A DNA stretch of 12,987 nucleotides, taken from Erysipelotrichaceae bacterium (GTDB lineage Bacteria; Bacillota_I; Bacilli_A; Erysipelotrichales; Erysipelotrichaceae). A model generated the notes under the pieces. The model made no database searches, was not told the origin of the DNA, and saw only the letters and a list, made by a program, of their open reading frames with translations. Shown piece by piece: positions 1-12,987 of this stretch. The position numbers were made by a program, and so were the translations under genes. Within the stretch, counting starts at the first letter, position 1. Every line of letters starts with the position of its first letter. The DNA lies in assembly GCA_963586925.1 (NCBI GenBank), contig CAVAAT010000042.1, forward strand, positions 22,289 to 35,275, written 5' to 3'.

Positions 1-252
1 AAGCCGTTAAAGGAGGATATGACTACTGTATTAAGTGAATATAGCCGTGATTCATCATCAGATATTGTTATGATGGCTTTCTCTTTAATTGATGGTAGTG
101 GTTCTTATATTTTAGCAGTTGGCAAAGAAGCTCATAAGTTAGATGAATTATTTGAAAAGAATGGCAAAGAAGAAGATGGCTTTGTCTTCTTAGAAAAAGT
201 CATAAGTCGTAAACAGCAGTTGATACCATTAATATCAACAGCATTAGAATAG
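1..252 (+). CDS. ppaC: C-terminal fragment of a DHH/DHHA2-family protein, probably Mn-dependent (family II) inorganic pyrophosphatase; 5' end lies outside the window
   Basis: Frame 1 is open from nt 1 (KPLKED precedes the Met at 19). The AGGAGG at 11-16 is only 2 nt from ATG 19, too close for a normal SD, so the 77-aa ORF in the track is probably not a complete gene. From memory, the tail DIVMMAFSLIDGSGSYILAVG...FLEKVISRKQQLIPLISTAL resembles the DHHA2 C-terminus of family II PPases (..TDI....S.iL.vG......l.gvvSRKKQvvP.l). Stop TAG at 250-252. Confidence 0.5.
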   Translation, partial: KPLKEDMTTVLSEYSRDSSSDIVMMAFSLIDGSGSYILAVGKEAHKLDELFEKNGKEEDGFVFLEKVISRKQQLIPLISTALE

Positions 253-262
253 GAGTGTTATT

Positions 263-1753
263 ATGAATGAATTATTAAAGAAATATAAAGAGAAGATGTT
301 TGAAATATCAGCAATGCAGTTAGCAGTTGGTACAATCTTCCTAGATCAAGATACTATTGCTCCAATAAAGGGTGATAGTTATCGTAATGAAAGATTAGCT
401 TATTTAAGTGGTGAACTATATTCTTTGACTACTAGTGATGAGTTTTATAACTTATTAAAACAATTAGTTGAATGTGATGATATTGATGAGCAAACAAGAA
501 GGATCATCAATTGGCAGATCATTGATTTAGATAAACAGCGTTGTGTGCCTAAGGATTTTTATGTTGAGATGACTAAGAATCAAATGGAAAGTGGTCAAGC
601 TTGGCAAAAAGCTAAACAAAATGATGATTATTCTTTATTTGAACCATACTTATTAAAGACCATTGAATATAGTAAACAGTTATTAAAGTATCGTGAAGGA
701 AAGCTTAAAGGTTATGATATCTTCTTGGATGATTATGAACCAGGAATGACTATTGAAAAATATGATGCTTTCTTTGAGGGACTAAAGAATGGTATCGTAC
801 CGATCATCAAAAAGATCAATGAGACTAAACAGATAGATGATAGTTTTGTTTATAAACATTATCCAAGAGAAAAACAAGAGATCTTAATGAAAAAGATATT
901 GGAGTATATAGGATTTGATTTTGAAGCTGGTGTATTGTTAGAGTCAGAACATCCATTTACAGATTCTTTAAGCAAATATGATAATCGTATCACTACCCAC
1001 TATTATGAAGATAATCTTATCAGTTCTATTTTCTCAGTTATTCATGAAGCAGGACACGCTAATTACAATTATTCTGTTAGAGAAGATATTGCTGAGACAT
1101 TCTGTTTTAACAACATGAGTAGTGGTATGCATGAATCACAATCTCGTTTATTTGAAAATTATTTAGGTAAGAATCCTCATTTCTGGGATAAGTTATTTAA
1201 GGATATCAAAGAATTATTCCCAGAACAGTTAGAAGCCGTTGATCAAGAAATGTATATCAAAGCGATCAATAAAGCTATCCCTTCGTTAGTAAGAACAGAA
1301 GCTGATGAACTTACTTATCCACTTCATATCGTTATTCGTTATGAGATAGAAAAAGGTATCTTTGATGGTTCTATCGACCCTAAGGACTTAAGAGAAGTTT
1401 GGAATCAAAAATATAAGGAATATTTACAGATCGATGTACCTAATGATAAAGAAGGTATCTTACAAGATATGCATTGGGGAAGTGGTTCATTCGGTTATTT
1501 CCCTACTTATGCTTTAGGTAGTGGCTATGCAGCACAATTTGTTCATGCTATGAGTAAAGATATTGATATTGATGCCACTTTAGCTAACAATGAGTTTTAT
1601 AAGTTAAAAGATTGGTTAAGAGAACATATTCATCAATATGGTGGCTTGTATTCACCACTAGAGCAGATCAAGATCGCTACTGACGAAGACTTTGATCCAC
1701 AATACTATGTTGACTATCTAGTAAATAAATATACTAAACTTTATGAACTATAA
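263..1753 (+). CDS. M32-family (carboxypeptidase Taq type) zinc metallocarboxypeptidase
   Basis: 496-aa ORF. AGGAG lies 8 nt upstream of ATG 263. HExxH zinc motif HEAGH is at nt 1043-1057. Other M32 hallmarks are present: EHPFT, DNRITT, HESQSRLFEN, VRTEADE, GILQDMHWG and GYFPTYALG. Confidence 0.9.
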   Translation: MNELLKKYKEKMFEISAMQLAVGTIFLDQDTIAPIKGDSYRNERLAYLSGELYSLTTSDEFYNLLKQLVECDDIDEQTRRIINWQIIDLDKQRCVPKDFYVEMTKNQMESGQAWQKAKQNDDYSLFEPYLLKTIEYSKQLLKYREGKLKGYDIFLDDYEPGMTIEKYDAFFEGLKNGIVPIIKKINETKQIDDSFVYKHYPREKQEILMKKILEYIGFDFEAGVLLESEHPFTDSLSKYDNRITTHYYEDNLISSIFSVIHEAGHANYNYSVREDIAETFCFNNMSSGMHESQSRLFENYLGKNPHFWDKLFKDIKELFPEQLEAVDQEMYIKAINKAIPSLVRTEADELTYPLHIVIRYEIEKGIFDGSIDPKDLREVWNQKYKEYLQIDVPNDKEGILQDMHWGSGSFGYFPTYALGSGYAAQFVHAMSKDIDIDATLANNEFYKLKDWLREHIHQYGGLYSPLEQIKIATDEDFDPQYYVDYLVNKYTKLYEL

Positions 1754-1772
1754 GATAGAAAGACGGGTATAA

Positions 1773-2537
1773 ATGAATATACATGAATATGGCAAAGATA
1801 ATAAAAAAGTCATAGTATTGTTACATCCAGCTGCTGTTAGATGGGATTTCTTTGAAAAAGTGATCCCTTTACTGGAAAATGAATATCATCTGCTCATACC
1901 AGCAATAGTAGGTTATGATGAACAAAATCCTAAGGATGATTTCATCAGTGTTGAAAGTTTCACTGATGAATTAGCTGATTGGTTAAAAGACCATGATATA
2001 AATACTATCGATCTTCTATATGGTTGCAGCATGGGTGGAGCTCTTGCGATACATACCTTTGCGAAAAGAAAAGTAGAGATCTTAAATGTGATAATTGATG
2101 GTGGCATCACTCCTTATCAATTACCTTGGATCATTACTAGGCTAATCGCTATCAGAGATTTCATCGGCTTGTCTTTAGGAAAAATTTTAGGGAATTCTTT
2201 TGTTACTCTTTTGGGTAAAGCTTTTTCTACTAGTGGCTATGATAAAAAAGATTTAGAGTATATCGTAAATGTCTTGCATAGCATGAGCTATAAGACTATT
2301 TGGAATACTTTTGATTCTTGTGATAATTATTCAATGCCAGAAACCATACCTGAATTTAATGGTACTTTCCAATATTGGTATGGACAAAAAGAGAAGAAAA
2401 ATCGTAAACTTGACATAGAATATGTCAAAAAGACTTTCCCATATGCAACTTTCATTGAAATGAAAGATCTAGGCCACGCGTCAATGGCAACTTTACATCC
2501 TTTAGAAACCGTAGAGAGGTTTAATTCTCTATTGTAA
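1773..2537 (+). CDS. alpha/beta-fold hydrolase (esterase/lipase-like), specific substrate unknown
   Basis: 254-aa ORF. Nucleophile elbow G-x-S-x-G is present as GCSMGG. N-terminal VIVLLHPA resembles an oxyanion strand. C-terminal LGHASM is a candidate catalytic His. Double stop TAATAA. Confidence 0.72.
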   Translation: MNIHEYGKDNKKVIVLLHPAAVRWDFFEKVIPLLENEYHLLIPAIVGYDEQNPKDDFISVESFTDELADWLKDHDINTIDLLYGCSMGGALAIHTFAKRKVEILNVIIDGGITPYQLPWIITRLIAIRDFIGLSLGKILGNSFVTLLGKAFSTSGYDKKDLEYIVNVLHSMSYKTIWNTFDSCDNYSMPETIPEFNGTFQYWYGQKEKKNRKLDIEYVKKTFPYATFIEMKDLGHASMATLHPLETVERFNSLL

Positions 2538-2566
2538 TAAACAATTAAGAATAGGAGGTAATTGTT

Positions 2567-3517
2567 TTGAGAAGAAGAAATATCATTATTGATTGCGACC
2601 CTGGTCATGACGATGCCATCGCATTTTTAGTAGCACTAGCTAATCCTAAGTATTTTAATATACTTGGTATCACTACTATCTGTGGTAATTCTACCTTAGA
2701 GAATACTACGAGAAATGCTTTGCAGTTAGTGGAATTCTTTAATGAAGATATTCCTGTAGCTAGTGGCTATGAGCATCCACTTTTAAGAAAAGTCCAGACA
2801 GCTGCTTTTGTTCATGGTGAAAGTGGCATGGCTGGTCCAGTCTTACCTGAGCCAAAGAAGGCAAAGGATAAGAGACACGCTATTGAGTTTTTAAAGGACA
2901 CTATTTCTCAAAGTGATGAAAAAGTGACTTTGATCACTTTAGGTCCTTTGACTAACATTGGCATTTTCTTAAAGACTTATCCTAAATTAAAAGAGAAGAT
3001 TGATTGCATCGCTTTAATGGGTGGTTCTATCTATGGAGGAAATATCTTAGCAAAAGCAGAGTTTAATATCTTCCAAGACCCAGAAGCAGCTAAGATGGTC
3101 TTTGATAGTGGAGTAAAGATAATAATGGCACCTACTGAAGCATGTGATGAAGGTGGCATCTTGTTTACTGAGGTAGAAGAGTTTAAAAAAGGTGGAAGAA
3201 CATCTAAATTAGCTTATGAACTATTTGACTATTATGGTCAATATTGTGCTAAAAATGGTTGGGACAAGACAGTTATCTATGATATGACACCGATTATCTA
3301 CTTGATGCATCCTGAATACTTTGAAACAGAGCAAATGCGAGTAGATATTGAATGTGGTGGACAATATACTAGAGGAATGACAGTATGTGATTTTAGAGGA
3401 GGAGCTCATATTGGTAAGTGTGCTGATCCTAAGACAGTATTGACTCATACTGATAGAAAAAAGTTTGTTCAAGTATTATTTGATGCTCTAAAATATCTTG
3501 ATGAAAAGTATAACTGA
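2567..3517 (+). CDS. nucleoside hydrolase (IUNH/Rih family, inosine-uridine preferring type)
   Basis: 316-aa ORF with a TTG start preceded by TAGGAGG at 2552-2558. The N-terminal family fingerprint DxDxxxDD is present as IIIDCDPGHDDAIA. The length is typical of the family. Confidence 0.87.
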   Translation: MRRRNIIIDCDPGHDDAIAFLVALANPKYFNILGITTICGNSTLENTTRNALQLVEFFNEDIPVASGYEHPLLRKVQTAAFVHGESGMAGPVLPEPKKAKDKRHAIEFLKDTISQSDEKVTLITLGPLTNIGIFLKTYPKLKEKIDCIALMGGSIYGGNILAKAEFNIFQDPEAAKMVFDSGVKIIMAPTEACDEGGILFTEVEEFKKGGRTSKLAYELFDYYGQYCAKNGWDKTVIYDMTPIIYLMHPEYFETEQMRVDIECGGQYTRGMTVCDFRGGAHIGKCADPKTVLTHTDRKKFVQVLFDALKYLDEKYN

Positions 3518-3541
3518 GAGAGTTTGAAACTCTCTTTTTTC
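3516..3541 (+). terminator. rho-independent terminator after the nucleoside hydrolase gene
   Basis: AGAGAGTT (3517-3524) pairs with AACTCTCT (3528-3535) around a short loop. A T-run follows at 3535-3540. The element overlaps the TGA stop. Confidence 0.7.
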
Positions 3542-3570
3542 TTGCAAGAGTCTTGATTTGATATTATCAT
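3542..3570 (+). promoter_or_regulatory. candidate sigma-A promoter for rnr
   Basis: TTGCAA (3542-3547), 17-nt spacer, TATCAT (3565-3570). An alternative extended -10 is TGaTATTAT at 3559-3567. A strong SD AAAGGAGG at 3584-3591 precedes ATG 3598. Motif-level evidence only. Confidence 0.3.
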
Positions 3571-3597
3571 TTTTATTGGATCAAAGGAGGTCAGAAA

Positions 3598-5682
3598 ATG
3601 GAAGAAAAGATATTAGAGATACTTAGTAAAGGCAAAGATTATTCAGCTTTAGAGATCAGTGAACAGTTGAAATTGGCTGCGAAAGAATATACACAGCTAG
3701 TTAAGACATTAAATAAGCTAATTGATGAAGATAAAGTTTTTTTGAATGAACATGAAAGATATGAGTTGATGACTTCTCAAGATTCATTTAAAGGAGATCT
3801 TATTGTTAAGAGAAATGGTAAGAGCTTTGTGTTATTTAGAGGAGAACTTATTGAAGTAAAAAATGCTTATAAGTTCAATTGCTTAAATAATGATGAGATC
3901 GTTTATCGAGTTAGTGGTCATACCGCAAGTATAGTTAGGGTCATTAAGCATAATCTTGTTTATGTTGTAGGTTTGATAAGAGTTAAAAGAGGTAAGACAT
4001 ATTTTTCTTGTGATGATCCTTCTTTTCCTAAAGGTTATAAGATCATCAATTATGAACAATTTGACTTGAGAGATAATGTTAAAGTCAGATGTTATATTTC
4101 TGATTATCAAAAGAAACAACTAAGAATTGAGAAGGTTTTAGGTTTTGCTTATAGCAGTGAAGTAAGAGAATTGTCTATTTTATATTCTCATGATATTTCA
4201 ACGGAGTTTACTAGTACGTGCTTAAATGAGGCGAAGCTATTTACTGATGATGTCAAAGTTGAAGATCATAAAGATAGACATGATTGTACGGATGAGCTCA
4301 TCATCACTATTGATGGGGATGATGCTAAGGATTTTGATGATGCTATCTCAATTGAGAAAGACAAGGAGAACAACTATATTTTAAAGGTTCATATTGCTGA
4401 TGTTTCTCATTATGTAACTATTAATAGTGCTATTGATAAGGAAGCTTTAAAAAGAGGTACTTCTATCTATTATCCAGGACATGTTATCCCTATGCTACCT
4501 AATGCGTTGTCTGATGAACTATGTAGTTTACAACCTAATAAGAACAGACTTGCTATGACTTGTGAGATGCATTATGATGCTTTAGGAAATATGACTAGTT
4601 ATGATATCTATAAGTCAGTCATTAGATCAAAGTATCGTATGACATATAATAAAGTCAATGCGATCTTTGAAGGAGACGAAAAACTCATTAAGCAATATAG
4701 TGGTATATTAGATATGTTAGCTAATGCTAGGGAATTATCTGATAAATTAAAAGCTAAGAGTGCCGAAAAAGGCAGTATTGATTTTGAAAGTGATGATTGC
4801 GACATCATATTGGATAAACAGGGTAAAGTAGTTGATGTCATGGCAGCTGAAACTGGCTTATCACAAGGCATTATTGAATGTTTTATGATCGAAGCTAATA
4901 AGACAGTGGCAAGTCATATGCGTGTTTTAGAATATCCAATGGTCTATCGTAATCATGATCATCCAAAACCTGAAAAGATCGAAGTTTTCTATAACTTAGT
5001 AGAATCGTTAGGTTATCATTTTAAGGGTAAGAAGGATAATATCTATCCTAAACAATTACAAGATTGTTTAAGCTCATTTAAAGATTCTTTAGAATATCCG
5101 ATCATTTCCACATTCTTGTTGCGTTCAATGGCTAAAGCTAAATATGAGAATGATAGTATTGGTCATTTTGGCTTGGGACTAGAGGATTATTGTCATTTTA
5201 CTTCTCCAATAAGAAGATATCCTGATTTACAAGTTCATAGAATGCTTAAGAAATATGTTATTGATCAACCTGATTATTCTTTAATGGCACAAGATAAGTA
5301 TGATAATGCTCTTATCGCTAAGAAATCTTCTGAAAGAGAAGTGGAAGCTACTAAGATTGAAAGAGATATAACTGATCTGTTAAAGTGTGAATATATGTCC
5401 CACCATGTTAATGAAACATTTATGGGGGTTATCTCTTCTACTACCACATATGGTTTTTATGTTAAGTTAGAAAATACTATTGAAGGTTTAGTTCATATTA
5501 GTACTTTACAAGGATTCTATCAGTTAGCTGATGATGGTTCTTTGACTTGTGAAGAGTTCGATAAGTCTTATAAGATAGGTCAGATAGTTAAAGTGCGTTG
5601 TGTTGATGTTAATTTATTAAGACAAGACATTGATTTTGAACTTGTAAGAGAGAGAAAAAAGAAGAATAAGTCAAATATTTAG
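3598..5682 (+). CDS. rnr: ribonuclease R (3'-5' exoribonuclease, RNB family)
   Basis: 694-aa ORF. It has an N-terminal winged-helix-like segment, a cold-shock-like region and the RNB catalytic motif ITIDGDDAKDFDDAIS. Also present are HFGLG...YCHFTSPIRRYPDL, a C-terminal S1 domain (GVISSTTTYGFYVKLENTIEGLVHIS) and a Lys-rich tail. Confidence 0.92.
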   Translation: MEEKILEILSKGKDYSALEISEQLKLAAKEYTQLVKTLNKLIDEDKVFLNEHERYELMTSQDSFKGDLIVKRNGKSFVLFRGELIEVKNAYKFNCLNNDEIVYRVSGHTASIVRVIKHNLVYVVGLIRVKRGKTYFSCDDPSFPKGYKIINYEQFDLRDNVKVRCYISDYQKKQLRIEKVLGFAYSSEVRELSILYSHDISTEFTSTCLNEAKLFTDDVKVEDHKDRHDCTDELIITIDGDDAKDFDDAISIEKDKENNYILKVHIADVSHYVTINSAIDKEALKRGTSIYYPGHVIPMLPNALSDELCSLQPNKNRLAMTCEMHYDALGNMTSYDIYKSVIRSKYRMTYNKVNAIFEGDEKLIKQYSGILDMLANARELSDKLKAKSAEKGSIDFESDDCDIILDKQGKVVDVMAAETGLSQGIIECFMIEANKTVASHMRVLEYPMVYRNHDHPKPEKIEVFYNLVESLGYHFKGKKDNIYPKQLQDCLSSFKDSLEYPIISTFLLRSMAKAKYENDSIGHFGLGLEDYCHFTSPIRRYPDLQVHRMLKKYVIDQPDYSLMAQDKYDNALIAKKSSEREVEATKIERDITDLLKCEYMSHHVNETFMGVISSTTTYGFYVKLENTIEGLVHISTLQGFYQLADDGSLTCEEFDKSYKIGQIVKVRCVDVNLLRQDIDFELVRERKKKNKSNI

Positions 5683-5708
5683 CACTTTGAATTAAAAAGT
5701 GCTAAAAT
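5681..5708 (+). promoter_or_regulatory. perfect 8-N7-8 inverted repeat overlapping an extended -10 like element; weak terminator and/or operator
   Basis: AGCACTTT (5681-5688), 7-nt spacer, AAAGTGCT (5696-5703), starting inside the rnr stop codon. The right arm runs into TGcTAAAAT (5700-5708), an extended -10 consensus about 30 nt upstream of ATG 5739. The downstream T-run is interrupted (AAAATATCTTTT), so it is not a canonical terminator. Confidence 0.3.
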
Positions 5709-5738
5709 ATCTTTTGTGTGAAGGAAAGAAGGAAGAGT

Positions 5739-7109
5739 ATGAAGACTAAGATTGATATATTCTCTGGCTTTTTAGGAGCTGGCAAGACAACATTAATTAG
5801 AAAATTAATTAAAGAAGCTTATAGTGATCAGAAGATCGTGATCATTGAAAATGAATTTGGAGAGATCGGTATTGATGGAGATTTCTTAAAAGATGCAGGT
5901 ATTGAAATAAAAGAAATGAGCCAAGGTTGTATCTGTTGCTCACTTGTTGGTGACTTTACAACGGCTTTAAAGAAAGTCATTGAGGAAATGCAGCCAGAAA
6001 GGATCATCATCGAACCATCAGGTGTTGGTAAATTATCTGATGTCATTAAAGCTGTACAAAATGTTGATAGTGATGATATTGAATTAAGTAGCTTTACTAC
6101 TATCTGCGATGGTAAGAAAGTTGAAATGTACGCTAAAAACTTTGGTGAATTCTACAATGACCAAATTGAACATGCAAATTGCATTGTTATCAGTAGAAGC
6201 CAAGCATTATCTGAAGAAAAGTTAGATGCTATTGTTAAGATGATCAGGGAAAAGAACTCTGTAGCTACCATCATCACAACTCCTTGGGATGATATCAGTG
6301 GTGAAAAGATCGTTGAGACAATGGAACATAAAGATACATTAAATACAGAACTAGAAAAGTTAAAAGAAGAAGTTGAACATGAGCATCATCATCACGATGA
6401 GGATGAAGATGACGATCATGAGTGTTGTTGCCACCACCATCACGATGAGGATGAAGATGACGATCATGAGTGTTGTTGCCACCATCATCACGATGAAGAT
6501 GAGGATGATGATCATGAGTGTTGTTGCCACCATCATCACGATGAGGATGAAGATGACGATCATGAGTGTTGTTGCCACCACCATCACGATGAGGATGAAG
6601 ATGACGATCATGAGTGTTGTTGCCACCATCATCACGATGAAGATGAAGATGAAGATGACGATCATGAGTGTTGTTGCCACCACCATCACGATGAAGATGA
6701 AGATGATGATCATGAGTGTTGTTGCCATCACCATCACGATGAAGATGAGGATGATGAGCATGAGTGTTGTTGTCACCATCATCACGATGAAGATGAAGAA
6801 CATGAACATCACCACCACCATCATGCTGATGAGATCTTTACTAGTTGGGGAAAAGAAACGAACCACAAGTATAGTAAAGAAGAGATTGCTAATATCTTGA
6901 AACAATTAGATGATCAAGATAAATATGGTATTGTCTTAAGGGCTAAAGGTATTGTTGAAGGTAAAGATGGTAAGTGGATCTATTTTGATTATGTACCTGA
7001 AGAGACCGATATCAGAGATGGCAATGCGATCGCTATGGGTAGATTCTGTGTCATTGGTTCTAAGATGGATCAAGAAGCAATTGAAAAGTTATTTGGTAAT
7101 AAGGAATAG
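5739..7109 (+). CDS. COG0523 / CobW-family G3E GTPase metallochaperone with a giant His/Cys/Asp/Glu repeat linker
   Basis: P-loop GFLGAGKTT at 5766-5792. CxCC metal motif GCICCS (Cys codons 5928-5939). Walker B-like IIIEPSGVG. CobW_C-type tail (GIVLRAKGIV...FCVIGSKMD). I prefer ATG 5739, with AAGGAAG about 6 nt upstream, over the track's GTG 5718, which has no SD. This gives 456 aa. Confidence 0.9.
   Translation: MKTKIDIFSGFLGAGKTTLIRKLIKEAYSDQKIVIIENEFGEIGIDGDFLKDAGIEIKEMSQGCICCSLVGDFTTALKKVIEEMQPERIIIEPSGVGKLSDVIKAVQNVDSDDIELSSFTTICDGKKVEMYAKNFGEFYNDQIEHANCIVISRSQALSEEKLDAIVKMIREKNSVATIITTPWDDISGEKIVETMEHKDTLNTELEKLKEEVEHEHHHHDEDEDDDHECCCHHHHDEDEDDDHECCCHHHHDEDEDDDHECCCHHHHDEDEDDDHECCCHHHHDEDEDDDHECCCHHHHDEDEDEDDDHECCCHHHHDEDEDDDHECCCHHHHDEDEDDEHECCCHHHHDEDEEHEHHHHHHADEIFTSWGKETNHKYSKEEIANILKQLDDQDKYGIVLRAKGIVEGKDGKWIYFDYVPEETDIRDGNAIAMGRFCVIGSKMDQEAIEKLFGNKE
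6384..6824 (+). repeat. in-frame 48-bp tandem repeat, 8 full units plus one partial, each encoding HHHHDEDEDDDHECCC
   Basis: Hand-aligned unit starts are 6384, 6432, 6480, 6528, 6576, 6624 (54 bp, extra GAAGAT), 6678 and 6726. A degenerate ninth unit spans 6774-6824 (HHHHDEDEEHEHHHHHH). Units 2 and 5 are identical over 48 nt. Confidence 0.95.
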
Positions 7110-7111
7110 TT

Positions 7112-8062
7112 ATGGATACTAATGAAAGACCTGTTTATGTTTTTACCGGCTTTTTAGAGTCTGGTAAGACTAGTTTCATCATTGAAAATATTTCTAATCC
7201 TGCCTTTTGTGCACCAGGAGAGATGACGGTTGTCATTGCTTGTGAAGACGGGGAGAAACAATATGATGAAGTTGAATCTGATGAGATCAAAGTTGTTTAT
7301 GTATCAGAACAAGATGATCTGACTTATGATTATTGTATGCAACTTCAACAACAATATGATCCTGATAAGATCATCATTGAATATAATGGTATGTGGAATA
7401 TAAATGATTTGTACCAGATCATACCAGAAAATTGGCTGATCGTGCAACAGATCAATGTTGCAGATGCTTCTACTTTCTTAGCTTACAATACGATGTTTAG
7501 AAACCTTATGGTTGAAAAGATCGCAGGAGCTGAGTTTATGTTGTTCAATAGAGTCAATCACGATGATGATAAGATGCAATATCATAAGGTCGTAAGACAA
7601 GTAAATCGTAAGTGTGAAATTGCTTATGAATATACTGATGGTCAGGGTGAATATGATGATATTGTTGATCCACTACCATTTGATATGAATGCAGATGTCA
7701 TTGATATTGAATTTAGGGATTATGCTTTATGGATCCAAGATGTTGTTCAGAATTATGATAAGTATGTTGGTAAAAAAGTTAAAGTAATAGCTAAAGCTGT
7801 ACCGAATGATAAATTAGAAAATAATTCATTTAGTTTTGGCAGAAGAGTTATGACTTGTTGTGTGGCTGATATCAAGTTTATGGGACTTGTTTGCGAGAAC
7901 TTAACTGATGAAGAAGTGAAATTACCTGCTTGGTATGAAGTTGAAGCTGAATTCTGTTGTGGTTATCAAAAAATATTTAATGCTAAAGTTCCTTATCTTA
8001 AAGCCTATAATATAAGAGAAGTTGATATTCCTGCAGAAGATGAAGTGGCTACTTTCTATTAA
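7112..8062 (+). CDS. degenerate G3E/CobW-like NTPase paralog (no CxCC) fused to a Cys-rich C-terminal domain with an MTCCxAD motif (DUF1980/TIGR03943-C-like)
   Basis: ATG lies 2 nt after the upstream stop, and AAGGAA at 7100-7105 serves as SD. N-terminus PVYVFTGFLESGKTSFI (P-loop at 7148-7174) parallels the upstream gene. IIIEYNGMW parallels IIIEPSGVG. No CxCC is present and there is no CobW_C RAKG tail. The C-terminal region has RRVMTCCVADIKFMGLVC (7850-7870 encodes MTCCVAD) and FCCGY (Cys codons 7955-7960). Confidence 0.7.
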   Translation: MDTNERPVYVFTGFLESGKTSFIIENISNPAFCAPGEMTVVIACEDGEKQYDEVESDEIKVVYVSEQDDLTYDYCMQLQQQYDPDKIIIEYNGMWNINDLYQIIPENWLIVQQINVADASTFLAYNTMFRNLMVEKIAGAEFMLFNRVNHDDDKMQYHKVVRQVNRKCEIAYEYTDGQGEYDDIVDPLPFDMNADVIDIEFRDYALWIQDVVQNYDKYVGKKVKVIAKAVPNDKLENNSFSFGRRVMTCCVADIKFMGLVCENLTDEEVKLPAWYEVEAEFCCGYQKIFNAKVPYLKAYNIREVDIPAEDEVATFY

Positions 8063-8087
8063 AAAGAGCTAGCTCACTTCTTTTTTT
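8042..8087 (+). terminator. probable rho-independent terminator closing the GTPase pair
   Basis: GAAGTGGCT (8042-8050) pairs with AGC-T-CACTTC (8071-8080), with one bulged T and a loop of about 20 nt. T7 follows at 8081-8087. The left arm lies in the last codons of the CDS. Confidence 0.4.
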
Positions 8088-8112
8088 CTGTTATACTAAT
8101 TATGGTGAGAAA

Positions 8113-8595
8113 ATGAAAAAAAGAGTTTTATTTATTTCTAGTACTGGTGGTCACTTAGATGAATTATTACAACTTAAAGCTATGTTTGATAAATATGACT
8201 ATCACATCATTACAGAAAAGACAAAAGCTAATATGAGTTTAAAAGAAAAATATCCAGGTAAAGTATCATATCTTACTTATGGTACTTATACTGGTCTTGT
8301 CAATAAGTGTATCTATCCTTTTAAACTTTTGTGGAATACTTTAAAGTCATTTGTGTTTTATTGTAAGTACAGACCACAATATGTTGTATCTACTGGTGCT
8401 CATACTGCAGGTCCAATGTGTCTTATTGCTCATTTGTTAGGCAGTAAGGTCATCTTTATTGAAACATTTGCTAATAGCAATTCTAGAAGTAAGTGTGGTT
8501 CTATTGTCTATAAGTTTGCTGACTTGTTCATTGTGCAATGGGAAAGCATGTTAGAACAATATCCTAATGCTGTTTATGGGGGGTGGATATTTTGA
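8113..8595 (+). CDS. Alg14-like / PssD / Cps14F-family glycosyltransferase accessory (membrane-anchoring) subunit
   Basis: 160-aa ORF. GGTGAG SD at 8104-8109. N-terminal LFISSTGGHLDEL (the SxGGH motif typical of Alg14/PssD). Its size and position directly upstream of an Alg13-like gene fit the family. Confidence 0.75.
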   Translation: MKKRVLFISSTGGHLDELLQLKAMFDKYDYHIITEKTKANMSLKEKYPGKVSYLTYGTYTGLVNKCIYPFKLLWNTLKSFVFYCKYRPQYVVSTGAHTAGPMCLIAHLLGSKVIFIETFANSNSRSKCGSIVYKFADLFIVQWESMLEQYPNAVYGGWIF

Positions 8596-9071
8596 TCTTA
8601 GTAACTTTGGGTACGCAAGATAAACAATTTAATCGTTTACTTGAGGCAGTACAAAAAGCCATTAATGAAGGCTATATCAAAGATAAAGTAGTAGTACAAG
8701 CAGGTTATACCCATTTTGAAAGTAAGGATATGGAGATCTTTGATCTTATTGATAGAGAAAAGTTTTCTAGTTTAATTGCTGAATGTGATATTCTAATCAC
8801 CCATGGTGGAGTAGGATCTATTCTTACAGGTTTAAAAAATGGTAAGAAAGTCATTGCTTGTCCTAGACTTGCGAAGTATCAAGAACATGTCAATGACCAT
8901 CAAAAGCAGATTATTGAAAGATTTTATCAAGCCCATCTATTAATCAAACTTGATGAAAATGATGATCTTGGAAAAGTCATAGAACAAACAAAGGATTTTG
9001 TGCCAGAGAAGTTTGTAAGTAATAATGCTAACTTCGTAAAGATGGTAGAAGAGTTTATTGATAATAATTAG
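8583..9071 (+). CDS. Alg13-like / PssE / Cps14G-family glycosyltransferase catalytic subunit (GT28 C-terminal domain)
   Basis: ILVTLGTQDKQFNRLL and ITHGGVGSIL match the Glyco_tran_28_C pattern (fVTvGt..F..L, sHaGaGsi). Start is GTG 8583 or, perhaps better, TTG 8592. TTG 8592 forms a TTGA start/stop overlap with the upstream TGA (8593-8595) and sits 8 nt after the G-run at 8578-8583. Confidence 0.75.
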   Translation: MDILILVTLGTQDKQFNRLLEAVQKAINEGYIKDKVVVQAGYTHFESKDMEIFDLIDREKFSSLIAECDILITHGGVGSILTGLKNGKKVIACPRLAKYQEHVNDHQKQIIERFYQAHLLIKLDENDDLGKVIEQTKDFVPEKFVSNNANFVKMVEEFIDNN

Positions 9072-9099
9072 AAAAATGATATATGGATATCATTTTTTT
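9072..9099 (+). terminator. rho-independent terminator
   Basis: ATGATAT (9076-9082), loop ATGG, ATATCAT (9087-9093). The stem is extendable by A/T pairs and is followed by T6 at 9094-9099, immediately after stop TAG 9069-9071. Confidence 0.8.
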
Positions 9100-9244
9100 G
9101 CTTTTAACCGTTTATATTGTTAAGAATTGTTTAATAATCATTAAAAATGTTCTCATTAATTAAATAAAAAGTTAAAATACTAAAGTATGTTGGGCACTAT
9201 TGGAAAGGGGTAAACGATTAGATCGTTGTTTGAAATTGATTAGT

Positions 9245-10090
9245 ATGGAACAGTTAGAAAAAGCAACAGGTGAGTTAAGAAGATTACAATTAAAAATGTT
9301 AGATATAATAAAGGATATTGATAAACTTTGTAAAGAAAATGAAATTCAGTATTATATCTTTTATGGTTCAGCTTTGGGGGCAGTAAGGCACAAAGGATTT
9401 ATTCCTTGGGATGATGATTTTGATATTGCGATGACTTATGATAATTACATAAAGTTCATTAAGATAGCAGAAGAAAAAATGGATAAGAGCAAATATTTCA
9501 TTCAAACCCCTGGGAAAGAAAAAGAATATTACCTACAATTTACTAAGATCAGAGATATCAATACAACTTTAATCGAAAATTTTAATAAAGATAAAAATGT
9601 AGTGCGCAGTGTTTTTGTTGATGTTTTCCCACTTGTAGGAGCACCTACAAGTAAGATTGGTTGGTTCTTTTTTAAACTAGATAGGGCTTTTGTCCTTTCG
9701 TGCGATAACAACATCATTCGTAGTAAGGCATTGTATTCGTTTTTTAAAGTCATGTTAAAAATATTTGGTAAAGAAAAGATCATTAAGCATTTTGGTAAAA
9801 AATGTACGAAATATGATGTTAACAAAAGTGAACAAGTCGTCTCATTTGCGGACACTTGGGCATTAGAAAAATCAACTTACTCTAAAAAAGCCTTAGGTAG
9901 ACCAACTTATGTAGAGTTTGAAGATACTATTTTACCGATCCCAGAAGATTATGACAGTATATTAAGGAATATATATGGAAATTATATGCAGATTCCAAGT
10001 AAAGAAGAAAGAAAAAGAGCTGAACATTCACGTTACTTTCTTGACTTAGATATGCCATATGCTCAGTATATTAAAAATCTAGAAAAGTAG
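9245..10090 (+). CDS. licD: LicD-family phosphotransferase (phosphocholine/polyol-phosphate transferase family)
   Basis: YGSALGAVRHKGFIPWDDDFDIAM is the LicD signature. I prefer ATG 9245 (MEQLEK...) by alignment with the second paralog's N-terminus. The track's TTG 9200 has no SD. Neither start has a good SD, so the start is uncertain. Confidence 0.82.
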   Translation: MEQLEKATGELRRLQLKMLDIIKDIDKLCKENEIQYYIFYGSALGAVRHKGFIPWDDDFDIAMTYDNYIKFIKIAEEKMDKSKYFIQTPGKEKEYYLQFTKIRDINTTLIENFNKDKNVVRSVFVDVFPLVGAPTSKIGWFFFKLDRAFVLSCDNNIIRSKALYSFFKVMLKIFGKEKIIKHFGKKCTKYDVNKSEQVVSFADTWALEKSTYSKKALGRPTYVEFEDTILPIPEDYDSILRNIYGNYMQIPSKEERKRAEHSRYFLDLDMPYAQYIKNLEK

Positions 10091-10115
10091 GAATTATTTT
10101 TAGTGAGGTGATAGT

Positions 10116-11597
10116 TTGAAAAATAAGTTTATTAAAAATAGCATTGTGTTAGTGTATGTTTTGCTACCTATCATAGAAATGTTAAGAGCAACATCTTTAA
10201 AGAATGTCGAGATATTTAATATTGCTCTTATCGAACTGGTGAATATTCTATTGATCTCTTTTGCTTTTGCTTGCTTCTTTTTTACTAAAACGGACAAAAA
10301 ATTAAAAATAAAGATAATGTTGTTTGCTGCGATATTTGTGATATATATAATTTTACATTGTATCAATAATGCTAATTTTGATTCTTCTATCTTGCCAGAC
10401 ACCAATATAAGCTATTTTGTAGAGGTATATTATATTTTAAGACAATATGTTTTACCCCTTATGATGCTGATGCTATTAAAATGGTGTGATGATATCTTTG
10501 ATAGAGATTTTTACCTGAAGATTGTTAGGTATTTCACTTATATTTGTTGTGGATCGATCGTTATCTTGAATTTATGCCGATTCTCTTATAATTCATACAC
10601 GAGTGCAGATAATGAGTATGCCATAAATACAAGTTGTATATTTGACTTGATCAATTATGATGGTAACTTAAAAAATCTATTTACTTGCGGCTTATTTCCT
10701 TCCGCAAACAGACTTTCGATCGTATTATTGATGTTATTACCTTACAATGTCATGAATTTGTACTATGAAAAAAAGATAAGAAATGTTTTGCAGCTTTGCT
10801 TACAGGTATTAGCTATGTTCATTATCGGTACTAAGACTGCGGCTCTTGGTTCATTATTGACTGTTACTTGTTTATTGCTTGCTTATTTCTTCTTTATGAT
10901 AGTTAAACGCAAATATTATAAGTTTAATGATTATGTAGTCAAATTGGCATGTGTTGTAGCCTTCGCTTTTGTTTGTATGTGTGTTACACCTTTTGGACAT
11001 TATTTTTCTCAAACTACATCACTGACTAATAAACTTACTGAAAAAGAGCAACTCATCTACGATAGCTTAGATAATGTTGAAGATGATGATCTACAACAAT
11101 ATCTTTATGATAACAAGACCGTTTTTAAGATTAATGAGTCCTTTTTTGAATATTATCCTGTAGAAAATGATACTGAGTTTTGGCGAATGATCGCTAAAAG
11201 GAAAAGAAGTTTGAATAATGATTATCGTAATTTGAAAGTAACAATACTTGAAAGAGTTGAAGAAAGAAATAACAATCCATTAGATAAATACTTAGGAATG
11301 GGTTATACCATCAACTTCCCTGATGCAGAAAGAGATTATATTTATCAATACTATTTGTTTGGCATAAGTGGTATATTATTACTGATAGTTCCATATGTTG
11401 TTGAATATCTAAAAAAAATACGGGTATTCTTACATAAGAGAGAGTTTACTTATGCTAATTGCTTTGGCTTATTAGCGGGTTTTTTAGGCATAGTTGGTGC
11501 TTACTTTTCTGGACATTTATTTGGTTGGACTGGACCAATGTTCATTTTAGTATTTGTTATGGGATATCAGAAGAGGTTGCATAAAGATGAAAGTTAG
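10116..11597 (+). CDS. polytopic membrane protein, O-antigen ligase / Wzy-type polymerase family
   Basis: 493 aa. TTG start with GAGGTGA at 10104-10110. About 11-12 hydrophobic segments by eye. IIGTKTAALGSLL resembles the Wzy_C motif (GSRxxxLal). A hydrophilic loop of about 100 aa follows it, then 2-3 more TM segments. Confidence 0.6.
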   Translation: MKNKFIKNSIVLVYVLLPIIEMLRATSLKNVEIFNIALIELVNILLISFAFACFFFTKTDKKLKIKIMLFAAIFVIYIILHCINNANFDSSILPDTNISYFVEVYYILRQYVLPLMMLMLLKWCDDIFDRDFYLKIVRYFTYICCGSIVILNLCRFSYNSYTSADNEYAINTSCIFDLINYDGNLKNLFTCGLFPSANRLSIVLLMLLPYNVMNLYYEKKIRNVLQLCLQVLAMFIIGTKTAALGSLLTVTCLLLAYFFFMIVKRKYYKFNDYVVKLACVVAFAFVCMCVTPFGHYFSQTTSLTNKLTEKEQLIYDSLDNVEDDDLQQYLYDNKTVFKINESFFEYYPVENDTEFWRMIAKRKRSLNNDYRNLKVTILERVEERNNNPLDKYLGMGYTINFPDAERDYIYQYYLFGISGILLLIVPYVVEYLKKIRVFLHKREFTYANCFGLLAGFLGIVGAYFSGHLFGWTGPMFILVFVMGYQKRLHKDES

Positions 11598-12525
11598 TGT
11601 TATTGTACCGGTATATAATACCCAAGATTATTTAAGAAAATGTCTTGATAGTTTAATACAACAAGATTTTGAGGATTATGAGATCGTTGTTGTTAATGAT
11701 GGCTCACCAGATGAAAGTCAAAATATCATTGATGAGTATAAGAAAAATCCAATCATTAAATCTTATGTAAAGGTTAATGGTGGTCTGTCTGATGCACGAA
11801 ACTATGGTTTGGATAGGGCAGAAGGTGAGTATATAGCTTTTGTTGATAGTGATGATTACATCAAAAGTGATATGTTGAGAAAAATGTATGACAAAGCTAA
11901 AAAAGATGATCTTGATGTAGTAGTATGTGATAGTATCAATGTTTATCCTGATGGTAATGAAGTGCTTGTTCATTCAAACTTACATTATAGTGATGATGAA
12001 GTTAAAAATTACTTGATAGCTGCACCTATGGCTTGTACTAGGATGTTTAAAAGAGAAATTTTTGATAATATTAAGTTTAAAGTTGGCATCTACTATGAAG
12101 ATCTACATTTATGTCCAAAAGTGGTAAATTTAACAAATAAGATTGGATTTGTCGAAGAGGGCTTGTATTATTACTATCAAAGAGATGATTCAATAATGAA
12201 ACAAAAGAAGTTTAATAATAAACTTCTAGATATATTTACTGTCTTACAATCTAATAAGGATATGTTAGGAAAAGATCATCCACTAGAAATTGAGTATATG
12301 TATATCACTCATTTATTAAGAACAGCGTCATTAAGATTCTTAGAATATGATAATCCAAAAGAATATTTAAATAAAATTAATGATATTTTTAGGAATGATT
12401 ATCCTAATTGGAGAAAGAATATCTATTATAAGAAATCTAGTTACAAGTTAAAACTTATTTGTAACTTGTCTTATATGAAAATGTATGGTTTATTAAAACT
12501 GATCAAAAAGATAACAAATAAATGA
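11587..12525 (+). CDS. family 2 glycosyltransferase (GT-A fold)
   Basis: MKVSVIVPVYN, VVVNDGSPDES and the DxD motif FVDSDD. ATG 11587 with AAGAGG at 11571-11576 overlaps the upstream stop (11595-11597) by 11 nt. The track's 11554 start adds 11 residues not typical of GT2 enzymes. Confidence 0.88.
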   Translation: MKVSVIVPVYNTQDYLRKCLDSLIQQDFEDYEIVVVNDGSPDESQNIIDEYKKNPIIKSYVKVNGGLSDARNYGLDRAEGEYIAFVDSDDYIKSDMLRKMYDKAKKDDLDVVVCDSINVYPDGNEVLVHSNLHYSDDEVKNYLIAAPMACTRMFKREIFDNIKFKVGIYYEDLHLCPKVVNLTNKIGFVEEGLYYYYQRDDSIMKQKKFNNKLLDIFTVLQSNKDMLGKDHPLEIEYMYITHLLRTASLRFLEYDNPKEYLNKINDIFRNDYPNWRKNIYYKKSSYKLKLICNLSYMKMYGLLKLIKKITNK

Positions 12526-12539
12526 TAATGGGGTAAAAA

Positions 12540-12987
12540 ATGAAGGATAGTGAGCGATTAAAACAGTATGAATTAAAAGTTTTAGATAAATTAGATCAGC
12601 TATGTAAAGAAAATGGTCTAAAGTATTATTTGGCTTATGGTAGTGCTATAGGAGCAATAAGACACAAAGGATTTATTCCTTGGGATGATGATATTGATGT
12701 GATCATGAATATCAGTGACTATCTTAAATTAAGAGAGATATGTTTAAAGTGTCTAGATAAAGAGTTTTATTATCAAGATAAACTTACAGATAAGTATTAC
12801 TATAATCCTTGGGCAAGAGTTGGTTTAGAAAATACTACTAGCATGGCAAAAGATAGATTGACTGATCAAAAAAGTGGGATATGCATAGACATATTTTGGT
12901 TTGTGCCTTTAAAAAATAGTGAAAAAAATAGGAAATATGTAGAACGTTATGTCAAACTTATGAACATCACTTGTTCTAAATATTATG
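12540..12987 (+). CDS. licD: second LicD-family phosphotransferase, 3' end beyond the window (not in the supplied ORF track)
   Basis: My translation from ATG 12540 (GGGG at 12530-12533 upstream) has no stop to the window edge: MKDSERLKQYELKVLDKLDQLCKENGLKYYLAYGSAIGAIRHKGFIPWDDDIDVIMNISDYLKL... It carries the same LicD signature as 9245-10090. Confidence 0.8.
   Translation, partial: MKDSERLKQYELKVLDKLDQLCKENGLKYYLAYGSAIGAIRHKGFIPWDDDIDVIMNISDYLKLREICLKCLDKEFYYQDKLTDKYYYNPWARVGLENTTSMAKDRLTDQKSGICIDIFWFVPLKNSEKNRKYVERYVKLMNITCSKYY

Follow-up and report, generated by a model that had tools for sequence, protein, structure and literature searches.

Known metal-binding linkers and tails

COG0523 proteins are the least understood of the metallochaperones, and only a few have known clients. 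Members with His-rich stretches include ZagA/YciC, YeiR and ZNG1. His stretches occur in ~40% of COG0523 proteins, contain at most 29 His (Ava_3717) among those surveyed, and have been proposed as a mark of metallochaperone function (Haas et al., 2009, PMC2770081). The CxCC motif is the high-affinity metal site of these proteins (PMC11672702), and the function of the RxKG "arginine finger" of the C-terminal domain has been shown for ZigA and MigC (preprint PMC13001444). Studies have only recently begun to dissect what the inter-domain linker does. In ZigA, it lies folded across the CxCC site, and one of its Glu residues gates GTP hydrolysis stimulated by Zn (PMC13001444).

Sequences that store or buffer metal at several sites, fused to metal-delivery NTPases or working alongside them, include the N-terminal His stretch of HypB from Bradyrhizobium japonicum and Rhizobium leguminosarum, the UreE tail, Hpn/Hpn-like, and CooJ. 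Metallothioneins, including bacterial SmtA/BmtA, feature Cys clusters (CC, CxC) and pass from disorder to order upon metal binding. The tail of SlyD is about 50 aa long. In E. coli, this tail of His, Cys, Asp, and Glu takes up as many as 7 Ni(II), as well as Zn, and has been proposed as a Ni source or store, while B. japonicum HypB, with 24 His, binds 9 Ni; the UreE tail is dispensable for urease activation (PMC7055735).

A His/Cys/acidic linker within a COG0523 GTPase

The window analyzed here is a 12,987-nt stretch of an Erysipelotrichaceae genome that encodes a COG0523 GTPase and an adjoining partner (Table 1). ATG 5739 is preferred as the start of the GTPase gene over GTG 5718 because every homologue begins with MKTKIDIFSGF or MTKIDIF. 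Pfam cobW (PF02492) matches residues 7-178 (E 2e-37, 128.7 bits against a cut-off of 20.7) and CobW_C (PF07683) matches residues 368-453 (E 1.6e-5, 25.1 bits against 22). Since these domains flank the block, the block is an inter-domain linker, which is where the original prediction had placed it; the P-loop and CxCC are intact.

Table 1. Features of the COG0523 locus, with window coordinates and basis.
Feature	Coordinates	Strand	Basis or remark
CIRCE-like inverted repeat TTAGCACTT-N9-AAGTGCTAA	5679..5705	.	overlaps rnr stop codon; also scores as hairpin/terminator
Promoter-like TTAGCA-18-TAAAAT with TG, inside CIRCE arms	5679..5708	+	consensus scan only; not functional evidence
COG0523-family (G3E) GTPase gene, 456 aa	5739..7109	+	ORF list; Pfam cobW + CobW_C
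Walker A / G1 GFLGAGKTT, residues 10-18	5766..5792	+	invariant in 121 aligned family members
GCICC (CxCC metal site), residues 63-67	5925..5939	+	invariant in 121 sequences
G4-equivalent SRSQ	6192..6203	+	alignment to YjiA, where TKTD stands
H/C/D/E-only linker, maximal run 150 aa	6375..6824	+	residues 213-362 of the 456-aa product; net charge ~ -69
Eight tandem units HHHH-DEDEDDD-HE-CCC	6384..6773	+	48 nt each except unit 6
CobW_C-type C-terminal domain, residues 363-456	6825..7106	+	Pfam; AlphaFold2 pLDDT 77-94
RAKG (R401-x-K403-G404), RxKG motif	6939..6950	+	invariant in 121 sequences
Partner gene, 316 aa	7112..8062	+	Pfam; AlphaFold2; Foldseek

Like Walker A, GCICC, and RAKG, ENEFGE and EPSG (Walker B/G3 ExxG) are invariant across the 121 family members. 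A His run conserved throughout the family, and then ADExFTSWG, precede the C-terminal domain; H358, H361, A363, F367, S369, and G371 are invariant there. The subfamily G4 pattern in the 121 sequences is S-R-[TS]-[D/Q/G] rather than the canonical [NT]KxD, and with this non-canonical G4 (SRSQ in the window) it is not certain that the nucleotide is GTP. The closest PDB relative is YjiA (E 4e-18). Four named NCBIfam equivalog cut-offs are missed: ZigA (NF038288, 83 < 600), CobW (TIGR02475, 89 < 332), YjiA-type (PRK11537, 81 < 361), and the CobW-related selenoprotein (NF041053, 95 < 180). Judged by these scores, the protein is a member of a COG0523 subfamily outside those four.

Translation of 6378-6824 (+) in the frame of the gene gives 149 aa made up of 52 His, 24 Cys, 42 Asp, and 31 Glu, with no other residue, and matches exactly the string that had been predicted. 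The unit HHHHDEDEDDDHECCC is repeated eight times and is followed by a His-rich tail, HHHHDEDEEHEHHHHHH. Unit 6 (6624-6677) is 54 nt long, with an extra DE, and unit 8 carries a D->E change. Tandem Repeats Finder reports a period of 48 with 8.4 copies and 91% matches (score 654), as well as a super-period of 150 nt (score 706), and the block is well beyond chance. Acidic residues account for ~49% of the block and Cys for 16%, with no aromatic or aliphatic residues. AlphaFold2 gives a pLDDT of ~30 across residues 215-365 and confident flanking domains; the model thus predicts an unstructured, intrinsically disordered linker, as had been suggested for the apo state. Two long ORFs across the block, 6373-6900 (+) and 6360-6905 (-), were rejected as genes, being by-products of repeat composition.

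The stretches described by Haas et al. belong to the same family as the window protein and embody the same idea, but consist of His (and Asp) only (PMC2770081), whereas the window linker combines its 52 His with 24 Cys grouped as CCC, repeats strictly in tandem, varies in copy number, and has a dedicated partner gene. The SlyD tail resembles it in being unstructured, rich in His/Cys/Asp/Glu, and carried by a helper protein that works with the G3E GTPase HypB; it differs in lying at the end of the protein and not inside it, in lacking periodicity, in belonging to a PPIase and not to the GTPase, and in being non-homologous. The HypB, UreE, Hpn, and CooJ sequences are much shorter, His-dominated, and tied to Ni enzymes (hydrogenase, urease, CODH). 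With metallothioneins the linker shares Cys clusters, the lack of aromatic and aliphatic residues, and an expected metal-driven folding; unlike them, it has more His, is about half acidic, sits within an enzyme, and is unrelated to them in sequence. The proposed likeness in composition to the multi-site metal-binding tails of SlyD, HypB, and UreE (PMC7055735) was borne out, and the linker is, by analogy rather than homology, an unstructured H/C/D/E segment of the SlyD/HypB/Hpn class. The linker most likely binds many metal ions.

Linkers across the subfamily

All 120 of the best database homologues carry an H/C/D/E linker, 36-140 aa long, at the same position. Among 93 homologue linkers from outside the species group of the window, mean composition is 42% His, 26% Asp, 18% Glu, and 10% Cys, and the Cys are always clustered. 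A second sample, 80 species-level genomes of Clostridia and Erysipelotrichia, was found via the partner gene and drawn from at least 569 species; its linkers usually contain Cys clusters (CC, CCC, CDDPxCxC, CTCGC). In ~99% of these loci with enough upstream DNA, the partner has as its neighbor a COG0523 gene that encodes the P-loop, CxCC, and RxKG motifs together with an H/C/D/E linker of 29-135 aa; the sole exception among the loci checked (L044) has a relative that lacks an H/C/D/E-rich stretch. The H/C/D/E share of the linkers in the 80 sampled loci is 79-100%. Some other family linkers are also periodic, and that of the window is the longest and most Cys-rich of those compared. By sequence comparison, the architecture is not a one-off: members of a large COG0523 subfamily as a rule carry H/C/D/E linkers that contain Cys clusters, and the window linker is the most extreme example among those compared of a type common in anaerobic Firmicutes.

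The original prediction held this architecture to be seemingly undescribed. The literature on Cys/His-rich COG0523 linkers yielded no description of it, although an earlier mention of the cluster may exist; rarity, on the other hand, did not survive the comparison, with linkers of 29-140 aa in all top homologues and nearly all loci. The bare 149-aa linker, searched against a representative library of 1.84 billion proteins, returned seven matches, all unrelated repeats with a 16-residue period, as the composition correction of HMMER masks true H/C/D/E matches.

In gut and rumen anaerobes, the subfamily occurs in the genomes of at least 569 species and makes up protein clusters (90% identity) that number in the thousands. 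Culturable relatives with the pair include Ruminococcus albus 8 and Anaeromassilibacillus senegalensis. The best-labelled relatives are Erysipelotrichia or Erysipelotrichaceae MAGs, and the genome scan with the partner gene gave a best identity of 67% among the matches listed. The gut and rumen Clostridia and Erysipelotrichia lineages are anaerobes, and it is therefore plausible, as had been proposed, that a reducing cytoplasm keeps the 24 thiols free.

Copy number and evolution of the units

The longest stretch that recurs without mismatch inside the block spans 116 nt, its copies offset by 144 nt, so that short-read assemblers with k < ~117 could miscount units. The unit number in the window copy is credible, not proven; a 56-kb contig of an NCBI assembly encodes an identical 456-aa protein (P0122). 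Among proteins sharing 97-100% identical flanks, the number of units ranges from 1 to 8, and repeat collapse may be a partial cause of such differences between assemblies.

Seven columns vary among the units of the window, six by synonymous third-position transitions and one by D->E, whereas only 11% of the possible single-base changes are synonymous. The array is under protein-level constraint. Unit sequences differ from lineage to lineage while their composition is retained, which points to selection on linker composition and ligand clusters.

The linker could also be a neutral low-complexity expansion of an ancestral His-rich stretch by replication slippage, with length and Cys devoid of specific function and copy number partly an assembly artefact. 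The highly variable unit number between near-identical proteins and the recent 144-nt higher-order duplication, visible as the 116-nt exact repeat, would fit such an origin, and since all units are multiples of 3 nt, expansions would be harmless. The composition retained in 80 loci with differing units, the invariable clustering of Cys, the nearly exclusively synonymous differences between units, and the single checked locus without an H/C/D/E-rich stretch argue to the contrary, and neutrality is very unlikely.

Partner gene

The partner starts 2 nt past the COG0523 stop, and the two genes are, judging from their layout, translationally coupled. It adjoins the linker-bearing COG0523 gene in nearly all loci. 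Its N-terminus is a cobW-like P-loop domain without CxCC, and its C-terminus is a DUF1980_C domain (an OB-like beta-barrel) with an invariant MTCCxxD; the latter match covers the C-terminal 120 residues (68.9 bits against a cut-off of 25.9). AlphaFold2 models the partner with a pLDDT of 92.6, and Foldseek relates its N-terminal half to HypB/YjiA and its C-terminal half to SSB/OB-fold proteins, while a PDB sequence search gave no meaningful match. Compared with TIGR03943, a putative permease subunit, only profile positions 98-219 match (59.9 < 88.8 cut-off); the N-terminal part of that profile is replaced by the cobW-like P-loop domain, and the partner is thus predicted to be soluble. A literature search on DUF1980 and TIGR03943 found nothing relevant, and the conserved partner protein is a lead in its own right. 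Neither this gene nor the CIRCE element described below figured in the original prediction.

Proposed function of the linker

On balance, we lean toward the linker being an expandable, disordered multi-site metal reservoir or relay within a COG0523 subfamily of nucleotide-dependent metallochaperones. It would have grown by in-frame tandem duplication into a poly-anionic, disordered array in which His4 and Cys3 form clusters of ligands, binding many divalent ions at affinities from low to moderate; of the metals, Zn(II) is the likeliest, with Ni, Co, and Fe(II) as further candidates. Scaling from the ligand-to-metal ratios of HypB and SlyD would give on the order of 10-25 ions per linker. As a local reservoir or relay, the linker could pass metal by ligand exchange to the high-affinity CxCC site in the G-domain. 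The C-terminal domain would close on the G-domain via the RxKG arginine finger, and compaction of the linker with metal probably also tunes this open/closed switch. The partner, with its P-loop domain, DUF1980_C, and invariant CC motif, would act as a co-chaperone or acceptor. Metal binding, metal identity, stoichiometry, the relay or gating role, and the partner interaction are all aspects that we infer.

The linker might instead be mainly a metal sensor or gate, where metal-induced collapse of the tether sets the access of the RxKG domain, GTPase activity, and client release, and capacity is incidental. The behavior of the ZigA linker (PMC13001444), the His run kept family-wide before the C-terminal domain (with H358 and H361 invariant), and the invariant RAKG are consistent with gating. 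However, few ligands would suffice for a gate, and the conspecific range of 1-8 units fits a finely tuned tether poorly and a dosage-type property such as capacity better, which leaves gating as the main role rather unlikely.

This natural series of 1-8 modules on otherwise identical proteins is a ready test of whether the linker stores, relays, or senses metal. If the reservoir or relay reading is correct, the linker is a natural high-capacity His/Cys peptide of possible interest to metal-binding biotechnology; if the linker proves dispensable, it would caution against inferring function from His-rich low-complexity regions.

Upstream region and genomic context

The operator of HrcA (CIRCE) has the consensus TTAGCACTC-N9-GAGTGCTAA (PMC3842655). 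The inverted repeat upstream of the pair agrees with it at 8/9 + 8/9 arm positions with exact spacing, and has zero mismatches to TTAGCACT-N11-AGTGCTAA, for which ~4e-6 occurrences are expected per window from base composition. In three Erysipelotrichia arrangements, CIRCE also precedes the pair at loci L004, L005/L006, and L087 (the last with two copies), and in one case it is shared with hsp20; more distant Erysipelotrichia-like loci lack it, as do the Clostridia loci. From this operator-like sequence we infer HrcA control of the pair.

Elsewhere, Rfam at the gathering threshold detected no riboswitch or other RNA family in the window and L001-L003. Inspection of 76 upstream regions by eye revealed no common Zur- or NikR-like operator; plain promoters of the TTGACA/TGnTATAAT type prevail, and the majority of promoters in the family look constitutive, unlike those of Zur-regulated COG0523 genes. 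Gene neighbors vary between lineages, and the inspected loci offered no metal-related context: no zinc, efflux, or detoxification genes were seen in the neighborhoods, nor was any hydrogenase, urease, or CODH-type enzyme context at pair loci. The lack of metal-related context, the constitutive-looking promoters, the non-canonical G4, the dispensable UreE tail, and the repeat collapse that may partly lie behind differing unit numbers count against the reservoir reading.

Control by a heat-shock operator would also suit a linker that acts, much like a metallothionein, as a sink for soft metals (Zn, Cd, Cu(I), Ni) that are toxic or in excess, the pair then protecting the cell or buffering stress-released metal rather than delivering it. 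The 24 Cys in CCC triplets together with 52 His, the CIRCE arrangements in Erysipelotrichia, and the constitutive-looking promoters of other lineages are compatible with a sink, but the host protein retains every catalytic and chaperone motif, the inspected neighborhoods are free of efflux and detoxification genes, and CIRCE is missing at the distant loci; such a role appears quite improbable.

A broader version of the reservoir reading, which we put forward only tentatively and regard as doubtful, is that, in anaerobic Firmicutes, COG0523 and partner together make up a two-protein system for metal buffering and re-metallation, in which a fast-evolving His4/Cys3 array that varies between strains sets capacity and which was recruited to the HrcA/CIRCE regulon in Erysipelotrichia. 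That heat-shock control and metal trafficking may be connected is a lead; if the system is real, protein-folding stress would be tied to metal re-insertion, with a metallothionein-like reservoir inside a GTPase.

CIRCE elements near R. albus L019 and L038 were rejected as regulators of the pair, as they lie upstream of htpG on the opposite strand. In the window, the CIRCE element could double as the rnr terminator hairpin.

Architecture of the COG0523 Linker

The COG0523 gene likely starts at ATG 5739, since homologues share the same initial residues (see table). Translating 6378-6824 in the gene frame yields 149 residues comprising 52 His, 24 Cys, 42 Asp and 31 Glu and nothing else, in exact agreement with the original prediction of a block restricted to these four amino acids. 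The block is flanked by the Pfam domains cobW (residues 7-178) and CobW_C (residues 368-453) and is thus an inter-domain linker, as had been suggested. Seven of the eight units are 48 nt long; unit 6 has 54 nt with an additional DE and unit 8 carries a D-to-E change, and these are the longer and the substituted unit reported earlier. A HHHHDEDEEHEHHHHHH tail follows the array. Tandem Repeats Finder gives a period of 48, 8.4 copies and 91% matches, and also detects a 150-nt super-period. Stop-free ORFs in other frames at 6373-6900 (+, 175 aa) and 6360-6905 (-, 181 aa) were rejected as genes; they are compositional shadows of the His, Asp, Glu and Cys codons that could be mis-called.

Coordinates of features in the window and of CIRCE elements at compared loci (L)
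Feature	Position	Strand	Remarks
Upstream flank	within 263-5682		M32 carboxypeptidase, alpha/beta hydrolase, nucleoside hydrolase, RNase R
CIRCE-like TTAGCACTT-N9-AAGTGCTAA	5679-5705		within 56-nt rnr-COG0523 gap
COG0523 ORF	5739-7109	+	456-aa product, from ORF list
Unbroken H/C/D/E run	6375-6824	+	150 aa, residues 213-362
Eight tandem HHHHDEDEDDDHECCC units	6384-6773	+	from translation
Partner gene	7112-8062	+	316 aa; starts 2 nt past COG0523 stop codon; translationally coupled
Downstream flank	within 8113-12525		putative cell-surface glycan cluster: Alg14/Alg13-like pair, large polytopic membrane protein, GT2-like gene
CIRCE in L004	7941-7967		placed as in window
CIRCE in L005/L006	2-28		5' of rnr; rnr-COG0523 gap only 3 nt
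CIRCE in L087, two copies	4687-4713, 4733-4759		intergenic region shared with divergent hsp20

GFLGAGKTT (G1), ENEFGE, GCICC, EPSG and, in the C-terminal domain, RAKG are all invariant in 121 aligned relatives, so that the earlier identification of a COG0523 GTPase with P-loop and CxCC stands. The protein scores under the cut-off of all named NCBIfam equivalogs (ZigA, CobW, YjiA type and CobW-related selenoprotein), and YjiA is the sole solved relative found by sequence. At the G4-equivalent site (6192-6203), alignment shows SRSQ, as against TKTD in YjiA and the canonical [NT]KxD. The subfamily pattern is S-R-[TS]-[D/Q/G], with Arg replacing Lys throughout and D, Q or G in the final position, and nucleotide preference may therefore differ from that of canonical COG0523 GTPases. 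AlphaFold2 models both domains confidently, with pLDDT of about 30 for the linker (residues 215-365) and below 50 for the switch I/CxCC loop (residues 40-71, window 5856-5951). This loop may echo the ligand-coupled folding of the G-domain that a paper on ZigA reportedly names in its title.

Variation in the Linker and Signs of Selection

An NCBI assembly contains, on a 56-kb contig, a 456-aa protein identical to that of the window. The eight units differ at just 7 codon columns, six of them by synonymous third-position transitions and one by the D-to-E change, whereas a mere 11% of the single-base changes that the block could undergo would be synonymous; this indicates drift in the DNA with the peptide sequence kept. 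An exact internal repeat of 116 nt at an offset of 144 nt, the longest present, is a recent duplication of three units, and the exact unit copy number, which comes from a short-read assembly, is probable.

A homology search with the COG0523 protein returned at least 8000 matches. In all 120 of the listed matches inspected, the corresponding position is occupied by 36-140 aa rich in H/C/D/E (median 94 aa, 40 His and 9 Cys). Pooled over the 93 listed homologues outside the window's species group, the linkers are 42% H, 26% D, 18% E and 10% C; their Cys are nearly always clustered (CC, CCC, CDDP[DE]CxC, CTCGC), and only some show strong periodicity. The window linker, at 150 aa with 52 His and 24 Cys, is the maximum in length and Cys among those compared here. 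Unit number varies even between near-identical proteins: 25 with flanks 97-100% identical have 1 to 7 CCC units (36-132 aa) versus 8 in the window (150 aa), and three of these, with 7, 2 and 1 units, have N-terminal flanks 100% and C-terminal flanks 99-100% identical. Whole-unit indels also separate the window from L004, a related locus. Such length changes could be read as neutral low-complexity expansion, but composition and Cys clustering are conserved over hundreds of species and the unit-to-unit differences are synonymous, and this explanation is accordingly ranked lowest.

Proposed Role and Precedents

The best reading of these analyses is that the linker would be an expandable, disordered, multi-site metal-binding array serving as a reservoir or relay that feeds the CxCC site, probably also modulating the open/closed GTPase switch, with the COG0523 protein acting jointly with a dedicated partner. 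Zn(II) is a first guess for the metal, based on the family's zinc links and on the fact that no Ni- or Co-enzyme context was seen at the inspected loci. A rival explanation is that the linker is purely gating; in ZigA, Zn-stimulated GTP hydrolysis is gated by the linker, and RxKG is an intramolecular arginine finger in both ZigA and MigC (preprint PMC13001444).

Precedents for a metal-binding linker are the His stretch of HypB (24 His, 9 Ni), the His/Cys/Asp/Glu tail of SlyD (up to 7 Ni) and the UreE tail (PMC7055735). His stretches, with a maximum of 29 His, are present in about 40% of the COG0523 family (PMC2770081). The linker extends a theme already familiar from the His-rich stretches of G3E chaperones and is no separate category; the window's is the extreme instance among those compared here. 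In the literature searched, nothing was found on periodic COG0523 linkers with Cys clusters, on the partner family or on DUF1980/TIGR03943.

The Partner Gene and Its Neighbourhood

The partner combines a cobW-like P-loop domain, with GKT and ExNG present and CxCC absent, and a DUF1980_C domain with an invariant MTCCxxD. AlphaFold2 models the partner confidently (pLDDT 92.6); in Foldseek its N-terminal half resembles HypB and YjiA, while OB-fold proteins are the matches for its C-terminal half. Homology searching gives at least 7980 clusters, each of 312-324 aa, and a genome scan with the partner alignment reached at least 569 species genomes, the best 80 of which are Clostridia (among them Oscillospiraceae, Acutalibacteraceae, Ruminococcaceae, Christensenellaceae, Ruminococcus albus 8, Anaeromassilibacillus senegalensis) and one Erysipelotrichia MAG. 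In essentially all loci with sufficient upstream DNA, the partner is immediately preceded by a COG0523 gene that has P-loop, CxCC, RxKG and an H/C/D/E linker of 29-135 aa; L044 is the single such locus without the stretch. In R. albus and some other cases the pair is interrupted by a spacer. In Ruminococcus a 416-433 aa gene with no Pfam match lies between the COG0523 gene and its partner (L019 2616-3866, R. albus 8; L038 2529-3830). One Erysipelotrichia-like MAG (L101) has a second, stand-alone cobW-like/DUF1980_C partner at 6091-7011 (-), with the canonical pair some 3 kb away.

The order rnr-COG0523-partner-Alg14 is kept in close relatives, and the window's Alg14/Alg13-like pair was assigned by analogy with L004 and L005. 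No metal genes neighbour the pair in the inspected loci, where the remaining neighbours vary by lineage. Rfam gave no match at the pair loci searched.

A CIRCE Element Upstream of the Pair

No common operator was seen by eye in 76 regions upstream of the pair, most of which show a plain strong promoter. The element at 5679-5705 agrees with the HrcA operator consensus (PMC3842655) at 8/9 and 8/9 positions, with a chance expectation of about 4e-6 per window; a promoter-like site overlaps it, and a hairpin is predicted there as well. CIRCE lies 5' of the pair in three Erysipelotrichia lineages with three distinct gene arrangements, and none is found at the pair in two more distant Erysipelotrichia-like loci or in the Clostridia loci. 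HrcA control is on this pattern a lineage-specific proposal: these matches suggest heat-shock control of the metallochaperone pair, a lead deserving a test. It bears on a further rival to the metal-delivering array, namely that the linker is a metallothionein-like sink tied to stress. A CIRCE near the R. albus pair was rejected as its operator, since it belongs to htpG, which lies downstream on the opposite strand with its own CIRCE at L019 and L038.

Similar Ligand Clusters on Another Enzyme

The DNA pattern for HECCCHHHH matched 12 metagenome loci, 5 of them in the window's COG0523 family. Four metagenome contigs of 31-34% GC (L094, 136-1608 (+); L095; L096; L097) encode a histidyl-tRNA synthetase (Pfam tRNA-synt_His and HGTP_anticodon) whose C terminus is extended by some 60 aa made up of His, Cys, Asp and Glu, a tail that ends in ...GHECCCHHHHHHHEE. 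This style of ligand cluster thus occurs also on another housekeeping enzyme of low-GC bacteria.

Follow-up and report, generated by a model that had tools for sequence, protein, structure and literature searches.

Two adjacent genes of an Erysipelotrichaceae bacterium, here called A and B, encode respectively a COG0523-type NTPase and a paralogue of its G-domain fused to a DUF1980_C domain, and their pairing is obligate, with near-universal adjacency across at least two Firmicutes classes. We give roughly even chances to the reading that the two products are co-translated and constitute a self-contained metal-handling module of two G3E (COG0523-type) proteins, conserved in anaerobic Clostridia and Erysipelotrichia. 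The pair, strictly conserved across hundreds of gut anaerobe species, would tie the enigmatic DUF1980_C domain to metal handling. The stretch of DNA analysed, 12,987 nucleotides in length, is referred to as the window. The observations made in a preliminary description of this DNA (ORFs, domains, motifs and hairpins) are borne out, and so is its reading of the domains, the paralogy and the pairing; its view of B as a pseudo-GTPase, of A as canonical and of COG0523 genes as frequent neighbours of DUF1980 genes is not.

Organization of the locus

The A-B intergenic gap is only 2 nt (7110-7111), and the Shine-Dalgarno sequence of gene B lies inside gene A, as had been proposed. The locus is organized as follows:

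5678..5706, + strand: stem-loop (11 bp stem) between the RNase R gene (stop 5682) and gene A
5739..7109, + strand: gene A, ATG 5739 to TAG 7107-7109, 456 aa
7101..7106, + strand: Shine-Dalgarno AAGGAA of gene B, within the last codons of gene A, 5 nt 5' of ATG 7112
7112..8062, + strand: gene B, ATG 7112, 316 aa, divergent G3E domain plus DUF1980_C
8042..8087, + strand: intrinsic-terminator-like hairpin and T7 run, the 5' arm still inside the 3' end of the gene B coding sequence

The ATG at 5739 is supported as the start of gene A because orthologues begin MTKIDIFSGF; a GTG at 5718 was rejected, as ortholog starts match 5739. Both hairpins said to bracket the pair are present. The first (5678-5706; dG -12.6 kcal/mol, z -5.25, equally good fold in 0 of 200 shuffles) is terminator-like for the RNase R gene upstream, and it overlaps a weak promoter-like site at 5679-5708 (TTAGCA-N18-TAAAAT with TG). 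The second (8042-8080, followed by T7; dG -15.6 kcal/mol, z -2.2, equally good fold in 7 of 200 shuffles) was missed by a simple terminator scan because of its bulge and 9-nt loop. An Rfam scan of the whole window returned no riboswitch or other RNA family and, in agreement with the earlier account, no client, transporter, Zur/Fur-like box or riboswitch occurs near the pair in the window. With no client or transporter linked to the pair, the connection to metal therefore derives entirely from family membership and composition. The RNase R gene precedes the pair in this window, a neighbourhood that is not conserved elsewhere.

Conservation of the gene pair

At least 595 species-representative genomes, from Clostridia and Erysipelotrichia, carry a relative of gene B; these relatives form 591 clusters at 50% identity (E <=1e-30), and all are about 312-320 aa long and identical in architecture. 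Immediately upstream of B, 72 of 74 informative loci have an A-type gene in the same orientation, so that the adjacency among orthologues on which the pairing had been staked holds. The A-B gaps of the 74 loci have a median of 9.5 nt, with 66 gaps of at most 35 nt and 13 overlapping pairs, and a search from the A side found B as the next gene in 3 of 3 independently sampled A-type homologues. Compared over the same taxa, B shows about 43% identity versus about 68% for A, being the faster-evolving of the two. Clustering of the neighbouring ORFs across 80 loci revealed no third conserved gene. The recurrent clusters consisted of generic ABC ATPases at varying positions and of spurious antisense ORFs over the repeat described below.

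In two Ruminococcus loci an insertion of 1.4-1.6 kb with an extra gene separates A from B; this gene has no Pfam match and looks like an unrelated insertion. Tolerance of such an interruption would fit co-transcription only, that is, two independent G3E proteins sharing an operon without physical or functional coupling. That is the least likely of the readings considered here, as it runs against the near-universal adjacency over at least two Firmicutes classes, in contexts that are otherwise unconserved, with overlapping or very short junctions.

The 250 nt upstream of A were searched in 72 loci for Zur boxes, Fur/PerR boxes and enriched 8-mers, and no metal-responsive operator was found. A Zur core within 3 mismatches is present in only 2 of these loci, and the only upstream words are -10-like and A/T-rich, with the proviso that clostridial operators may differ.

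Gene A is a COG0523 protein with an extreme linker

On sequence criteria, gene A is confirmed as a COG0523 protein, combining a cobW G-domain (PF02492, aa 7-178, E 2.3e-37, 128.7 bits; Pfam), the CxCC motif and a CobW_C domain with RxKG. Its features are:

5766..5792, + strand: Walker A / G1 GFLGAGKTT, aa 10-18, invariant in 28 and 74 orthologues
5847..5864, + strand: switch-I ENEFGE, aa 37-42, from ortholog comparison
5928..5939, + strand: CxCC metal-binding motif, C64-I-C66-C67, invariant in 28 and 74 orthologues
6390..6799, + strand: 48-nt tandem repeat, 8.4 copies, encoding HHHHDEDEDDDHECCC units, inside the linker
6840..7097, + strand: CobW_C domain, aa 368-453, PF07683 25.1 bits vs cutoff 22
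6939..6950, + strand: RxKG arginine-finger motif LRAKG, aa 400-404, invariant among orthologues

The CxCC sits in GCICCS (aa 63-68), and an ExxG Walker B is also present. A CxCC after switch I is the defining COG0523 motif (PMC2770081), whereas RxKG is an invariant motif of the CobW_C domain with arginine-finger function (PMC13001444). In other words, gene A shares with COG0523 proteins such as YjiA, ZigA, ZagA/YciC, CobW, Nha3 and ZNG1 the G-domain, CxCC, ENEFGE and ExxG, as well as a variable His-rich linker followed by CobW_C with RxKG. The term canonical, applied to A in the preliminary description, is nevertheless misplaced on two counts. The first is the G4 motif, which reads SRSQ in the window and SR[ST]x in orthologues instead of [NT]KxD, with Arg replacing Lys and no Asp. 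The second is the linker, extreme in its 176 aa and Cys-rich besides His. Moreover, A stays far below every equivalog cutoff of NCBIfam, namely those of CobW (TIGR02475, 88.9 vs 332.1), ZigA (NF038288, 83.3 vs 600), NF008578 (PRK11537, 80.9 vs 361) and NF041053 (94.7 vs 180).

The linker contains 53 His, 24 Cys and 83 Asp+Glu. A His/Cys-rich tract is present in every A orthologue, ranging from 42 to 161 aa and built of lineage-specific units, and represents a putative multi-site metal reservoir. This hypervariable tract may serve as a high-capacity metal buffer, of relevance to gut metal economy. Some HypB proteins carry poly-His storage tracts, and Hpn of H. pylori, with His runs and EEGCC motifs, resembles the linker of A. 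The 176-aa linker and its repeat were absent from the preliminary description.

The N-terminal domain of gene B

The peptides quoted earlier for gene B (PVYVFTGFLESGKTSFI, IIIEYNG, SEQDD, CEDGEKQYD, MTCCVAD, LVC and FCC) are all present, and both of its domains score above the Pfam cutoffs. The N-terminal half comprises:

7130..7615, + strand: G3E-like domain, aa 7-168, PF02492 E 1.9e-8, 34.5 bits vs cutoff 20.7
7148..7171, + strand: P-loop GFLESGKT, family pattern GFL[ED]xGK[TS]
aa 44-48: CEDGE at the switch-I position, E-x-G-E retained
aa 90-93: Walker B EYNG
aa 145-147: degenerate G4 FNR, without Asp

Judged by profile-profile alignment (hhalign, B-family versus A-family profile, 97.6% probability, E 3.5e-12, from the P-loop through G4), the N-domain of B is a paralogue of the G-domain of A, in keeping with the COG0523-like N-terminus recognized at the outset. 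Structural comparison of the AF2 model agrees: Foldseek matches this domain to HypB and YjiA with probability 1.00, the best matches being the HypB structures 2hf8 and 2wsm, with SRP GTPases also among the matches. The model has a pLDDT of 93 and a pTM of 0.75, so that its inter-domain geometry is uncertain.

B lacks the CxCC motif that marks COG0523 proteins, as had been noticed, but the suggestion that SEQDD replaces it does not stand. The GCICCS loop of A falls opposite a 7-residue gap of B, with variable flanking columns; the loop is therefore deleted, and SEQDD is no substitute for it. Likewise, CEDGEKQYD had been taken to replace the switch region, whereas CEDGE keeps the E-x-G-E of ENEFGE. 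Pfam detects no PF07683 CobW_C in B, whose C-terminal half is DUF1980_C.

Conservation was assessed on 97 sequences whose identity to the window protein is otherwise 41-45%. Among these, G13, G18, K19, E45, G47, E90, N92 and G93 are invariant, and T20 is conserved at >=90%. The label pseudo-GTPase was rejected on this basis, since P-loop, switch-I and Walker B residues are conserved: B is probably not a pseudo-GTPase, and the motifs suggest nucleotide binding. The opposite reading would make B a catalytically dead scaffold, a true pseudo-NTPase that tethers DUF1980_C to A or regulates A allosterically. It could draw on the degenerate G4 (FNR, no Asp), the acidic fourth position of the P-loop (GFL[ED]xGK), the loss of both CxCC and CobW_C and the faster evolution of B. 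We hold it distinctly unlikely, as the invariant residues of B are the nucleotide- and Mg-binding ones (G13, G18, K19, E45, G47, E90 and G93, together with T20), which is hard to reconcile with a protein that does not bind the ligand, and the same G4 change is found in A itself. In their G4 motifs, A and B share the derived replacement of Lys by Arg and the absence of Asp. The degenerate G4 of B leaves base preference undefined by sequence, and even the nucleotide is uncertain because both proteins lack the guanine-specifying NKxD.

The DUF1980_C domain of gene B

The C-terminal half of B had been assigned to the DUF1980/TIGR03943 family, and profile searches support the assignment:

7685..8038, + strand: DUF1980_C domain, aa 192-309, PF21537 E 4.6e-19, 68.9 bits vs cutoff 25.9
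7850..7870, + strand: MTCCVAD motif, aa 247-253, invariant Cys-Cys-x-x-Asp core

The NCBIfam model TIGR03943 matches B at 59.9 bits, under its cutoff of 88.8, and only from position 98 to 219 of a profile 221 positions long, which is the C-terminal half; Pfam finds no PF09323, and a word-index protein search with the C-terminal domain alone gave no match. Of the five Cys counted in this domain, the MTCC pair C249 and C250 is invariant; the others are not, FCC being specific to the window sequence. The MTCC motif is a putative metal site.

DUF1980_C is predicted to adopt an OB-fold beta-barrel, with structural matches to TEN1 (8d0b_C), mtSSB (1s3o_A) and the MCM N-domain. OB-folds bind nucleic acids or proteins more often than metals. 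A function unrelated to metal has to be weighed, in which the OB-fold would bind a macromolecule, nucleic acid or other, as might occur in the metabolism of RNA or ribosomes, and a nucleotide switch would control binding. The best C-domain matches are indeed ssDNA-binding OB-folds (TEN1/STN1, mtSSB, MCM-N), and RNase R precedes the pair in this window. Such a function nonetheless appears very unlikely: the invariant residues are Cys-Cys-x-x-Asp and not the aromatic or basic residues of ssDNA binding, RNase R is not a conserved neighbour, protein A shows all the hallmarks of a metal chaperone along with its poly-His/Cys tract, and classical DUF1980 proteins pair with permeases.

Classical DUF1980 proteins, sampled by a degenerate DNA pattern, combine a PF09323 N-terminal domain of 2-3 hydrophobic segments with membrane anchoring and adjoin an ArsP_1 (PF03773, YcgR-type) permease, as stated in the preliminary description. 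Hydrophobic segments number 1-6 in 100 of 101 such proteins; gene B has none. The PF21537 domain and the core R-x-x-M-T-C-C-x-x-D...W are common to gene B and the 101 classical proteins, the family including B. subtilis YcgQ, S. pyogenes ScfB and S. mutans SMU.747. Gene B differs in lacking PF09323, a hydrophobic segment and an adjacent permease, a G3E domain taking the place of the anchor. YcgQ/ScfB-type proteins pair with an ArsP_1 permease (YcgR/ScfA), while B pairs with a COG0523 gene. The YcgQ/ScfB family is needed for group A Streptococcus virulence, and our survey of the literature retrieved no functional study of the DUF1980 domain and none of the A-B pair. What has been reported for the classical family is limited to phenotypes in acid stress, biofilm formation and virulence (PMC5584981).

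The claim that DUF1980 genes often neighbour COG0523 genes proved too strong: a COG0523 gene is near a classical DUF1980 gene in 8 of 88 sampled loci (about 9%). This still exceeds chance adjacency, which by our own rough estimate is well under 1%, and therefore provides an independent DUF1980-COG0523 link. A gene order of permease-DUF1980-COG0523 occurs, for instance, at locus L108.

Such arrangements would suit the reading put forward in the preliminary description, which supposed a heterodimer of a metal-storing and a docking subunit: B as a permease-docking adaptor, a soluble stand-in for the membrane-anchored DUF1980 subunit that docks an ArsP_1-type permease encoded elsewhere and couples A-delivered metal or the nucleotide state to import or export. 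DUF1980_C always occurs with a PF03773 permease in classical systems, and the core motif is common to both types of the domain. Against this, a neighbourhood survey for YcgR-like permeases detected none in roughly 12 kb around each of 80 loci (ORF clustering; Pfam annotations for six loci), and the surfaces DPLPFD, KYxGK and the ATFY end, invariant in B, are missing from classical proteins. We consider this adaptor role rather unlikely.

A proposed mechanism and its relation to known G3E systems

In the favoured reading of a two-protein metal-handling module, A would be the metal-binding NTPase, equipped with CxCC, ENEFGE and a C-terminal domain bearing the RxKG arginine finger, and its long, fast-evolving His/Cys/Asp/Glu tract would act as a multi-ion reservoir. 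B, a G-domain paralogue, retains the residues for nucleotide binding, has a deletion where A has the CxCC loop and carries, instead of CobW_C, the DUF1980_C domain, whose invariant R-x-x-M-T-C-C-x-x-D may form a thiolate metal site. Nucleotide-dependent association of the two G-domains would then shift metal between the CxCC or reservoir of A and the Cys-Cys of B, which would be either the acceptor or the exit. The two G-domains might pair as a SIMIBI-style heterodimer, or the tethered arginine-finger domain of A might reach B in trans. Zn(II) is the likeliest metal, and Ni or Co are conceivable. What the sequences establish are the domain identities, the motif conservation, the paralogy and the obligate gene pairing; the A-B complex, the capture of metal by the CC motif and by the linker, the direction of transfer and the metal itself are our inferences.

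Members of COG0523 occur in every kingdom and are important for survival in metal starvation, with few partners or clients known. The current model treats each as a self-sufficient monomer whose GAP domain acts in cis, and we know of no described COG0523 protein with an obligate degenerate paralogue as partner. Gene B itself departs from them in lacking CxCC and CobW_C, with an N-domain homologous to the COG0523 G-domain. Current thinking has COG0523 proteins monomeric, the C-terminal domain docking on the G-domain (PMC11672702); UreG and HypB, G3E proteins without this domain and without CxCC, act as GTP-stabilised dimers, and a COG0523 C-terminal domain can activate GTP hydrolysis in trans (PMC13001444). 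As one member of the A-B pair lacks both CxCC and the C-terminal domain, the pair therefore offers a natural test for heterodimers of COG0523 G-domains or for a C-terminal domain acting in trans.

A close parallel is HypB/UreG with HypA/UreE, in which nucleotide-stabilised dimers devoid of the C-terminal domain pass metal to or from a second protein that binds it (PMC13001444, PMC11672702). HypB and UreG, however, form homodimers whose interface holds a Cys/His site, whereas CxCC is kept in A and lost in B, and hydrogenase or urease genes are not linked to the A-B pair. SRP54/FtsY and Nbp35/Cfd1 embody the same concept, namely paralogous SIMIBI domains in a composite nucleotide-dependent dimer with one specialised subunit. 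This likeness is an analogy, with no specific sequence relationship to the putative A-B heterodimer.

The fusion in gene B is a Rosetta-stone link, placing the DUF1980_C Cys-Cys domain in the cytoplasm beside a metal-chaperone NTPase domain, and it gives a concrete metal-handling hypothesis for the YcgQ/ScfB family. In an extension that we regard as unlikely, DUF1980_C would serve COG0523 NTPases quite generally as a thiolate domain for metal hand-off to their destination, with A:B an obligate heterodimer and nucleotide-gated metal store. If so, the domain would in most bacteria be anchored beside an ArsP_1 permease, and the gut Clostridia and Erysipelotrichia would have joined it to a degenerate G3E domain instead. 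The YcgQR, ScfAB and SMU.746-747 systems would be metal transporters served by nucleotide-dependent chaperones, which would explain the virulence and acid-stress phenotypes. In the pair, the poly-His/Cys tract would be the reservoir, one long-tethered arginine-finger C-terminal domain would serve two G-domains, and the whole would be the first heteromeric COG0523 machine.

As to distribution, a tblastn search of a plasmid collection yielded no classical DUF1980 protein and three matches, each of the same paired type or restricted to the N-domain. Among the cultured carriers of the pair are Ruminococcus albus (strain 8, for one), Subdoligranulum variabile, Vescimonas (V. fastidiosa) and Anaeromassilibacillus (A. 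senegalensis).

Organization of the locus

With about 32% G+C by base composition, the window is AT-rich, and ORF calling places all of its substantial ORFs on the + strand. Two of these, gene A, encoding a COG0523-type CobW GTPase, and gene B, encoding a fusion of a G3E domain to a DUF1980_C domain, are separated by just 2 nt, and the Shine-Dalgarno sequence of gene B lies inside the last codons of gene A. Both features, together with the bracketing of the pair by hairpins, had been proposed in a preliminary description made by a model from the sequence alone, and are borne out by ORF calling and folding. Moreover, every peptide string quoted there is found in the window translation, which confirms its anatomy of the locus.

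Features of the A-B locus
5678-5706: hairpin of 11 bp, 32 nt upstream of the gene A start and directly 3′ of the RNase R gene (dG -12.6 kcal/mol, z -5.25)
5739-7109, +: gene A, 456 aa, from ATG 5739 to TAG 7107-7109 (ORF calling)
6192-6203, +: G4 motif SRSQ of A (aa 152-155)
6390-6799: 48-nt in-frame tandem repeat in the A linker, 8.4 copies with 91% match, encoding HHHHDEDEDDDHECCC
7101-7106, +: Shine-Dalgarno sequence AAGGAA of gene B
7112-8062, +: gene B, 316 aa, starting at ATG 7112 (ORF calling)
7547-7558, +: G4 motif NRxx of B (aa 146-149)
8042-8080: bulged hairpin followed by T7, spanning the stop codon of B (dG -15.6, z -2.2)

The downstream hairpin with its T7 was left uncalled by a simple terminator scan, and an Rfam scan of the window returned 0 RNA elements.

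Gene A and its His/Cys linker

Among Pfam models, A matches cobW (E 2.3e-37) and CobW_C (25.1 bits, cutoff 22). The motifs GFLGAGKTT, IENEFGEIGIDG, GCICCSLVGDF and IEPSGVGKLSD, together with LRAKG in the CobW_C C-terminal domain (CTD), are invariant or nearly so in the orthologues compared (74 and 28). LRAKG represents the RxKG motif, recently shown to be the arginine finger with which the CTD of COG0523 proteins stimulates GTP hydrolysis, both in cis and in trans (PMC13001444). The G4 motif is non-canonical, being SRSQ in the window and SR[ST]x in orthologues in place of [NT]KxD. Judging from its motifs, A has the full equipment of a chaperone and is a COG0523 member by its P-loop domain, CxCC and CobW_C/RxKG, with an atypical G4 and outside every named equivalog; specifically, it scores far under the CobW, ZigA and YjiA-type equivalog cutoffs of NCBIfam. 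The top NCBIfam match for both A (94.7 bits) and the N-domain of B (24.5 bits) is NF041053, ‘CobW-related selenoprotein’, a stand-alone G-domain family of 195 residues whose cutoff of 180 neither protein reaches; among named families, it may be the closest to the A/B lineage.

Likewise non-canonical is the linker joining the two domains of A, a low-complexity His/Cys/Asp/Glu tract of 176 aa (53 His, 24 Cys, 83 Asp+Glu). Such a tract is present in every A orthologue, spanning 42-161 aa in the surveyed loci, and lineages differ in the repeat unit (runs of HEHE, units of DHDEECxC or of EGCC). The closest relatives (loci L001-L003, whose B is 93% identical) carry 3-4 repeat units against about 8 in the window, and their A measures 379-400 aa against 456 aa; the 48-nt repeat is thus either variable in copy number or collapsed in short-read assemblies. 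It also gives rise to long but spurious ORFs, 6360-6905 (-) and 6373-6900 (+). Among the database homologues of A, many are labelled ‘partial’ and truncated to 190-270 aa, and in one compared locus (L211, 4001-5151) two ORFs take the place of A, one of 326 aa with the G-domain and one of 57 aa with CobW_C. Such entries probably stem from contig breaks or frameshifts within the repeat, making automated annotation of the A family unreliable.

Gene B: a G3E domain fused to a predicted OB-fold

The C-terminal region of B (aa 192-309) matches DUF1980_C at E 4.6e-19, and R-x-x-M-T-C-C-x-A-D is indeed a mark of DUF1980, as the preliminary description had it. A weaker match to Pfam cobW, yet above threshold (34.5 bits, cutoff 20.7), covers aa 7-168. 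On these matches, B is classed as a Pfam cobW superfamily member carrying DUF1980_C. The features that define COG0523, CxCC and CobW_C, are absent from B, as are those that define TIGR03943, namely a membrane N-domain, a permease neighbour and a score above the cutoff: NCBIfam TIGR03943 aligns through the C-terminal half of its profile only, at 59.9 against a cutoff of 88.8.

From the P-loop through G4, profile-profile alignment relates the B family to the A family with 97.6% probability (E 3.5e-12), and identifies the two G-domains as paralogues. In this alignment the GCICCS loop of A falls in a 7-residue deletion of B; the CxCC site, previously described as replaced, is therefore gone rather than mutated. 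The G4 of B reads FNR, with Lys changed to Arg and no Asp, a derived change common to A. Such sharing is compatible with descent of B from an A-like ancestor, or with use of a common nucleotide, possibly not guanine-specific; an Arg-containing, Asp-less G4 in both proteins hints at an altered nucleotide specificity common to the pair.

Across 97 family members, which share 41-45% identity with the window protein, the N-domain residues G13, F14, L15, G18, K19, E45, G47, E90, N92 and G93 are invariant and T20 is conserved in at least 90%. Aligned with YjiA, they correspond to the Walker A Gly/Lys/Thr, to what remains of ENEFGE (E-x-G-E) and to the ExxG Walker B. Such conservation speaks in favour of B still binding nucleotide and Mg, and the label of ‘pseudo-GTPase’ given to B is thus unsupported. 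The rival reading of B as a dead scaffold is to be weighed against the same residues: those for nucleotide binding are conserved in B, which has neither CxCC nor CTD. In addition, the nearly invariant C44, in switch I, lies beside the position of the YjiA metal ligand E37.

The AF2 model of B is confident (pLDDT 93.1, pTM 0.75). Foldseek matches its N-domain to HypB and YjiA, then to SRP-type SIMIBI GTPases, and its C-domain to OB-folds, namely TEN1 in 8d0b_C (TM 0.60, 103 columns), mtSSB and the MCM N-domain. An alternative is that this OB-fold serves a non-metal function; it bears an invariant Cys-Cys-x-x-Asp, common to permease-associated proteins that are sometimes COG0523-linked.

Distribution and pairing

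An HMM search through all of 1.84 billion cluster representatives retrieved 591 clusters at E <=1e-30, and at least 595 stretches of one-genome-per-species contigs encode a B relative, cultured carriers including Ruminococcus albus 8 and Anaeromassilibacillus senegalensis. The plasmid/chromid collection adds Vescimonas fastidiosa and Subdoligranulum variabile. Among the matches listed by protein search, essentially all B relatives are 312-320 aa long with PF21537, with or without PF02492, are annotated only as ‘GTP-binding protein’, ‘GTPase’ or hypothetical, and belong to Erysipelotrichia, Lachnospiraceae, Oscillospiraceae and other Clostridia.

When ORFs were called in all fetched loci and searched with both domains of A, a cobW+CobW_C gene was found to precede B, in the same orientation, in every locus with enough upstream DNA. 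Adjacency of the orthologues, which the preliminary description had itself set as a test, holds in 72 of 74 loci; the gap has a median of 9.5 nt and is at most 35 nt in 66/74, with 13 pairs overlapping. Conversely, B follows in 3/3 homologues sampled in a reverse search from the A G-domain. The two genes are obligately co-inherited and tightly coupled, and it is against this record that the alternative of mere co-transcription is to be set. No third recurring gene family was found in the neighbourhoods of A-B loci, nor a Zur- or Fur-like box upstream of A in 72 loci. Given the near-constant pairing and the lack of any other recurring neighbour, the pair is a self-contained two-gene module, mobile in context.

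Both non-adjacent loci are from Ruminococcus and have one unrelated gene, without Pfam match, between A and B (L031 4631-5866, from Ruminococcus albus 8; L067 4550-5830, from a related Ruminococcus MAG). Its product, soluble and of 411-426 aa, contains an internally duplicated W..HIFT.EE...L..G..(I/V)SF motif, and the gene may be an insertion. Typical Clostridia-type pairs also occur in bins labelled Bacteroides stercoris, Barnesiella intestinihominis and Flexilinea sp. (L017, L065, L080); mis-binning probably accounts for these contigs, rather than a presence of the module beyond Firmicutes. An unannotated stretch of Paenibacillus cellulosilyticus (NZ_CP054613.1, 952935-953453; plasmid-collection match H3) matches only the G3E-like N-domain of B (29% identity to aa 8-165, E 2e-5) and may encode a CxCC-less G3E relative whose C-terminus differs.

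Comparison with classical DUF1980 proteins

Classical DUF1980 proteins were sampled from 120 metagenomic loci carrying R..MTCCxADA. In 100 of the 101 ORFs with enough N-terminal sequence, 1-6 hydrophobic segments, mostly 2-3, precede the motif, whereas B has 0. The same-strand upstream neighbour is usually a protein with at least 5 transmembrane segments, identified as a PF03773 ArsP_1 permease in 3/3 loci tested, whose DUF1980 ORFs carry PF09323+PF21537; the membrane anchor and permease partner previously attributed to these proteins are thereby corroborated. None of the classical ORFs of the sample contains a G-domain. The proposal that they often neighbour COG0523 genes stands in part: in 8/88 loci there is a COG0523-like ORF no more than 3 kb away (in L108, for example, the order is permease-DUF1980-CobW), against a chance expectation that we roughly estimate at well under 1% from 1-3 COG0523 genes per genome. 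The link therefore looks real, though for a minority of loci, and ‘often’ is too strong.

In the alignment, B and classical DUF1980 proteins share a core of R244, M-T-C-C, D253, W274 and a late Pro, while the DDIEDPLPFD junction, KYxGK and the C-terminal ATFY are invariant features of B only. One rival reading would make B a soluble adaptor that serves an ArsP_1 permease encoded elsewhere. Descriptions of YcgQ, ScfB and SMU.747 go no further than a putative role as membrane partner of a permease, with phenotypes in virulence, acid stress and biofilm (PMC5584981), and no functional study of the DUF1980_C domain was found in the literature searched.

A possible mechanism

The system appears to be a two-protein COG0523 pair in which a degenerate paralogue is fused to a permease-associated Cys-Cys domain. 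We infer that A and B would form one machine, whose nucleotide-controlled association would move metal between A, with its CxCC and poly-His/Cys reservoir, and the CC site of B. The complex and its metal, so proposed, are the key claims of the model. Zn is the default metal for COG0523, and the His runs and Cys clusters of the A linker recall the Ni-storage proteins Hpn and His-rich HypB.

Two geometries are plausible. A and B could form a HypB/UreG-like G-domain heterodimer, since G3E proteins without CTD and CxCC are GTP-stabilised dimers (PMC13001444); this is weakened by the current view of COG0523 proteins as monomers, in which a docked CTD would hinder dimerisation (PMC11672702). Alternatively, the RxKG domain of A, on its unusually long tether, could also serve the CTD-less G-domain of B, as the COG0523 CTD works in trans (PMC13001444).

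Precomputed Pfam annotations already display the fusion architecture, and in RefSeq the two proteins are called ‘CobW family GTP-binding protein’ and ‘GTP-binding protein’; no paper describing it was found in the literature searched. Widespread, uncharacterised and mechanistically suggestive, the pair offers a testable handle on how COG0523 proteins find partners and on what DUF1980 does.

Genomic surroundings

Downstream of the pair lies a cell-surface glycan cluster (8113-12525), labelled after the Pfam matches of the syntenic locus L001.

Downstream cluster
8113-8595 and 8583-9071: split Alg14/Alg13-like glycosyltransferase
9200-10090: LicD-family protein
10116-11597: O-antigen-ligase-like membrane protein
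11554-12525: GT2 glycosyltransferase

Upstream, synteny differs between the window (1773-3598) and L001, its closest relative (3089-6687). The interval between nucleoside hydrolase and RNase R in L001 holds a 391-aa unknown gene and an MBOAT gene, both absent from the window, where a 254-aa ORF (1773-2537) separates the M32 peptidase from the nucleoside hydrolase.
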